Below, in pieces: positions 1-64,000 of a stretch of 64,000 nucleotides of DNA. The stretch spans positions 1,092-65,091 of the IMG/VR virus record IMGVR_UViG_3300037453_000856; one strand, given 5' to 3'. The stretch is from a virus. Lineage: Duplodnaviria; Caudoviricetes. The translations under genes were made by a program, and so were the position numbers. The notes beneath the pieces were generated by a model. That model was not told the origin of the DNA. It saw nothing but the letters and a program-made list of their open reading frames with translations, and did not search any database. How positions within the stretch are numbered: the stretch's first letter is position 1; the number at the start of each line of letters is the position of its first letter.

Positions 1-1293
1 CAGATTCAGGCCATTCCTGCCGCTCATGACTTCGGCCCGGATATTGCTACTGCTAGTAATGCCGTTTTGACCGCTTCTAAGACTTATGCTGACACAAAGC
101 TGCCGAAGTCTGGCGGCACCATGACCGGTGCCATCAATATGGGCAGTAAAAAGATCACTAGTTTGGCCGCTCCTACTTCTGATGCTGATGCCTCCACTAA
201 AAAGTATGTAGATGACGCCAAGGCTGCTGCTATCAGCACCGCCGCTTCCGATGCTGAGTCTAAAGCTAATGCCGCTGAACAGGCCGCTATGTCTGGCGCC
301 GCTCTTGATGCCACCACCAAAGCTAATGCCGCTCTTGCTAACGCTAAGAACTATTCTGACACCAACACTTTGGTCAGGGCTAAGTCTTATGCTGACAGCG
401 CTGCTTCTACCGCCGCTTCTGGCAAAGTCTCTAAGTCCGGCGATACCATGTCTGGTGCTTTGAACATGGGTTCTAAGAAGATCACCAATCTCGCTACCCC
501 TACCAGCAACGCCGACGCCTCTACTAAGAAGTATGTTGACGATGCTGCTGCTTCTGCCGTTTCCACCGCTGCTTCTGATGCCACCACTAAAGCCAATACT
601 GCCGAAAGCAACGCTAAGACATGGGGCAGAGGTGCCACTAACGCTGTTCTCACCGCCGCTAAGACTTATGCTTCGTCTGTTGCTAGCACCGCCGAGTCTA
701 ACGCCAAGACTTATGCCGACGGCGTCGGCTCTTCTACTTTGAACAGTGCTAAAACCTGGGGCCGCGGTGCTACCAACGCTGTGCTTGCCACCGCCAAGAC
801 TTATGCTGCTTCTCAGGCCAGCACCGCTGAATCGAACGCTAAATCCTACGCCGACACTAAGAAGTCCGAAGCCATCAGCTCCGCTTCCTCTGATGCCACT
901 ACTAAGGTCAATGCCGCTAAGCTTCAGGGCTACACCTTTGCCGAAAACCTGAAGATCAAAATGGGCACTGGCGCTGACGCTCCCAAGGCCGCCAACAACT
1001 CTACCGCTTATACTCTTGCTACTGGTCGTGAAAAAATCGCTTTGACCAACACCGTCGCTGGCACTTCTCTTGCTTTGTTTGTCGATGTAATTTCTCCCGA
1101 AGCCACTCCTGTTACCGCTACTGTTCAGGCTGGCAATGCCAGGTATTGCACCGTTAATTTTCCTATTTCTGATGTTCTTCGCGGCAAAACCGTCAGCTTC
1201 CATCTTCTTGTCACTTGCGTGAACACCGCTGATTCCGTTTCTCCTGCCTGTGTCAAGGACTTCTATATCACCCATACTTTTACCGATCTTTAA
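1..1293 (+). CDS. Trimeric fibre/adhesin-like virion protein (5' truncated by window edge)
   Basis: Frame open from position 1; Ala/Thr/Ser-rich heptad-like repeats; two copies of GxTMxGAxNMGSKKITxLAxPTSxADASTKKYVDD fibre motif. Confidence 0.75.
   Translation, partial: QIQAIPAAHDFGPDIATASNAVLTASKTYADTKLPKSGGTMTGAINMGSKKITSLAAPTSDADASTKKYVDDAKAAAISTAASDAESKANAAEQAAMSGAALDATTKANAALANAKNYSDTNTLVRAKSYADSAASTAASGKVSKSGDTMSGALNMGSKKITNLATPTSNADASTKKYVDDAAASAVSTAASDATTKANTAESNAKTWGRGATNAVLTAAKTYASSVASTAESNAKTYADGVGSSTLNSAKTWGRGATNAVLATAKTYAASQASTAESNAKSYADTKKSEAISSASSDATTKVNAAKLQGYTFAENLKIKMGTGADAPKAANNSTAYTLATGREKIALTNTVAGTSLALFVDVISPEATPVTATVQAGNARYCTVNFPISDVLRGKTVSFHLLVTCVNTADSVSPACVKDFYITHTFTDL
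106..560 (+). repeat. Internal duplication of fibre motif (approx 106-235 and 430-560)
   Basis: Two diverged copies encoding KSGxTMxGAxNMGSKKIT...ASTKKYVDD. Confidence 0.85.
616..855 (+). repeat. Tandem 105-bp coding repeat (616-720 and 751-855)
   Basis: KTWGRGATNAVL(T/A)(A/T)AKTYA(S/A)S(V/Q)ASTAESNAK(T/S)YAD twice, synonymously diverged. Confidence 0.9.
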
Positions 1294-1296
1294 TCT

Positions 1297-1887
1297 ATGA
1301 GACCTCTTCTTTTGAGTCTTCTCTTTGCCGCTTCTATGCTCCATGCTGCCTCGTCTTCCATGACCGTCAGCATGGAGTCTAAAGGCGTCCCTAAAGCCGA
1401 GTTCAGGAGCGGCACTAATTCTGTTTACACCGCTTGCAGATCCGAACGCATTAATTCTACAAACGCCATTTACCGTTCTTGCCAAGATTACCCCTTCCAG
1501 TTTTTTGTCTTGACTCAGACTCCCTCTGGTCAAGACACCATGAATTGTTATCCTGGTTATGGTACCTCTGTCGCTTCTCCTATTACTTTTTCCACCACTC
1601 TTAATTGCGTTCTTTTATCTTCTGGCGGCGAGGATGTTCTCATCGAAGCCCTTCCAGCTAACCCTTCCGTTAAGCTTTCTGTTAGCACTCCTTACGTTTC
1701 TGGCGCTTCCGTTAACGAGTTTTCCATCACCAGTACCGGCCACACTTCTGGCTATGTTGATTTTGTCGTTCGTCTTACTTATCAATGCCGCGACCAAGTC
1801 ATTTCCAGAACTGGCGGTAAGTCTCCTGATTACCCTCACGCCCGCGTTCTTCTTTATAAATTTCACGTCCAGTTCCCTCCCGAATAA
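1297..1887 (+). CDS. Secreted beta-rich protein of unknown function
   Basis: Sec-type signal peptide MRPLLLSLLFAASMLHA; late-gene codon usage. Confidence 0.7.
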   Translation: MRPLLLSLLFAASMLHAASSSMTVSMESKGVPKAEFRSGTNSVYTACRSERINSTNAIYRSCQDYPFQFFVLTQTPSGQDTMNCYPGYGTSVASPITFSTTLNCVLLSSGGEDVLIEALPANPSVKLSVSTPYVSGASVNEFSITSTGHTSGYVDFVVRLTYQCRDQVISRTGGKSPDYPHARVLLYKFHVQFPPE

Positions 1888-1941
1888 TTGAGGACGGCGT
1901 TTGGCAATTAGTAATAACTTCATGCACAACCTTTTCTACTT

Positions 1942-2283
1942 ATGATGCGTTTCTACTCCTGGTCCATTCGTAAAGCGCTGCTCGGCCTCGTGGCAGTGTC
2001 CGTCCTCTCCCTTTGCTCTTGTAAGACCTCTGAGCCTGTTTCTGAGCCCGTCTGGAACGATATGTATGAACTTCGTTCCTATCAGGTCGAAGTGATTACC
2101 AATGAGATCGTCACAACCGTCTTTATTTCCGCTCATACCGAAACCAACAAACTTGTCAAGGTTGCCGAACCCGTTACCGACTTTGGCGGTTATGAGTTCG
2201 AGCCTTTGAAGCCTGCTGAGGACATAAATGTCCCTAGCAATGCAATCGAGTTCCAATGCGTTGATGGGAGCTGTACCAAATGA
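1942..2283 (+). CDS. Putative lipoprotein (possible o-spanin or exclusion protein)
   Basis: Basic N-region, hydrophobic core, lipobox-like LSLC/SC. Confidence 0.55.
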   Translation: MMRFYSWSIRKALLGLVAVSVLSLCSCKTSEPVSEPVWNDMYELRSYQVEVITNEIVTTVFISAHTETNKLVKVAEPVTDFGGYEFEPLKPAEDINVPSNAIEFQCVDGSCTK

Positions 2284-2768
2284 GCAACGACCGCGTTGAT
2301 GATCTTGAGCAGCGCTTGTCTGACCTTTCTCTTGATGTTGACAGCGTTAAGAAGCAGGTAGAGGCCGTTGGCTCTAACGTCTCTCATAACTGCAAACTTA
2401 ACAAAGAAAGCTTCGAGAAGCTCAACGAAAAGTTCGATGAGCTTAACGAGACTGTTTTGACTACTATCGGCAGCGTCGTTGGCACTGTTACTGAGCTTTC
2501 CAAAGGCTTGGGTACTGCTGCCGGCCAAATCAACACCAATCAAAAGCAGATAAACCTCTTGTCAGAACGCACTCATAAGCTTTCAATCGCTCTCACCAAA
2601 CGCTCCATGGCTCTCTGGGCCATTCTCGTTGCCATGATCCTCTCGTTTATCGGCGGCAGTCTCGTTAAGTGGTCTAAAGTCGAAAACTACTTTGACAGGA
2701 CTACCGCTGCTGACCGAGCCGAAGTCGTTAAGCAAGCTATCGAAACCGCCGTTAAAGTTTCCAAATAA
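2280..2768 (+). CDS. Coiled-coil protein with one C-terminal TM helix (possible lysis/spanin component)
   Basis: Heptad N-terminus; SMALWAILVAMILSFIGGSLV; overlaps upstream stop (ATGA). Confidence 0.6.
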   Translation: MSNDRVDDLEQRLSDLSLDVDSVKKQVEAVGSNVSHNCKLNKESFEKLNEKFDELNETVLTTIGSVVGTVTELSKGLGTAAGQINTNQKQINLLSERTHKLSIALTKRSMALWAILVAMILSFIGGSLVKWSKVENYFDRTTAADRAEVVKQAIETAVKVSK

Positions 2769-3748
2769 TGTCTCGCACTTACGTTCCAGATTATATTCCC
2801 GGCAACATCGATCTTGCTGACCGTGGTTATAAGACGGCTGTCAACAACAAAGACGGTTCTGTTTCTTCTAATTACACTCACACCTTTCTTGACGATGATG
2901 GTTATTATACCGTTGCTCCTGGCGTAGTCGAAAACGGCCTTTATGATTATCGCGTTGGCTCTCCTCAAGATTCCAGAGATCGTTTCAACCGAACCGGAGA
3001 GTTCTTTGGTAAGTTCCGTAACCTCTCTGATTCCGAAGATTTTGCTCATCGCAATCATCTTTTATCTTATTTTGACATGAAGGACACTCCCGATGCCCTT
3101 CTTGACGAAAGAGCTCGCCATCGTAAATACATTCACAATCGCGACACCACTTATCCCAAAGGCGATTCTTCTTTCGTCCCTTCTTACGACGATTCTTACC
3201 TCCCTTACACTCATGGCGTCCCTGTCCGCACCAATCTTTACGATGATGAAGATATGTTTTATAAAAGTCATCCCGAGGTTGCCGGCATGTTTACCGACTA
3301 TGCTCATGACATTACGTTCAACCCTTACGGCGTTGCTCGCGACGACGTGCGCAAGCGCGGTCTTGCCGAGCTCGAGGCTTTCCGCGGCTTCGCTGATCAG
3401 TATGTTTTCGACCATCCCGAAGTTCTTGGCAACGCTCTTTCTTATATGTCTCCCGAGGCTCGTGAGCTTTACCAGCATTATTCCCCTTATCCCGTTGATC
3501 AGCTCATGACTCGTCTCTCTCGCCATCATGTTGGCGACGATCCCTATGTTCCTCTTTCTTCTGACGAACTTTCTCTTTACGACTCCGTCTCCGATTATAT
3601 GTCTAACAACGAGTTCGAGCCTCGCAAACTTCACTGGGTTGATGCGCGCGGCGAATCTCCTTGGACCCCCGCTGACCGTGCCTATCATCGTAACGCCTTC
3701 GATTCCGCTTTAAACAAAGTCCTTTCATCCCGCTCCCTTTCCGAATAA
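2768..3748 (+). CDS. Probable internal virion protein with two conserved phage domains of unknown function
   Basis: NKDGSVS...TGEFFGKF...AHRNH and HPEVAGM...ITFNPY...ELEAFR segments resemble modules I recall from podovirus ejected proteins. Confidence 0.55.
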   Translation: MSRTYVPDYIPGNIDLADRGYKTAVNNKDGSVSSNYTHTFLDDDGYYTVAPGVVENGLYDYRVGSPQDSRDRFNRTGEFFGKFRNLSDSEDFAHRNHLLSYFDMKDTPDALLDERARHRKYIHNRDTTYPKGDSSFVPSYDDSYLPYTHGVPVRTNLYDDEDMFYKSHPEVAGMFTDYAHDITFNPYGVARDDVRKRGLAELEAFRGFADQYVFDHPEVLGNALSYMSPEARELYQHYSPYPVDQLMTRLSRHHVGDDPYVPLSSDELSLYDSVSDYMSNNEFEPRKLHWVDARGESPWTPADRAYHRNAFDSALNKVLSSRSLSE

Positions 3749-3750
3749 CT

Positions 3751-4419
3751 ATGAAATCTTCTTCCTATCTCCATCCCGACCCCGAATACCGCTCTAAGGC
3801 TTTCCCTTCTAGGCCTTTTCCTTCTCCCGGCTCTACCCCTCTTTCTGACGCTGTTTCCCCCAACGACCGCATAGTTCCTCCTTTGCCTGCTTTCGATACC
3901 GACCCTTGGATGTACCGTTTTCCTCAGTACCGCGATGACAACTATTATCAAAACGAGATGAGGTATATTCCTCACAAGACTCTCGAGCCCCTTTTTGACG
4001 ACCAAGGTATTATCCGCGACGATTACGATGATGCCGAGTGGGAAGCCTCCCTTAAATATGCTCCTCCCGATGTTAGGAATGATTTGATCAACGCTAACCC
4101 CAAATATAAACTCCCTCCTTTCGGTACTTATGAGCTTACTCCTGCTGAACGCGCTCGTAATATCGGCAAGAGTCTCATTGGTGCCGCCCGTGATTTTGTC
4201 AACCCCGCTGGCGTTTCTGGCAAGGCCTTTAACGCTCTTCGCGGCACTGGCGAGTTCATCGGTGATAAGATCGCCGACGGCATGCAGTGGGCTTATGATA
4301 AGTATGTCGATCCCGGCAATCCGCCTGCCAATCCTTTCCGCGTCCAGAGTCCTGAAGATTTAGACGCAACCTTTAATGATATTGGTAATTTTGACCTCAA
4401 CAAATATGCTGGATATTGA
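3751..4419 (+). CDS. Hypothetical Pro/Asp/Tyr-rich virion-associated protein
   Basis: Tightly packed in late operon, late codon bias. Confidence 0.7.
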   Translation: MKSSSYLHPDPEYRSKAFPSRPFPSPGSTPLSDAVSPNDRIVPPLPAFDTDPWMYRFPQYRDDNYYQNEMRYIPHKTLEPLFDDQGIIRDDYDDAEWEASLKYAPPDVRNDLINANPKYKLPPFGTYELTPAERARNIGKSLIGAARDFVNPAGVSGKAFNALRGTGEFIGDKIADGMQWAYDKYVDPGNPPANPFRVQSPEDLDATFNDIGNFDLNKYAGY

Positions 4420-5144
4420 TTATGAAGCTCTTTAAATCAAAAAAACCCGTGCCTAAACCTCGCCTCTCTTCTAAGGCTTCTTCCAAGGTTTCTTCTAAGA
4501 CCCCGTCCCTCTCTCCCCGTTCTTCTCTTTCCGAACGCGTTCTTCGCTCTGCCCCTCTCGATACTCTCCCTCTTCCTCCTCCCCCCTCGCGTACTATCGA
4601 GTACGATCCGCGCGCGCAGCTTCCCAACACAATCGACAGTGATCTTGAGTGGGTCGCTGGTATGAGCGGTTGGGGTCACCCCGATCTCTATCCCGAGAAC
4701 CTTCCTGGCAACTTTATTATTCGCGCGCTCAATGAGGTTAACGGCATTAACTGGGGCGCAAACCCCAATTTCGTTAACAGCCTCGGCGAAAGTTCCGGCG
4801 GCAACCTTTTGGGCAACCACGGCGGCTATCAAGTCCGTTTTCCTCAGTCTCCCGAAAAAATTGGCCGCGTTGGTTTTGACGATCCTTCTTATTACATGTT
4901 CCCTCCTAAAGAGCTTCGTGGCCGTACTGTTTATACTGAAGATATGCCTTGGGATCTTCCTGGCAAAATCACCTCTCTTGCTCCCTTGCAATTTATCGAT
5001 CTTCTTCGTAAGTACACCGGCTTTGACCCTTCTTCTAAGGCCGAACCCGGCAAATCTAACTATGATCCTGAGCTTGATTATTGGCCTCACTCTCGTCTTC
5101 GTAAGTCTCTTTCTCCTACATCTGATGCCGATATCGAGAACTAA
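4416..5144 (+). CDS. Hypothetical protein, basic Ser/Pro-rich N-terminus
   Basis: Coupled to upstream gene; late codon bias. Confidence 0.7.
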   Translation: MIMKLFKSKKPVPKPRLSSKASSKVSSKTPSLSPRSSLSERVLRSAPLDTLPLPPPPSRTIEYDPRAQLPNTIDSDLEWVAGMSGWGHPDLYPENLPGNFIIRALNEVNGINWGANPNFVNSLGESSGGNLLGNHGGYQVRFPQSPEKIGRVGFDDPSYYMFPPKELRGRTVYTEDMPWDLPGKITSLAPLQFIDLLRKYTGFDPSSKAEPGKSNYDPELDYWPHSRLRKSLSPTSDADIEN

Positions 5145-5214
5145 GAACTCCTTGATGTAATCAGTTCTCTTTTATTTTATACCTTTCCTTTATAACCTCC
5201 ACCTTTATCTTTTT

Positions 5215-5397
5215 ATGGCTACCAATAAGACTACTACCGAAACCAGCAAAGAACAGTCCTTTCTCGAAATCATCGCCGAAAAGCTCAAAGAAGCCTTTAG
5301 CGACTTCTGGAAAGAAAACAAAGACAGCGTTGTCGGTCTTCTGAAGGCTTTTGCCAACGATGTCCTCGAAAAGTTCAAAACTTTGCTCAAAAAGTAA
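5215..5397 (+). CDS. Small amphipathic helical protein
   Basis: 60 aa; TAATG coupling to next ORF. Confidence 0.6.
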   Translation: MATNKTTTETSKEQSFLEIIAEKLKEAFSDFWKENKDSVVGLLKAFANDVLEKFKTLLKK

Positions 5398-5585
5398 TGT
5401 TTGACTTTGTCCGTGACAAAATCACTTCTTGGTATCTTACCAAGGAGACCATAGATCGGTACACCGAGGTGCTCTCGGAAGCTTTTTTTGAGACCCTCGG
5501 TGATTCCGAGATCCGCGACAAATATCGCAGAGAGATCTTTGCTATTTTCCTTAACCTTCTTCAGTCTTTTATCAAGGTTTTATGA
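5397..5585 (+). CDS. Small hypothetical protein
   Basis: 62 aa; coupled on both sides. Confidence 0.6.
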   Translation: MFDFVRDKITSWYLTKETIDRYTEVLSEAFFETLGDSEIRDKYRREIFAIFLNLLQSFIKVL

Positions 5586-5911
5586 GGTTTCTTTTACTCG
5601 CTGCTCTTTCGTTTTTTCTCTTCGGTTGCAAGGTCGCCACTCTTTATGACAATTATGGCGCCGTCGCTTCCATCGAAAACGGCTCTTTTAAAGACATGTC
5701 TTCTCACGAGGAATACTCTGTAGAGTATGCTACCCCGCAGAACATTGTCAACACCAATACTCCTCTTTATAGGCTTGGCATACCCACGAACCAGGTCAAG
5801 TCCATCACCGTCGTTCGCGAGGTCAAGTCTTCGTCCCAGGGCGGCACCATCTTCTCCGCTATTGGTGACGCCTTTATCGGTACTTGCCGTATGGCTGCCG
5901 GCGTATTCTAA
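5582..5911 (+). CDS. Putative lipoprotein
   Basis: MRFLLLAALSFFLFGC: classic lipobox LFGC. Confidence 0.7.
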   Translation: MRFLLLAALSFFLFGCKVATLYDNYGAVASIENGSFKDMSSHEEYSVEYATPQNIVNTNTPLYRLGIPTNQVKSITVVREVKSSSQGGTIFSAIGDAFIGTCRMAAGVF

Positions 5912-7938
5912 TGCCCGATATTTCCGCTGATTATTACCCCAGCTTTTTGCTTGGCAAGTCTGTTTCCGAAGACTCCTCCAGTCCTCACCGTAGGCCTGTT
6001 CCTTCTTCTTATCGTCTTTTGCATCCCGACGATTCTTACGACTACAACTCTGCCGTCCCCTACTCGCCTCTTAAATATTCTTCTGCTGATTTTGCTCTTG
6101 ATCGCGCCGCTGCTCTTCAGCGTCTTTCTGACCTTTATTATTCCAGCGAGAATCTTTCCCCTGAACTTCAAACTGCTCTTGCTTCTAAGTATAATTCTCT
6201 TGTCTCTGAAGACGAAGAGATTCACGACCTTTTTGACAAGATGCCTGGTTTGTTCGAGTCCGTTTCCGAAAACTCTTCCGATTACGACTCTTACATGTCT
6301 GGCCTTGCTAAAAATTACTCCCTCATGGATCGCGCTTATAAGCAGGCTGTCGGGCGTCTTGGCGATCAACCCCCTTTAAACTCTTACGCCTCTCACTCTT
6401 ATCCTCTTTATAACATTTACAAAAACGTTGTCGAAGGTTTTAAGGACTATTTCAATAAAGACGATAGTTCTTTTAAGTCTTATCTCAACGCTCAAGATCG
6501 TTTTTCTGGCGGCGACACTTTAGGCGATAAGCTTTCTGGCTTTGCTGACGTTGGCACCTCTAATCCTGTTACTGACGCTCTTTCTTACGTTTTCCTTCGC
6601 CGCCCTGTTCAGCTTTATCCTTATCACGAAGGCGAAAATTCCTCTTCCGAAGAATTTCCTTCTGGCGTTTTTAACCCTTATCTTTCTCTTGGAACCGGCA
6701 CTAAAGGCTCTTCCCTTGTTTCTTATGCTTGGGAAAATCTTGTAAATTCACTTAACGATCCGATTTCTCGCGGTATTTATAGTCACAATAAGCTTGCTCT
6801 TCCTCTTAACCCCATGTCGAAAGAGCAGTTTGCCAAGCATTATTTCTCTGATTTCGATCCTGACGTTAATAACGATGCCGCTACCAATCGTGAATTTGAG
6901 CGTGCTCTTTATTTTGGCGTTGATCCTCTTACTGACGAAGCCGAAGTTAATATTCCTCGCGGTCGCGCTCTTGGTTACGATCGCCTTGTTCCTTATACTC
7001 TTGCTCCTACCGCAATTTCTTGGGCCCCCAATATCGTTCATGGTCTTGCCGATTTCGCCACTTTTCCTCTTGAGCCCGGTACCATGTCCGAGATGTCCCT
7101 CGCCAATCGTTATGCCATTGGCCCTCTCTCTTCTCTTATCTCCAGCCGCATTCCTTCCGCCCTTTCCAAAGCCTCTAACGTTTCTGGCAAGCTTTCCGAT
7201 CTTGAACGTAAAACGTGGAACGCCATGGAGACTGGCGATTCCGGCGTTTTCGATAAGTTGGCCAACGACTCCTATGTTTCTTATCTCACTGGTGCCGATG
7301 GCGCTTCCGATTTTTCTTTTGACCCTCTCGCTGATCAATCTTTTTATACTCGCGCTCTTGGCCTCGACAAGCACCCTAATAAGCTTTTTGCTCGCACCTT
7401 CTTTCCCAACTCTACTGACGCCTCTGTCCTTCTTCGCAATTTTGAGCCTTATCGTTCTTTTTCTGACGCCTCTATCGCCACTCGCTCTGGCCTTGGTAGA
7501 GCTCTTTACAAGAAAATTCCTGATCGTTTCTTCCACGACTTTTTGTTTCTTTCTGCCGGCAGCCCCTTTATCAACTCTATGAGTGAGGCTTCTACCAAAC
7601 TTTTCGACCCTTCTTCCGACCCCGACAACCGCAAAATCGTTTCTCCCGACGACGAATATTCTTTCAAATCCTCTCCCCAGTACCTTTTTGACAACAACAC
7701 CGATCGCAACCGCTTTTCTTATTCTTCCCTCGACACTTCTGGCTCTCCCAAGCAAACTCCTTTTGACCTTTATAAGTCTTACGTCGATTATTTTAAACCT
7801 TATTATTCCGGTAGCTTTCAAGATCCCGATCAAAAGATTCCTTCGCGCGGTCTTGATATGTTCGTTCCTTCGACCCCTTCTTATGACCCTGGCGAATTTG
7901 TTCTCGGTCGTAAGCCTAACCATAACAAGAAGAAATAA
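5884..7938 (+). CDS. Large Ser/Asp/Tyr-rich internal virion (ejection-type) protein; likely start ATG 5911
   Basis: 684-aa ORF; composition like the 20873-31637 block; TAATG coupling at 5909-5913. Confidence 0.65.
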   Translation: MPYGCRRILMPDISADYYPSFLLGKSVSEDSSSPHRRPVPSSYRLLHPDDSYDYNSAVPYSPLKYSSADFALDRAAALQRLSDLYYSSENLSPELQTALASKYNSLVSEDEEIHDLFDKMPGLFESVSENSSDYDSYMSGLAKNYSLMDRAYKQAVGRLGDQPPLNSYASHSYPLYNIYKNVVEGFKDYFNKDDSSFKSYLNAQDRFSGGDTLGDKLSGFADVGTSNPVTDALSYVFLRRPVQLYPYHEGENSSSEEFPSGVFNPYLSLGTGTKGSSLVSYAWENLVNSLNDPISRGIYSHNKLALPLNPMSKEQFAKHYFSDFDPDVNNDAATNREFERALYFGVDPLTDEAEVNIPRGRALGYDRLVPYTLAPTAISWAPNIVHGLADFATFPLEPGTMSEMSLANRYAIGPLSSLISSRIPSALSKASNVSGKLSDLERKTWNAMETGDSGVFDKLANDSYVSYLTGADGASDFSFDPLADQSFYTRALGLDKHPNKLFARTFFPNSTDASVLLRNFEPYRSFSDASIATRSGLGRALYKKIPDRFFHDFLFLSAGSPFINSMSEASTKLFDPSSDPDNRKIVSPDDEYSFKSSPQYLFDNNTDRNRFSYSSLDTSGSPKQTPFDLYKSYVDYFKPYYSGSFQDPDQKIPSRGLDMFVPSTPSYDPGEFVLGRKPNHNKKK

Positions 7939-7940
7939 TC

Positions 7941-8321
7941 ATGCCTCCTATTGTACCCTTTGATTGGACAGCCTCTTTCCTCAATTCCTCCTCTGAGGAT
8001 CGCACCGCTATTCTTCAGCGTCTTCTCGACGCCGAGCTTGATGCTTCTACTCTTTCTGAGTTTAAGTCTTCTCAGTCTTATAAGCTTTTTTGTGAGTTTA
8101 TTCGCGACCAGATGGCTCGCATCCAGGAAAATATGTTCCAGATCGTCGAAGCCGATATTGGCGTTCTTTCCTCTTCCGAGAAGCGCGACGCCGTCTTTAA
8201 CTGCGCTTGCGCTCTTAAGTCTTATCGCGACCTTCTCGCTTTTATTGACAACACTATCGAGTTTGGTAAAGTTGCATCTACCCAAGCTCAGACCCTTAGC
8301 TCTATAAACACCCCTAAATAA
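7941..8321 (+). CDS. Hypothetical helical head-module protein
   Basis: Position upstream of scaffold/capsid genes. Confidence 0.65.
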   Translation: MPPIVPFDWTASFLNSSSEDRTAILQRLLDAELDASTLSEFKSSQSYKLFCEFIRDQMARIQENMFQIVEADIGVLSSSEKRDAVFNCACALKSYRDLLAFIDNTIEFGKVASTQAQTLSSINTPK

Positions 8322-8346
8322 CCCTTAATTTCAAATCTGGCAAACA

Positions 8347-8619
8347 ATGCAGACTCTTAACTCCAAAAAGTACGGGCTTCGCGACGCCAGACCGTCCAAG
8401 ATCTTCATTACCGACTCTGAGAACCAGGCGTTAAACCGCTTCTTCTCTAAGTGTCGGCATGAAGCCATCGAGTACGGCGACACCATCATCAGATGGAAAG
8501 CCGGAAAGATCGTTCATGTCTTTTTTGAAGACTCGGTCCCCGTCGTTGTCCGCCAGTCCGAAAACGGCGCCTCTAACTCTACTTCTACAGAAGTAGCTCC
8601 TTCCCAATCAAACTCCTAA
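8347..8619 (+). CDS. Small protein, DUF2292/YezD-like
   Basis: IEYGDTIIRWKAGKIVHV resembles DUF2292 pattern. Confidence 0.4.
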   Translation: MQTLNSKKYGLRDARPSKIFITDSENQALNRFFSKCRHEAIEYGDTIIRWKAGKIVHVFFEDSVPVVVRQSENGASNSTSTEVAPSQSNS

Positions 8620-8634
8620 CAAAGGATTACCACT

Positions 8635-9738
8635 ATGGCTAATGACCCTTCTCTCGATGAACTGAATCCCGACGTCAATTTGGACGACAATTCTATTTCT
8701 GATACTTCCGATCAGAGCATTGACGATCAGCTCGGTTCTTACTCCCTTGATGACGAACCCAGTCCTTCTCCCGATCTTCCTGTCGAAGATCAGCTTGATG
8801 AAGACGACAACTCCGACGACGATGACGGCCATCCTGACGATGGCGACGAAAACGCCCCTGATCCCTCTTCGCAGCTGCCTCCTCCTTCCCAGGACGGTGG
8901 CGCCAACAACGAATACATCAAACGTTTTCTTGCCTCTCGCCAGGCCCGCGAACAGGCTCTCGCCCAGCGCGAAGAAGCTGTTCGCCGTCAGGCTCAGGCT
9001 ATTTACGCCGAAAGGCTCCGTCAGAAGCATTATGCCGAGTTCGCTAAGGCTCAGGAAGAAAAGCAGCGTGCCGAACAGCAGCGCAATCTTCCGCCTGCTG
9101 AAAAGGACCCTGCTCGTTATCAGTACTATCTTACGCTTTGTCGCTTCATGCCTCCTCAGCAGGCTCTTGCGCTCGTCAACGAGCAGGACACTTATTATGA
9201 AGCCCAGTTCGAAAAGCGCTTTGGCAAAGCTATGGAGAAGTTCGCTCCTTACTTTGAGCGCCAGGCTGAAGAAGCTTATGTTACGGATCTTGGCAATCTT
9301 GCCTATTCCCACATCAGCAACTTCCACAATGCCGCTTCTCAGTTTGACGTTGGCATAACCCCTGAAGAGAGCAAGGCTGTCGTTATGGCTTACCTTAAGT
9401 CCTACATCGACGCCGGCCACCGCGATCTTCGCGATATTGACCGTTGGTTCTCTGCCAACTCAGCCAATATCTTGGCAGCCACCGTTCGCGAAAAGAGAAG
9501 GATTCTCGCTGAAGATCAGCAACGCAACAACGCGAAAAAACCTCCAACCCCGTCTTCTACCGTCATTCCCTCCACCAAGCTCGCCAATCAGAAGCTTGTT
9601 AGCACAGGCGACGAAGCCCGCATGAAATCTGACGGCGCCATCACAGGCGGCGCAAGTTCCGGCGGCAACAACGCCTCTGCCGGCTTGATTAAATCGCTTA
9701 TGGAGCAGACTGGTATTAACGGTTTCACCGCTAACTAA
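8635..9738 (+). CDS. Capsid scaffolding protein
   Basis: Very acidic disordered N-terminus, coiled coil, directly upstream of major capsid gene. Confidence 0.75.
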   Translation: MANDPSLDELNPDVNLDDNSISDTSDQSIDDQLGSYSLDDEPSPSPDLPVEDQLDEDDNSDDDDGHPDDGDENAPDPSSQLPPPSQDGGANNEYIKRFLASRQAREQALAQREEAVRRQAQAIYAERLRQKHYAEFAKAQEEKQRAEQQRNLPPAEKDPARYQYYLTLCRFMPPQQALALVNEQDTYYEAQFEKRFGKAMEKFAPYFERQAEEAYVTDLGNLAYSHISNFHNAASQFDVGITPEESKAVVMAYLKSYIDAGHRDLRDIDRWFSANSANILAATVREKRRILAEDQQRNNAKKPPTPSSTVIPSTKLANQKLVSTGDEARMKSDGAITGGASSGGNNASAGLIKSLMEQTGINGFTAN

Positions 9739-9757
9739 TACCCTTCTATAAAAAACT

Positions 9758-11215
9758 ATGTCTTGGTATAACGATTATCTTGCTAATGACGACATTAATA
9801 TTCTGTGTGAAGAGTATCAGCCGAATATTACGTTCGCCGATCCCCGTAGACTGCTGCTCCAGCAGATCATAAACTATGGCAACAGCTCCTTCACTATTCC
9901 GAAGGGCCAGTGCATTAACGTTCAGTCGAAGCCTCTCCGCAGGAAGAAAATCAAACACGACGTCACTATTTATCGTTGCCGTTTGAAATTCCCGTGGATT
10001 GTCACCATTTCTGCCGTTGACAAAGCCGCCGACAATGTCGCTACTTGGACCGTTGATGGCGTTACCGGCAAACCCGACACCAAATGGGCTGGCAAAACCT
10101 ATCCTGCTGAGTATATGGTTCTCTACCTGAGCACCTATAATCAGGGCTGGGATAGCCAGGGCCATGCTGAAGTTCGCGCCGTCCCGATCAACACCATCCT
10201 CGAAAGCAAACACACTGGCGAGGATATTGTTGTCGTCGACTTCGACAAGAACGCCAACGCGGTTCTGATTCGCCGCGACGTTCTGTATCCGAGCGAAACC
10301 GATGCTAAGAACGCTGGCGTCCTCGCCGGTACCATCTTCCGTACCAGCACTACCGAGCCCACTCTTAAAGCGGAATTTGCCGCCGGCAAACAGTGGGAAA
10401 TCAAAACCACTGCTCTGTATGAGAAAGACTGGGCTTCCGACAACGCTGGCATGGAAAAGGTGGCTGTCTATAAGAACTACGTTCAGTTCTTCGACACCAT
10501 CTTCGGTTCCACGCTTACCGCTGACAATACCATCTTCCATGGTGGCGATCCCCGCAAAGCTCTTGACAGGTTCCATTGCGAACGCCTGTCTGAAAAGATC
10601 GAGAAAGCTCTGCTCAAAGGCCAGGGCCGTTACATCGAAGATCCGGAAGACAGCGTCAACCGCATGCAGACCATGCAGGGCGTCCTTGCCGCTCTGTCCC
10701 AGGGCCCGAACGCCGCTGAGAACTGCGTCTCTCTGCTTGAAAACAGCGGTAGCGGTCTGCTTACTATTGATAAGTTCAATAACTGGATCGACTTCCTGAG
10801 CCAGAAAGACACCTGCGACTTCATCTTCTGCTCTGCCAGGCTGCTTTCTGCCGTTAATAAACTCGACCGCCAGTTTGTCCGCACCAGCTTCGGCGAGATT
10901 TGGACCGGCAACCAGATCCTTGGTTGGAGATCCGACCTCTCGAAGACCAAACTGATCTACTATCCGCTGCTTGATGACGCCATCCCCGTCACCATCCACG
11001 GCAAAGAGGGTCTTGGTGCTGTCACTGTCGACGCTATTAAGTACAACTTCGATAAGCACGCTCGTATCCGCACGCTCATTCCGTTGACCGTCCGCGATAA
11101 GATCGGTACCCGCGAAGCTCGTACCTACAGCGAAAAGTGGCTGTTCACCGCTCTGACTGCCGAGTGGAACCACCCCGAACTGGGCGGCCTGCTCTGCGAC
11201 GTCCAGGGCGCTTAA
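9758..11215 (+). CDS. Major capsid protein (HK97 fold, SU10/DUF5309-like, with insertion domain)
   Basis: NYVQFF...EKIEKALLKG...MQGVL pattern; C-ending high-expression codons; followed by terminator. Confidence 0.85.
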   Translation: MSWYNDYLANDDINILCEEYQPNITFADPRRLLLQQIINYGNSSFTIPKGQCINVQSKPLRRKKIKHDVTIYRCRLKFPWIVTISAVDKAADNVATWTVDGVTGKPDTKWAGKTYPAEYMVLYLSTYNQGWDSQGHAEVRAVPINTILESKHTGEDIVVVDFDKNANAVLIRRDVLYPSETDAKNAGVLAGTIFRTSTTEPTLKAEFAAGKQWEIKTTALYEKDWASDNAGMEKVAVYKNYVQFFDTIFGSTLTADNTIFHGGDPRKALDRFHCERLSEKIEKALLKGQGRYIEDPEDSVNRMQTMQGVLAALSQGPNAAENCVSLLENSGSGLLTIDKFNNWIDFLSQKDTCDFIFCSARLLSAVNKLDRQFVRTSFGEIWTGNQILGWRSDLSKTKLIYYPLLDDAIPVTIHGKEGLGAVTVDAIKYNFDKHARIRTLIPLTVRDKIGTREARTYSEKWLFTALTAEWNHPELGGLLCDVQGA

Positions 11216-11223
11216 CCCCTATC

Positions 11224-11256
11224 AAAAAGAGGGGAGGGCAACCTCCCCTCTCTTTC
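11224..11256 (+). terminator. Rho-independent terminator after capsid gene (possibly bidirectional)
   Basis: AGAGGGGAGG-GCAA-CCTCCCCTCT perfect 10-bp stem, GNRA loop, flanked by A-run and CTTTC. Confidence 0.85.
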
Positions 11257-11260
11257 AATT

Positions 11261-11551
11261 ATGGCTTATACTTACTTTGTAAACTCCGAGACTGGCGATA
11301 TCTATCCCGCTTCCAACGAGACTATCGCTTCTTCTTATCGCAAGTACAAGAATTTTGTTTCTTTTACTTGCCCCAAAGAAGCTTCTGCCTTTGCCGCCTC
11401 TGTTGCTTCTAAAAAGTCCGCTCCTGCTGAGCCCGAGGCTCCCAAGAGCACAATCGTTGATCCTTCCGATATTACTCCTCAGGATGCCGTTATCGCTGAG
11501 ATGTCCACTTCTCGCCGCGTTCGCGCTCTTCCTGGCAGAAAGAAAAAATAA
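11261..11551 (+). CDS. Small head-associated hypothetical protein
   Basis: Between capsid and adaptor; basic C-terminus. Confidence 0.65.
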   Translation: MAYTYFVNSETGDIYPASNETIASSYRKYKNFVSFTCPKEASAFAASVASKKSAPAEPEAPKSTIVDPSDITPQDAVIAEMSTSRRVRALPGRKKK

Positions 11552-13255
11552 ATGAATCCCTATTATCTCCAGCGTTATTGTGAGTCTTATCTTGAAGACT
11601 CCACTATGCGTCCTCTTATAAGACGCGCTATTAACAGCGCTATCACCTTTGTCTGCACTCAGAACGAGCCTGGCAAAGATTGGTCTTTTATGGTCAATGA
11701 TAACGCTGAGTTTAGTGTTCATTATGATTCGTCTGATGCTCTTGTCGGCCTTGCTTATCTTCCTGTCGGCGTCCGTTCTGTCATAAACATTTACGAAGGC
11801 CCCGATTTTAAGGCTCATATCCATGGCCGCACTATTGTTGTGGAATGCCGTCCCGGCCTCCATCCCGCTTCTCGCCCTTCGTCTCTCCGCGCTCGCGTCT
11901 ACAGAGCTCCTGTCCCTCTTTCTGCTAACCCTACGAATAAGACGGACATGGACACCGAGTGGACTCCTGATAATCCTCCTGATAGCGACATCTTCCTTCC
12001 TGACGAGGCTACAGACCTTGTTTGCTTCAGAGCTCTCCAGATCCTTGGTGTCGTTGAGATCGAGGTTGCCAATAACATCCAGTCTCTCCAGTCGCTTATC
12101 AGCGAGCAGCTGGCTACTCTCCGTGCCAACTACTCCATCCAGATCGACACCCGCGTTCCCGTTGACGAAACTAAAGAGCATAACGAGTCTCTTACCGCTG
12201 GTTGGCTCGTAAACTACGGTGCAACGCTCGTAGGAGGCGAAAGAGACACTTATCAGCTCTTGAGGCTTGTCAATGTAGCCGCCAGCAATATAGCCGATTG
12301 GTTGAAGCTTAAGGGCGCTCAGAGGCCCAAACCTGTCTATAAGCTGACCGATCCTTTGCCCGATTTCGGCAAGCCTTCCGGCGCTAACATGTCCGGTGAT
12401 CCCAACGGCGATCGCTCTTTGATTCCTGCTGCCTACTGGGAAGCTGCTATGAATTATGTCTGCCTTAAGCATATTAAGCAGCTTGAGAAGTTCAATTTCG
12501 AAGAGTATCAGCAGACCATGGCCGCGCTTTCTGACCTTTTCTACTCTCTTAGGGACAAAGGTCAGACTGATATATATACCTACGGCGGCATGATGAACCA
12601 CCTTAGAACTCTTTGGAAGAACCAGCGCGGCGACGCTTTCCTTTGGTCTTCTCTCAACAGGGCCATCGCCGATGTCATGCGCCAGATTAACGTTCAGTTT
12701 ACCCAGCAGCTTTACGACTTTTCTCCTCGCGTTTGTGGCGTTAAGTCCGTTAATTTGCCTTATCATATCAAACATATAGTTCGCATTATGATCAACGGTC
12801 GTCGCGTTATCTGCCGCGGCGCCGAGCAGCGCGGTCGCGTCCGCCCTGAGCAGGGCGTGTGGGGTTTCCCCGATGCTCCTCACTCCTTCAGTCACATGGT
12901 TGCTTCCGTTCGTGGTCGCTCCGTCGAGTTCAGCCACCCTCTTCCCGTCGGTTGCAAACTCGAGATCGCCTATTACCCAATGCACGTCTGGCCGTCTTAT
13001 TCCGACCCCGACACCGCTGATATGCTCATTCCTGTAGATCCTTCTCTCGTTTTGACTCGCGTTGAGGCCGATATCGCTCTTGAAAGCGGCAATGGCAGCA
13101 AGTATAAGGCTCTTATGGATATCTTTATGCAGCAGCTTCAGGCCTACGACGAGACTCAGAACGTTAATCTTGCTGACGACGATCGTATTATCGCCGCTGT
13201 TCCTCCTGTCGATTATCTTCTCGACGTTAACACCGGATGTTGGCTTAACTACTAA
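11552..13255 (+). CDS. Head-tail adaptor / tail ring protein with three adaptor-like modules
   Basis: Three recurrences of helix (RRAINSAI, RLVNVAA, SSLNRAI) followed later by xLxP-helix (IFLPDEATDLV, SLIPAAYWEAA, MLIPVDPSLV). Confidence 0.6.
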   Translation: MNPYYLQRYCESYLEDSTMRPLIRRAINSAITFVCTQNEPGKDWSFMVNDNAEFSVHYDSSDALVGLAYLPVGVRSVINIYEGPDFKAHIHGRTIVVECRPGLHPASRPSSLRARVYRAPVPLSANPTNKTDMDTEWTPDNPPDSDIFLPDEATDLVCFRALQILGVVEIEVANNIQSLQSLISEQLATLRANYSIQIDTRVPVDETKEHNESLTAGWLVNYGATLVGGERDTYQLLRLVNVAASNIADWLKLKGAQRPKPVYKLTDPLPDFGKPSGANMSGDPNGDRSLIPAAYWEAAMNYVCLKHIKQLEKFNFEEYQQTMAALSDLFYSLRDKGQTDIYTYGGMMNHLRTLWKNQRGDAFLWSSLNRAIADVMRQINVQFTQQLYDFSPRVCGVKSVNLPYHIKHIVRIMINGRRVICRGAEQRGRVRPEQGVWGFPDAPHSFSHMVASVRGRSVEFSHPLPVGCKLEIAYYPMHVWPSYSDPDTADMLIPVDPSLVLTRVEADIALESGNGSKYKALMDIFMQQLQAYDETQNVNLADDDRIIAAVPPVDYLLDVNTGCWLNY

Positions 13256-13785
13256 TGCCTCGCACTGACGCCTTAGATTCCCAAGGTCATCATAACCTTA
13301 TGGGTATTGACCTTCGCAAGAACGCCAATCAGAACACTGCGCTCGATGCTTTCAACGTCCGTGTCGATTCTGCTCAGCTTTTTGTTAATCGTCTTATGCC
13401 TAGGCTTTATAAAGACAAATCTCAGAAGCACATGTTTGCCTGCGAGGCCCGCAACCTTTCTGGCGTCGATTTCGACTACGACTTTACCGCCGACGAAGAG
13501 GCTCCTTCTATCCTTTCCACCGGCACCTCTTCTATTCCTAAAGCCTACCAAAAGTCCTTTTCTTATCGCATTGTTGGCAAAGGGCTTTCTACTATCTCTA
13601 ACCTTTTTATAATCAACGTTTCTGACAATTCCTCTAAGGTTGGCAACGCTGATTTTGCTTTTGTTTATAACAAAGAGGACGGTCCTGTTGATACTATCTT
13701 GCTTTCCATAGTTCCGTCTCCTTCTTCTAAGATAATCCTCATTTCACCTTTTGGCTCTTGTAGCTATATCATTCCCCAACCATGA
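13255..13785 (+). CDS. Possible N-terminal part of tail nozzle/stabilisation protein
   Basis: LMGIDLR...ALDAFNVRVD...NRL resembles N-termini of P22 gp10/T7 gp12-like nozzles. Confidence 0.4.
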   Translation: MPRTDALDSQGHHNLMGIDLRKNANQNTALDAFNVRVDSAQLFVNRLMPRLYKDKSQKHMFACEARNLSGVDFDYDFTADEEAPSILSTGTSSIPKAYQKSFSYRIVGKGLSTISNLFIINVSDNSSKVGNADFAFVYNKEDGPVDTILLSIVPSPSSKIILISPFGSCSYIIPQP

Positions 13786-15437
13786 AACGCTTTCTTGTTT
13801 TCTTCTCTATCGTCGCTGTTGCCGCTACCGTTTATTGCGCTCAGTATGTTGATTTTCATCCTTATTCCGATGTGGATATGCAGATGCGTTTCCGCGTTAA
13901 AAATATGGCTAATCCCATTAACCCTCAGGATGCTGCTACTAAAAAATATGTAGACGATGCCGTTTCCGGAGGTACTTCTACCTATGTTACTCCTGAGGCT
14001 CTTGAGGATCGCATAACTGTTTATGATGCCGGCATAAAAGACTGGGCTAGCGGTGAGCATACTCTTCTCGAACAGCTCATTAAAGACTGGGCTTCCGGCC
14101 AGCTTGTTTCCCTTGATTCTACCCTTCGTTCTTGGGCAACCTCCAGTTTCCTTCCTAAAGATCCCGATCACATTCACGTTACTGGCGATTTCCACGTTGA
14201 CGGCAACGCCGCTATCGACGGTGGCCTTCGCGTCGGCACTTCCGGCATCGACATGTCCGGTGGCCGCATCAGAAACCTTCCCGGCCCTCAAGACCGCAAC
14301 GACGCCGCCTCTGCTGGCTATGTTTCTGACAACTACCTTAAGCTTAACGGCGGTCGTATGAGAGGCGAAATCAACATGGCCGATGAAGACGGCGATCGTC
14401 ACCGTATCATAAATCTTGCTGATTACGGAACCGCTTCCGGCGATAACGGCTACAACGCTGTCAACAAACATTATGTTGATGGCGCTATTCTTGATGCTCT
14501 TGGCACTATTCACCTCGAAGATTACCTCCCTCTCGCTGGTGGCACCATGACTGGCTCCATTGACATGAACCGTCTTCCCATTCTTGGTCTTCCCGTTACT
14601 CCTGCCCGTTATGACGAAGCCGCGTCTAAATCTTATGTCGATTCTCGTTATTCCGATGCCATTTCTTTCCGCCAGCTCGATTCTTTCCTTTTTTCTGTTA
14701 CCAACGATTTCTCCACCACTGCCCGCATTTTTGAAGCTCCCTCTTTAGCTTCCCCTGTTTCTTTTTACGTCATTCTTCTTCACTCCGTTCAGCGCCTTCA
14801 GTTTTATGTCGATGGCAATTCTTCTGTCCTTGGCAAGGACTTCGTCATCCAATCCTCTGTTGTTTCTGGCGACGGTAAGAGCGCTGGTTCTATTATCCAT
14901 TTCAAGGTCTCTCAGCCTGTTCCTTTTGTCTCTAGCCAGGCGTTCTCTTTTGTCGCTTATGACGCTTATGCAGACGATGCTTCTTTGGCCTCTTGCTGTT
15001 TGCTTAGGTGGACCAGCTCCGATCCTCCTCTTCCTCCGCCTCCCGTTGCTGAGTTTACTTACTCTTCCTCCATTTCTGTTGGTGGCGTCACCACTCCTCT
15101 TGATCCCTCTGAATCTGTTCACTTAGAATTTCCCTCTGAGTCTTACGACCCTTCTGTTGGCGGTTTTCCTTTCTCTTTTGAAATCACTAACACCACTCCT
15201 GGTATTTATTCCGCCGCTGAATTTACCCTTACTGTGCTCCATTCCTCCGGCGGCGTCTCTCCCTACACCGACTCTTCCTCTATCCCTGGCGGTGGCATGT
15301 CTCATTCTTTCTCTTTTGTCGCCATGCCCAATTCCTCTTTTTCCGTCAAGGTTTCCAATAGCGTTGGTTCCGACGTCTTCTTCGGCTATTTCTCTACTCC
15401 TTCTATCACGCCTCCTGTTGAGCCTCCTGAGCTTTAA
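13782..15437 (+). CDS. Fibre-repeat protein with N-terminal signal peptide and C-terminal Ig/PKD-like domain
   Basis: MKRFLVFFSIVAVAATVYCA; about four DAA(T/S)KxYVD / GGTMTGSIDM motifs; PPPPVAEFTY. Confidence 0.65.
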   Translation: MKRFLVFFSIVAVAATVYCAQYVDFHPYSDVDMQMRFRVKNMANPINPQDAATKKYVDDAVSGGTSTYVTPEALEDRITVYDAGIKDWASGEHTLLEQLIKDWASGQLVSLDSTLRSWATSSFLPKDPDHIHVTGDFHVDGNAAIDGGLRVGTSGIDMSGGRIRNLPGPQDRNDAASAGYVSDNYLKLNGGRMRGEINMADEDGDRHRIINLADYGTASGDNGYNAVNKHYVDGAILDALGTIHLEDYLPLAGGTMTGSIDMNRLPILGLPVTPARYDEAASKSYVDSRYSDAISFRQLDSFLFSVTNDFSTTARIFEAPSLASPVSFYVILLHSVQRLQFYVDGNSSVLGKDFVIQSSVVSGDGKSAGSIIHFKVSQPVPFVSSQAFSFVAYDAYADDASLASCCLLRWTSSDPPLPPPPVAEFTYSSSISVGGVTTPLDPSESVHLEFPSESYDPSVGGFPFSFEITNTTPGIYSAAEFTLTVLHSSGGVSPYTDSSSIPGGGMSHSFSFVAMPNSSFSVKVSNSVGSDVFFGYFSTPSITPPVEPPEL

Positions 15438-15439
15438 TT

Positions 15440-18400
15440 ATGCTTTTTTCTCGAAACAGATATCATAGACAGGTCGAACAGTCCGACAAGCACCTTATAG
15501 TTAACGGCCCTACCAACCTTATGGTTGACAGCCGCGGTGTTGTTCGGCCTTTCGGTATTGGCCAGCCTCCTGCCGGCCCCTCCGCCAAACCTCTTGACAA
15601 GCAGGGCGTTCTTCGCCGCGATATATCTTATTCTTACCTTTACACTTATTTCGACTCCTACAATAATGCCGAGAGCGAACCTTCGCCCTGCACCGATTTC
15701 GTTGGCCTTTCCAAAGTCGGTTCTTTTTCCCTTATCGGCTTTGGCAGTGTTGGTGATTCTGTTTCTTTTTCCAAACTTATAATTACAGGCGACCTTGAAA
15801 AAGAAGATGATTATTATAAAAATCAGAGCATCGCTGTAAATGTAGTCAACAACGACCGCAAGACCGAATATTCCCAGTGGCAATATCGCAAGATCATTGG
15901 CTACAAGTGGGACGCTGAACAAAACGCCGGTATCTTTACCCTTTCTCGCCCTCTTATCAATGTCGACACTGATCCCGAGGACCGTAATTACGAGGTTAAG
16001 CTTTCCGATATAGAGTGTGAAGAAGGCGTTGTTGGCGGCAAGGCCGCCGGTAAGTCCAAGCTCATCCTTGATCCTTCCGCTTCCACCGATATTGCTTCTT
16101 ATCGTCTTAAGCTTATCCGTATTACCGCCGGCAAAGGCAAAGGCCAGGCTCGCATTATTGCCGATGCATGTCTTAACCCCTCCGGTCTTGTTGAAATAAC
16201 TCTTGCCAAACCTTGGAAAGTTAAGCCGAAGTTTGTCGACGACAATCTTCCCGAGGTCCAAAAAGCCCAGTCTGAGTGGCAGGCTAAAGAGCGCCTCCCT
16301 ATCTCTTATTTCAACCGTTGGTTTAGCTCCGAATATATGATCTACGATCCCATGCGTCATAGCGGGCTTGCTATTGACGGAGCTGTTACTTCTTACGACA
16401 AGAAAACTGGTTTAGTTGCTATCGACGGTCTTGGCAATGGGTCCGCTATTCTTTCTGGCAACGTTATCCGCTTTGTCCAAAAAACCGAAAAGAAGCAAGA
16501 AGGCGGCACCACTGTCGAGCGTTCTTCTTCTTCTCTTGTTGTTTCTCTCGAGAACTCCAACACCGCTGACGACTGGGTCGAGTCCGACGGTTTGATCGAC
16601 AAGACGATCCGCATTACTTCCGGTCCTGGTTCTGGCGCTACGTTTGTCATTTCCGCTGTCGAAAAGTCTGGTGAGAACTCTATCTCCCTTACTCTTTCCT
16701 CTGCTAACTATGCCGATTATAATAGCGAGGCTTTTTCTCTTACTGGCACCCCCAATGCTGCTTCTACTTTTGTTATCTTTTCTGACGATCCTATAAGCTC
16801 TCCTTCTCTTACCATTGGTGCTGTTTCTTCCAAGAGCGAAGGTACTCTTTATCGCAACGCCGATGCTGACACTTCTTATTCAAAAGATAGCAGCGGCATT
16901 TATTATATTGGAGATTCTGCCAATTTCATCCCTTATTCTGAGTGGAACAACGACAATGATAAGACCGGCAAGCTTTCTCTTTCCTTTCCCGGCGCTACTG
17001 TTCGTCTTTTCGAGCCCAAAAAAACTGTTGGTATTATTGTTCGTGATCCCGCTGCTGTTTCCGCTATAGCTTCTCTTTTCCCCGACCCTACCGTTGCCGA
17101 TCCTTCTATCGAAATCGACCTCATACTCTCCTTTGCCAACGGATCTCCTGACGTTTCTTTCCGCGCCGCTCTTCCTTCTCACGGGTATGTTTCTTACCAT
17201 TCGCCTTATTATGCCGTTCTTTTCTTTAACAATATTGGCACCGACGGAAAAACCAAATTTAAGAGCCTTCTTACTAAAAATAGTAAGTACATAGGAGACG
17301 ATGCCTGGTCTGTTTCCCTCGCTTCCTTGTATAATCACGGCGATGACAGTACCAAGACCGCTGATCCTCCTGACAACGATATTGATCCCGGATTTAAGAT
17401 TTACGTTTCCAGCCTTTCTGATCTTGGTCTTTCCTCTGACTCTCTTGTTTCCGGCGCTTATTCCCTTACTTTTACCGTTTCTCCCCGTATTCCTGAGGAC
17501 ATCATTCCTGGCAACCCTGACAAGGCCACTAAAAAGTATTCTTACAGGATCACTCGCCCCATTCTTTCCGTCGGTGATTCCAGCCCCGACGGGTCTCTCG
17601 CCCCTTATGTTGTTGTTTCTGGCGCTCTTCCTGTTCTTTACCTCGACCCCAAGCAGGAGCCCCATCAGCTTTTTCCGCTTCATGGTGCTGCCGCTACTGT
17701 TATTGGTAACTCTCTTATGGAGGGTTTTTATACCGGCTGGAAGGCATTTTTTTACAATGATGATCTAGAAGCCAAACCGAAGCAGAAGTTCAAAGAAGCT
17801 CGTGTTGCCGGTTATTTTGACGCTTCCGGTTCTCTTTTGCTCGACACTAAGCTTTCCGGCGTCGGGCCCGGTTGGTCTTGCGTCCTTTTCTCGGAATATT
17901 CCAGATGCCTTGGCACCGCTATTGCTCCTTACGACTCCGACGCCTTTTATGCTAAAAAGTCCGTTCCTGTAAAGGCCTATTACGATTACATTCCCCTCGA
18001 GGCCTTTGCTGCTTCCGAAAACAATCCCGAAGACGACACCGTTCCTTATGAAGGTTGGACCGTTCAAGTTCTTTCTTCTTCCAAACGTCGTAAAAACGGC
18101 ACCTCTAAGTATAAGGCTATTTCTTCAAAGAAGGCCGAAAAGCGCAAACGCACCATTGTCAAATATTTCCCCACTTCTCGCCGTGCTTATGTCTTTTATA
18201 AAGAAGAAGATGCTTCTTTTCCTGCTGACGTCTCTCAGTATTTTAAACCTCAGCTTGACGGGTCTGAACACCTGTGGCTTTATGACGAGTCTTCTGCTGT
18301 TGACACTCTCTTTAACGAAGATTCTGACTCTTCCGTCGAAAAGGACACTTCTGAATATGGCTGCCGTATCCAGGTAACCGATATTCGCCCGTGCCCTTAC

Positions 18401-20839
18401 GCTGGCGTTGACAAGATCAGGCTTTATCGCGCTACCGAGATTACCAACGCCTATCATCTCGTTGCCACTCTCGACAATAAGCTCCAGACCTACGAAGACA
18501 ACACTCCCGAGGACTACCTTCGCAAAGAGATCGACTTTAGTACCACCGTTTTGCCTCCTGCCGGCGTCTGTTGCTATTATAAAGGCCACTTTGCTGTTGG
18601 CGGCGTGCCCGACGGCACCAATCTTAGCGCCGAAACTGGCGACAATCCCGTCATAACTCCTATTCTTTCTTCTTTCTACTCTCTTTTCCCGTTCGATTAT
18701 GACAATCCCGTTTTCGACGGTTATTCTTATTCTAACGGTGGCACTTTTAACAGCACCATTATTAAGTCTGTTCCTGCTTTTTCTACTCCTGTTAACGCTT
18801 CCGTTAACTATTCTTTCCCCGTTTCCGACAAGCTTAAGGCTGAAAAACTCAATATTTCTTTTCTCATTTCCGAGCCCTCTTCTGACGGTCTTATCGCCTA
18901 CGCCCTTCAGGACATTCTTTCTGGCCGCACCCAGCCGATGCCTGTTGTTCACTTCACCGTTCCTCCCACGGATTCCGACAATCCTCTCGTTTCTTCCTAC
19001 TCTTCCGACTCTGATGATCATCCTGAAATTCAGCCCGATAGAGTTCATCTCCCGCGTTCTGCTTCTTCTTTGAATGATGCTTATCTTGGCTGCCGCCTCA
19101 CCATTACCGCCCCCGGCGACGATAAAAAGCCTTTTGTCGTTCTTCTCGGTACTGGCGATTATACCGGCGTTACGCGTTGCCTTGATCACGTTGATTATGC
19201 TTCTTTCTATACTCTCCCCGAAGGCGCTAAACGCTATCCCTCCTTTCCCTTCTCTCTCGACCGCATTTTGTGGTCTGTGAAACGCAGAACCGACGCTAAC
19301 GGTGTTTCTTATGTTTATTCCGATGCCTTTGGCAACGAATCCCTTCTTGAACCTATTTCCGTTTCCGGCCCTAATGGCTCCAAATACCTCTCCTTTGGAT
19401 TTACCGTTAATCAAGGCACCGACTTTTCCGCTATCCGCTTTGGATTAGGCGGTGTGTTCCTTAAAGACTCTATCGAATCTTCCGACTTCTCTCTTGTCGC
19501 CTTTTCTTTTTCTGACACTAACGACGCCTTGATCGAAAGCTATTTGCCTTCTCTCGGCAAGCTTCTCGAAGAGCGTTCTGCCGCCGGCCTTGTTATGCAG
19601 ATTCCCGGTTTGGTTTCCAACTTCACCAACGCCTCTATTTTTACCGACGATGATTCTACGCCCTTTGCCAGAACTGGCATTGTTGATGGCGACGATTTTT
19701 GGCGCATTGCTGTCTTTGATAAGTATAATTCTCCTTACAACACCAATCCTGGCCCTATAACTGTTTTCCCCAGGTCTAACGGTTATCTTGTTCATGTTTG
19801 CTCCAGCAGCGATCCTACCGCTTCCGAAAAGGTTGAGCTCGCTAGCGTTTTTACGTTTGCCGACGAATTTGGCGACAGGATTACCGGTCTTGTTCCTCGT
19901 CAGAAGTTTATTCTCGTTTTTAAGGAACGCGCCATTTACGCTCTCGATCCCGACGAGCCCTCCACCAATCTTCTCAACTCCGAAGTAGGGTGTATCGCGC
20001 CCGATAGCATAGCTTCCGGTAGGTCTGGTGTTTATTGGCTTAGTGCCGATCGCCGCATTCTTCGTTCCAGCTTTACCGGCGATACCATTTACTATGCTTC
20101 CAAGGAGATTCAGCCCTGGCTCGACGGCAATCCCGCTTTCGGCGATGAGCTCTTTGACGAAACCCGCATTCGCGAGGTCAAAGCCACCTACGATGCCGAC
20201 ACTGATGAGTACATGATCGCCTTCCCGACCAAATCCGGCAAGCTTTTGCTTTTCGCCTTTTCCGACTCCGCTCAGACTTGGTTTAGGATCGTCGATCATA
20301 GCGGTACTTCCGATCTTTGTACCGAAAACGCCTTTAACTGCCTCTTTAAGAATCATGGCCGTGCCTCTTTCGCTTCTGACCACGGCGTCTATTCTTATAG
20401 TGAAGGCTATCGCTCTGGCGGCTTTTATCCGTGGAAATATGCTTCCACCTATCTTTCTGAGTCTAATGAAGGCCTCCGTAAGCATGTCAAGCGCATCCAG
20501 GTTATCAATCTTATTGACAAAAACCTTCCTGCGTCTCCTGTTCCTTGCGCCTATTTTGAGTTCTTCAGGGACCTCCTCGACACTCCTGAAGAGTCTTATC
20601 AGAACGAAGACAGGCACACCCGTAGATTCTTCGACACCAACAAGTTTGTTCAGTTTGTTCATGTTGGTCTTAGATCTCTTCTTTGGAACTTTGTTATGTA
20701 TTCCTCTGATCAGGACAAGGCTTCTTATGCCAATTTTGTCCGCATTCACGACTTTGTCCTCCACTATCGTAACAAACGCGAAGATGACCCTCGCTGGAAC
20801 GCAACCCCTTATACCGATCCGCCGATTAGAACAAATTAA
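15440..20839 (+). CDS. Tail nozzle / stabilisation protein (P22 gp10/T7 gp12-like beta-propeller) with large insertions
   Basis: GIGQPPAGP...YTY...ESEPSP, KIRLYRAT, DRITGLVPRQKFILVFKERAIY, VGCIAPDSI...GVYWLS. Confidence 0.75.
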   Translation: MLFSRNRYHRQVEQSDKHLIVNGPTNLMVDSRGVVRPFGIGQPPAGPSAKPLDKQGVLRRDISYSYLYTYFDSYNNAESEPSPCTDFVGLSKVGSFSLIGFGSVGDSVSFSKLIITGDLEKEDDYYKNQSIAVNVVNNDRKTEYSQWQYRKIIGYKWDAEQNAGIFTLSRPLINVDTDPEDRNYEVKLSDIECEEGVVGGKAAGKSKLILDPSASTDIASYRLKLIRITAGKGKGQARIIADACLNPSGLVEITLAKPWKVKPKFVDDNLPEVQKAQSEWQAKERLPISYFNRWFSSEYMIYDPMRHSGLAIDGAVTSYDKKTGLVAIDGLGNGSAILSGNVIRFVQKTEKKQEGGTTVERSSSSLVVSLENSNTADDWVESDGLIDKTIRITSGPGSGATFVISAVEKSGENSISLTLSSANYADYNSEAFSLTGTPNAASTFVIFSDDPISSPSLTIGAVSSKSEGTLYRNADADTSYSKDSSGIYYIGDSANFIPYSEWNNDNDKTGKLSLSFPGATVRLFEPKKTVGIIVRDPAAVSAIASLFPDPTVADPSIEIDLILSFANGSPDVSFRAALPSHGYVSYHSPYYAVLFFNNIGTDGKTKFKSLLTKNSKYIGDDAWSVSLASLYNHGDDSTKTADPPDNDIDPGFKIYVSSLSDLGLSSDSLVSGAYSLTFTVSPRIPEDIIPGNPDKATKKYSYRITRPILSVGDSSPDGSLAPYVVVSGALPVLYLDPKQEPHQLFPLHGAAATVIGNSLMEGFYTGWKAFFYNDDLEAKPKQKFKEARVAGYFDASGSLLLDTKLSGVGPGWSCVLFSEYSRCLGTAIAPYDSDAFYAKKSVPVKAYYDYIPLEAFAASENNPEDDTVPYEGWTVQVLSSSKRRKNGTSKYKAISSKKAEKRKRTIVKYFPTSRRAYVFYKEEDASFPADVSQYFKPQLDGSEHLWLYDESSAVDTLFNEDSDSSVEKDTSEYGCRIQVTDIRPCPYAGVDKIRLYRATEITNAYHLVATLDNKLQTYEDNTPEDYLRKEIDFSTTVLPPAGVCCYYKGHFAVGGVPDGTNLSAETGDNPVITPILSSFYSLFPFDYDNPVFDGYSYSNGGTFNSTIIKSVPAFSTPVNASVNYSFPVSDKLKAEKLNISFLISEPSSDGLIAYALQDILSGRTQPMPVVHFTVPPTDSDNPLVSSYSSDSDDHPEIQPDRVHLPRSASSLNDAYLGCRLTITAPGDDKKPFVVLLGTGDYTGVTRCLDHVDYASFYTLPEGAKRYPSFPFSLDRILWSVKRRTDANGVSYVYSDAFGNESLLEPISVSGPNGSKYLSFGFTVNQGTDFSAIRFGLGGVFLKDSIESSDFSLVAFSFSDTNDALIESYLPSLGKLLEERSAAGLVMQIPGLVSNFTNASIFTDDDSTPFARTGIVDGDDFWRIAVFDKYNSPYNTNPGPITVFPRSNGYLVHVCSSSDPTASEKVELASVFTFADEFGDRITGLVPRQKFILVFKERAIYALDPDEPSTNLLNSEVGCIAPDSIASGRSGVYWLSADRRILRSSFTGDTIYYASKEIQPWLDGNPAFGDELFDETRIREVKATYDADTDEYMIAFPTKSGKLLLFAFSDSAQTWFRIVDHSGTSDLCTENAFNCLFKNHGRASFASDHGVYSYSEGYRSGGFYPWKYASTYLSESNEGLRKHVKRIQVINLIDKNLPASPVPCAYFEFFRDLLDTPEESYQNEDRHTRRFFDTNKFVQFVHVGLRSLLWNFVMYSSDQDKASYANFVRIHDFVLHYRNKREDDPRWNATPYTDPPIRTN

Positions 20840-20872
20840 AATCGTTCTTCCCTCTTTTTTTGTATCTTCTCT

Positions 20873-21517
20873 TTGAACACAATCCCGAAGCTTATGAACT
20901 ACAATTTTGGCGTAAATCCGGCTACTTATTATAACGCTAATTCCGGTTCTAACAAGAACGCCTGGAATAGCGTTTATTCTAACAACATTCCCAAGAAAGC
21001 TGGCGCTGACAGCTCTGGTTACAACCAGACCAAAAACCTTGAGTTTAACGCTCGTCGTTACTTTTTTGATCCTGCCAACAACGTTTATAACCCCGCCAAT
21101 CGCGAGCGCTTAGTTTCCCAGCAGATTGCTAATAACAACCAGGGCTCCGACGCCGCCATTGCCGAGTCCAACGCTCAGGCCAACCGTTCCGGCCTTGCCG
21201 GTTCTGGTGCTCTCCTTGCTAATAATCGCTGGCTTAATTACGTTCGCGCTAAGCAGAACGCCGCCACTGCCTTTGATACCCGCTTCGGTATGGACAAGGC
21301 CGATCAGGATTGGAAGTATGGCATGTTCCGTGATGTCACTAACGATGCCTTTGCTTATCGTGCCAACAAAATGGCCAATACTCAGATGGCTTATAACGTT
21401 TCTTATAACGCCGCTAACGCTCGAACCGCCAAAGGGCAAGCCGACGCCGCAAAAGCTTGGGGCTGGACTTCTATGATCAATCCCGGTTCGTGGTTTAGCG
21501 GCAGCAACAAGGCTTAA
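20873..21517 (+). CDS. Ejection (internal virion) protein, Asn/Ala-rich; likely start ATG 20894
   Basis: Position after nozzle; RSGLAGSGA motif; low-complexity helical. Confidence 0.65.
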   Translation: MNTIPKLMNYNFGVNPATYYNANSGSNKNAWNSVYSNNIPKKAGADSSGYNQTKNLEFNARRYFFDPANNVYNPANRERLVSQQIANNNQGSDAAIAESNAQANRSGLAGSGALLANNRWLNYVRAKQNAATAFDTRFGMDKADQDWKYGMFRDVTNDAFAYRANKMANTQMAYNVSYNAANARTAKGQADAAKAWGWTSMINPGSWFSGSNKA

Positions 21518-21520
21518 TAT

Positions 21521-21988
21521 ATGTTTCAAGCTCTTCTCTCTGCTATTCCCGGTATTTTAGGTGGAGCTTCATCCGCTGCTGCTGGCGGTGCCGCCGCTGC
21601 TGGTACCGCTGCTGCTGCTACCGGCGCTGCTGGCGCTGCCGGTGGCGCTGGTGCTGGCATTGCTTCCGGTATTGCTTCCGGCCTTGCCGAATCTGGTGCC
21701 GCTGGTGCTGCTGGTGCCGCCGAACAAGGCGGCCTTTCTAAGTTCGTCGGTGGCGTTATGAAAAATTTCCCTGCCGTTCTCAATCCTAACGCCAATCTCT
21801 CCAACGCTTTTCCCTTTTCTTCTCGCTCTCCTAATTCCAGCGGCGGTTCTGTTGGCTCTCTTGGCGTTCCTGTTCCTACTTACAACGCTTCCAATGAAGC
21901 TGGCAATGCTTCTAATCTCGCCGGCCAGGCCCTTCGCGGCCTTCGCAACGGCGGTTCTTCCAATTCTATCTTTTCTGGTCAAGGTTAA
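21521..21988 (+). CDS. Gly/Ala-rich ejection (pilot-like) protein
   Basis: GGAAAAGTAAAATGAAG low-complexity hydrophobic tract. Confidence 0.65.
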   Translation: MFQALLSAIPGILGGASSAAAGGAAAAGTAAAATGAAGAAGGAGAGIASGIASGLAESGAAGAAGAAEQGGLSKFVGGVMKNFPAVLNPNANLSNAFPFSSRSPNSSGGSVGSLGVPVPTYNASNEAGNASNLAGQALRGLRNGGSSNSIFSGQG

Positions 21989-21993
21989 GTCTT

Positions 21994-22374
21994 ATGCCTA
22001 ATTCTGGTTATACGATCGAAATGCAGTGCCCTGACAATTCGTGCGGGCCCTTTGTTTCTTCTGCCGAACAGACCGTTTCTGTTGGCCCTGCCAAATCCGA
22101 AGGCGGTTTCCCTTGGGGCTCCGCTGCTCTTATTGGCGCCTCTCTTCTCGGTGGTGTTGGCGGTAACGCTGTCCGCTGGCTTTCTTCCGGTGGTCTTTCC
22201 GGCGGTTCCGGCGGTGGTGGTTATGGCAAAGGCTATGGCCGCGGTTATGTTCCTTATAACCCGATCAGTGTCCAGATTCCTCATTATACCCCTACCGACT
22301 TTAACGAATCTTTTGTTCGTAGCGGCCTTCCCTTCTCCATTTACGAGCTTCACCACTCTTCCAAGAAATCCTAA
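21994..22374 (+). CDS. Gly-rich small virion protein with hydrophobic segment
   Basis: WGSAALIGASLLGGVGG; GGSGGGGYGKGYG. Confidence 0.6.
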   Translation: MPNSGYTIEMQCPDNSCGPFVSSAEQTVSVGPAKSEGGFPWGSAALIGASLLGGVGGNAVRWLSSGGLSGGSGGGGYGKGYGRGYVPYNPISVQIPHYTPTDFNESFVRSGLPFSIYELHHSSKKS

Positions 22375-22379
22375 CCACT

Positions 22380-24923
22380 ATGGCCGGCACCTTTGATAAC
22401 ATTAAAGTTAAATCTAAGACTGACGCTAAGATCAACCCTAAAAAGCCGAAATTTTCCAATTACCGCGGCAAAAAGGTTGTTTCTGATTTTAATACCGCTA
22501 AAATCAACGGCGAACCTTTTCTCGAGGTTCTTCCTCCCGATCTTGCTGCCGAACTTGCTTTTCACGCGCAGAATGAGGATCAGATAAAGCTCTCCCCTCG
22601 CGCCGCCGTTGCTCTCGGTAAAATAAACAAAGGCATTGGTCTTCGCGGCGCTCAGTCCATAATTGACCTTGTCGACGATGCCCGCCGCCGTATCAAGGGT
22701 TATGATAGCGAACGTTTTGATTGGGGCATGGAAGACTGGCACAAAAATACTCGCTCCGAACTTCAGCAGGTACGTGACGCTCGCGATCTTGAATATAAAA
22801 AGCTCGATGTTGGCAAGGGCGCCATTTCTTTCATGAATGATGACGCGTCTGGTGGCGACATTATTTCCGTTCAGCTTAAGAAGAATAAAAACGGCGATTA
22901 TATAAAGGATCGCCGCACCGGCAAGCCCCTCATTTTTGATCATCCTACTGTTCTTAAGAAGACCGGCAGAGAGCTTTATAATAAGTCTCTTAACGAGGCA
23001 TATAAGGAACTTTATAATCAGTATTTTGGCGAAAGCGATCCTTATGTTGTTGGCGATGCTGTTCTTTCTGGCGACGCTGATCTTGCTGCTCTTCTCGAAC
23101 AGTTCGAGACTATGGAATATCCCGGCCATTATACCGACGAGTCTATTGCCGATAAAATGGCCGCTCTTCCTTATGGCGAGCGTCTAAATCCCGATGTTTC
23201 TGATCTTGAAAAAAACTTTATTGAAAAGGACGCTGTTACTGCTCCGATAAACGACCGCATTACCGCCGCTACCGGTGGTTCCTCTGCTGCTAACTTTGAT
23301 AGCGACGACAACTCCAAGGCTCAACGTGGCAAAGCTAAAGTCAAGCAGCTCCGCGGCGGTGCCGAGGCCGCTCGACGCGCTTTTTACAATGATGTTGTTT
23401 CTTCCGGTGGTAGTTCTCGCTTCAATCCCGATCTTGCTGGTCTTGACGGTATCTCTTATCTCTGGATGCCTTTTGTTGACAAATCCGGTATCCATACTCC
23501 TATGGCCTATAATGCTCTTGAATCTCTTGAGAATCTCTCTTTCTTGACCGATCCTCAGTCTCCTTACATTCATGACCTTTTGGCCCGTGTTACCGGCGGT
23601 GGCGCTAATATCACTTCTCCTACTGTTTTAGAAAAGCAAAACAGGCTTAAGGCACTTTTTGATCTTGCTAAGGCTTCTGCTACCCAGTCTGGCAAAGGTT
23701 CTTCTCCTAATTTCAACGAAATTGCCGCTTCTCTTCCTGTTTCCCAGTCTTCTTCTTTTGTTCTCAATCCTTACGCCGATATCAACGCTGAGGTTTCTTT
23801 GATTGGCGACTGGTTCAACAAGAACAAGAACATTTTCAATTTTCTTGGCGCTGTTCGCGATTTTTACGGCGGCCTTGCTCCCGATGATTTCCCTGTTCTT
23901 CCTTTCCCTGTTAATCTCTATGATTCTTATATTCAAGGTCTTAAGAGAAAAGACAAGAGCCAGGAACTTATAGATAATGAAGCCGCTGCTAAAAAGATTT
24001 CCTTGAACGGTAGCCGCAAAAAAGGTCAGAACGCCAAAGGTAGCAGCGATGTTTTTTATGGCACTGAAGACGAGTTTAGAGATCATGTTAATTCTCTTGC
24101 CGAGTCTCTTGGTGTTCCTTCTAAGTTTGATTCGCCTAGGGCTGCCTATGACACCCTTATTTCTAGGCTTGCACAAAAATATCCCTTTGCTTTCGACCGC
24201 GTTACTGGCACTCCTCTTTTCCGCGCTCAGTTTTCCACTCATTCCACTCCTATAGGCATCCTCGATGCTACCAAATCCAGAGATGCTTCCATCTCTTCCG
24301 AGATAAAGAACGGAGATCTTCCTTTTAACCTTTATCAAGCCATTGCTCCTGCTTATGCCGGCAGTTATCGGTATTCTAAGCCGCCTTTCCGCAGCGAGTT
24401 TACTACTCCTGCTGGTTTTGTTGGCCCTGAACAGTATGACGCTTTGTCTGCGCTTCGTAACGTCTTTTTTTATGATTATCCCGAAGGTGGCGCTCCTGGT
24501 TTCATCGATCGCTCTCATGCGATTCTTAACGATGTCGTCAATCTTTCTCAAGTTCTTGGCGGCGAGCTTAAGCACGGCTATCAGCGCGCTTATTATTCTG
24601 ACGATCCTAGCGTTGTTGCTGGTGCCGATGCCGCTGGCCTTTCCGACCTTTCTAAAGCCTTTCTCAAAATGAAGACCATCGACGATGCTCGTTCCGTTCT
24701 TGAGGGTCACATGAATCGCGCTAACGCCTTTACTAAGGAACTTTATAACCAGAAGCTTCAGGACGCCATTTCTCGCGGCCTTGCCGACTCTGTTGAGCCT
24801 TACAAGCCTCGCTTTGGCAGCCTTGATTCTGCTTATGGTGCTGACGATTATCTTAACGCTATCCGCGACATTCTTGCCCTTTCTCAGATCTATCGTAATA
24901 TCAACCCTGCTCTTTCTAGGTAA
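22380..24923 (+). CDS. Large internal virion/ejection protein (847 aa)
   Basis: Long ORF in ejection block; no recognised catalytic motif. Confidence 0.65.
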   Translation: MAGTFDNIKVKSKTDAKINPKKPKFSNYRGKKVVSDFNTAKINGEPFLEVLPPDLAAELAFHAQNEDQIKLSPRAAVALGKINKGIGLRGAQSIIDLVDDARRRIKGYDSERFDWGMEDWHKNTRSELQQVRDARDLEYKKLDVGKGAISFMNDDASGGDIISVQLKKNKNGDYIKDRRTGKPLIFDHPTVLKKTGRELYNKSLNEAYKELYNQYFGESDPYVVGDAVLSGDADLAALLEQFETMEYPGHYTDESIADKMAALPYGERLNPDVSDLEKNFIEKDAVTAPINDRITAATGGSSAANFDSDDNSKAQRGKAKVKQLRGGAEAARRAFYNDVVSSGGSSRFNPDLAGLDGISYLWMPFVDKSGIHTPMAYNALESLENLSFLTDPQSPYIHDLLARVTGGGANITSPTVLEKQNRLKALFDLAKASATQSGKGSSPNFNEIAASLPVSQSSSFVLNPYADINAEVSLIGDWFNKNKNIFNFLGAVRDFYGGLAPDDFPVLPFPVNLYDSYIQGLKRKDKSQELIDNEAAAKKISLNGSRKKGQNAKGSSDVFYGTEDEFRDHVNSLAESLGVPSKFDSPRAAYDTLISRLAQKYPFAFDRVTGTPLFRAQFSTHSTPIGILDATKSRDASISSEIKNGDLPFNLYQAIAPAYAGSYRYSKPPFRSEFTTPAGFVGPEQYDALSALRNVFFYDYPEGGAPGFIDRSHAILNDVVNLSQVLGGELKHGYQRAYYSDDPSVVAGADAAGLSDLSKAFLKMKTIDDARSVLEGHMNRANAFTKELYNQKLQDAISRGLADSVEPYKPRFGSLDSAYGADDYLNAIRDILALSQIYRNINPALSR

Positions 24924-24928
24924 TTTTT

Positions 24929-26449
24929 ATGTCTAAATCCCCCAAGACCAATAAAGCTAATGTCAATGCTAAGGCCTCCGCTAAGTTTAACAAAGCCAAG
25001 CTCGAATCTAAGGCCTCTTCCAAACGTCTTCCTAAAACGCCCGATGTTCCTCCTACTCATAAATTTGCCAGCGGGTACGACACTACCGCTTCTTATTATG
25101 CTCCTCGTCCCACCGTTGTTGAGCGTTCTGTAGAGTCTCCTGAAAAGTCTAACAACTATCGTCTTGTTAAAGCTCTTCGCGAGCACGGCCTCAATCTTGT
25201 TGCCAATAATCTTGGCGATACCACCATGTTTTATCAAGACAATGACGCTCTTGATGCCCTCCGTGAAAAACTCGCTTCAGACAAGCGTACTGATGCTCTT
25301 AGGCTTCTTGATTCTATTCAGTCCGAATCTGGCGAGCGTTTTGATCCCGATCTTTGGGAACAGGCTATCGAAGATAGGTCTCTTGACGCTTTTTACCGCA
25401 TGATCGTTCCTCGCGAGGAAGATCTCGAGTCTGATCCTAGCAAAGTCGGCGTTATAAACATCACCCCCAATAAAGGCGGTGGCACTCAGCAGGCTCTTAA
25501 AGAGTTTAATCGCCTGTCTTATCTTTATGGCCTCGATCCTGCCTTTAACTTTAGTTCTTATTGGATTGGAGACAAAGCTACTGCCGAAGACCCCTTTATG
25601 CGCTCCGTTATTAAGACTCTCGGCAGGCAGGCTCTTACTTCCAACCTCAACAAGTACGGGCAGCGGCCTCTTGGCGACTTTACTCTTTACAACATGCTTA
25701 AGGCCCTTTTTAAGGGCGAACCTTTCAACCGCGATACTGTTCTTGGTCCCGGCAGCGTTTTTGACTCCATACTTCGCGGGCTTCCGAACGAAGAGGCTCT
25801 TCGCGCTCGTCATGCCCAGGATGCCAGCGACCTTGAAGGTCGCGCTGCTGTCCTCCGCGATTTCATTGAGAAAAATCCTGTTCTCAAGGAGTTCATTCGC
25901 GTTACTAATTCTGGCCCCGGTCTTGGTGATTCTCTTTCCGAGTCTGAACTTTCTTTTGATGACGAGACTCCCGTTATGTCTAAGAGCGCTGATAAGTTTG
26001 CTCCTCGTGTTGGCGACATTTATCTTCCTCTTCCCGTTGACATAAACTGGCCCGGTCCCGGCAATGCTAGCCCTCGCCAGCTCTTTATCACTCCGTCTAA
26101 TCCCAAGTCTATCACCGATCCCAACGGCAAGAACTATTTCCGCGGCGGCAATGTTTCCTTTGGCAAGGACCAGTTTTATCTTTCTAAAAAGTCTCCCAAT
26201 GGCTCTTATCGTATTAACGAAGACCTTCCTGTTGTTCCTCGCGAAGAGCTTGCTCGCATTAAAGATTTTCCTTCTATCGAATCTCTCAACGCCGACTTTA
26301 TTAATATGAGCGAGCCTGATCGTAATCTTATTTTGGACTTTTATAACGATCTTGCTAGGAAGGTTAACAGCCGCAATAGCTCCATGGACGAACTCAACTC
26401 TGTTAAAGGGAAATATAACGCCAACTTTGAACCCCTTAAGTTCGATTAA
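24929..26449 (+). CDS. Internal virion/ejection protein (506 aa)
   Basis: Long ORF in ejection block; basic N-terminus. Confidence 0.65.
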   Translation: MSKSPKTNKANVNAKASAKFNKAKLESKASSKRLPKTPDVPPTHKFASGYDTTASYYAPRPTVVERSVESPEKSNNYRLVKALREHGLNLVANNLGDTTMFYQDNDALDALREKLASDKRTDALRLLDSIQSESGERFDPDLWEQAIEDRSLDAFYRMIVPREEDLESDPSKVGVINITPNKGGGTQQALKEFNRLSYLYGLDPAFNFSSYWIGDKATAEDPFMRSVIKTLGRQALTSNLNKYGQRPLGDFTLYNMLKALFKGEPFNRDTVLGPGSVFDSILRGLPNEEALRARHAQDASDLEGRAAVLRDFIEKNPVLKEFIRVTNSGPGLGDSLSESELSFDDETPVMSKSADKFAPRVGDIYLPLPVDINWPGPGNASPRQLFITPSNPKSITDPNGKNYFRGGNVSFGKDQFYLSKKSPNGSYRINEDLPVVPREELARIKDFPSIESLNADFINMSEPDRNLILDFYNDLARKVNSRNSSMDELNSVKGKYNANFEPLKFD

Positions 26450-26454
26450 CTTTT

Positions 26455-28074
26455 ATGTCTAGCTCTGATCCGTCCGTTTTCTCTTGGCAGCCTCCCGATG
26501 CTCAGCAGCAGCAGACTTTTGAAGAGTATCTCAAAGGTTATCCTGTTGATGTAAACGCTCAGCGCCCCAATGTCTTCGAGCAGGCTACCCAGTATTACAA
26601 CAATTCTGGTGTTCCTGGCGCTATGCCTCTTAGCCAAATGCAGGGTTATTATCGCCAGGCTGATAACGAGGCCAATGCTTATAATGCTCTTGTTATGGAC
26701 AAAAACGCCCGTCGTCGTCAGATCTTGCAGAATACTTATGCCGCCAGGGAGAAGGCCGATGCCGAGGCCGCTAAAGCCTCCGGTATGCAGTCTTGGGTCA
26801 GCAATATTCCTTTCTTCCAGAACACAGCCGCCGTTTACGATTACAATCCCGAAACTCGCAGATACGAATATCGCCTTCCCAAGGACGGCGGTGAGACCCT
26901 TGCTCAGGCTCTTCAGAATTTTGGCGCTCACTTTACCGCCGCTCTTATTGGCGATCCTGACTGGGCTCGAAATCAGCAGCGTATGGCCGTTTCTGATAAG
27001 GGCAAGGACTCTCTTAAAGAGCTCGAAGATGCCGAAAATTACCTTAACGGCAAAACTGGCGATCTGAAGACTCCTCCTGGCGTCCAGTTCTCGTCCGATC
27101 TTTATAAAACTGCTCTTACCGCTTCTGCTCACAATCCTGATGGCTTAAGCCCGCAGGAGCGCTTGAAGCTTGACGCTTTCGACAAATATTCTCGTGAGAA
27201 CGACGCTACCGCTCGCTCTGCTAAGGCTATTCGTGACAAGCAGCTTTCTCTCGTCAATAATTTTAAGAAAAATTATAACACCGCCAGCGCCAATTACGCT
27301 TCTATGCTCGACCCCGATACCATCGACCTTGCTTTTCTTGTTCCCGGTCAGATGGAAGGCCCCGCTGCTCTTGACATGAAGCGCGCTACCGACGCCACTT
27401 TCCAGCTTCTTGGTATTGCTAACGATCCTGATTTTCCCGACGAGGTTAGGGCCGACGCTCTTCAGAAGGTTAATCAGCTCAAGCGCATTCGTGATGCCTA
27501 TGGCCGCGCTTCTCAGTACATTAAATCCGGCCCTCGTTCTGTTACGAATGCTGGCGTCGAGAAAGGCGCCGCGTGGCTTAATCCTAACGCCTATTTTAAG
27601 GGTATCAACAATGGTATCCCTGCTTTCTGGGGCGACATTGGCCTTGAACCCCTTCGCTCTGTTCCTGGCGAGTCTGGCGGTAGCATTTCTAGTTTCTTTG
27701 CCGATCCTAAAAGCGGTTATACTTATACCAGTCTTTTTCCCGATACTTACACTCCTCGCGACGAGTCTAATTCTTCCGCTCCCAGGACTTTCTTTGAAAC
27801 TCCTGCTGCTGCAAACTTTTTTAAGCAATTTCAGAATCTTTATAACTCTTATTCCACTCTTTACGGTTGGCTTCCTGAGGATTCTCGTACCGCTCTTAAC
27901 AACACTTACGCTTCCATTCTCAGCAAGACATTCCCTAAGCGTTATTATGACGAACTTGCTAAAGCTCGTCTCTTGGACAGCAAAGCCGTTTCTTACGATG
28001 CCTTTATGAACCAGGTTCTTAAGTCTTTCTTGGCTTACGGTGCTGCGAACGCTTTTGCTACCCCCTCTGAGTAA
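26455..28074 (+). CDS. Internal virion/ejection protein (539 aa), helical Ala/Gln-rich
   Basis: Long ORF in ejection block. Confidence 0.65.
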   Translation: MSSSDPSVFSWQPPDAQQQQTFEEYLKGYPVDVNAQRPNVFEQATQYYNNSGVPGAMPLSQMQGYYRQADNEANAYNALVMDKNARRRQILQNTYAAREKADAEAAKASGMQSWVSNIPFFQNTAAVYDYNPETRRYEYRLPKDGGETLAQALQNFGAHFTAALIGDPDWARNQQRMAVSDKGKDSLKELEDAENYLNGKTGDLKTPPGVQFSSDLYKTALTASAHNPDGLSPQERLKLDAFDKYSRENDATARSAKAIRDKQLSLVNNFKKNYNTASANYASMLDPDTIDLAFLVPGQMEGPAALDMKRATDATFQLLGIANDPDFPDEVRADALQKVNQLKRIRDAYGRASQYIKSGPRSVTNAGVEKGAAWLNPNAYFKGINNGIPAFWGDIGLEPLRSVPGESGGSISSFFADPKSGYTYTSLFPDTYTPRDESNSSAPRTFFETPAAANFFKQFQNLYNSYSTLYGWLPEDSRTALNNTYASILSKTFPKRYYDELAKARLLDSKAVSYDAFMNQVLKSFLAYGAANAFATPSE

Positions 28075-31000
28075 TGTCGTCTCTTTATCCCTATCCTTTT
28101 GCTGGGCTCGACCACGAGACCTCTCTCAAGCCTGTTAGCGACAAGGACAGGGAAGAGACCGCTAAGTTTCTTAAGGATGACGTTTGGCCTGTCGTAAAGC
28201 CCGTTTTGCACGGCGGCAAGGTTGCTCTTGACTGGCTTTTATATCCTGCTCAGGTTTTGTGGAATCCCGTTGCTCTTGGCTCTCGCGAGTTTAACCGCCG
28301 CTACCTTTATCCTCTTACCGAATCTGCCGGCTATATTCCTCAAGACATTGAGGATTATTTCTCTTATCGCAACGCCCTTCGTACTGGTGCTTCCAAAGAA
28401 GAAGCTTCCGAGCTTCTTTCTGACGTAAAAAAGCGGCATCTTGACGCTCTTTCGCAGGTCGTTTTCCCTTATGTTGAAGGCCTCAATGATGAAAACGAGC
28501 CTTTTGGTCGTCGCCTTTGGAACCATCTTCAGTTCCCCGGCACCGATAAGGCTGGTAACTTTTCTACGAAAGGTGCTCTTACTGAATTTTTCGCTCCCGG
28601 GCACTTTATTGGCAGCGTTCCTAGCGGCATTGAGGTTGCCCGCCATTTTAACAAGCAGCTCGGTTTGAAAGGCGCTGGCGCCGTTCCCTCCTATGTTTTG
28701 TTTCCCGGGCTCGGTTTTGCCTCCGATTTTGCCATCAATAAGCGTCTTGGCTTTAAGTTCAACGCCCTTACTCCTTCCGGTCGCTCTTCTGCCGTTCCTC
28801 GCACTGCTTCTTCTTCTTGGTATCGCGAGGCTCGTAACGGCCAGCGTGCTCTTCTTCAGCTTGCTGACATTCCTCTTGTCCGCGGCGAAGGTGTTTACAG
28901 GCGCCTTTCCAACCTTGGCAAAGCCATGGATGCTTATCAGGCGTCCCGCGTTCTTAAGTCCAATTCTCCTTACTTTGAAACTGGCCCTGCTACCAGCAAA
29001 AACCTTTCTCGCGATTTTGCGGAAGGGTTTGTTAATCATTATGACTCCCTTGTTGCTCCCAAGATTGATTCTATTCCTCTTGTTACCAAGGTTATGTCTT
29101 ATCCCTACCGTTACGGCAGGGCTCTTGCTGGTATGCCTCCCGCTCGTGTTCGCGAACTTCGCCGTATTTCTGGCGCTTCTTCTGATCCTCTTGACGCGTC
29201 TTTCCTTTCCAAGCTTTTCGAGAATTCTCCTTCCTCTCCTGTTTATCTTCTCCCCACTTCCGACGCCGCTGACGTTATACGCCACGCTCCCATTCCTGTC
29301 CACGTTTCTGAGGTTCCTTATTTGCAGGAGGTCTATTCTGCCTCCTCCGCTCCTTCTACCGCTGAGAAGGTCGTTAGGTCTCTTTATATGCAGTCTTACA
29401 CTCCTAAGGTTGCCGTAAACAACGCCTTTAACGCCGGCCCTCAGTCTGTCAACTCTGGCGCTCGTCTTTATTCTCCCACTTATTGGAAAGCGTTTTTCAA
29501 TTCTCTGTTTAACCGTCGTTCTTCTAGCAGCAAATCTATTTCCGACGCCCGTCGCGCTTTTGTTCAGAACAGCCTTTCCGATATGGTTTCTTTTGGCCCT
29601 GCTGATAAGGGCTTTGGCTATAAGGTCGTCGGCTATGTTCCTCGCACTCTTGCCAAGACTTCTGGCCGCTTTGAGCGTGCCGCCAGGACTGCTTCTTATG
29701 CCGATCTTGTTGAGCAGGGTTGGTCCCCCAGCCGCGCTTATTCTGAGGTTCTTAATTCTTTTGTCGACTATAGCAGCCCCACCATGTCCTCTCGTGTTGT
29801 TGGCCGTATTTTGCCTTTCCCTCAGTTTTATTTCGGCAATACTGCTAACAACATTCGCATGGCTTATTCAAACCCTGCTATGATGGTTTATCCCCGGTAC
29901 CTTGCGCAGAGCCTTAACAATTCTAATGAGGCTTACGTCAAGGACCCCGTTGCTTATGACAATCAATATGGCTTTAACGCCCACATTCCTGGCACCGACG
30001 ACAAAATCAACTTCCGCTCTTACCTCCCACAGTTAAAGAACTCTCCTGGCGATCTTGTTTATTCTGGCGGTCGAATCACCCTCCCTTACGAAAACTTTTT
30101 AAAGGCCATTTATGGCGCTTTTTCTGACGAGGTCCCTCCAAATGATCCTTTGCGTCTTCATGCTCCTGCTCCTGTTCCTTATATTTCCCTTTCCTCCACC
30201 CCCTCCTCCCCCGAAGATCTGAAGCGAAATCAGACGATCGTTGACTTTATTCGCTCCGTTCCTCTTTCTCGCGATCTTTATGATTTTCTTGTTTCTGGCA
30301 ATTCTGATGCTTATAACTTTACTACCGGCAAGAATCAGCCCGATCTCCCGTCTCGCCTCGCTCGTTACTTTTTCTCCGTTTCAGAAGACACTCCTGCCGT
30401 TTCTTATTATTCTCGATATCGTAATCTTGTTAATAACTTGATCGAGAACAATGCTGGCTTCGAGTTTGATCCTTCTGTCTACCGCTTCCGTGACCTCATT
30501 GAAGAGCTTTACGGTCGCTCCCTTTCTCCTTCCAGTTTTACTGAAAAGCTTGTTGAGCCTGGCGATTCTTATCCCGAGCATGAGTACGTTGATAGCAGTT
30601 ATTCTCCTGAGGATTTTGATAGCTATCTTTATCCTTTGTCTCAGGCGCTTGCCCCTTATAAGAATCGCGCTTATATCGACAATTCTGAACTCGGCGAGCT
30701 TTTGCACGCTCTTATTTTCAACCGCAACGCTCGCGTGTACTTTGACACTTCTAAGATCGATCAGTTTGCGTTTTCTTCTTTAGGCGCTTTTGCTTCCGTT
30801 CTTTCTGATCTTGTTTATAATTCTGACTTGCGCGGCGATGACGCCATCGCCTATCTTTCTCCTTTCCTTTTGACTAATCGTCAGTTGGGCAATACAGACG
30901 TCCCCAAAGACGAACTTGATAAAAAGGTTCTCAAATATTGGCCTATTGATGAAACTGACACTCCCGACTATCGCAATCCTTTTTTGTACGACGGTACTTA

Positions 31001-31637
31001 CGAGGATGTCGTTTCTCACATTTCCGATCTTGCTGCCAAGGGTCTTTACGCTATGGAGCATCCCGTTCGCTATTATAGCCCCGATTCTATTGGCGATTCT
31101 CCTTCTTTTCGCGGCAAAATTGACCATATTTTCTTCTCTCCCGACCATAAGCATGCCGCCGGCTTTGACAACAAGTTCGGCTCCTCTTTTGTTCCTCCTG
31201 CCGAGCGTAATGGCCAGGTCGCTTCTTATGCTCTTTCTCTTTTCCAGATGTATCCCGAGCTTGAGGACGTTACTTTTTCCATTATGCAGCCTAGCGCTTC
31301 CGAAGGTTTTTCCCCCTACTCTTTTAACCGCGCTTCCTATACTTTCCATAACGACCCTGACACTATAAAGGAAATTATTAGTCAGATTCAGCTTTCCGAG
31401 CGTCTCGCTCGTCGCCGCGCCGAACTTGAGGATCAAGGTAGAGACTTAACTCGTACCACTCAGGATATCATCAACGACATCAACGAGCTTATGTTTAACA
31501 ATCCCGGTTTGATGCCCTTCTTTATGCTGCTTGACGGCGACGACTCTTTTTACCGGTCTTCCAACCCTCGTTTTGTTAAGCCCTTGTACGATCCTTACGA
31601 AAATCCCGAGCTGTTTTTCCCTAGCAAAAAGAAATGA
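28074..31637 (+). CDS. Largest ejection-type protein with C-terminal PD-(D/E)XK nuclease domain
   Basis: FVDYS...RILPFPQF polyvalent-protein-like region; ELGELLHAL...FRGKIDHIF...FDNKFG...QVASYA nuclease motifs. Confidence 0.7.
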   Translation: MSSLYPYPFAGLDHETSLKPVSDKDREETAKFLKDDVWPVVKPVLHGGKVALDWLLYPAQVLWNPVALGSREFNRRYLYPLTESAGYIPQDIEDYFSYRNALRTGASKEEASELLSDVKKRHLDALSQVVFPYVEGLNDENEPFGRRLWNHLQFPGTDKAGNFSTKGALTEFFAPGHFIGSVPSGIEVARHFNKQLGLKGAGAVPSYVLFPGLGFASDFAINKRLGFKFNALTPSGRSSAVPRTASSSWYREARNGQRALLQLADIPLVRGEGVYRRLSNLGKAMDAYQASRVLKSNSPYFETGPATSKNLSRDFAEGFVNHYDSLVAPKIDSIPLVTKVMSYPYRYGRALAGMPPARVRELRRISGASSDPLDASFLSKLFENSPSSPVYLLPTSDAADVIRHAPIPVHVSEVPYLQEVYSASSAPSTAEKVVRSLYMQSYTPKVAVNNAFNAGPQSVNSGARLYSPTYWKAFFNSLFNRRSSSSKSISDARRAFVQNSLSDMVSFGPADKGFGYKVVGYVPRTLAKTSGRFERAARTASYADLVEQGWSPSRAYSEVLNSFVDYSSPTMSSRVVGRILPFPQFYFGNTANNIRMAYSNPAMMVYPRYLAQSLNNSNEAYVKDPVAYDNQYGFNAHIPGTDDKINFRSYLPQLKNSPGDLVYSGGRITLPYENFLKAIYGAFSDEVPPNDPLRLHAPAPVPYISLSSTPSSPEDLKRNQTIVDFIRSVPLSRDLYDFLVSGNSDAYNFTTGKNQPDLPSRLARYFFSVSEDTPAVSYYSRYRNLVNNLIENNAGFEFDPSVYRFRDLIEELYGRSLSPSSFTEKLVEPGDSYPEHEYVDSSYSPEDFDSYLYPLSQALAPYKNRAYIDNSELGELLHALIFNRNARVYFDTSKIDQFAFSSLGAFASVLSDLVYNSDLRGDDAIAYLSPFLLTNRQLGNTDVPKDELDKKVLKYWPIDETDTPDYRNPFLYDGTYEDVVSHISDLAAKGLYAMEHPVRYYSPDSIGDSPSFRGKIDHIFFSPDHKHAAGFDNKFGSSFVPPAERNGQVASYALSLFQMYPELEDVTFSIMQPSASEGFSPYSFNRASYTFHNDPDTIKEIISQIQLSERLARRRAELEDQGRDLTRTTQDIINDINELMFNNPGLMPFFMLLDGDDSFYRSSNPRFVKPLYDPYENPELFFPSKKK

Positions 31638-31943
31638 GCAGTTTTATGTCATGCTCGGGACGTCACCTTAAACAAGGAATCTTATGGATACTGGGCGGTT
31701 TATCCTCATGCCCGGGAGCCTGCTTTAGGGGAGAAATGTTAGAGATTATGTCAACATCGATATATCTCTTCTTCGTTGACGGCCTTTTCGCGCCTTGCCC
31801 ATGGCATCACCGACGAAGTCGCGGTTTCAATATTTAGGCAGTTTATCGTCTTGCCCGGGACGTTACTCAAGGAGGAATCTAGATACGAATTATACCTGCT
31901 TCGTTATCGGCCTTTTTAATTCTTGCCTAGGAGTGGACGAAGC
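31636..31943 (-). ncRNA. Tandem array of five covarying H-type pseudoknot units (31636-31663, 31693-31718, 31781-31805, 31837-31862, 31909-31934)
   Basis: Identical 4-4-6-1-4-3 spacing with compensatory changes in the variable helix; strand not certain. Confidence 0.8.
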
Positions 31944-31981
31944 CGCCGTAGATAACAACAACATGAAAGAAAGTGTTCATG

Positions 31982-32014
31982 GCAGACTTTGTTTTAAGAC
32001 CCGTCTGCTGGTCT
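31982..32014 (-). ncRNA. Classical H-type pseudoknot overlapping stop codon of last early gene
   Basis: Minus strand AGACC-A-GCAGAC-G-GGUCU-UAAAACAAA-GUCUGC: 5-bp and 6-bp perfect stems, A-rich loop 3. Confidence 0.75.
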
Positions 32015-32312
32015 AAGCTAATTCTATGTTCGACGGATCTGGCACTTCGTCCGCCACTATGATTTCCTTGTTCTCGATGTCTTTTTTCCACTCTTCGAAC
32101 GCCCCTTGAGCGTCGTCCATCGTGTAGAATTTGGTTCTCGGTTCCCAGCGCATCATCGCGCCTTCAAGGCCTTTTTCGAGAATGAAGCAAGGGTTTACTT
32201 CCTTCTTTTGGTCTTCCGGAACTCTGATTGTGACAACCGTCATCGAGTTGTCGAAAACCCAGATTACGTCTCTTCCGTCATATTTTATAATATCACTCAG
32301 CTGTAGTTTCAT
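32013..32312 (-). CDS. Hypothetical protein, last early gene, directly upstream of pseudoknot array
   Basis: 99 aa ORF with SD (GGAG) upstream. Confidence 0.75.
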   Translation of the reverse strand: MKLQLSDIIKYDGRDVIWVFDNSMTVVTIRVPEDQKKEVNPCFILEKGLEGAMMRWEPRTKFYTMDDAQGAFEEWKKDIENKEIIVADEVPDPSNIELA

Positions 32313-32610
32313 AGACGTTGTACTCCTCGAAGACGCTTTTTATCGTCTCCTTCATTGTCTTTTCGAGCCTTTTTGCCAGCTCTTTTGAGACTTTTTCTTT
32401 GTCCTCGCACTCTGCATTTTCTATTGCGATTTTGAGGTCAATTTTAACGCCCGGTAGCTTTTTCTGTTTTTCTTCTTCCTGTTTCTTTTCTTTCAGGTTT
32501 TCCCTTGCTTCTTTCACGACCTCTTCCAGCAGCCTTTCAGCTTCTTCGATGGCCTTGCAGAAGTCTTTGCGAGCCTGTTCCAGCTCTTCGTTTTCGAACA
32601 TTTGATGCAT
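32293..32610 (-). CDS. Lys/Glu-rich coiled-coil protein
   Basis: 105 aa; AAGGA upstream; first gene after promoter at 32676. Confidence 0.7.
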   Translation of the reverse strand: MHQMFENEELEQARKDFCKAIEEAERLLEEVVKEARENLKEKKQEEEKQKKLPGVKIDLKIAIENAECEDKEKVSKELAKRLEKTMKETIKSVFEEYNVYETTAE

Positions 32611-32675
32611 CTTTTTTCCTTTTTGTTTTTTTGTTAGGTTTTAGTTCACATAGCCGTTAGCTAAACGGCATTGTT

Positions 32676-32703
32676 ATTATATCACACTTTCCTTAAAAGT
32701 CAA
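32676..32703 (-). promoter_or_regulatory. Strong sigma70-type promoter
   Basis: TTGACT-16nt-TATAAT with extended -10 TG. Confidence 0.8.
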
Positions 32704-33205
32704 TCGGCCAGACCGATTCTACTGCCTTGTCGTCTATATACAAATCCGCTATCGGTTTGCTCCCCGCTACTCTGTCGAACTCCACTCCTACCGACTTGCA
32801 GAATTCAACCGCCCAATCTACCGCCGGGCCCGTTCTGCTCGTGTGCAGTATCAGTTTTGCTCCCCTTTCTTTCGCCGCTTTTATCTGGTCTATCAGCCAC
32901 GGGTTGATTTCCCAGCCCTCTCCGCAAAGTGTTCCGTCGAAGTCTACCGCTATTGTTTTTGCTTCTCTGCACTTCCTTTCCAATTTGCTTCTCGGTGATC
33001 TTACGGCTTCCCTTTTCAGCTCTTTGTACTCGTCTGGCGTCATTATCACCCTGCCGTTTTTTAGTAGTGTGCAGTACATCCCCGGCTCTTTTTGCCGTTT
33101 TCCTTTTGCTATTTTTAGGCCTATCAGCACTCCCACTAGCGCCACTCCTATGTATGACCCTATTTGTGCCACCAAGCCTACTAAATTATTCATCGTTTCT
33201 ATCAT
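32693..33205 (-). CDS. HAD-superfamily phosphatase with N-terminal membrane anchor
   Basis: IAVDFDGTL motif I, HTSR motif II, KP..DLYIDDKA motifs III/IV; N-terminal TM. Confidence 0.8.
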   Translation of the reverse strand: MIETMNNLVGLVAQIGSYIGVALVGVLIGLKIAKGKRQKEPGMYCTLLKNGRVIMTPDEYKELKREAVRSPRSKLERKCREAKTIAVDFDGTLCGEGWEINPWLIDQIKAAKERGAKLILHTSRTGPAVDWAVEFCKSVGVEFDRVAGSKPIADLYIDDKAVESVWPIDF

Positions 33206-33437
33206 TTTTCTTTTCTCTTGTTGCTATTATTAAGACCCACGGCAGTATCAGCATCGCTATTCCCAGCAATGCTATTGCCAACCAGCCTTCTCCGTCATTC
33301 ATCGTCTTTTATTTCTCCTATGTCGTAACAGTCGTCAGGCGGTTCCGCTAGTTTGTCCATCCACGTTGCGCCCAAGAACAGCATTACCGTTAATGCGAAG
33401 CATATTCCGAATATTGCCCCTATTATTGCTATAGCTA

Positions 33438-33788
33438 TCATAAGCTTTCAAACTTCCTTGTCCTTTTTTCGTGTTCTATTCGCTTCCTTATTTCCTCCCA
33501 CCACATCGGGTGGTCTTCCTCGAAGCGTCTTAGTTCTTCCCAGTTTTTCACTTCGTTTTCTTCTTTGATCAGTTGGTTCATTACTGTCCACATCCTTCCG
33601 TCGCTAAACCTTCTTACCGTAGTGTAGCTGTTCGCTTCTCGTATAACCAGCCCCCATTCCAGTGCTCTTTCCGTTGCTGTTTCCGGTATTTTCATTAGCG
33701 TGTTCGGATTTTTCTGTATCACCCTCCTTATTATTTCCCAAGCTATGAACTTCAAGCCTTGTATTTCTTGTTTATTCTTCGCTTTCAA
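33438..33788 (-). CDS. Hypothetical protein
   Basis: Packed early-operon ORF. Confidence 0.6.
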   Translation of the reverse strand: MKAKNKQEIQGLKFIAWEIIRRVIQKNPNTLMKIPETATERALEWGLVIREANSYTTVRRFSDGRMWTVMNQLIKEENEVKNWEELRRFEEDHPMWWEEIRKRIEHEKRTRKFESL

Positions 33789-34020
33789 ACTTCAGCCACC
33801 CTTGTTTTGGCGCTTGCTGCTTCTTTCCCTTTACGACGTCGTTCCTAAAAGCCTTTAGCTCCCTTATCATCCTTTCGCATCTGCTTATCGATTTTCGAGC
33901 CGTGTCCATATCTTTCTTATAGTGTTTGATATAGCCTTGGTACTCTTTTATTTGTTTGCATATGTCCAAGTAAAGCTTTTGCTTCTCAGGAGTGTCAAGG
34001 CTCTTAGGAACGCACATCAT
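33772..34020 (-). CDS. Small coiled-coil protein
   Basis: Packed early-operon ORF. Confidence 0.6.
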   Translation of the reverse strand: MMCVPKSLDTPEKQKLYLDICKQIKEYQGYIKHYKKDMDTARKSISRCERMIRELKAFRNDVVKGKKQQAPKQGWLKFESEE

Positions 34021-34023
34021 TTC

Positions 34024-34359
34024 TTATTCCTCCTCGTCGGTTGCTAAGTGCTTTTCAAGGTTTTTCGCCTCTGTGTGCATGTACTTAGAAAGCTCTTCGA
34101 GCTTCATAAGCACGCCGTCTTTCAGGTCGTCTTCTTCCAGAACTCTCACTGCCGCCGCCAGGTTTGCAGATGTCAGCATTTCGCTGATTAACCACAGTCT
34201 CAGGCACCCTCTTGTTTTCTTGTATTCAAGTTCTTCTCCGCCTTTTTCTTTGGCTTCTTCAATCTGCCGCATTATTTCCTCGATCATCTCTGCATCTCCC
34301 TTGAGCATTGTCAGAACGATCTTGGCGACTGTTTTCTTTCTTTTGTCTTTTTTAGTCAT
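34024..34359 (-). CDS. Hypothetical helical protein
   Basis: SD GAGG upstream. Confidence 0.65.
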   Translation of the reverse strand: MTKKDKRKKTVAKIVLTMLKGDAEMIEEIMRQIEEAKEKGGEELEYKKTRGCLRLWLISEMLTSANLAAAVRVLEEDDLKDGVLMKLEELSKYMHTEAKNLEKHLATDEEE

Positions 34360-34395
34360 ACTTTTTGTTCCTCGTTGTTAAAGTTGTGTATTTTG

Positions 34396-34998
34396 TCATT
34401 TCCTTGTGTCTGCTTTAGCGTCTGCCGGCGCTTGATCCACATATCCGTCTCCGAATGCGTCTCTTACAACTTCTTCAATCGGTTTGACGTCTTCTTTTTC
34501 TTCGGCCCTTGTTGGCGTTCCTGGCACGCCCATTTTAGGTCTTATGGCATGCCTGTCTGGCACAGCGCCTTTCGTAGTTGTGCTTGCCGTGCATGTCGGC
34601 CCGTTCATGTAATAAGGGCTGTCGTCGTAGTAATGTGTGTAATATTCTCGTTTCCAAGGCCCTTCGTTTAAGTATCTTTTGTATTCCTTTATGAACCACG
34701 TTTCGTTGCTTTTTTCTTCCAGCTCTTTTATTTTCTTTTCAAGTTTGTCGAGCCTTTCTGCCAAGCACGTTCCAAGCTGCCTTATTTGCTTGCAAGTTCC
34801 TATTTTAGCCGCTTCCGAGTTATAAACGTGTATGCTCAGCCTGTTGCCTTTTTCCCACTCGTCTACAAACTTTATCAGTTTGTCCAGCGGCTCTTTCAGC
34901 GCGTCTTTCAGCTCCGCGTCGTCGTCAAACGGCGTTCCTCCGTAAGCGATGTCTTTTATCGTCTTGAAGAGTCTCGAGATTGTTTTTGCTTCGTTCAT
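34396..34998 (-). CDS. Hypothetical protein
   Basis: GGAG SD; ATGA overlap with resolvase. Confidence 0.7.
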   Translation of the reverse strand: MNEAKTISRLFKTIKDIAYGGTPFDDDAELKDALKEPLDKLIKFVDEWEKGNRLSIHVYNSEAAKIGTCKQIRQLGTCLAERLDKLEKKIKELEEKSNETWFIKEYKRYLNEGPWKREYYTHYYDDSPYYMNGPTCTASTTTKGAVPDRHAIRPKMGVPGTPTRAEEKEDVKPIEEVVRDAFGDGYVDQAPADAKADTRK

Positions 34999-35525
34999 TT
35001 TTTTGTCTCCTCCGCGTACATTAAGATTCCCAAGGCGTCCGCGGTCTCTAACGTAACCTTGATCTGTGGGTATTTTGCCTCAACGATCTCTTTGATGCGT
35101 TTTTTGGCTTCCCTTTTGATTCTTTCCTTAACTGAAGGCGTCGCTCCTTTCGGAACCGCCTCTCTCGTCGCGCCTATGGCCTTCTGCCACGTTTTTGGCT
35201 CGACATCGACTCTCGATATCCCATAAGCCAGAAGCAGGGCTTTTAGAGCTCCGTAGTTCTCCGCAAACGTCCATGTCGCCGTCGGCCTCTGCTTTGGCAT
35301 CGAGTGGACCTTCTCCAAGTAGCACACCGGCTGTGGCGGAAGCCCTTCTCCCGGGTTTTCCTTCTTGAATGCTTCCAGCTCTTGTGCTGTTGCCAGACTT
35401 AGATTGAACGAGAACCACTCGTTTATTCCTCCTACCGTGTTAGGCATCTTCCATGCATGAACAATTCCGTTGTTCATTTTCATGGCTATGCCGCCTTTGA
35501 TCCCCGGATCGATTGCTATTATCAT
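34995..35525 (-). CDS. RuvC-like Holliday junction resolvase
   Basis: IIAIDPGIKGGIA, YLEKVHSMP, FAENYG, KTWQK, TADALGI. Confidence 0.85.
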   Translation of the reverse strand: MIIAIDPGIKGGIAMKMNNGIVHAWKMPNTVGGINEWFSFNLSLATAQELEAFKKENPGEGLPPQPVCYLEKVHSMPKQRPTATWTFAENYGALKALLLAYGISRVDVEPKTWQKAIGATREAVPKGATPSVKERIKREAKKRIKEIVEAKYPQIKVTLETADALGILMYAEETKK

Positions 35526-35773
35526 TCCTTTTCCTCTTTGCGCTTTTCGTCGTTGCCTTCTTTCTGCTGTTCCGTTTTCAGAAGCTTTGTTATTTCGATT
35601 TTTAAGGCTATGTCTATTGCCTTGTCAATTAACATGATCATGCTAACGACAAATGCTTTCTTTTCTTCTTCGTCTACACCCTTTGTGTGTTCAAGGAAAA
35701 TTCTCTCGACGTTTTCCCATAAAGCCTTGTTCATTTCTTTTGGTATCATTTTTTTCTCCTTTTCTTTGTGCAA
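35522..35773 (-). CDS. Small hypothetical protein
   Basis: Packed early ORF; true start probably internal. Confidence 0.55.
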   Translation of the reverse strand: MHKEKEKKMIPKEMNKALWENVERIFLEHTKGVDEEEKKAFVVSMIMLIDKAIDIALKIEITKLLKTEQQKEGNDEKRKEEKE

Positions 35774-36042
35774 TCTTCGCAGCCTGCAAGGCTTTCTTCC
35801 AATTCCTCTTCGGTTAAATAGTACTTTTCTGCCGAGTCGCTATCGCCTATCTCTTCGTCGATGCGCTCGATAAAGCACTTGCCTTTGTAGTCAATTTGGA
35901 AAAAAGCTTCGTCTGTCCTTACCGCTTCCGGCTCTCCACTTAAACCGTCTTCGGTATAGATAAAGCGCTTCTTGCCCTTTACTACCTTTTCCATCCATTG
36001 TTCGTAAGTAATCATTTTGTTTCCTCCACTTTTCGCCCGCAA
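35746..36042 (-). CDS. Small SH3/KOW-like family protein (start approx 36015)
   Basis: MITYEQW...KYYLTEEELEE, shares family signature. Confidence 0.55.
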   Translation of the reverse strand: MRAKSGGNKMITYEQWMEKVVKGKKRFIYTEDGLSGEPEAVRTDEAFFQIDYKGKCFIERIDEEIGDSDSAEKYYLTEEELEESLAGCEDCTKKRRKK

Positions 36043-36353
36043 TTCGGGCAGTAGTTAAAATTCATCATGCACTCTATGCTTCGCCCTCCACATGCTGAAC
36101 ATTCGAACATCATGTAGTGATCGTCCATGTTCTCGCATGTTTCTTCTCGCTCTAGCGCCTTTATGGCTTGGTTAATATACGGAACACTATCGGAATAATA
36201 CCCTAAAGGCGATACGCTTTCTAGTGTAATAGTCTGCCTAACTCTTTTTAGATAATCTATCGCTTCTTTGTTGGTCATTCCTCTTTCCCTCTTTCTTCTT
36301 CTCTTTGGTGTTTCCACGCAAGCATTCTTCTTTCGTGTTCTTGCCTGTCCCAT
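36012..36353 (-). CDS. Zn-ribbon protein (start approx 36278), paralogue of 49014-49268
   Basis: MTNKEAI...AIKALEREE...CSAC...YCPNCGRKV. Confidence 0.75.
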   Translation of the reverse strand: MGQARTRKKNACVETPKRRRKRERGMTNKEAIDYLKRVRQTITLESVSPLGYYSDSVPYINQAIKALEREETCENMDDHYMMFECSACGGRSIECMMNFNYCPNCGRKVEETK

Positions 36354-36661
36354 CTTTCACATACTTCCGCAGCCTCCTCCCACGTCAGGAAGATATATCT
36401 TTGCGTATGCCTGCCAAGCATTTCCGTGCCGTACTTGACCAGCACCGAATCCTCTCGCTTTTCTATTACTTTTGCGTCTCTCGGATATTTGTTTCCCGCT
36501 CCGTTTACATACGGGTAGTATATCGTGTCTCCTGGTTTTAGCTTTTCATACTCTTTGTCTGTCATTTTCCTTCCTCTATTTTTCGTTCCACCCACACTTG
36601 CTTCATTTCTTCGTAGTCTTTTCTTTCTAGTTCTTCGTCCTTCTTTATTTGCCTTTTCCAT
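36275..36661 (-). CDS. SH3/KOW-like family protein (start approx 36565)
   Basis: MTDKEYEKLKPGDTIYY...IFLTWEEA. Confidence 0.7.
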   Translation of the reverse strand: MEKANKEGRRTRKKRLRRNEASVGGTKNRGRKMTDKEYEKLKPGDTIYYPYVNGAGNKYPRDAKVIEKREDSVLVKYGTEMLGRHTQRYIFLTWEEAAEVCERWDRQEHERRMLAWKHQREEERGKEE

Positions 36662-36873
36662 GCTCTTTTGGCCTTTTCATGCGTCAGGAAGCAGTATTTG
36701 TAAGGTATTGCCTCGCAGCACGCCTCCGCTAAACAAACCATGTCGTGGCCGTTGTATTTTTCCTTGCCTGAAACTTTATCCTCTTCGATCCAAGGATTAG
36801 TTTCCGGGTAGCCTCCCTCGACATAGTAGACAGTTTCTCCGCCTTTCAAGTTGTCGTATTCTTTTCGTGTCAT
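36562..36873 (-). CDS. SH3/KOW-like family protein
   Basis: MTRKEYDNLKGGETVYY...CFLTHEKA. Confidence 0.7.
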   Translation of the reverse strand: MTRKEYDNLKGGETVYYVEGGYPETNPWIEEDKVSGKEKYNGHDMVCLAEACCEAIPYKYCFLTHEKAKRAWKRQIKKDEELERKDYEEMKQVWVERKIEEGK

Positions 36874-36981
36874 TTTTGCTTTTATTGTTAATAGCGGCGG
36901 TCGGCATCGCTGCGTGTCGACATGGGCGTGGATTGTGTCAAAAATGTGTGTTCGTTGCCCATCTGGTCGCCCTTATTGCTG

Positions 36982-37167
36982 CTAAAATCTTCCTATTCTT
37001 ATTCTTCGCTCTTCGTCTTCTTTCTTCAGTCTTGCTTGGCGTTTCTTTTCTCTCGGCATCCACTCAATTTTCTCTTCTTCCCATCGTTTTTCTAAACGAG
37101 CCAGCCACTTTGGCTTTTGTTTTCTTTTGAAGAGCCCCTTGGTAGTTACCTCTTTTCCTTTCGCCAT
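36982..37167 (-). CDS. Small basic protein
   Basis: 61 aa Lys/Arg/Glu-rich. Confidence 0.4.
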   Translation of the reverse strand: MAKGKEVTTKGLFKRKQKPKWLARLEKRWEEEKIEWMPREKKRQARLKKEDEERRIRIGRF

Positions 37168-37296
37168 AAGATTCTCTCTCTTTCTTTTTTCGTTTCTTCA
37201 ATGTACTTTTTTCTTTCTTGCTCAAGCCTTATGTTGTAAATCCACAGCCCTATTGCCGTTCCTAAGCAAGCCCCTAACGTGCATTCCAGTATCTCT

Positions 37297-37509
37297 TTAA
37301 CAGTAATCATCTATTTTGCCGTTTCTTCGCTTTTGCACTTTTCGTTTTAGCTCGTCCAGGATGTACTCTTCGTACTCTAACGCTTGTTTGACTCCTTGCG
37401 CTATCGCAAAGCATAAGAGTAGGGCTGTCCCCAGGCCCATTATTAATGAGAACGCCCCCACAAACGGGAATACCAGCATCTCTTTCAGTGTCATTGCGTC
37501 GCCTTCCAT
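37297..37509 (-). CDS. Small membrane protein
   Basis: LVFPFVGAFSLIMGLGTALLLCFAIA TM segment. Confidence 0.6.
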   Translation of the reverse strand: MEGDAMTLKEMLVFPFVGAFSLIMGLGTALLLCFAIAQGVKQALEYEEYILDELKRKVQKRRNGKIDDYC

Positions 37510-37783
37510 TTCTTAGTTTCTCCAGCTTTTCGGTTAATCTCTTTGCCAGCTCTTCTTCTGCTTCTTTTTTTGTCACGAAGCAATCTTCGGCCTTGAAGTA
37601 TCTACAGTTTTTAGATCTTATCGACTCTTCCAGTACTCTCGGCCTTCCTCTTTTGACCCTCGATCTGAACGTCGTTGTCTCGAATATGTCCGGGAAGAAC
37701 TTTATGATTTCCATGTTTATTTCTACCCCGAACAGCGGCTTTTTCGTCAAGCACACTTTTTTAAACTGCTCTATTGTTACCAT
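37307..37783 (-). CDS. SH3/KOW-like family protein with C-terminal extension overlapping next gene
   Basis: CFVTKKEAEEEL signature in first 90 aa. Confidence 0.55.
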   Translation of the reverse strand: MVTIEQFKKVCLTKKPLFGVEINMEIIKFFPDIFETTTFRSRVKRGRPRVLEESIRSKNCRYFKAEDCFVTKKEAEEELAKRLTEKLEKLRNGRRRNDTERDAGIPVCGGVLINNGPGDSPTLMLCDSARSQTSVRVRRVHPGRAKTKSAKAKKRQNR

Positions 37784-38295
37784 TACGCGTTCCCCACTTG
37801 TTTGCTTAGTCTGTTCATTACGTCTTCTATTTTTTCTTTTTCCTTTTCTTTCTGTCTGTCATACCAGCCAGATTCTTTTTTCAGCAGGTAGATCCTGAAT
37901 GACCCTTCAGTCAGCCCTTCTATTCCGATTGCGATCTTCGCTTTTTCTTCTGCGCTGAGCTCTACGTCTTCCTCTATGTGCTCGATTATACTCTTTGTGC
38001 TTCCCACCACTATGTCGTGGCAGAACGAGTTCACCGCCGATTGCTCTCTTTCGTCTTTTATTTCTTTCGGTTCTTTGCTTTTCCTTATTTTTTCCCTTGT
38101 TTCGTTCAGCTTTTCGAGCGGCGCTCCTGGCTTGTCCATCATTTCTATCAGCTCTCTTATGTTGAGGACGGTCCCTGATAGAATTTTCCCGTTTTCGTCA
38201 TCCTTTTCCCTCGTTATTATTTCTATCGTCCCGTCGTGGAGGTTCGGCATCACCGCGCATTCGCCTTTCGGTTTTTTTCTTTTCTTTTCTTTCAT
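37783..38295 (-). CDS. Hypothetical protein
   Basis: TAATG coupling. Confidence 0.65.
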   Translation of the reverse strand: MKEKKRKKPKGECAVMPNLHDGTIEIITREKDDENGKILSGTVLNIRELIEMMDKPGAPLEKLNETREKIRKSKEPKEIKDEREQSAVNSFCHDIVVGSTKSIIEHIEEDVELSAEEKAKIAIGIEGLTEGSFRIYLLKKESGWYDRQKEKEKEKIEDVMNRLSKQVGNA

Positions 38296-38443
38296 TTTCT
38301 TCGTCTAGTTCTTTAAAAAAGTTTATCAGTTCTTCTTTTGCTTCTTCTATTGCCTCTTCTGGCAATCCTTTTTCTTTTAGCTTTTCAACGAGCTCGAAAT
38401 AATCTTTTCTTCTTCTGGCGAGCTCTTCTTCATTTGGCTTCAT
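38198..38443 (-). CDS. Small Lys/Glu-rich protein
   Basis: GGAG SD; ATGA overlap. Confidence 0.55.
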   Translation of the reverse strand: MKPNEEELARRRKDYFELVEKLKEKGLPEEAIEEAKEELINFFKELDEENERKEKKKTERRMRGDAEPPRRDDRNNNEGKG

Positions 38444-38730
38444 TTTTCTCCGTGGATTGTTTTTTCTCCGGCTTCCGGTTCTTCTTCGTCCGGAAGCTTT
38501 TCAAGGTTCGTGTTGTCCAGAGTATGCCTTATTTTCGGCTCTCTGTCCTCTTCTTCTTCCTCCTCTATGCAGCCTACTTCCCACTCTACTCTCCTCGTTA
38601 CTTCTTCTAGCAGCGTCAGCAGTTTTTCGCAGCACCGCTTTCTCAGCACCGGAGTCGATTCAAATCGCGGGTTTAGCACGTTGTCAAGCAGGAGATGAAG
38701 CTCGGCCAGGTAATCTGGTTTTTCCGTCAT
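38440..38730 (-). CDS. Hypothetical protein
   Basis: ATGA overlap. Confidence 0.6.
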   Translation of the reverse strand: MTEKPDYLAELHLLLDNVLNPRFESTPVLRKRCCEKLLTLLEEVTRRVEWEVGCIEEEEEEDREPKIRHTLDNTNLEKLPDEEEPEAGEKTIHGEK

Positions 38731-38963
38731 TTGAATATCCCCTTTATTTTCTTTATCACTTGATCTGCTTTTAGCGCAATGTAAAGCAGAGCGATTTTCC
38801 AGAAAGGCGTTTTGTCCATTGTCTTTTTCTCCTTTTTGTGCGTTCTTCTTGGATTTCTTTTCTGATCTTTACGCTTTCCTCCTATCTCCATGAACGCCTT
38901 GCGTCCGCTTCCTTTCTTTCCCTTCGGCGTAAAATCTACATACCTTTCCTTAGATTTTATCAT
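38727..38963 (-). CDS. Small basic protein
   Basis: Packed early ORF; GGAGGA upstream. Confidence 0.5.
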   Translation of the reverse strand: MIKSKERYVDFTPKGKKGSGRKAFMEIGGKRKDQKRNPRRTHKKEKKTMDKTPFWKIALLYIALKADQVIKKIKGIFK

Positions 38964-39225
38964 TTTCCTCCTCCTCGTTCAAGTCGTCTTCCTCGCGCCT
39001 TACGCAGCCTTCTTCTTTGTCCCATTCCAGACCGATAAGCGAAGCCAGGAACTCCGGTTCGAACCACATCATGTCGTTGATTTGTGTTTCCGTCAAGTTG
39101 TCGAAGTCTTGTTCCAGCTGCTCTTCAATCATGTCCAGCTCGTGCCATGTGAACTCTTTGGCGTTGTCTTTTGCTCCCGACCAGAAGTCGAAGTGTCTTA
39201 ACTCTCGTTCTACTAAGTATTTCAT
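38950..39225 (-). CDS. Conserved small phage/MGE protein (FDFWSGA...INDMMWFE type)
   Basis: Recognisable FxFWSGA and INDxxWFE motifs; AAGGAG SD. Confidence 0.7.
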   Translation of the reverse strand: MKYLVERELRHFDFWSGAKDNAKEFTWHELDMIEEQLEQDFDNLTETQINDMMWFEPEFLASLIGLEWDKEEGCVRREEDDLNEEEENDKI

Positions 39226-39397
39226 CTTACTTTCTCCTTTTGTTCTATTCTTATTAGTTCTATTTGCACTGCTGTTAGAGCTTCTTTAAGCTTTTGTTCT
39301 AGCTCCTCACAGGCGGCTTTGTGTTGTCTTGTTGATAGCGGTATGTATCTTTTGCTCAGCACATACTCTATCAGGTCTTCCAATCGTTCTGTGTCTA

Positions 39398-39808
39398 TCA
39401 TACCGGCGGCGCCTCATCGTCTTCTCTGTTCCATTTGTCCAGTTTGTACTTGAAGTCTTTTGTCATGTCAAACGGCTCTTTCCACGATATTATTTGTGCT
39501 ATCTTTGACGCCTTTTCTGTTTCTGACATACCTTCCGCTTCCTCTACAATGCGGTTGCTAGGGTCTTTTATTCCCTCTATCATCGCTCTTTTCGCCTCTT
39601 CGAAAGTGTCGTAGTACTTGTCGTAGTAGAAGCCTGACAGCGTTCCTTTTCCTGTCTTGAATATGTCTTTTACAATGTCCGGTGTTCTTAACCCCATCGG
39701 CAGCAAAATCCCGTAAAAGACTTTTTCTTTTCCTTCTTTGCTTAAGTCTATCATTGTTCTGGTATCGGCCTTTCGCAGTCTTTGATTAAATCGTAAGGTT
39801 CTTCCCAA
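39398..39808 (-). CDS. Tandem paralogue A (start approx 39754, MIDLSK)
   Basis: VFYGILLP...LSGFYY...FEEAK...WKEPFD matches neighbour. Confidence 0.7.
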   Translation of the reverse strand: MGRTLRFNQRLRKADTRTMIDLSKEGKEKVFYGILLPMGLRTPDIVKDIFKTGKGTLSGFYYDKYYDTFEEAKRAMIEGIKDPSNRIVEEAEGMSETEKASKIAQIISWKEPFDMTKDFKYKLDKWNREDDEAPPV

Positions 39809-40056
39809 TCCCTTGCTTCTTTGAGCAACGTTTCTTCGTGCTCTTCTTCAAGGTCTTTTAGTAGTTGCGCTTTCGCTGTTTCGAATCTTCTGAATTTCCT
39901 GCTGTACAAGAATCCTGACATTGATCTTCCGTGGCTTATTTTGTCTTTCACTAGGCACCTTTTTCTTAAGTGGTATGGCATCAGGATTGCATAGAATACA
40001 GTCCCTTCTTCGTCGTTTTCTACGTATGGCTTGTTTTCTTCGCTCACGTCAATCAT
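39751..40056 (-). CDS. Tandem paralogue B
   Basis: VFYAILMP...MSGFLY...FETAK...WEEPYD. Confidence 0.7.
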   Translation of the reverse strand: MIDVSEENKPYVENDEEGTVFYAILMPYHLRKRCLVKDKISHGRSMSGFLYSRKFRRFETAKAQLLKDLEEEHEETLLKEARDWEEPYDLIKDCERPIPEQ

Positions 40057-40444
40057 TGCATTTCTCCAGCAGCTTTTCTATTCGTTCTGTTAGCTTTTCC
40101 AGATCTTTTTCGTACTCTTCTGGCGTTTCGCCCTTCATCATGTACTTTGTTAGTTCTCTTTCCGCGTCTTCTATCTTTTTGTTGTACATCTTTACTTTCA
40201 TGTCTTCTTCCTCTGTTTTTTCGTTTTCGTTTAATTTTTTAATTAAATTTTCCAGATCGCCATTTAATTGGTCTATGTTTCTTAATTGTTGTATCGTTAC
40301 CGCTTTTTTTATTGCTTCATTTGTCCAGGCGGCCAGCGCTGCTTCCCTTGATGGGTAGTATTGCTGGTCGCCCTGCCATTCTGTTTCGCTGTGCTTAAAC
40401 GTCCCTAGCGTCTGGCTTAGGTTTGTTATTACTCTGTAGTACAT
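40049..40444 (-). CDS. Hypothetical protein with coiled-coil tail
   Basis: YYPSREAAL family-like motif. Confidence 0.65.
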   Translation of the reverse strand: MYYRVITNLSQTLGTFKHSETEWQGDQQYYPSREAALAAWTNEAIKKAVTIQQLRNIDQLNGDLENLIKKLNENEKTEEEDMKVKMYNKKIEDAERELTKYMMKGETPEEYEKDLEKLTERIEKLLEKCND

Positions 40445-41790
40445 TTCTTTTTACCCTTTGCCGCCGCTTCCAGCGCTTTAACCGCGCTTTCCAGCATCTT
40501 GATCTTATACAGTAGGTAAGCCCTGTATGATTCTTCCGTTCTGTATTCTTTGACCATGGCTTCCAGACGTTCGATAGAGCTCATTTCCTCTTCCGGAACC
40601 TCGTCGTCGCCGTTGGTTCTGCGCTTTTTCGTTACCAGCTCGATTTTTCTGGCTTTGAGTCTTCCGCAGCATCCTTGGTCGATGATGTTTTTCGCCATCT
40701 CCAGGATATCTTTCGGTTCACTCTTCGTTTCGACCGTTACGGCGAAGTACTCCATCGTTTCGTCTCTCATCATCGCCAGCCTGTTATAGTACCCGTGGGC
40801 ACTGCTGTCTCTGACGTTTCGCTTTCTGGAGTCGTCGAGTCTCGAGATGTCGATCTGCGTTAACTGCGGCAGCCTTTCGTCCGGCCTCCTCAGCTTTTCC
40901 GCTATCTCGCCTTCCAGTTCCGCTATGTATCCGACGACCTTTCTGTCGTCGTTCGGATCTCTTTCGATGTCTTCGATCTTTTTGTAACCGCCTACTTCGT
41001 CTGGTGTCATGTTGTTCTTGTGCATCAGTTGCATGCCTATCTTCATCGTGTCCGCCACCTTGACTGCCTCTTCCGCGATTTTGTTTAGGCTTTCTTCAAG
41101 CTTGCTTATCACAAGGCTTGCGTATAGCGTGTACAGCTCTTTCTTTCCGCTGCTGTCCCATTCCGCCTTTCTCATCCATCCGAATTTTCTGGCGAGCATA
41201 CTGTCTTTCGAGTCGCTTCTGCCCAGTTTCCAGTTGCCGCTTGATATTTCCACGCGCATTATGAAGCTTCCTTCCGTGTAGTAGTCGTCCTGCTGCTTTT
41301 CAATCAGCACTTCTATGCCTCCGCCTTCCTCGGCTCCTAATCCGCTTCCTTTTTTGAGCTCGAACAGATGCCTTCTCCCTGCGCAACAGCTGTTCCAGTC
41401 TTCCCAGCCCGGCGTATTCCATATTCTGTTGTACTCTTCTCCTTCGAGCTTGTACCAGTTCTTTTCCGTCACTCTTACTGTGTAGTCTTTCGGTTTATTT
41501 ATCAACTCTGCTGTCACACTTACTCTTTTCGCCTTTTCTTTGATTTCCTTGGCTTCTTGCGTTAGGTGCGAGCATTTGTCGAGTTCGATGAATCTGTCTA
41601 TCACCGTCGCTGAAATGTACATGTCAGCGTGTCCGCTGTCCAGGTCTCCCTTGATTATCATTGGCGTGCATCTGTTTCCCACCAGAACCAGCGTGCCTTT
41701 TTTCACCTTCCCCGATTCTCCCTCCGCCATCATGACTTCGGTTCTCGGATAATAACCTTTGTTGTTTCTTAAAACATCATTAATGTCCAT
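40429..41790 (-). CDS. Hypothetical protein (453 aa)
   Basis: Long ORF, AAGGAG SD; no motif recognised. Confidence 0.75.
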   Translation of the reverse strand: MDINDVLRNNKGYYPRTEVMMAEGESGKVKKGTLVLVGNRCTPMIIKGDLDSGHADMYISATVIDRFIELDKCSHLTQEAKEIKEKAKRVSVTAELINKPKDYTVRVTEKNWYKLEGEEYNRIWNTPGWEDWNSCCAGRRHLFELKKGSGLGAEEGGGIEVLIEKQQDDYYTEGSFIMRVEISSGNWKLGRSDSKDSMLARKFGWMRKAEWDSSGKKELYTLYASLVISKLEESLNKIAEEAVKVADTMKIGMQLMHKNNMTPDEVGGYKKIEDIERDPNDDRKVVGYIAELEGEIAEKLRRPDERLPQLTQIDISRLDDSRKRNVRDSSAHGYYNRLAMMRDETMEYFAVTVETKSEPKDILEMAKNIIDQGCCGRLKARKIELVTKKRRTNGDDEVPEEEMSSIERLEAMVKEYRTEESYRAYLLYKIKMLESAVKALEAAAKGKKKCTTE

Positions 41791-42037
41791 TGTTTTTCTC
41801 CTTTGTTATGTAATCTATTCTTTTGTTAACTTCTTCTAGAGCGTTTTCCAGTTTTAATTTCAGGCGCGCCAGCGCTTCTTCTTCGTTATCGAACCACCAG
41901 TAGTCGTTCCATTTGATCTTGTCGTACATTTTGTCTTTAATGTCTGCTACCCGCAAAGGTAGCAGACTTTTTTCGACTACATAGCTTGTGGCTTTCTTTC
42001 GGAAAGCCTCTTGGATTTCCCACGGGATCAGTTCCAT
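41780..42037 (-). CDS. Small SH3-like family protein
   Basis: WWFDNEEEALARL signature. Confidence 0.6.
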   Translation of the reverse strand: MELIPWEIQEAFRKKATSYVVEKSLLPLRVADIKDKMYDKIKWNDYWWFDNEEEALARLKLKLENALEEVNKRIDYITKEKNNGH

Positions 42038-43104
42038 TGTTCGCTGCTCCTTTTGGTGGTCCTTCTCAGATACGGCGTACCTTCCGACGTTTCCGTGTAT
42101 TCCGCGACGTCGTCAGCGGTTGCTCCGAGCTTCTGAGCCAGCTCTTTCCACTTCACCGTTGTCCGTTTGGCTTTCACGATCTTGTAGTTCGCGCTGCCTC
42201 CCTTCTCGATGATGTAGTTTGTCACCACTTTCTTCTTTTCTTTGATGAAGTCCTCTATGGTCGCTATTTTGTCCAGAGCCTTGTCTGCGTATGTCAGAGC
42301 CTCTTCGACGTTCGCGTCCTTGAACGCGTACTTCGTTGTGAGTTCCGCGCCTTCTTTCCCAAGCACCACCGTTATAGCGTCTTCGCACATGCGTCTCCAA
42401 GCTGGGCAGTTCATCTTGTTGCAGAAGCGACAGTTATCAGCGCTCGGGATAGCGTCTTTATCAGTGGCCGCGTGAGCTGCCATCTCTATACCGACGATAT
42501 TCGCAAGGAAGTTGTTTTCGCTTTCTTCCCTTGTCACCTTCCAGGCGCTCGGGTCTTCGATTTCTTCCCAGCTCATACAAGCCGGCTGGATGATCAGGAC
42601 CTTCAACGCTTTCAGGGTTTTTACACCCTGAAAAGCTCCTTCCACGTATGCTTGCAACTGGAGGTTTGTCGGGCTGTCGTTCACTCTCATACTTCCAAAC
42701 TTCCAGTCGATAAGCACGCCTTCTGTTTTGTCGTCGTTGAGCAGCAGGTAGTCGAGCGTTCCTCTCGTAATCTCTCGGTTTCCGAAAACGACGCTCACAG
42801 GAAGTTCCTGGAGGAGCTGTTCGCCTTCTTCCGTCTGGCCTTCTACGAATATCGCCCTGAGGCGCTTTACCGTTTCTATGTCTTCTTTGCTGATGTTGTA
42901 TCCATCAGAAAGCGCTTTTTCAATTCCGTTCGCCATCGCGTAGTGCATCGCTGTGCCACGCTCTGAGTCGCTTGATTTTTCTTCCTCCCAGTTCAGACAG
43001 TTGAACCACGAGTAAGGGCAAGCGCTGATTTGAGGCATCTTTGACGGCCTCACGAGTCTCTCGTCGGGGACTCTTATGATTTCTTCAGTCTTGTTTTCGC
43101 TCAT
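42028..43104 (-). CDS. Cas4/RecB-like PD-(D/E)XK exonuclease with 4Fe-4S cysteines
   Basis: ACPYS, ERGTAMH, RGTLDYL, LIDWKFG, QLQAY, CRFC...CP. Confidence 0.85.
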   Translation of the reverse strand: MSENKTEEIIRVPDERLVRPSKMPQISACPYSWFNCLNWEEEKSSDSERGTAMHYAMANGIEKALSDGYNISKEDIETVKRLRAIFVEGQTEEGEQLLQELPVSVVFGNREITRGTLDYLLLNDDKTEGVLIDWKFGSMRVNDSPTNLQLQAYVEGAFQGVKTLKALKVLIIQPACMSWEEIEDPSAWKVTREESENNFLANIVGIEMAAHAATDKDAIPSADNCRFCNKMNCPAWRRMCEDAITVVLGKEGAELTTKYAFKDANVEEALTYADKALDKIATIEDFIKEKKKVVTNYIIEKGGSANYKIVKAKRTTVKWKELAQKLGATADDVAEYTETSEGTPYLRRTTKRSSEQWN

Positions 43105-43282
43105 TTTCTTGTTCCTTTAAAGTTTTATATTCGATGATTTCGTCTCTTGCTTGCAGAAGTTCTTTCGTTGCTTTTTCCAGCAACATTTCTCTTATTTGCG
43201 GAATCGATTCTTCTTCCGCCTCTTTTAGGGCTAGCAGCGCCCTTTTTGCGAGCGCTGCTACCTTTACCACCAGCGATCCCAT
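43085..43282 (-). CDS. Small helical protein
   Basis: TAATG coupling to annealase. Confidence 0.6.
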   Translation of the reverse strand: MGSLVVKVAALAKRALLALKEAEEESIPQIREMLLEKATKELLQARDEIIEYKTLKEQENERKQD

Positions 43283-43998
43283 TACAAGCCCCTTCTGCCG
43301 GGGAACCTGTTGTTCCCGTTGAAACCGCCGCCGTTGTCTTCGTCAGGCGCGTCGACTTGGGCTTCGGTGTCTCCGTACGTGTAGACCGTTTTCTTCAGCG
43401 TCCTGTTGTAGATGGCGAGAGCGACGATCTTCTTGTCCACTATTTTGATTTCCTGGACTTCGAATTTGTCGTACTTGTCTCTGAACAATCCGCTCTTGAT
43501 CCAGATGAACGGAGCCGTGTACAGCTCTCTTCCGATGCCCCAGTTGAAGCACGCGCGCTTAAAGCTGTCTGAAGCGAGGCCTTTCTCTGCTTCGGTGTTT
43601 GATTCCGTGCCGGTGTCTTCTTTGCTCACCCAGTCGTACTTGCTGTCGTCCCAAATTGACACCGTACAGTTGGCGTTGTCGCGGCTGTGCGCTCTCTTCC
43701 AGTTGAACGGGCCTACTGTCTCGTCGAGCACGTTCATGTCACATCTGGCGTCTTTGTAAAGGAGGAGCGACAAGCCCGTTTCCTTCACCGTCGAGATTCT
43801 GCAATCAATTTCGTCGGCTCTCAGGTCCCTGAACTCCAGGCGTTTAGCCTTCGGCGTTTCCCGTTCTGGTTCGGGTTTGTCAGCGACGATCTGGTTTTGT
43901 TCCTGCTGTTCTCGTTTTACATCCTCTTCGTCGAAGAAAAGGTCCTGCTGTTCTTCCGGGTCTCTCTGGATGAATTTACTAACTTTTTCTAACGTCAT
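43282..43998 (-). CDS. Rad52/Rad22-family (Sak-like) ssDNA annealing protein
   Basis: YKDARCDMNVLDETVGPFNW, WVSKEDTG, EKGLASDSFKRACFNWGIGRELY. Confidence 0.9.
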   Translation of the reverse strand: MTLEKVSKFIQRDPEEQQDLFFDEEDVKREQQEQNQIVADKPEPERETPKAKRLEFRDLRADEIDCRISTVKETGLSLLLYKDARCDMNVLDETVGPFNWKRAHSRDNANCTVSIWDDSKYDWVSKEDTGTESNTEAEKGLASDSFKRACFNWGIGRELYTAPFIWIKSGLFRDKYDKFEVQEIKIVDKKIVALAIYNRTLKKTVYTYGDTEAQVDAPDEDNGGGFNGNNRFPGRRGL

Positions 43999-44003
43999 AG
44001 TTC

Positions 44004-44411
44004 TTACTCCTCAGTTATGATTGATTTGAATTTTTCTATCGCTTCTTTGTAGTCTGTTGGGTTTACATTTTCAAGTTGCTTTTTATAAGCTTCTTTCCTT
44101 TCTTGCTTTTTGCTGTGGTATTTTCCGGCTGCTTCCAGTAAGTCTCCGTCGCTTTCTTCCAGCATCTTGTCAAGATACGCTTCTGCTGTTTCGTACTGCT
44201 CTTTCGGCGTCGTTCCCAGTTCTTTTCCCAGCCACTTGGCTGTTCCTTCCGACATTCCGAATAAGCCCCAGCTTGTTCCGTCCTTGTGCCAGCCTTCGAT
44301 TTTACCTGAAGATTCCACGCACATTATTTGGAACATGACGGCTTCTTTTGGGGACACATTTGCCCCCAAAAGTAAGCCTAATTGCATTGCGAAGATTAGG
44401 AGCGCTTCCAT
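44004..44411 (-). CDS. Lytic transglycosylase (SLT-like) with hydrophobic SAR/signal-like N-terminus
   Basis: IMCVESSG catalytic Glu, WGLFGM, AAGKYHS. Confidence 0.7.
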   Translation of the reverse strand: MEALLIFAMQLGLLLGANVSPKEAVMFQIMCVESSGKIEGWHKDGTSWGLFGMSEGTAKWLGKELGTTPKEQYETAEAYLDKMLEESDGDLLEAAGKYHSKKQERKEAYKKQLENVNPTDYKEAIEKFKSIITEE

Positions 44412-44674
44412 TAGAACGGTCCCTCTTCGCTGTTGTTCCGTCCGCCGTCTTCTTTTCCGGCTTTGTAGTCCGGAGCGACGTAGACATAGAAGTCAGGCGA
44501 CTTTTCGTCTTTCTTGAAACCGTTCTGGAGAACGTAAAGCTTGGCGTCTCCGAGCTTGCCACTCAGGATGAGCCTGCCTTCTTTGTCTTCAGAGTTCCAC
44601 AAGCAACCGATTTTCACTAAATCCATTTTGCGGTTTTCGCCTTTGTTGCCGTAACGATTGTTTTGATAGGCCAT
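44411..44674 (-). CDS. Small SSB-like protein (DUF736-like)
   Basis: KIGCLW...LSGKL...KSPDFYVY; acidic tail ending EEGPF like SSB tips; next to annealase. Confidence 0.55.
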   Translation of the reverse strand: MAYQNNRYGNKGENRKMDLVKIGCLWNSEDKEGRLILSGKLGDAKLYVLQNGFKKDEKSPDFYVYVAPDYKAGKEDGGRNNSEEGPF

Positions 44675-44683
44675 AATTTTCTC

Positions 44684-45370
44684 CTATTTTAGTTTGATGG
44701 TTATTTCTTTGACTTCGCCTTTTTCGTCTCTGTGCAATATGACTTCTGCGCACGTTGTTATGTCCGCGTCTGTCATCACGAAGCCGGCTACGTCTTCGAA
44801 CTTGTTGCTTTTCAGTGAGCCTGCGTTGTCTCTCGCGTTGGCTATCACCTTTTTCAGCAGGTCTATTTTTGTTTCTATTCCCAGCTCTTCCTTGCTGTAG
44901 AGATAATCAGGGTCTCCGAACATGAAGAAGCCCGATCGTATCTTGTATATTCCCAGTCTGTCTTGCTTCAGCTCTTTTTCTTTCGGCGGTTCCTGTGCTT
45001 CTTCTTCCGGCTCTTTTTCCTTCTCCGACTTTCTGTACGGAAGCTTGCTTCCTATTCCGTACTTGTAGTACCAATCCATCGCCGCCTGCTTCGCTTCGTT
45101 GTAGTCGCAAAATTCCAGCTCGAAGTTTTCTCCGACTATTGCGTATACCTTTACGCTCGTTCCTTTTTTCAGGTCTCTTTGTCCGAATACGCACGGTGCC
45201 CCAGGCTCTGCCTGGAGCAGCAGCGTGCCTCCTTCGCTTATGAATCCTGTTACTTGCGTTGACGAGAAGTCGTAGTCCAGCTGTTTACCCGTCCAATATA
45301 GCCTCGCGCCCCATGGTTTTCCCCAAAGTTTTGGGTCTTTTCCTTTGAAGTCGCATTTTACTGTTCCCAT
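44684..45370 (-). CDS. Hypothetical protein
   Basis: 228-aa ORF in operon. Confidence 0.7.
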   Translation of the reverse strand: MGTVKCDFKGKDPKLWGKPWGARLYWTGKQLDYDFSSTQVTGFISEGGTLLLQAEPGAPCVFGQRDLKKGTSVKVYAIVGENFELEFCDYNEAKQAAMDWYYKYGIGSKLPYRKSEKEKEPEEEAQEPPKEKELKQDRLGIYKIRSGFFMFGDPDYLYSKEELGIETKIDLLKKVIANARDNAGSLKSNKFEDVAGFVMTDADITTCAEVILHRDEKGEVKEITIKLK

Positions 45371-45376
45371 GTTTTT

Positions 45377-46267
45377 TCATCCTTTTATTTTGTTTGCTTC
45401 TTCAATTATCATGTTTGCTAGTTCTTCCGGGTTTTTGTTTTCCATGCCTTCTTGTACTATTACCACGCTGTGCGGACCGAACAGGGATTTCCCTATCATG
45501 TCTACGGCGTCGTTCCCCCACGCGTGCTGCGCCGGAGTGCCGTGCCCGTATCCCGCGTCTGGTATGCGGTCTGCCCTTTCTATCCATGACATCATAAGCC
45601 ATCTTGGCATAGCAGGACAGCAAAGCGGGAAGCCGATTCGCTTCAAGTCGAACGGCTGATCTGCGTTTTTGATCTTGGTGGCAACTACGCAACCTTCGTT
45701 GCTTCTTTCTGTTTCCAAGATCTTCGCCATGTTGATCTCCACGCGGTTTCCGCGCCTTTCGATCTCTTTGGCCGCGATCGCGATGTTCGCTCCCGCTTTC
45801 GCTATATCCTCGGCGGTCACGTAGTGAGGCATGCCTGTCACTACCACCAGTCTGATGACTTTCGCTTTCTTCCTGATGTATTGTTTCCGCCGCATGCAGG
45901 TTGGGATTCCCATAATTGCGGCAGGGACGCAGACTTCGTCCCCTACCACGTCATTTATGGTCCTTACGCCCTTGATCATGCCTTCGCACTTTTTGTTTTT
46001 GTCGCGAAAGCGATCCTTGATGTACCCCAGGCGTTTGTCGTAGCCGTATTGCAGATATTTCTTGCCTTCTTCGGCAGAATCTATCCCAACGCCGCTGACG
46101 CCTTGTTTGGCCGCTTTGTTCAGCACCCAAAAGTCGGGGTCCCTGTGTCGGTAGTGCTCGTTCTTTTCTTTTTTGCTTTCCAGATAGTCGCGGATAGCGT
46201 TCGTACCTGTGTGCATCTGGTAAAAGATAGTGTACTTGCCTATCTGCTTTTTGACTACTTCTTGCAT
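45377..46267 (-). CDS. vWA-like partner of MoxR ATPase
   Basis: GDEVCVPAAIMGIPTCM, beta-alpha vWA pattern, adjacent to MoxR. Confidence 0.7.
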   Translation of the reverse strand: MQEVVKKQIGKYTIFYQMHTGTNAIRDYLESKKEKNEHYRHRDPDFWVLNKAAKQGVSGVGIDSAEEGKKYLQYGYDKRLGYIKDRFRDKNKKCEGMIKGVRTINDVVGDEVCVPAAIMGIPTCMRRKQYIRKKAKVIRLVVVTGMPHYVTAEDIAKAGANIAIAAKEIERRGNRVEINMAKILETERSNEGCVVATKIKNADQPFDLKRIGFPLCCPAMPRWLMMSWIERADRIPDAGYGHGTPAQHAWGNDAVDMIGKSLFGPHSVVIVQEGMENKNPEELANMIIEEANKIKG

Positions 46268-46270
46268 GGC

Positions 46271-47308
46271 TTATTCCTCCATGGTTCTTTCGATTTCGAC
46301 TGTGGCCTTGTAGAATCTGTTGTCTCTCATCCCGCGAACCTTTTCGATTTCGCCGATAATGATCTTTACATCGTCTCTACTTAAGCCTTTGATCAGGTTC
46401 TGTTTGACCGTCTTCACCGTGCCGATGTCTCCCTCGACAGCGACAAAACGCTCGAACGCCCTGTAGCTGACGATCACCTCTAAGCCAGCATCTTTGACCG
46501 CTTTGCGGACGGCTCTGAGGTATTCGATCAGTTCCTGGTCGCCGTTGGCGATGGCTTCCTCGATCTTCGGACTGTAGTCCATCTTGATCAAGGCGAACCT
46601 GTCAAGCGACGCTGCGTCTAGCTTGTTTCTGGCGCTGTAGGCGGAGTTGGCACCTTCACCAACCGTGTTGCCTGCGGCGATTACTCTGAAGTTCGGATTG
46701 GCTTCGATGTTCCTGATAGGAGCAGGGAAGTCAAAGCACTTGTTCGCAATAGCCATGTTCAGGATTGTCAAGACCTCGGGGATTGACGCGTCGATTTCGT
46801 CGAACAGCATCAAGCCGCCTTTCGTGAAGGCGTCGAAGAACGCCGTAGGCACGTACAGACCTCTGGTGTTTGAATAACCTTTGACCTGGTGTTCCTGCGT
46901 GACCGCGTTCGTGTAGTAATAGTCCAAGCCGAGCGCGTCAGCGATCTGTTTGGCTAATACGTTTTTGCCGCAGCCGGCAGGCCCCACGATGAACAGAGGC
47001 ACGTTCTTCGCGACGTACTTTACGGCTTCCTCGAAGATCTCGTGCGTGACGCCCTTGATCTCCCTGATTTTGCCGTCGACATCCTTGATCTCGATTCTCT
47101 GCGGAACTGCGCCGTAAATCTCAACCAGACGGTTTTCAACGTCTTTCTTGATCTCTTCGACTTGCTCTTCCGTCAGAGTTTTCCTCTGAAGCTCTTCAAT
47201 GGTCTTCCGGATTGCCGCGAACACCATTGCCGCTTCGTTTTTGAACTGGCTGTCCTGAGTCAATTCGTTTTTGGCTTTTTCCCACAACTCGAAATTTTCA
47301 TTACCCAT
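46271..47308 (-). CDS. MoxR/CbbQ-family AAA+ ATPase
   Basis: GPAGCGKN Walker A, LFDEID Walker B, IAAGNT, LDAASLDRF. Confidence 0.9.
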   Translation of the reverse strand: MGNENFELWEKAKNELTQDSQFKNEAAMVFAAIRKTIEELQRKTLTEEQVEEIKKDVENRLVEIYGAVPQRIEIKDVDGKIREIKGVTHEIFEEAVKYVAKNVPLFIVGPAGCGKNVLAKQIADALGLDYYYTNAVTQEHQVKGYSNTRGLYVPTAFFDAFTKGGLMLFDEIDASIPEVLTILNMAIANKCFDFPAPIRNIEANPNFRVIAAGNTVGEGANSAYSARNKLDAASLDRFALIKMDYSPKIEEAIANGDQELIEYLRAVRKAVKDAGLEVIVSYRAFERFVAVEGDIGTVKTVKQNLIKGLSRDDVKIIIGEIEKVRGMRDNRFYKATVEIERTMEE

Positions 47309-47337
47309 GTTTGGATTCTCCGTTTTGGTTTTTTGTC

Positions 47338-47832
47338 TTATTCTTGCTCCATGGCCTTAGCTTTTGCTTCAGCCACGAAGTTTCTTATGATTGTTTGTAT
47401 TTGTTCGCTGGCCTGTCTGTAGAGCGTCTTGGCTCCGAACAGGTACGCTAGCATGTATAGCTTGGTTATTTCGGCAGTAATCAGGTTTCTGGTTCTGCCG
47501 TTGGCCGCGTCCCACCTAATGTAGTGAGAGTTCAAGATCACTCCGTGCTTGCTGTCTCCCCATTTCGCGTAGAACGTGTCTTTTTCCTTGATTTGCTCGT
47601 TCCACAGGTCCTCGTCCAGTATCATGAAGTCTTCGCCTTCCTCTTCGGCTCTGGCTTTAAGCACCCAGCCCCAGATAGGCGTTCCTCGCCTTCCTTCATA
47701 CTGTCCGTTTTTCCCTGTATCTTGGAACAGCAGCTCGTTCTTTTTAAGAACGTCCTCTATTTCCTCTCTTGACAGCTCAGTGGCAAAAGTGCCACTGATG
47801 CTGTCTGAAGCGATCATGATGTATCCGCCCAT
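47338..47832 (-). CDS. Hypothetical protein
   Basis: Packed early ORF. Confidence 0.65.
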   Translation of the reverse strand: MGGYIMIASDSISGTFATELSREEIEDVLKKNELLFQDTGKNGQYEGRRGTPIWGWVLKARAEEEGEDFMILDEDLWNEQIKEKDTFYAKWGDSKHGVILNSHYIRWDAANGRTRNLITAEITKLYMLAYLFGAKTLYRQASEQIQTIIRNFVAEAKAKAMEQE

Positions 47833-48236
47833 TATTCGCTCCTTTCCATCCCTTCTTTCTCTTCCTTGAGTTCGAAAGCGATGGTGCCCTTGACGATCTG
47901 CTCCATTGGCTTGCAGAAGCGCATTTCTGTCTCGTCGTCGAGTTCCAGGTCGCAGTCTTCCTCGACTTTGTCTTTCAGCGCGTTGTACACATCATATGTG
48001 TACATGTTCGAGAGCTTGTCGAGCGCGAATTCCATTTCCTGGGGGCTGTCGGCTTCCCAGAACATGCACTTGTACTTCATAGCCTTGCTGGTTTCTAGGA
48101 ACTTTATGATGTTCTTGCCGAAGGCGCCCACCGTTGAGTGAAGCTTGCCCTGCTTCCTGTCGGTCTCCGACACCTCGAAGAGTTCAACACTGTCCCTGGA
48201 AGCGCAATAGATTGCGGTCATGGTGATTTTTCTCAT
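47832..48236 (-). CDS. Hypothetical protein
   Basis: GGAGG SD. Confidence 0.65.
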   Translation of the reverse strand: MRKITMTAIYCASRDSVELFEVSETDRKQGKLHSTVGAFGKNIIKFLETSKAMKYKCMFWEADSPQEMEFALDKLSNMYTYDVYNALKDKVEEDCDLELDDETEMRFCKPMEQIVKGTIAFELKEEKEGMERSE

Positions 48237-48239
48237 GTC

Positions 48240-48662
48240 TTAGTCCTCCTGTTTCTTGTTTTTGTTAATCTCTTTTCTCAAGTCTCTGAAGTTCTGGAAC
48301 ATCTCCCAAACGTTGACCATCGTCTCTTTGGTGATGTATACCAGTTTTTCTTTGAGCGCGATGAGCGTTTCGGTCGCGAGTTCGGCGTCTTCCGCGTCTT
48401 TGATGCGTTCGACCAGGCCGTCGGCGACTTCGTCAGTGAACTTTCTGGCTTTCTCTTCCATCACGTCTTCGATTTCGCTTTGCGACTTGTCTCTGGCGGT
48501 GCAGAGGTTCTTGAAGCTTTCGTTGCTGGTGATGATGTCGTCCAGCGCATTCCTCAGGTTGAAGCTGAACATGACCCTGCCTTCGGCGGGCCCGTCCAAT
48601 TCGTTGAGGCTGATCTGTCCGGTGACGATGTTCAGATGAACGTTCGGTCTAGCAATTCTCAT
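48240..48662 (-). CDS. Hypothetical helical protein
   Basis: AAGGAG SD. Confidence 0.65.
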   Translation of the reverse strand: MRIARPNVHLNIVTGQISLNELDGPAEGRVMFSFNLRNALDDIITSNESFKNLCTARDKSQSEIEDVMEEKARKFTDEVADGLVERIKDAEDAELATETLIALKEKLVYITKETMVNVWEMFQNFRDLRKEINKNKKQED

Positions 48663-48945
48663 TCTGGTTCTCCTTTTGATTGGTGTTTGTTAGTTTGTCG
48701 TATGTTTCTTTGTTGTTTTCTTTCCAAAATTCAGCCATGTCTTCGCTTACTTTGTACACGGCCCAGCGTTTTCTTTTTGTTCTTATTGTTATTGTTGCGA
48801 CAGGCAGCTTGAAAATGTGCCTGATGTCGTGTATTCTTGCGCTTAACCGGTAGCATGTGTAGTCGGCTATTGCGCTTTTCTGTGTTATTTCCTTACCTTT
48901 CAGTAAGTCTAACAGTATTCTTTTTGCTTGTGCTTCTTCTTCCAT
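48649..48945 (-). CDS. Winged-helix DNA-binding protein
   Basis: LLKGKEITQKSA...YRLSARIHDIR pattern. Confidence 0.65.
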   Translation of the reverse strand: MEEEAQAKRILLDLLKGKEITQKSAIADYTCYRLSARIHDIRHIFKLPVATITIRTKRKRWAVYKVSEDMAEFWKENNKETYDKLTNTNQKENQNENC

Positions 48946-48957
48946 ACTTTTCTTTTT

Positions 48958-49003
48958 AAATTTATAAATTTTTAAATTTCACAAGAAATAAAAATATAAA
49001 TTT
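48958..49003. promoter_or_regulatory. AT-rich hairpin element H1 (loop ACAA/TTGT)
   Basis: Imperfect inverted repeat directly upstream of 48945 start. Confidence 0.75.
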
Positions 49004-49013
49004 ATCTTGCTTT

Positions 49014-49268
49014 TTATTCTTCTCTTTCTATCTTTCGTCCGCAGTTCGGGCAATAGTTAATGCCGGAGACATGGGCTTGGTAATAGCATTTTTCGCATTC
49101 CCAAGTGTTGAACTCTTCGGCAAGGTACCATTGTGTCGTTTCCTCTCGCTCTAGCGTCTTGATTGCGTTGTCAATCGATAAAAGCATGTCGTCGCTGTCT
49201 TCAAATATCAGCTCCTTTGCCAGCTCTTTTAAATCGCTTAAGCCTTTTATCGTTTCTTTGTTTGTCAT
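49014..49268 (-). CDS. Zn-ribbon protein, paralogue of 36012-36278
   Basis: MTNKETI...AIKTLEREE...CEKC...YCPNCGRKI. Confidence 0.75.
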   Translation of the reverse strand: MTNKETIKGLSDLKELAKELIFEDSDDMLLSIDNAIKTLEREETTQWYLAEEFNTWECEKCYYQAHVSGINYCPNCGRKIEREE

Positions 49269-49543
49269 TTTTCTTCCTTCTTCTCCGTTAATATTCCCTT
49301 TTCCCTTAGTTTGTTATAAGCAACCGCTTCTTTCTTTGTGCGGAAACATAAACGATCCCACTCAAAATCTTTTTGGCCGTTTGAAGCATACGTATAATCA
49401 ATCCAAAACCAATCATCGCCATCTGGTCTTGCTTTTATAAACTTTGCTTTTACCGGCTTGAAGTGGTTGTGATAGCCGTCGTGATAATCGTAAACAAGCA
49501 CCCAAATGGTATCGCCTTTCTTTAAGTTTTTTACGATAATCAT
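49265..49543 (-). CDS. SH3/KOW-like family protein
   Basis: LKKGDTIWV...CFRTKKEA. Confidence 0.7.
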   Translation of the reverse strand: MIIVKNLKKGDTIWVLVYDYHDGYHNHFKPVKAKFIKARPDGDDWFWIDYTYASNGQKDFEWDRLCFRTKKEAVAYNKLREKGILTEKKEEK

Positions 49544-50196
49544 TTTGTTTCCTCTTCTTGCTTTGGTATTGCTGGTATATTGGATAGACGGTTTTTTACT
49601 TCTTCAAGCTTCGCTTCCGTTTCTGCGAGTTTCTTTTCGTAATGTCTCGCGAGAACAATATATGCTTCGTGTTCTGTTTCGCACGGTTTGTATCTTGCGC
49701 TTCCCATTGTCCATTCGTAGTTTTCGACACTTGCTTCCCACCTCTTCTTTGTGGAACGTACAACTTCGCCTTTGTCAAAATCGACAACCCACACAACGGT
49801 CTCTTCTTCTTTTACCTTGGCAAGTTCGTCTTTGAGTGCTGATAATGTTGCTTTTCTTTGTCCTAGTTCTGTTTTGGCTAGTTCAACATATTTTTCTTGC
49901 AATTCAATTTCACCTTCTATCGCTTGCGATTTGGTTATGCCTACAAATTTGTGGTTGAACTTTGTTGGGAGTAAGCTGTCGGCTTTGAATTCAACGCAAT
50001 TTTCTTGCTTGCTTATAACAACCGCCTCTGACAAAAAGCCGTGATATATCCATACTTTATCGCCAGCTTTCAGCTGCTCAAATTCTTTTTCTGTCATTCC
50101 TTTTCTCCCTTTTTGTTGTTGTTGTGGCTTATCCAAACTAACTCTTCGTTCTTGTTGTAAAACGGGTATATAAGTTTTTGCCCGCAATACGGGCAA
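49540..50196 (-). CDS. Two-module SH3/KOW-like family protein (start approx 50097)
   Basis: MTEKEFEQLKAGDKVWI...GITKSQA, second module ...CETEHEA. Confidence 0.65.
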   Translation of the reverse strand: MPVLRAKTYIPVLQQERRVSLDKPQQQQKGRKGMTEKEFEQLKAGDKVWIYHGFLSEAVVISKQENCVEFKADSLLPTKFNHKFVGITKSQAIEGEIELQEKYVELAKTELGQRKATLSALKDELAKVKEEETVVWVVDFDKGEVVRSTKKRWEASVENYEWTMGSARYKPCETEHEAYIVLARHYEKKLAETEAKLEEVKNRLSNIPAIPKQEEETK

Positions 50197-50387
50197 TATC
50201 TTTCCTTCTTGCCTTGCGGTCTGTCTTTAAGCCCTTCCCAGAAAATGTAGTTCTTAACAACTTTGTGGCACGACGGGCATACTGATCTCACATTGTTGAA
50301 TATCTTTCCCCAGCCGTGAATCACCACTCGTTCCGCAATTTGTTTGTCGTTGTTCATTTTCTTCTTTTTAATCCGTGTTTCCGGCAT
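50094..50387 (-). CDS. Zn-ribbon protein
   Basis: CPSC...YCPYCGQKL. Confidence 0.65.
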   Translation of the reverse strand: MPETRIKKKKMNNDKQIAERVVIHGWGKIFNNVRSVCPSCHKVVKNYIFWEGLKDRPQGKKERYCPYCGQKLIYPFYNKNEELVWISHNNNKKGEKE

Positions 50388-50395
50388 AAATTATA

Positions 50396-50788
50396 TTAAA
50401 AGCTCTTTTCTGACGTCAATGTTTTGTTGATACTTGTTTGCTTTTCCAGCCATGTATCAAAAAGCCATTTTTCCGCCAGCTCGTTTATCTCTTGCGTTTC
50501 CGTGAAGAACTCAGGCAGTGAGTACACCTTGCCTATCACGATTATTTGGCGCATGTGTTCCTTGTCCGGCACTAGCATTCCCAGCAGGAATATGAATAGC
50601 CCTATCACGGCTATTTTCATTGCGCCCGCCGTTACGTCTTCCAGGTTTTTAACCTTGTACTTGTTCCTTAAGTATTCGGTCATGATCGTCAGCCCTAGGC
50701 CTCCCAGAGTTACCATAGCTCCTGCTACTCCCACGGCTGCTTTGACCCAGTTTGCCATTACCAGCATGTAGCTTTCAAACATGTTCAT
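50396..50788 (-). CDS. Two-TM membrane protein
   Basis: AAVGVAGAMVTLGGLGLTI and IAVIGLFIFLLGMLV. Confidence 0.7.
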   Translation of the reverse strand: MNMFESYMLVMANWVKAAVGVAGAMVTLGGLGLTIMTEYLRNKYKVKNLEDVTAGAMKIAVIGLFIFLLGMLVPDKEHMRQIIVIGKVYSLPEFFTETQEINELAEKWLFDTWLEKQTSINKTLTSEKSF

Positions 50789-50798
50789 ATCGTGTCTC

Positions 50799-51080
50799 CT
50801 ATTTGTAGTCTTCCATCAAGAAGCGCCTGAGCGTTTTGCAGCGCACGCTGTCCATTTTCTGGACGTGTTCCCTGTCTTGCGTGTCTTCGTGCGTATAGCA
50901 CGCCTTGATCTCGTCGGCTTTCAGGTTCCCGCTTTCGTCCAGCGCTCCTCTGAAGCCCAGTTTTACGCACCACTCTTTCGCTTTTTCCAAGACCGTTCCG
51001 TCGTCTCCTGTTTCCAGCGTGAATCTGATTGCGTTCGTCGGGTCGTAAGACCCCGGCACATAGAAGGTGACTTTACTCAT
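50799..51080 (-). CDS. Hypothetical protein
   Basis: GAGG SD. Confidence 0.6.
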   Translation of the reverse strand: MSKVTFYVPGSYDPTNAIRFTLETGDDGTVLEKAKEWCVKLGFRGALDESGNLKADEIKACYTHEDTQDREHVQKMDSVRCKTLRRFLMEDYK

Positions 51081-51348
51081 CTTCGTTTTCCTCTTGGCTT
51101 GGTGTTAACTCGATGTCCGGCAGCTTGCTGCCTGAATGGACCGTTATTTTTGTATCCCATTCAAAGAACGAGCTTTCCGGATAAAGTATTATCTTTTCGT
51201 CTTTGTAGTCTTTTCTTACGATCTCTTCCGCTTCCGTTTCGTTTTCGGCTTCTACTTGCACCCACTTTTGAAGCGTTTCCGTTATCTCGACTACGTAGTA
51301 GCTTTTCATTTTGTTTCCTCCTGTTCGCGCTCTTTCAGCTTTTTCCAA
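51073..51348 (-). CDS. DpnD/PcfM-like protein
   Basis: YVVEITETLQKWVQVEAENETEAEEIV...YKDEKIIL. Confidence 0.75.
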   Translation of the reverse strand: MEKAERARTGGNKMKSYYVVEITETLQKWVQVEAENETEAEEIVRKDYKDEKIILYPESSFFEWDTKITVHSGSKLPDIELTPSQEENEDE

Positions 51349-51707
51349 TCTTCCGCTATTATCCTTTTTTGGAGTTCCTTGAACATTTCCCTAGCGTCTT
51401 CTATCGACATTGTTTTTTTAGTTTGCCAGATGCTGGTTATTTTGATTTCCAGCAGGTACTCAAGTCTCCTGCGGATGTCGCACATGTCCTTGACGTCGAA
51501 GTCATAGAACATTATGTCTTCGTCTTTGTATTCCGTGTCTTCCAGGAACTTGTCAAGCTTTTGTCTGCGCTTTTCGTCCACGTTGTTTTTTAGGATGTCT
51601 TTCAGCCGCTCGTTTTCGAGTGTGCCCTCTTCCGTCACGCAGACGAATCCGCTTATGGTTTCGCGACTTTTGTCTGGTTCTTCGAACATTAAGCTTAATA
51701 TGTACAT
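51306..51707 (-). CDS. Hypothetical protein
   Basis: AAGGAG SD. Confidence 0.65.
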   Translation of the reverse strand: MYILSLMFEEPDKSRETISGFVCVTEEGTLENERLKDILKNNVDEKRRQKLDKFLEDTEYKDEDIMFYDFDVKDMCDIRRRLEYLLEIKITSIWQTKKTMSIEDAREMFKELQKRIIAEDWKKLKEREQEETK

Positions 51708-51717
51708 TGTGTTCTCC

Positions 51718-52068
51718 TTATGTGTAGCTTACCGCCTTTTTCAATACCAGATCGTCTATTATTTCGTCATATTTGACAAATCTCGGGTCTCTGTTGTTTT
51801 TCACGTAGAAATATGTGTCTTTGTAATACCCGCGAAAGACGTGGTATCCTGCTTTTACGCAGGCGTACAGCGCTTCGTTGAATTCTTCCGGCGAGAACGC
51901 CACCTTTTTTTCTTTTCCGGTTTCTTTGTCTTTGTATGTTACGTTTCTTCCGTGCCTCGGCTCATATTCTCCATGCCCTCCTAAGAAGTAGTCTACCAGA
52001 GCTTGTACCACTATCTCCCTTGGCTCTTTCGGGAAGTCATGTTCGTTCTTTTCTATGTTGATATTCAT
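51718..52068 (-). CDS. Hypothetical protein
   Basis: Packed early ORF. Confidence 0.65.
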   Translation of the reverse strand: MNINIEKNEHDFPKEPREIVVQALVDYFLGGHGEYEPRHGRNVTYKDKETGKEKKVAFSPEEFNEALYACVKAGYHVFRGYYKDTYFYVKNNRDPRFVKYDEIIDDLVLKKAVSYT

Positions 52069-52509
52069 TTACTTCTTCCACAGTTTGTTGGCGATCCTTT
52101 TCCAGATGGAGCCCCGGTTCTTTTTGTCCACTTCCTTTTCCAAGACTTCTATTTTGGTTTTCATGAGTTCGTTTTCCTGGCGGAATTTGACGATTTCCTT
52201 TTTCCAAAATTCGATTTCTTTCTGCTTGCTTTCCTGTTCTTGCAGCAGCCAGTCGAGCTCGTCGGTTCTGAGCAGCACCGTTTTGTCCACGGCAGCGTGC
52301 TCTTCTTGAGATTTCCTTCTCCTTCCGATGCTTTCCTTGCCGTCTTTGGCGCTCTGGAGGCTGAACCAGAAGTTCTCTGATTGCGTCTTGTAGCCCATTC
52401 TGTCCATGATCTTCGCATCAAACGTGATCAGCGTTCCTTCGCGAAGCTCGCCGATTCTGTTGAGGTACCAGATTTTTCTCGGTTTAGCGGTTTTCCTTTC
52501 CTTTTTCAT
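52069..52509 (-). CDS. SH3-like family protein with coiled coil
   Basis: KIWYL...FWFSLQSAKD; GAGGAG SD. Confidence 0.6.
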   Translation of the reverse strand: MKKERKTAKPRKIWYLNRIGELREGTLITFDAKIMDRMGYKTQSENFWFSLQSAKDGKESIGRRRKSQEEHAAVDKTVLLRTDELDWLLQEQESKQKEIEFWKKEIVKFRQENELMKTKIEVLEKEVDKKNRGSIWKRIANKLWKK

Positions 52510-52912
52510 CTTTGTTCTCCTCTTTTTCTTGTAATTTTCTTATTTCTTTTTGTATGCCCACGCGCCATGTCGTGAATCTTTTGTGTTCTTCGTAGAGGGT
52601 TTCTGTGTAGTCGTTCGTCGGTTTCCCGCTGACTTCCAATATCTTTTCTGTCAGCTCTGCGTCTACTACGTCTATCCACGCCAGCTCTTTTTCCAGAACT
52701 TCCAGTTCCGTTTTCCCGGCTTCGTCTTTTATTATTTCCACTATTTTTGCGTGGTTTTTGTCGAGCGGCAGCGCGACTGTCACCACGTACTTTTCTTCTT
52801 TCACCACCTTGCCTTTTTCCGTGTAAGGAGGGTTCGGTGTTAGGTACCACGGCCACCCGTACGCGTCTTTCTTGAAGACGTATATGTCGTCGCCCGCCTT
52901 GTAATCGTTCAT
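52484..52912 (-). CDS. SH3/KOW-like family protein
   Basis: YKAGDDIYVF...GKVV; GGGAG SD. Confidence 0.65.
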   Translation of the reverse strand: MNDYKAGDDIYVFKKDAYGWPWYLTPNPPYTEKGKVVKEEKYVVTVALPLDKNHAKIVEIIKDEAGKTELEVLEKELAWIDVVDAELTEKILEVSGKPTNDYTETLYEEHKRFTTWRVGIQKEIRKLQEKEENKDEKGKENR

Positions 52913-52935
52913 CTTGTTCTCCCTTTGTAATATAG

Positions 52936-52961
52936 GGCCTTTTAACGTCTTGCCCAGGACG
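52936..52961 (-). ncRNA. Isolated pseudoknot-family copy (PK8)
   Basis: Plus GGCC-TTTT-AACGTC-T-TGCC-CAG-GACG; 19 nt from stop of ArdC-like gene. Confidence 0.8.
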
Positions 52962-52979
52962 GATAGGTTCGCTGCTTGC

Positions 52980-53774
52980 TTAAGCGGTGGCAGCTTCCGC
53001 TTTTTCGGGACCCAGGAGCCTCTTGATGCAGAGGAGAGCCGCGGTCATCGCCTGGTAATACGCGGTCTTGTTGCATTTGACAAGATCGAGCATTTTCTGG
53101 CAATATTCCTCGCACTCCTGCTGGGTCTCGTAGATGTTTTCACCCATGCGGGCGAGCATCTGGTGGGAGAACAAAGCGGCAGCGAGTTCTTCCTTGGGCT
53201 TGGCTTCGTCGGTCATCCAGTAGCGTCTGGTGCCGGGGAGGAAGCCCATGGCGTGGAAGATCTCGTGCAGGACGGTCATCTTGTCGTGGACAGTCTTGAC
53301 CGCGTCCTTGGTCAGCGAGATGGTGACCTCGTTGGTGTCTTCGTCGAGCGTGGCCTTGTTGACCTCGTCAGGGTTGCAGACAAACCTGACGCCCATGGCC
53401 TTGACCTTATCCACTACAGCCTTGAACTCAGGGCGGGGTTCGCCGTCCTCGGCGACCTTGCCAACTCTCAGCCACTTGAGGCTCTTGACCTCGCGGTAGC
53501 CGGTCTTTGGATCGGGCTTTTTGTCGACAACGTAGCCATTTTCGACCACAAATTTGCTGGTGTCAACGCCGCGCTTCTTCGCGTAGTACTCGCTCTCGAA
53601 GTCGCCGGACTCGTTGAACACGCTCATGAGGCAGAACTTGTTGATCTTCCCGTTGAAAGAAACGGGGTTGTAATGATCTTCAATCGGCATTCCGGCCTTG
53701 TAGGCGTCGATCGCTTTCTTGTTCATACCGCACTTGTTGTGATAACTGTAAAGAGATTTGATGTTTTTGTCCAT
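52980..53774 (-). CDS. ArdC-like / polyvalent-protein zincin metallopeptidase
   Basis: VLHEIFHAMG HExxH, KEELAAALFS, C-terminal helices like the ArdC protease domain. Confidence 0.65.
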   Translation of the reverse strand: MDKNIKSLYSYHNKCGMNKKAIDAYKAGMPIEDHYNPVSFNGKINKFCLMSVFNESGDFESEYYAKKRGVDTSKFVVENGYVVDKKPDPKTGYREVKSLKWLRVGKVAEDGEPRPEFKAVVDKVKAMGVRFVCNPDEVNKATLDEDTNEVTISLTKDAVKTVHDKMTVLHEIFHAMGFLPGTRRYWMTDEAKPKEELAAALFSHQMLARMGENIYETQQECEEYCQKMLDLVKCNKTAYYQAMTAALLCIKRLLGPEKAEAATA

Positions 53775-53809
53775 AGTTTTACCTCTATGTTGTTGAATTT
53801 GTGTTGTTT

Positions 53810-53851
53810 AAAAATATTATTTTTAATTTCACAAGAAATAAAAATATTTTT
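53810..53851. promoter_or_regulatory. AT-rich hairpin element H2 (loop ACAA/TTGT)
   Basis: Imperfect inverted repeat upstream of 53774 start. Confidence 0.75.
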
Positions 53852-54507
53852 TATCTTTTCCTATATTTCATGTCGTAGTCGTAAGACGAGTCTTTGTATT
53901 CCCATCTCTGCCATTGCATGCAGCTTGACGTTACTTCCGCGTCGATCATCTGCGTTTTTTCCGCGAGCTTGATGATCTTGTCTTTGAAGTACTTGAGAGG
54001 GACCTCTTCCGTTTCGTAGTTTCTGAGATGTCCGCTGATATTGACGGTGTAGACGAACTCTCCGAGTTTCGTCTTTGCCTTGTAGATTTTGATCTCGCAG
54101 CCGCCTTCGCTGCCGACGGGCATGTAGCTGTCCGGGTCGGCTTTGTATTCGCCCCAGCGCTTGTCCATTTCCTTGTAGAACTCTTCGCTCCAGGCCCATT
54201 TGATGTTTCTTTTCTGGCGCTTTCTGTGCTCGGCCCAGTATCTGTCGTCCATGGCGTCTCGCTCTTTGCGGCTCTTGTGGTTCTTTTTCCACTTTGCCCA
54301 GCCGCCTTCTTTGCTGACTTCTCGCGGTGTATAGTTGTTCTCGTCTACGACGTTCCATTTGAGTTTCAGGCTTTTCCCGAAGTCTTTGTCCGGCTCCAAG
54401 GTCTTGCCTTGCTCAAGCATGAATCTCACTTTGCAATGTACGTGCGTCCAAATGCTCATAATTTGTTTTTTCCTTGTGGAGGGTTGGGGAGGCTTTTGCC
54501 TCCCCAT
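53851..54507 (-). CDS. Hypothetical protein with basic insertion
   Basis: 218 aa ORF; MSIWTHVH probable start. Confidence 0.65.
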   Translation of the reverse strand: MGRQKPPQPSTRKKQIMSIWTHVHCKVRFMLEQGKTLEPDKDFGKSLKLKWNVVDENNYTPREVSKEGGWAKWKKNHKSRKERDAMDDRYWAEHRKRQKRNIKWAWSEEFYKEMDKRWGEYKADPDSYMPVGSEGGCEIKIYKAKTKLGEFVYTVNISGHLRNYETEEVPLKYFKDKIIKLAEKTQMIDAEVTSSCMQWQRWEYKDSSYDYDMKYRKR

Positions 54508-54513
54508 TTGTTG

Positions 54514-54705
54514 TTAGTCCTCTAACTCGACCATCTCATCGATGGCGTTGATGACCTGGATGTCCTCGTCCGTCAGGCCGACGCTCTTTGCAAGGGCGTT
54601 TTCGAATTTGCGCTTCTTGCTGTTTAACTTGCTAATGGAATCGAGTGTTACCGCCTTCACAGAGGCGACCGAGTAAGGCTTTTTAGCAGCCATGGTAAAC
54701 TCCAC
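54514..54705 (-). CDS. Small protein (start probably MAAKK, approx 54693)
   Basis: GGAG SD before MAAKKPY. Confidence 0.65.
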   Translation of the reverse strand: MEFTMAAKKPYSVASVKAVTLDSISKLNSKKRKFENALAKSVGLTDEDIQVINAIDEMVELED

Positions 54706-54729
54706 TTTGTGGGTTAATTGGTGATTATG

Positions 54730-54759
54730 CTGGGCAGTTTAGCGACTTGCCCGGGTCGT
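54730..54759 (-). ncRNA. Isolated pseudoknot-family copy (PK6)
   Basis: Plus GGCA-GTTT-AGCGAC-T-TGCC-CGG-GTCGT; compensatory GAC/GTC swap relative to array copies. Confidence 0.8.
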
Positions 54760-54770
54760 CCAGGAGGCAA

Positions 54771-55511
54771 TCAGAGGCCTAAAGCCTTCAATCTGAGTTC
54801 GATTTCGGCTCTGAACTTCCTATTCTTGGCTCGTTCCTCGTCCCTGGCCTGACGCTCGTCGAGCTTTTCAACCTGGCGCCTGAGGGAACGCTCTTTGCGT
54901 TCCTGCTCTTTGCGTTCCTTGTTGATGGCTTCCTTTGTCCAGATGACTTGGATTCGTCCCTGGCATTTGAGCGCAGCGACTTCCGAATCCACCGCCGTGT
55001 TGTCATAGATGACTTCACCTGGGTAGCGCTCCATCTGCTTGGCCATGCGCTCGACCACGTGCTGAGGCACGCCGTGGATGTTGCTGCGGTTGCCCTTGAC
55101 GTGGATGACCTGGAAGTAAGCGTTGTACTTCTTAGCCAGCTTCCTGTAGAACTCGATGTGCGCGTTCTTGACGAAGGTGTTGGCCACAACGACGTACTTG
55201 CCCACGGCGAGGAGACGCTCGGCCTTCTGCTGGCAGTAAGCTATAGCCTTGCCTATGTACAGTTTGTTGTACTTGTACTCGAGATCGTCGTCGGTGAAGT
55301 AGTCGTCTTGTTCGACGGGAGCGACGGGCTGAGTCAGGCAGAAGTGCGCGGCGAGCTGCTCGGCAGCTTTTCTGGCCACGGTGGACTTGCCGGAACCCGG
55401 TATGCCCTTGAAGATTAAGAGGATTTTGCGACCGCGAGCGGCCTCGATGACGCTGGTCGTGATGCCAGCAACGTTGGCAGTGAGGGTGCCAGCCGTTTCA
55501 ACTTTGCTCAT
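54771..55511 (-). CDS. P-loop polynucleotide-kinase-like protein (AAA_33 / N4BP2-like)
   Basis: KGIPGSGKST, EQDDYF, VVVANTF, SNIHGVPQHVVERM. Confidence 0.85.
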   Translation of the reverse strand: MSKVETAGTLTANVAGITTSVIEAARGRKILLIFKGIPGSGKSTVARKAAEQLAAHFCLTQPVAPVEQDDYFTDDDLEYKYNKLYIGKAIAYCQQKAERLLAVGKYVVVANTFVKNAHIEFYRKLAKKYNAYFQVIHVKGNRSNIHGVPQHVVERMAKQMERYPGEVIYDNTAVDSEVAALKCQGRIQVIWTKEAINKERKEQERKERSLRRQVEKLDERQARDEERAKNRKFRAEIELRLKALGL

Positions 55512-55556
55512 AGCTTGTGCCTTTGAGTTGTGGTTAATTGTATAAATCCTTGTTGT

Positions 55557-55636
55557 TGGTGGAGGTGGCGGGACTCGAACCCGCTTCTCAAGCTTCCCTT
55601 TTCGGGCTTAAGCCTGATCGACGCCTTATCACCCCC
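55557..55636 (-). ncRNA. 80-nt tmRNA tRNA-like domain lacking the mRNA-like domain (mini-tmRNA)
   Basis: GGGGGUG/CACCUCC acceptor with G3-U70, A73, encoded CCA; stemless D-loop AUAAGGCGUCGA; 8-bp P2a UCAGGCUU/AAGCUUGA; GAA linker; T-arm GCGGG-UUCGAGU-CCCGC. Confidence 0.85.
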
Positions 55637-55652
55637 ATGCACAACAAATTTG

Positions 55653-56111
55653 TTAGTCCGTGAGGAAATCCAGAGCATCCTCGGCGATTGCTTTCGCCGT
55701 GGTTTCTATGTCCTGGAAACGCCTTGTGGGGCTGTTGCTCTTGCCCCAGTAAAACTCACCGTCGAACGACTTGTACCAGCCGCCCGTGATTATCGAGCTT
55801 CCGGTTGTGTCAATGGTCATAATGTCTACGCAAAAGACCTTCTCATCGTTCCCTACCGGGAAGTCTTCCATATCGTCCTGGCTTGTGCCGATTTCGAAAT
55901 GTGCGCACGTGACAGCTTCTGGATGCTCTTCGTTGACGATGTCAATCTCCTGGTTCCTTTCTGTGTCCTCGATCGTCTTGTTAAAGACGTATAGCGACCT
56001 GACGGTCGTGCACTTGGGATTGGAGTAAAACAGAGCGTACTCCCTGAGCAGCTCCTTTACGAGGTCGAAGACTTCGTAAAACTGCTCTATGTTCATGAAT
56101 TTGCTAAACAT
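55653..56111 (-). CDS. Hypothetical acidic protein
   Basis: AAGGAGG SD; downstream of hairpin H3. Confidence 0.75.
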   Translation of the reverse strand: MFSKFMNIEQFYEVFDLVKELLREYALFYSNPKCTTVRSLYVFNKTIEDTERNQEIDIVNEEHPEAVTCAHFEIGTSQDDMEDFPVGNDEKVFCVDIMTIDTTGSSIITGGWYKSFDGEFYWGKSNSPTRRFQDIETTAKAIAEDALDFLTD

Positions 56112-56131
56112 ATTGTCCTCCTTGGATTATG

Positions 56132-56178
56132 AAAATTTATATATTTTTTATTTCACCAAAAATAAAAATATAAATTTT
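56132..56178. promoter_or_regulatory. AT-rich hairpin element H3 (loop CACCAA)
   Basis: AAAATTTATATATTTTTTATTT / AAATAAAAATATAAATTTT. Confidence 0.75.
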
Positions 56179-56192
56179 AGACTTGTAAAAGC

Positions 56193-56219
56193 GGGCAGTT
56201 TCCCTTCTTACCCAGGAAG
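56193..56219 (-). ncRNA. Isolated pseudoknot-family copy (PK7)
   Basis: Plus GGCA-GTTT-CCCTTC-T-TACC-CAG-GAAG; U-G pair on minus strand; downstream of NADAR stop. Confidence 0.75.
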
Positions 56220-56254
56220 TGGCTGTACTAGCGATGTATGTACTTACTTGTAAG

Positions 56255-56674
56255 TTACTTGCCGTTCCTTATGGATTCCCTTTCTTCCATGAGAATCTTG
56301 CCGAGCATGTTCTTGCCATATCCGTTGCAGACACCCCAAAAGGTGTCGCCCCAGGTATTGCCTTCTACTAGCTCTTCGTCACCAGTGTCGATCAAAAGCT
56401 GTCTGAGCTCAGGGTTTTGGAACTTCTGGTGAATGACCCACTTCATGACTTCGACTTTAATCTTGTCCCAGTCCGGGCGAAGGCTAACGCTTCTGCCGAG
56501 CCTTTTCGCCTCTTTGCCCGAGAGCCCGGCGAACTTGGCACGCTCATCCATGTCTTTGGTCTTGAAAGACTGGAATACGGCTTCCGTGCAGGTGTATTCC
56601 TTGCCACCCATCGTGATGTTCATATTGAACATGTTGGAGAGGAAGAAATACTTACCTCTAAATCTGTCAATCAT
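56255..56674 (-). CDS. NADAR (YbiA-like) N-glycosidase / ADP-ribosyl hydrolase
   Basis: FRGKYFFLSNM, TEAVFQSFK, EAKRLGR, RPDWD, KF.NPEL..LL.TG, LVEGNTWGDTFWG, GKNMLGKILM. Confidence 0.92.
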   Translation of the reverse strand: MIDRFRGKYFFLSNMFNMNITMGGKEYTCTEAVFQSFKTKDMDERAKFAGLSGKEAKRLGRSVSLRPDWDKIKVEVMKWVIHQKFQNPELRQLLIDTGDEELVEGNTWGDTFWGVCNGYGKNMLGKILMEERESIRNGK

Positions 56675-56706
56675 ATTTAACTCCTTTTATTTATTTCTTG
56701 TTATAT

Positions 56707-56747
56707 GAAATTAATTATTTATTCCACCAAAGAATAAAAATAATTTC
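56707..56747. promoter_or_regulatory. AT-rich hairpin element H4 (loop CACCAAA)
   Basis: GAAATTAATTATTTATTC / GAATAAAAATAATTTC upstream of NADAR. Confidence 0.75.
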
Positions 56748-56760
56748 TGTTTTTCTTTTC

Positions 56761-57070
56761 TTTAATGTATATATTATGTAACATTATGTATATAACATAT
56801 ATAATCTTTATTTATATGTTATATATTATGTTATCTTTTCTTTTTGTCTTCCCTCTTAAAATCATTTTATTTTATATTCTTTCTCTCCCTTCATTCTTGG
56901 TAAGGTATATGTTATCTTGCATCCTACTTCCCTCCCGTGCAAAGCGCTTCGCTTGTCTCGCGCGCTCCCGAATCCGCGCGCTCACTTGTGGCTCTTAACG
57001 TTCGCGCTCATCCCGCACAAGGGCTCTGCGCTCACGAGCCACTTGAGTAGTACACTTGTGAAGCCTCGTG
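56761..57070. other. Candidate replication origin or standalone ncRNA: AT-rich tract next to GC-rich repeats
   Basis: Almost pure A/T tract 56761-56835; GCGCTC at 56962, 56978, 57004, 57028; CACTTGTG at 56983 and 57053. Confidence 0.45.
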
Positions 57071-57075
57071 CACAT

Positions 57076-57104
57076 ATGATAGCAAAAGTTTCACAAAAAG
57101 TCAA
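57076..57104 (-). promoter_or_regulatory. Sigma70-type promoter
   Basis: TTGACT-17nt-TATCAT immediately downstream of a terminator. Confidence 0.8.
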
Positions 57105-57142
57105 GAGGTGTGTTTTTGTGATTTTGGCACCTATGATACAGT

Positions 57143-57177
57143 AAAAAAAGTGGAGGCACACTTGCGTGTGCCCCCGC
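57143..57177 (-). terminator. Rho-independent terminator
   Basis: GGGGGCACAC-GCAA-GTGTGCCTCC then ACTTTTTTT on minus strand. Confidence 0.9.
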
Positions 57178-57188
57178 TTGTTTTCCCC

Positions 57189-57629
57189 TTAGAAGGGGAG
57201 GAGCTGGAAGCCCTTGCCGGCATCCTCGGAGAGGACGACGATCTTGTAGCCAGCCTTGCGCATGGACTGGATGCCCATGTGCTTGCGCTTGCCCTTGTCC
57301 TGCCAATCCGCGTCGCGGAGGACCTTGGTGGAGCCGAAGCGGCCCTCTTCGTCAACCTCGATCGCGCTGGCGTAGCACGCTTCGGTGAGCGTGTTGCCGC
57401 AGATGCCGCAGATGACGGACTCGGGGCCCTTGGCGCCGTTCTGGACGAAGCGCTTGAGGAGCAGCGTCGCAGAGCCGTTGGGGAAGACAACCGCGAACAC
57501 GGAGTTGCGCGGAGTGTTGTCAATCTCCTTGACAGAGGCTACTTCGGTAACCTTGCCGGCTTTGTAGGCCTTGTAGAAGTTCTTGACGGACTTTTCGAGA
57601 GAGGAGAAGGTAAAAGCTTTGGTGTTCAT
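57189..57629 (-). CDS. Hypothetical early protein, high-expression codon usage
   Basis: C-ending codons; AAGGA SD; between H5 and terminator. Confidence 0.8.
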   Translation of the reverse strand: MNTKAFTFSSLEKSVKNFYKAYKAGKVTEVASVKEIDNTPRNSVFAVVFPNGSATLLLKRFVQNGAKGPESVICGICGNTLTEACYASAIEVDEEGRFGSTKVLRDADWQDKGKRKHMGIQSMRKAGYKIVVLSEDAGKGFQLLPF

Positions 57630-57657
57630 AGTGTGAATCCTTGTGTTGTGATTAATT

Positions 57658-57710
57658 GGAAGTTAATTTATAATTTTTATTTCACCAAGAAATAAATGAA
57701 ATTAACTTCC
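57658..57710. promoter_or_regulatory. AT-rich hairpin element H5 (loop ACCAA)
   Basis: GGAAGTTAATTT...TTTATTTC / GAAATAAA...AAATTAACTTCC. Confidence 0.8.
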
Positions 57711-57731
57711 ACTTATTCCTTGGTGAACTTG

Positions 57732-58040
57732 TTATTCAGCCTTGATGCGGTTGCGGATGCGCCTGCTCAGGTCCTTCGCCATGAGTTCCGCATCGTCGCC
57801 CAGCGTCGCAAGGTCGTCCTTTTCATCGTAGAACATCCAGTACGCATCCGCTGTGATGTTGCCGCTCATCCTTATGACGAACCTCATCCTGAAGGTACCT
57901 TTCATATCCGGTATGAAACCATTCTGCATCTTCAGTTCAAGTTCGTTGTCGGAAAGCTTCTTGAGCTCCACGAAGAAGTTAGCACTGCTCAGTTCATAGA
58001 CCAGTTTTCTGATGAAGCCTTTCGGTTTGATAAGTTCCAT
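57732..58040 (-). CDS. First early gene, hypothetical
   Basis: AGGAGG SD. Confidence 0.8.
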   Translation of the reverse strand: MELIKPKGFIRKLVYELSSANFFVELKKLSDNELELKMQNGFIPDMKGTFRMRFVIRMSGNITADAYWMFYDEKDDLATLGDDAELMAKDLSRRIRNRIKAE

Positions 58041-58217
58041 ATTTTCCTCCTATGGTTAATTGTTATTCATATCACCTGATATAAAAGATTATTTATATCA
58101 CTTGATATTCAACATTGGTGTTTGGTTTGTTATGTGTGTGAGGAGAGGATCGGGGTCACTTATGCAATAGTAAATAAAAAAACAAAATATACTCAAGGGT
58201 CAACCCGTGCGTCCTAC

Positions 58218-58247
58218 TTGACTTTTTGGAAGCAAGTTTGGTAGATT
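58218..58247 (+). promoter_or_regulatory. Sigma70-type promoter for packaging operon
   Basis: TTGACT-18nt-TAGATT with extended TG; same TTGACTTTT start as the two minus-strand promoters. Confidence 0.6.
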
Positions 58248-59054
58248 ATGCGCAAAAGCACAACATATGGTAGGGTGTCACTTAACCTGATACAAGATAT
58301 GGCGTACGTTAGGCGCAAGAAAAAAGACAAAGAGATAGACGAAACCGGCGTTATAGCCGAGTGGAAAAAGGAGTTCAAGCTTGTGGTGATGACGGCTGTA
58401 AAGGCCGGAGCTACGAAGAAGGAGCTCCAGGAAAAGGTATTGGAGAGCTTTCTCGACTATTGCGGGAAGGTTGATATTAGCGGCGAGGACATGGTCGATA
58501 TGGTCATGAAGATAGCGCCGACCAAGGAGGACATCAAGGAGAGCGACTTGGGCGCTCCTGTCAGCTATGCGAAATTTGCGGAGAGCATAATAGAGGACAG
58601 GGACGACAAGGTTGCCAGCGACTATACGATACAGGCCGAGGAGATGCTTAAGAAGGCCGAAGCCGAGAAGATAAGCGCGCAGCATGTGCAGCCGTTCAAG
58701 TACGGCGAGGACATCACCTATCCTGCGGGGGTCACTTTCGATGCGCAGTCCGAGGCAAAAAAGCAGGGCTTCTCCGAGGTAACGCCACCTTCTGACGACG
58801 AGGACGAGTTTAGCAGGAACATGCGCAAGTTCGATGCCAAGGAGCTTGTCGAGGCTGCCAAGCGTCATAGTGAGGAGATGGACAACAAGCTTATGCGTGT
58901 GCGTGCCGCGGCTAAGAAAGGCGGCGTCATCAGGGACGTCAGGGAGAGCCTGAGGTTTAACGGGCTCAGCTTTTGCGAGGCTCCCAGTAATCCGTTTAAG
59001 GGAGTTCCCGAATCGGAGCGGCCTTCTCTTAAAGACGACTCAGAGGACAACTGA
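58248..59054 (+). CDS. Putative terminase small subunit (start probably ATG approx 58296)
   Basis: Position immediately before TerL with TGATG coupling; helical and charged. Confidence 0.5.
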   Translation: MRKSTTYGRVSLNLIQDMAYVRRKKKDKEIDETGVIAEWKKEFKLVVMTAVKAGATKKELQEKVLESFLDYCGKVDISGEDMVDMVMKIAPTKEDIKESDLGAPVSYAKFAESIIEDRDDKVASDYTIQAEEMLKKAEAEKISAQHVQPFKYGEDITYPAGVTFDAQSEAKKQGFSEVTPPSDDEDEFSRNMRKFDAKELVEAAKRHSEEMDNKLMRVRAAAKKGGVIRDVRESLRFNGLSFCEAPSNPFKGVPESERPSLKDDSEDN

Positions 59055-60661
59055 TGCCTTATACTCCCGAGATGGTCAGCTATGCTCTTGATCCCGCAAG
59101 GTATGCAGAGCTCAAGATCAAACCCGAGAGGAGCCTCACCCCCATCGAGGCAAAGCTTCTCGCCACTCAGGAGCAGTTCGACGCCAGCAACTTCGGCTTT
59201 TTCAACGTTTATTTGACTGAAAAACAGTGCCATATCGTCGAATGCGCCAAAAAGTACAACGAGGTTATCATAGAGGGCGGCGTCCGTTCCAACAAGACCT
59301 TCGGCATTGCGTACTTTTCATGCTGCCGTCTCGGCAACTTTTATCCCATAGGGTATGTTCCTTACAGGACCAAGTACGGCGAGCGGATTTTCAGGCCCAT
59401 TTTGAAAAAGATGATCCTGCCCGACACCAACCCCGTGGCAAAGGTGTGGTTTTCCGTCCTTACCCGTCCTCTCGGCGCGGCTCCCGGCGGTCTCCAGCAG
59501 ACTTTTATGGCCCTTTTGCCTAAGCCGTGGCTAAAGAGCAAGCATACCGTCGGCGGCATATACTTGACCAGTATCGAGCTTGTCAATGGCGCTCAGGTGG
59601 AAATCAAATCGGCTGACGCTGGCCGCGAGGCTTATCAGTCCGCCACTATCGATCTGCTTGTGGCCGACGAGGGCCATACCTGGGAGGTCATATCTGAGGC
59701 TACTTCCCGTTCCGGTTCCTATCCCCTTAAGTTCATATACGGCTACTTCCCGATTCCTGAAGAAGGCACCACTTGGGTCAAGGAAAAGTATATCCAGCCT
59801 GAAATCGAGGGCAGAACTCCCGCTTACAGAAAGGTCATCAAGGTAAACTATCTTGAGAACGCCTTTATTCCCAAGCCCAAGAGAGACGAGCAGGTCGAGC
59901 GCTGGATAGAGAACCATGAGTTCGAAGAGCGCGCCTACGGCGACTTCGGCGAAATCAAGGGCCTTGTTTACAAGGAGTTCAAGCGTTCTACCCATGTCAT
60001 GAACGCCATGGACATCCCGGCTTTCAAGGCGAACGGCGGCGAGCCTCCTGATCACTGGAAGCGATTCTGCGCTATCGATACTCACAACTCCAGGAAAGGC
60101 TGCGCGGCGGTCATGTGCGCCATCGATCCTGCCACAGGCAGGCGGTATTATTACAACGAGTATCAATCCAACGGCGATCCCTACACCTGGTTCGACTATT
60201 TCAACAAGCTTCATGCTGAGCATCCCTTCGAAATGGTCTGGATCGATCCGTCCGCTTTTGCCACTGACGCTTCCGGGTTCTCCATCGGTGAGAAGTTTAT
60301 GGAGATGACTAATCTTCCCATGGAGAAAGCCTTCCGAGACAGGGCCCAGGGAATCCGAGCCGTCACTCTTGCGCTTAACCCGCTCCGTCTTCCCGACGGA
60401 TCGCGGCCTCTCGACGGCCTTCCCGGCATGATTGTCTGCGAGCATTGCTACACAACCATAAGGCAGCTCGAGACTTATGCCAGGAAGTCAGACGTTTACA
60501 CCGACGTTTTGAAAGTTAATGACGAATATTGCGACTGCGTTCGATACATAGAGGTTCAGGAGCCCCAGACGTTCTTTGGCGTTAGTTACGTCAATGACGA
60601 CGTCAGCCAGCTCGACCCCGATGAAGATATTAATTTTAATCCAAACCTTCGCGTTATATGA
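59054..60661 (+). CDS. terL: Terminase large subunit
   Basis: GGVRSNKT Walker A, LLVADEG Walker B, FCAIDTH nuclease Asp, WIDPS, DEYCDCVRY. Confidence 0.92.
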   Translation: MPYTPEMVSYALDPARYAELKIKPERSLTPIEAKLLATQEQFDASNFGFFNVYLTEKQCHIVECAKKYNEVIIEGGVRSNKTFGIAYFSCCRLGNFYPIGYVPYRTKYGERIFRPILKKMILPDTNPVAKVWFSVLTRPLGAAPGGLQQTFMALLPKPWLKSKHTVGGIYLTSIELVNGAQVEIKSADAGREAYQSATIDLLVADEGHTWEVISEATSRSGSYPLKFIYGYFPIPEEGTTWVKEKYIQPEIEGRTPAYRKVIKVNYLENAFIPKPKRDEQVERWIENHEFEERAYGDFGEIKGLVYKEFKRSTHVMNAMDIPAFKANGGEPPDHWKRFCAIDTHNSRKGCAAVMCAIDPATGRRYYYNEYQSNGDPYTWFDYFNKLHAEHPFEMVWIDPSAFATDASGFSIGEKFMEMTNLPMEKAFRDRAQGIRAVTLALNPLRLPDGSRPLDGLPGMIVCEHCYTTIRQLETYARKSDVYTDVLKVNDEYCDCVRYIEVQEPQTFFGVSYVNDDVSQLDPDEDINFNPNLRVI

Positions 60662-60936
60662 GTTCAAAACTTTACCGTCATTTTTCCGAGGATCTGCTTT
60701 CGATTCAGAAGCTTTTTTCTGATGTCGAAAACGGGTATAAGTCAGCCGACAGTGCCTTCCGTGATTTTTTAACCGCCTTCGGTGGTTATTATGTTTACGT
60801 TCCCAAGAACAAAAGGCCTAAGGCTTCCCGCATCTTACTCCTTCTTGACGAAGGTCTTACGCCCGCTCAGATATCCGAGCGGCTCGGCGTTACCAGACGC
60901 TGGGTCTATTATGTCCGGACAAAAAGAACGCAATAA
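60658..60936 (+). CDS. Mor/C-family transcription regulator
   Basis: AFGGYYVYVPK followed by HTH GLTPAQISERLGVTRRWVY. Confidence 0.7.
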   Translation: MSSKLYRHFSEDLLSIQKLFSDVENGYKSADSAFRDFLTAFGGYYVYVPKNKRPKASRILLLLDEGLTPAQISERLGVTRRWVYYVRTKRTQ

Positions 60937-60974
60937 AATAATTCTTCCCTCTTTTGTGGTACGTTTGAGTCACC

Positions 60975-63878
60975 ATGGAAAATACTGACGATTTCGAACT
61001 CGCGTCCGAAAACCTCGAGTTGAAGGAGCTTTATGAGCAGGTCAAGACTCGTTCCGACCGAGCCTTTTCCAATCTGTCCTCTTTTCACGATGAGTGCCGC
61101 GCAAACCTTAAGGCTCTCCACTCCTGGGAGAACCGGCGTTCCTATACCTATCACAACAACGTAGACGTTCCGCTTTTCTATAAGGTTGTCGAATCGTTGG
61201 TTCCCTACGAATCTTCCGGAACACTCGAGCCCGGCTGCACAGCTCTTCACCCTGAAGACGTTGAGGCTGCCACTTCTATGAATCAGCAGCTCAAGTATTT
61301 CAATAACACCCGGGAGGCGAAGCGCGCCAGATCCGAGGCCGTGCTCTGGAAGATTCTTTGCGGTATCGGTTTCCTTAAGGACGGCTGGAACTTCAAGCAG
61401 GATCGCCATAGGCGTTGGGTCAAGGACGACGAAGAGCTCGTTTATCTCGCTTCCGAGTCCGATGACAAGGTTCTTAAAGAGCTTGCCTCCTCTATTCAAG
61501 AGATGGGCCCTGACACTCCTCCCGAAGAACTCGAGCAGCACAACGAGGAAGTTGTCAACGCCATAAAGGAATATCTCCGTCAGCCAGGCGAGAACGGCGA
61601 GCCTATCTGTCCGTCCATCACTCCCTCCGGTGACGGATTTATTATTTACGATATCGACCAGTACGATGCTCCCGCTCTCGAGGCCATTCCCACTTATGAC
61701 ATCGCCTGGCTGGGCACCGGCCACGATATACAGAAATACGAAGCCATTTATCATCGCTATTATCTGAGCAAGACCCAGCTGGCTAACATAATTCGCGACT
61801 CTAAATCTAATAAATCTTCCGGCTGGGTCAACCTCGATTACGTTTATAAATATACCGACCTCCAGAATACCGAGTCCGAGATCCTTTCCCAAGATTGGGA
61901 CAAGACTCTTCCTGAGGCCGCTTCCTTTGAGTTTATAGAAGAAACCAGGCGCGACGAAGACGGCGAAATAGTCGTCACCACTATTTGCCCTAAGGGCGAG
62001 TGCGTCGTCCGCCACATGAAGTCTCCGTTCTTCCACAATCAGTTTAACTATACGCCGCTCGTCATGAACCAGAGCGTTTCCGACATCCGCGGCACTTCCG
62101 TTTTCAGGCCTATCGAATCTCTTTGTATGGCCATTGAAAAGCAGCTGAACTCTTTGCTGGACAACAGCGACATTATTCAGAATCCTGCATTCCGCGTTTC
62201 CAAAGGCTCAATGATGACCGATCGTCAGCTGTCTTTGTACGCTGGCAAGATCATACCCGCAAGGCAGGGCGATCTCGAGCCTATCGTTATCCCCGATATC
62301 CGTTCCGCCACCGTTGAAATAATCAATTACCTCATCTCGATGATCTATTCGATCACCGGCTGCCCTGAGGTGCTTGATTCCGTTATACCTATGATGGGCA
62401 ACGGCAATGGCAAGGCCGATCTCGAAGAGCTCAAATTCAGCACTACGGCACGCCTTAGGGCCTCTCTCAACGCTGATAGCATTGCGCTGTCCGGCTTGAT
62501 GGAACGCGAATGCTCCAATATTATGCAGTTCTGCCGTTATCCTAGGAAGATTCCTTTCACTAACAATGGCAAGACTGAGTACATTGATTATGTTCCGAAC
62601 TTGACTTCCGGTTCGTTCAAGTTCATGACCGACGCCTCTACTATGCTTGCTCCTGATCCTTCCGTTTTGAGAGCCCAGCTTACCAGCCTTATCAACATGG
62701 CTCCCGGTTTGGTCGTCGCTCATCTTGACGAAGAGTCTGGCCAGCTTGTTCAGCGTCAGCTTCTTAACATTAGAAGCATCCTTCGCATGTGGGCCGAATA
62801 TTCGAACGTCGGTGATACCGAGCAGTTCTTCGTTCCCACTGATTCCGTCGAGGCCATTCCTGCTCAGGCTTTGCCGCCTGTTCCTCAGCCGCCTCCTCCC
62901 GAAGAAGAGCCTCCTCAGGACGGCCAGCAGCCTTCTCCTGATCGTGGTGGTGTGCCTCCCCAAGGCGGCGCTCCTGGCGGCATGCCTCAGCAGCCAGATC
63001 CCGCGGCTATTCTTAGCCAGGTTCCTCCGGAAGTCTTCGTTCAGATATTCTCCCAGCCCGATTCCCTTCAGATGATGGTCCAGCAAGGCGCCATTCCTCC
63101 CGAGGTCGCTCAGATTCTTGCCGAGTTTGTTCAGGCTGTTATGCAAGATCCCTCTGTATTGGAGCAGCTTGTTCAGCAGGGAGTTATTATGCCCCAGGTC
63201 GCTCAGACCATTATGGCTGTTCTGAGTCAAATGAACTCCGCTCAGCAGCCTATGATGCCTCAAGGTGCTCCTTCCCTTTACGGAGGCGCCGTGTCCGGTT
63301 CCCTTCCTATATCCGGTTCTGCCACTCCAACCCCCATGGGTCCTTCTATCCTTTCTTCTGCCCAGCAGGTTGGCCCTTCCATGGTTCCCGGTTCTCCTAG
63401 TCCCGCCCCCGGCGCTGCGCCTCCCCCCTCTCCTTTGCCTTCTGAGCAGGAGCTTCAGCAAATGGTCCAGATGATCCTCCAGTATCCTCCTGAGATCTCT
63501 CTTAAGGCCATGCTCCAGCTTCCTCCCGAAGTCATTGCCATGCTTCTTCCCTATTTGCCTCCCGAGTTCGTCCAGTGGTTCCTTTCTCAGATCCCGCCTG
63601 ATCTCGCCGCCTACCTCTCCAATCCTACCGGCCAAATCCGCATGGATGGCGGTCTTAGCATTTCCCCTGAACAGGCTTTGGCCATGGGCGGCGGAGGTAT
63701 GCCTTCTTCCGGCGGAGCCGGAGGTGGCATGAATACCGCTACCGGCACTAATGGTATGCCTCCTCAGCTCGGCGGCGGCCAGCAAGCCGCTGCGCATCCA
63801 GTAGTATCTCCTCAGCAGTTGAGCGTCAAGTCCAGGACCTCTGACGTTCGTCAATCCGCCAACACTATACAACAATAA
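60975..63878 (+). CDS. Portal protein (P22 gp1/SU10-like) with long Pro/Gln/Gly-rich tail
   Basis: Follows TerL; PIESLCMAIEKQLNSLLDN...NPAF, GKIIP, ITGCPEV portal pattern; about 330-aa low-complexity C-terminus. Confidence 0.85.
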   Translation: MENTDDFELASENLELKELYEQVKTRSDRAFSNLSSFHDECRANLKALHSWENRRSYTYHNNVDVPLFYKVVESLVPYESSGTLEPGCTALHPEDVEAATSMNQQLKYFNNTREAKRARSEAVLWKILCGIGFLKDGWNFKQDRHRRWVKDDEELVYLASESDDKVLKELASSIQEMGPDTPPEELEQHNEEVVNAIKEYLRQPGENGEPICPSITPSGDGFIIYDIDQYDAPALEAIPTYDIAWLGTGHDIQKYEAIYHRYYLSKTQLANIIRDSKSNKSSGWVNLDYVYKYTDLQNTESEILSQDWDKTLPEAASFEFIEETRRDEDGEIVVTTICPKGECVVRHMKSPFFHNQFNYTPLVMNQSVSDIRGTSVFRPIESLCMAIEKQLNSLLDNSDIIQNPAFRVSKGSMMTDRQLSLYAGKIIPARQGDLEPIVIPDIRSATVEIINYLISMIYSITGCPEVLDSVIPMMGNGNGKADLEELKFSTTARLRASLNADSIALSGLMERECSNIMQFCRYPRKIPFTNNGKTEYIDYVPNLTSGSFKFMTDASTMLAPDPSVLRAQLTSLINMAPGLVVAHLDEESGQLVQRQLLNIRSILRMWAEYSNVGDTEQFFVPTDSVEAIPAQALPPVPQPPPPEEEPPQDGQQPSPDRGGVPPQGGAPGGMPQQPDPAAILSQVPPEVFVQIFSQPDSLQMMVQQGAIPPEVAQILAEFVQAVMQDPSVLEQLVQQGVIMPQVAQTIMAVLSQMNSAQQPMMPQGAPSLYGGAVSGSLPISGSATPTPMGPSILSSAQQVGPSMVPGSPSPAPGAAPPPSPLPSEQELQQMVQMILQYPPEISLKAMLQLPPEVIAMLLPYLPPEFVQWFLSQIPPDLAAYLSNPTGQIRMDGGLSISPEQALAMGGGGMPSSGGAGGGMNTATGTNGMPPQLGGGQQAAAHPVVSPQQLSVKSRTSDVRQSANTIQQ

Positions 63879-64000
63879 TGAAACGCTTTTTTCTTCCTTT
63901 TCTGGCCATCTTTGCTTCCGCTTGCGTTGCTGGCTATTTGGCTTCAGATTTCAAATCCGTCTCCTTCTCCGCAAACTCAAACTGGAAGCGAGTCGTTTTT
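63878..64000 (+). CDS. Signal-peptide protein (3' truncated by window edge)
   Basis: TAATG coupling; MKRFFLPFLAIFASACVAGYLA...; frame open to end. Confidence 0.65.
   Translation, partial: MKRFFLPFLAIFASACVAGYLASDFKSVSFSANSNWKRVVF

Follow-up and report, generated by a model that had tools for sequence, protein, structure and literature searches.

A tmRNA gene reduced to its tRNA-like domain in an uncultured rumen phage, and its relatives among viral and metagenome contigs

Known tmRNAs that lack a tag-coding region

The tmRNA-SmpB pair is the main ribosome-rescue system of bacteria and has been proposed as an antibiotic target. Natural tmRNAs devoid of a coding sequence (CDS-less) persist beside SmpB in mitochondria and plastids, the plastid genes of Mallomonadaceae measuring about 65 bp (PMC11915505). 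Among phages, Hudson, Lau and Williams (2014) list Mycobacterium phage DS6A as "TLD only", in reference to the tRNA-like domain (PMC4131195), and a 2025 tmRNA database paper repeats this entry and names no other phage case (PMC11915505). We located the DS6A gene at 28478-28560 of JN698994, where it matches the Rfam tmRNA model RF00023 at 43.2 bits with the middle of the model missing; DS6A integrates at a tRNA-Lys gene (PMC10865867), and its TLD is therefore not its attP. According to the accounts of Mao et al. (2009) given in PMC4131195 and PMC11915505, a molecule resembling the DS6A TLD had a strong inhibitory effect on tmRNA in E. coli, and this effect reportedly did not depend on its capacity to be charged. 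Engineered TLD fragments bind SmpB and, with it, enter ribosomes in vitro, where peptidyl transfer and polyalanine synthesis proceed without mRNA; the crystallised domain joins the 5' 25 nt and the 3' 34 nt of T. thermophilus tmRNA via UUCG (PDB 2CZJ; PMC3929946). In E. coli tmRNA the contacts to SmpB are made by U17, C18, G19 and A334, of which A334 and U17 form, with A15, a pocket for SmpB Trp122, while G19, stacked on C18, is needed for SmpB binding (PMC8363625).

The RNA gene described below is of this published kind, and constitutes a further case in an unrelated phage. A preliminary description of the locus had cited as precedents only jakobid mitochondria and the TLD in vitro, and for that reason overstated the implied novelty, a TLD-only phage tmRNA having already been published for DS6A (PMC4131195; PMC11915505). 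The breadth of the family to which both RNAs belong, and the statistics of its conservation, have not been described as far as the searched literature shows.

An 80-nt tRNA-like domain gene in a rumen phage

The stretch of DNA analysed (the window, 64 kb) comprises bases 1092-65091 of a 65,091-bp IMG/VR virus record that carries direct terminal repeats and is rated 100% complete. It derives from an uncultured rumen phage, and near-identical DNA is present in bovine gut metagenomes of several studies. The minus-strand sequence at 55557-55636 is, letter for letter, the one segmented in the preliminary description, and it matches RF00023 at 56.6 bits (E 1.6e-19, Rfam cmscan; gathering cut-off 47 bits), the sole gathering-level Rfam match in the window. 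The match is aligned over model positions 1-374, thus including both ends, with 12 nt standing for 306 internal positions. The minimum-free-energy (MFE) fold of the 80-nt RNA (-33.5 kcal/mol, z -2.84, 51% of the ensemble) agrees with the structure given earlier, whose elements are as follows.

55557..55636, minus strand: whole TLD-only (CDS-less) tmRNA gene, 80 nt (RF00023, family model R1 and MFE fold)
55630..55636, minus strand: acceptor stem, 5' strand, RNA positions 1-7, with G3 of G3:U70 (sequence, fold)
55618..55629, minus strand: stemless D-loop, RNA 8-19, with GG and UCGA, 12 nt unpaired (sequence, fold)
55610..55617, minus strand: P2a helix, 5' strand, RNA 20-27 (fold)
55596..55609, minus strand: A-rich 3-nt bulge and 3-bp mini-hairpin with 5-nt loop, RNA 28-41 (cmscan, fold)
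55588..55595, minus strand: P2a helix, 3' strand, RNA 42-49 (fold, covariation, relatives)
55585..55587, minus strand: 3-nt linker GAA, RNA 50-52 (fold; invariance of A51)
55568..55584, minus strand: T arm, RNA 53-69, 5-bp stem and 7-nt UUCGAGU loop (cmscan, fold)
55557..55567, minus strand: acceptor 3' strand with U70, discriminator A73 and encoded CCA, RNA 70-80 (sequence)

The tRNA-like domain is complete: an acceptor stem of 7 bp that includes G3:U70 in both the sequence and the MFE fold, a stemless D-loop, a T arm and a 3' CCA are all present, together with alanine identity. The 14-nt bulge and mini-hairpin that caps the 8-bp P2a helix occupies the place of pk1, the tag ORF and pk2-4 of a full tmRNA, so that sequence, RF00023 match and MFE fold all bear out the description of a complete alanine-type tRNA-like domain without these parts. 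Pseudoknots pk1-pk4 are absent, only the 14-nt bulge and hairpin lying between the P2a strands, and a resume codon and tag frame with a stop were not found, 306 model positions being missing and ARAGORN reporting no tag. An anticodon arm with an alanine anticodon is likewise absent, the central hairpin consisting of the 8-bp helix, the bulge and the 5-nt loop. ARAGORN called no tRNA or tmRNA anywhere in the 64-kb window, which indicates that this program recognises neither an anticodon arm nor a tag ORF in the RNA. The two halves stand in the standard one-piece order, 5' half and then 3' half, rather than in that of a two-piece tmRNA, and the models of permuted tmRNAs (RF01849-51, RF04321) gave no gathering-score match in the window; the outcome with Infernal and ARAGORN, an end-to-end RF00023 match with RF01849-51 and ARAGORN silent, thus upholds the earlier assignment. 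We also considered a mini tag frame, GCU-UAA, at RNA 24-29. It lies inside P2a and is not a conserved mini-frame, because several family members (judged by eye, uncounted) have no stop at that place.

The 80-nt gene is accordingly a tmRNA cut back to its tRNA-like domain, of the type of the DS6A "TLD only" RNA, and alignment with DS6A and 11 other family members shows the same architecture throughout. Both phage RNAs measure 80-83 nt and match RF00023 end to end minus its middle; both have a 7-bp acceptor with G3:U70, a stemless D-loop with GG and UCGA, a T arm, a P2a closed by an A-rich bulge and short hairpin, and a short linker with a conserved A. Neither is an attachment site, the window phage having no integrase. 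They differ in that the phage described here is unrelated, uncultured and from the rumen, that its RNA encodes CCA whereas DS6A ends in CTA, that it scores 56.6 bits against RF00023 vs 43.2 bits for DS6A, and that it is placed in an early operon next to genes for a NADAR protein and a polynucleotide kinase (PNK)-like kinase.

With standard SsrA tmRNA (RF00023) the RNA shares the tRNA-like domain, the alanine identity elements and the SmpB-contact nucleotides, but it has no pk1, resume codon, tag frame or pk2-pk4 (about 300 nt); lacking the mRNA-like region, it provides no degradation-tag template and no stop codon. Organelle CDS-less tmRNAs are likewise natural, without a tag frame, and kept together with SmpB, and the plastid genes (about 65 bp) are similar in size to a 64-65-nt marine phage class considered below; however, the organelle forms serve their own ribosomes, whereas the phage RNA is virus-supplied and must rely on host SmpB. 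Engineered TLDs (PDB 2CZJ; Shimizu and Ueda 2006) also consist of two TLD halves joined by a short hairpin, but they are laboratory constructs, and the natural RNAs have a longer P2a and a conserved A-rich bulge and mini-hairpin. Lastly, tRNA-Ala genes with an odd D arm in Pectobacterium phage Bobbio and in Pseudomonas phages resemble the RNA in their G3:U70, their 78-nt length and an RF00023 score of 34 bits, yet they possess a genuine anticodon arm, with UGC as the anticodon, and reach just 39.7 bits against our family model R1.

Nucleotides matching the SmpB contacts are present in the sequence of the phage RNA. On the Rfam alignment U16, C17 and G18 would be the counterparts of E. coli U17, C18 and G19, and A51 of the linker evidently corresponds to A334 of the Trp122 pocket. 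A51 is invariant in the family (70/70 and 72/72 members), at a position that was left free in all search patterns. No SmpB gene (PF01668) was found anywhere in the phage genome. The acidic 152-aa product of the ORF upstream of the RNA was considered as an SmpB and rejected, having no match in Pfam, PHROG or PDB and no clear lead in the Atlas.

The genome has two arms. Structural genes, among them a large terminase and a portal-like protein, occupy the plus strand from about 57.1 kb on and continue at the window start, and replication and early-type genes occupy the minus strand from about 57 kb down to 32 kb. The features around the RNA gene are these.

59054-60661, plus strand: large terminase, among the structural genes
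57076..57104, minus strand: sigma-70-like promoter, TTGACT, 17 nt, TATCAT with TG (consensus scan only)
56255..56674, minus strand: NADAR-domain protein, first recognisable gene of the operon (PF08719 6e-24; phrog_1017 2e-42)
55653..56111, minus strand: acidic orphan protein, 152 aa, no family match, syntenic in three relatives
54771..55511, minus strand: P-loop kinase of polynucleotide-kinase / KTI12-PSTK type, 246 aa (PF13671, PF08433)
52980-53774, minus strand: weak ArdC-like profile match, below cut-off

The kinase matches PF13671 (AAA_33, 7e-11), PF08433 (KTI12, 1.6e-5), phrog_2071 and phrog_505, has a basic coiled-coil tail and matches the T4 PNK kinase domain (1ly1) weakly. The RNA gene lies near the head of a leftward operon, beside the NADAR and PNK-like kinase genes, which agrees with its placement among the earliest, anti-defence-type genes in the preliminary description. 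The stop codon of the orphan ORF is 16 nt upstream of it and the start codon of the kinase 45 nt downstream. A consensus scan detected no promoter- or terminator-like site next to the RNA gene, the nearest minus-strand terminator-like site (56046-56031) falling within the upstream ORF, and we would expect the RNA to be excised from a polycistronic transcript, since no promoter or terminator of its own adjoins it. The promoter-like site at 57104-57076 could drive the leftward operon that holds the RNA, which is weak evidence because the scan found sigma-70-like sites no more often than in shuffles (2 vs 2.5 expected). Contigs of two metatranscriptome libraries span the RNA and its flanks; level, ends and strand cannot be read from them, and DNA carry-over may account for them. 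A separate 277-nt contig of high depth in an RNA library matches the last 35 nt with 3 differences and may represent a bacterial tmRNA or tRNA.

Searches for close cultured kin of the phage and its RNA found none. In INPHARED, no cultured phage has a large terminase more than 26% identical to that of the window phage, no large-terminase relatives were found in IMG/VR, and a megablast search of cultured phages with the 2.2-kb region came back empty. With the 80 nt as query, blastn returned only matches of the 3' half to T arms of tRNA and tmRNA.

The gene neighbourhood bears on one alternative, in which an abundant RNA of this kind soaks up a defence factor that acts on acceptor ends or on the TLD shape, for example a toxin that modifies or cuts the 3' CCA or the acceptor stem, or a defence protein with SmpB-like domains, and in so doing protects host tRNAs or tmRNA that the phage needs. 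The counter-defence-type neighbours (NADAR, the PNK-like kinase and the weak ArdC-like match) and the synteny of the kinase in three relatives speak for such a decoy, as do published findings that CoCoNuT type II/III-A defence systems have SmpB-like domains predicted to bind tmRNA and that tmRNA is the commonest reported RtcB repair substrate (PMC11090510). The argument is nevertheless one of context. Because the RNA has no anticodon arm it cannot lure anticodon nucleases, which makes a decoy of that sort unlikely; no neighbour is common to all lineages of the family, and no Rnl2-type RNA ligase was found in the phage genome to complete a repair pathway (a search for a T4 Rnl1-type ligase also gave no match, but its own control matched nowhere either). 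We regard a decoy role as improbable.

Comparison within the lineage addresses the more basic question of whether the gene has a function at all. Three related rumen-phage contigs (L234, L236 and L237), reached through two flanking proteins, keep the RNA in the same gene order, including the syntenic kinase. In L234, whose kinase protein is 78% identical, an 80-nt RF00023 match of 61.8 bits is 75/80 identical to the window RNA, and all five changes fall in loops (D-loop positions 10, 11, 14 and 15, and position 38 of the hairpin loop); at the DNA level the upstream ORF is 69.5% and the kinase gene 80% identical, and the trailer contains an insertion. L236 and L237, whose orphan protein is 85% identical, have a third allele of the RNA with a loop change at 38, D-loop G12 changed to A, and C25 to U together with G44 to A, the last two being compensatory (C25:G44 to U:A) and retaining the sixth P2a pair. 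A strain variant among the RNA-library contigs shows 28 differences in 844 nt, and none of the 27 listed lies inside the RNA; the differences restart at the first base on either side of it (P about 0.06 if all 28 are outside). As the changes in relatives are confined to loops or are compensatory, and the flanks are less conserved, these comparisons fit a structured RNA under purifying selection rather than decay.

The gene could, in principle, be a remnant of a full phage tmRNA, a copy of an ssrA attachment site, or a signal by which RNase P punctuates the operon. The last of these accords with the position of the gene, which follows one ORF by 16 nt, precedes the next by 45 nt and lacks its own promoter and terminator; an element so placed would in any case serve as a processing site, irrespective of further roles. 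But the 80-nt form is kept in relatives and better conserved than the flanking genes, and the family retains three features that are dispensable for RNase P, namely G3:U70, A73 and the SmpB-contact A. The preliminary description had itself named a decaying pseudogene and an attP duplicate of ssrA as outcomes that would undo its reading. The first is contradicted by the relatives, in which the RNA is still 80 nt long and has changed only in loops or in a compensatory way. As to the second, both TLD halves are present, an attP typically containing the 3' half only, and the complete 65-kb genome with its direct terminal repeats encodes no integrase, nor indeed any tyrosine or serine recombinase (Phage_integrase and Resolvase families); it contains no second tmRNA. 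A remnant, attP or processing signal without RNA function is therefore largely excluded, and we consider it very improbable.

A family of RNAs with the same design

Relatives of the RNA were sought with a first pattern that set two TLD halves 15-45 nt apart and fixed G3:U70, A73 and CCA. It gave the following matches, which represent 69 distinct RNAs of 64-90 nt.

IMG/VR viral contigs: 9
Prokaryotes (185,579 species, one genome each): 3, all on short contigs of metagenome-assembled genomes (MAGs)
Metagenome contigs: 102

All pattern scans together yielded more than 100 distinct sequences of 62-90 nt, mostly on phage contigs among the viral and metagenome contigs, as against the 3 matches in the 185,579 species genomes. 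The loci are flanked by phage genes (endolysin, tail fibre, phage DNA polymerase, PHROG families), and ARAGORN called none of the family RNAs a tmRNA. Clustering of 934 flanking proteins revealed no universal neighbour, only lineage-specific ones; in a tblastn of the window proteins against 230 loci, a Rad52-like protein was found to adjoin the RNA at two loci (L003 and L067), and little else was matched apart from one NADAR hit. When three representatives of the family were compared with cultured phages by blast, no TLD-only RNA was matched over its full length. What the comparison did return, full-length tmRNAs (Kumao, SlimJimmy) or a true tRNA-Ala (Bobbio and relatives), was set aside.

The shared structure was assessed on an alignment of 70 sequences including DS6A. 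The named structure is paired in 88% of alignment cells vs 64% in shuffles, and its covariation score is 0.592 vs 0.139 in shuffles (0/500 reach it) and 0.08-0.14 with partners slid. Acceptor pairs 5:72 and 6:71 and the two outer T-stem pairs covary. The first four P2a pairs are paired in 70/70 sequences, with 4-6 pair types each, in a helix that lies wholly within the unconstrained gap of the search pattern. Alignment is poor in the columns of the mini-hairpin (44% paired), many members folding individually with an A-rich bulge and then a short hairpin, while a marine class of 64-65 nt has a bare 6-bp hairpin in that place. A covariance model, R1, was built from 72 family members including DS6A but not the window lineage, and it separates the family from other RNAs as follows.

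Window RNA: 81.7 bits (E 4e-17, model positions 1-80, sole match in 64 kb)
Relatives of the window RNA: 77-85 bits
True phage tRNA-Ala: 39.7 bits
Pieces of full or permuted tmRNAs: at most 33 bits

Since the first pattern had fixed G3:U70, A73 and CCA, a second scan was run in which only the D-loop and T arm were constrained. Among the 42 distinct RNAs in this set that have at least 6 of 7 acceptor pairs, G3:U70 occurs in 40 and A73 in 40, at positions that were free, and an encoded CCA in only 12. Taken with the folds and the covariation, this conservation across the family indicates that the compact form is an old and widely conserved design; the word "deleted" in the preliminary description, suggestive of recent loss, is in this respect misleading.

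The near-invariance of the alanine set is also an argument that charging, and with it entry into the ribosome, matters, and this keeps open a reading in which the RNA is a helper of translation: a charged TLD, with host SmpB and EF-Tu, would free stalled ribosomes without a proteolysis tag, or add only one or more alanines. The phage would gain translation capacity when host shut-off or abortive-infection RNases cut mRNAs, and its own proteins would be spared ssrA-directed degradation. Besides the AlaRS identity set kept in 40/42, the company of tRNA genes, usual for translation-support genes, agrees with this: they lie on the same strand within 1 kb at 46 of 115 family loci, some of these loci being inside large tRNA arrays and one of them inside an array of 27 tRNAs. 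Polyalanine formation through peptidyl transfer by TLD and SmpB in vitro (PMC3929946), and the retention of CDS-less tmRNAs alongside SmpB in mitochondria and plastids (PMC11915505), point the same way. On the other hand, the window RNA sits among counter-defence-type genes and not tRNA genes; with no stop codon there is no known release of the peptidyl-TLD, for which ArfB, drop-off with Pth, or a second round of tmRNA would be needed; and the sole in vivo test of such a molecule, as later accounts relate it, gave inhibition. We rank this helper reading second, after competition with host tmRNA, and judge it rather unlikely.

Proposed interference with ribosome rescue

Competition with host tmRNA is, in our analysis, the best-supported net effect, because it is the only reading with an experimental precedent. 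Most likely the RNA is charged with alanine and, bound to host SmpB, competes with the tmRNA of the host so as to block or divert trans-translation, a proposal that we put forward with modest confidence and slightly favour over its negation. By analogy with established tmRNA biology, the 80-nt RNA would be transcribed in the leftward early operon and excised as tRNAs are, by RNase P at G1 and by trimming at the 3' side, CCA being already encoded. Host AlaRS would add alanine by way of G3:U70 and A73, and host SmpB, the phage having none of its own, would bind through the U-C-G of the D-loop and the A of the linker. The resulting complex of Ala-TLD, SmpB and EF-Tu would rival full-length host tmRNA both in recruiting SmpB and in entering ribosomes whose A site is empty; because the RNA has no resume codon or tag frame, rescue would be uncoupled from ssrA tagging, and the net effect in infection would be a dominant-negative block or a diversion of host trans-translation. 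Processing, charging, SmpB binding, competition and phage benefit are all, in this scheme, what we infer from that biology; the analyses above themselves establish the identity of the RNA, its structure, the selection on it and its family membership.

Two considerations temper this scheme. We know of no benefit to a phage of blocking trans-translation that has been shown so far, and several phages need tmRNA for good growth. Furthermore, pure titration of SmpB does not explain the strict G3:U70 and A73, since inhibition is reported to be independent of charging. A charged form of interference is worth stating for the family at large: that TLD-only RNAs, rather than being passive SmpB sponges, need charging for their activity and, as Ala-TLD with SmpB and EF-Tu, go into stalled ribosomes and turn host trans-translation into template-free addition of alanine or into tag-free rescue. 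This is a tentative proposition, which we think somewhat unlikely as it stands.

For the window alone, the result amounts to the solid annotation of an RNA whose type is published, if little known, and not to a new system; the RNA gene is real, unannotated and conserved. From the perspective of the family, a natural tmRNA consisting only of the part that binds SmpB, AlaRS and EF-Tu, earlier known from one phage, is now represented by more than 100 distinct sequences; the viral and metagenome contigs that carry them come from several sample sources, bovine gut included. Such RNAs escape annotation, being missed by ARAGORN and omitted from genome annotations. Their strict alanine identity, which SmpB titration "charged or not" leaves unexplained, raises the question of whether the phage RNA must enter the ribosome. 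Resolving it would clarify the mechanism and the purpose of phage interference with ribosome rescue, and could lead to a compact natural scaffold for inhibitors of trans-translation. If the charged-TLD reading is true, these RNAs would amount to a widespread and unannotated phage takeover of ribosome quality control, whose signature would be that G3:U70 and A73 hardly vary among many unrelated phage lineages.

Genes accompanying the TLD-only RNA

[quoted passage not shown]

54771-55511, minus strand: PNK/KTI12-type kinase
43282-43998, minus strand: Rad52/Rad22-like protein

At its C-terminus the kinase extends into a long coiled-coil tail of basic character; it is devoid of a phosphatase domain, and the phage genome yielded no Rnl2-type ligase. 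The order of orphan gene (encoding an acidic protein), RNA and kinase is kept in three related rumen-phage contigs (L234, L236 and L237), and a functional link between kinase and RNA is possible. In L234 the trailer leading from the RNA to the kinase start (L234:2037-2109, versus 55512-55556 in the window) is lengthened by some 28 inserted nt, with an inverted repeat TTGTC ... GACAA; the final 25 nt or so ahead of the kinase ATG are conserved.

Homologues 44% identical to the Rad52/Rad22-like protein occur on other contigs bearing a TLD-only RNA (L003:3668-4012, L067:178-522, L157 and L158); the L003 and L067 copies are encoded immediately downstream of the mini-tmRNA.

A shorter marine class and a tRNA look-alike

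We also recognized a distinct class of TLD-only RNAs, of 64-65 nt, on marine metagenome contigs (L021, L040, L041, L052, L064, L083, L089 and others), in which P2a has shrunk to a hairpin of 5-6 bp closed by a loop of 3-4 nt. Its usual neighbours are a tRNA-Ile gene at 170-500 nt and a nearby endolysin gene, and its members are about the same size as the plastid forms that lack a coding sequence. A phage tRNA with an aberrant D arm could be misread as a mini-tmRNA; an example is the following gene, which also appears in Pseudomonas and Mycobacterium phage matches and has a sub-threshold tmRNA score:

L233:562-639: tRNA-Ala(UGC), 78 nt

Its annotation varies by genome, from tRNA-Ala to hypothetical protein to none.

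Larger tmRNA genes in other phages

Three unannotated tmRNA features were detected in other phages:

L011:2933-3280 (OK149171.2, about 55.0-55.35 kb), Alcaligenes phage vB_Af_QDWS595: permuted (two-piece, beta-type) tmRNA gene; RF01850 93.8 bits, RF04321 111 bits
L013:1970-2159, crAss-like Bohxovirus sp. PV686213.1: permuted tmRNA match; RF04321 70.6 bits
L232:224-635, Mycobacterium phage SlimJimmy, OQ995428.1: full-length tmRNA; RF00023 99.7 bits

The first, with the tag ANDNVYAAAA (ARAGORN), is enclosed by an unannotated tRNA array of this member of the Schitoviridae. The Bohxovirus genome (Crassvirales) came from an endotracheal aspirate. The SlimJimmy tmRNA is flanked on both sides by annotated tRNA genes, yet is itself without annotation; in the related phage Kumao, a 407-nt tmRNA is annotated.

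A contig possibly bearing on the host

The last 35 nt of the window RNA (55557-55591) recur, with three differences, in a 277-nt contig assembled from a rumen metatranscriptome at a very high depth of about 1800; beyond this stretch the two sequences diverge. This contig is probably the 3' end of a bacterial tmRNA or tRNA, and could offer a clue to the host of the phage.
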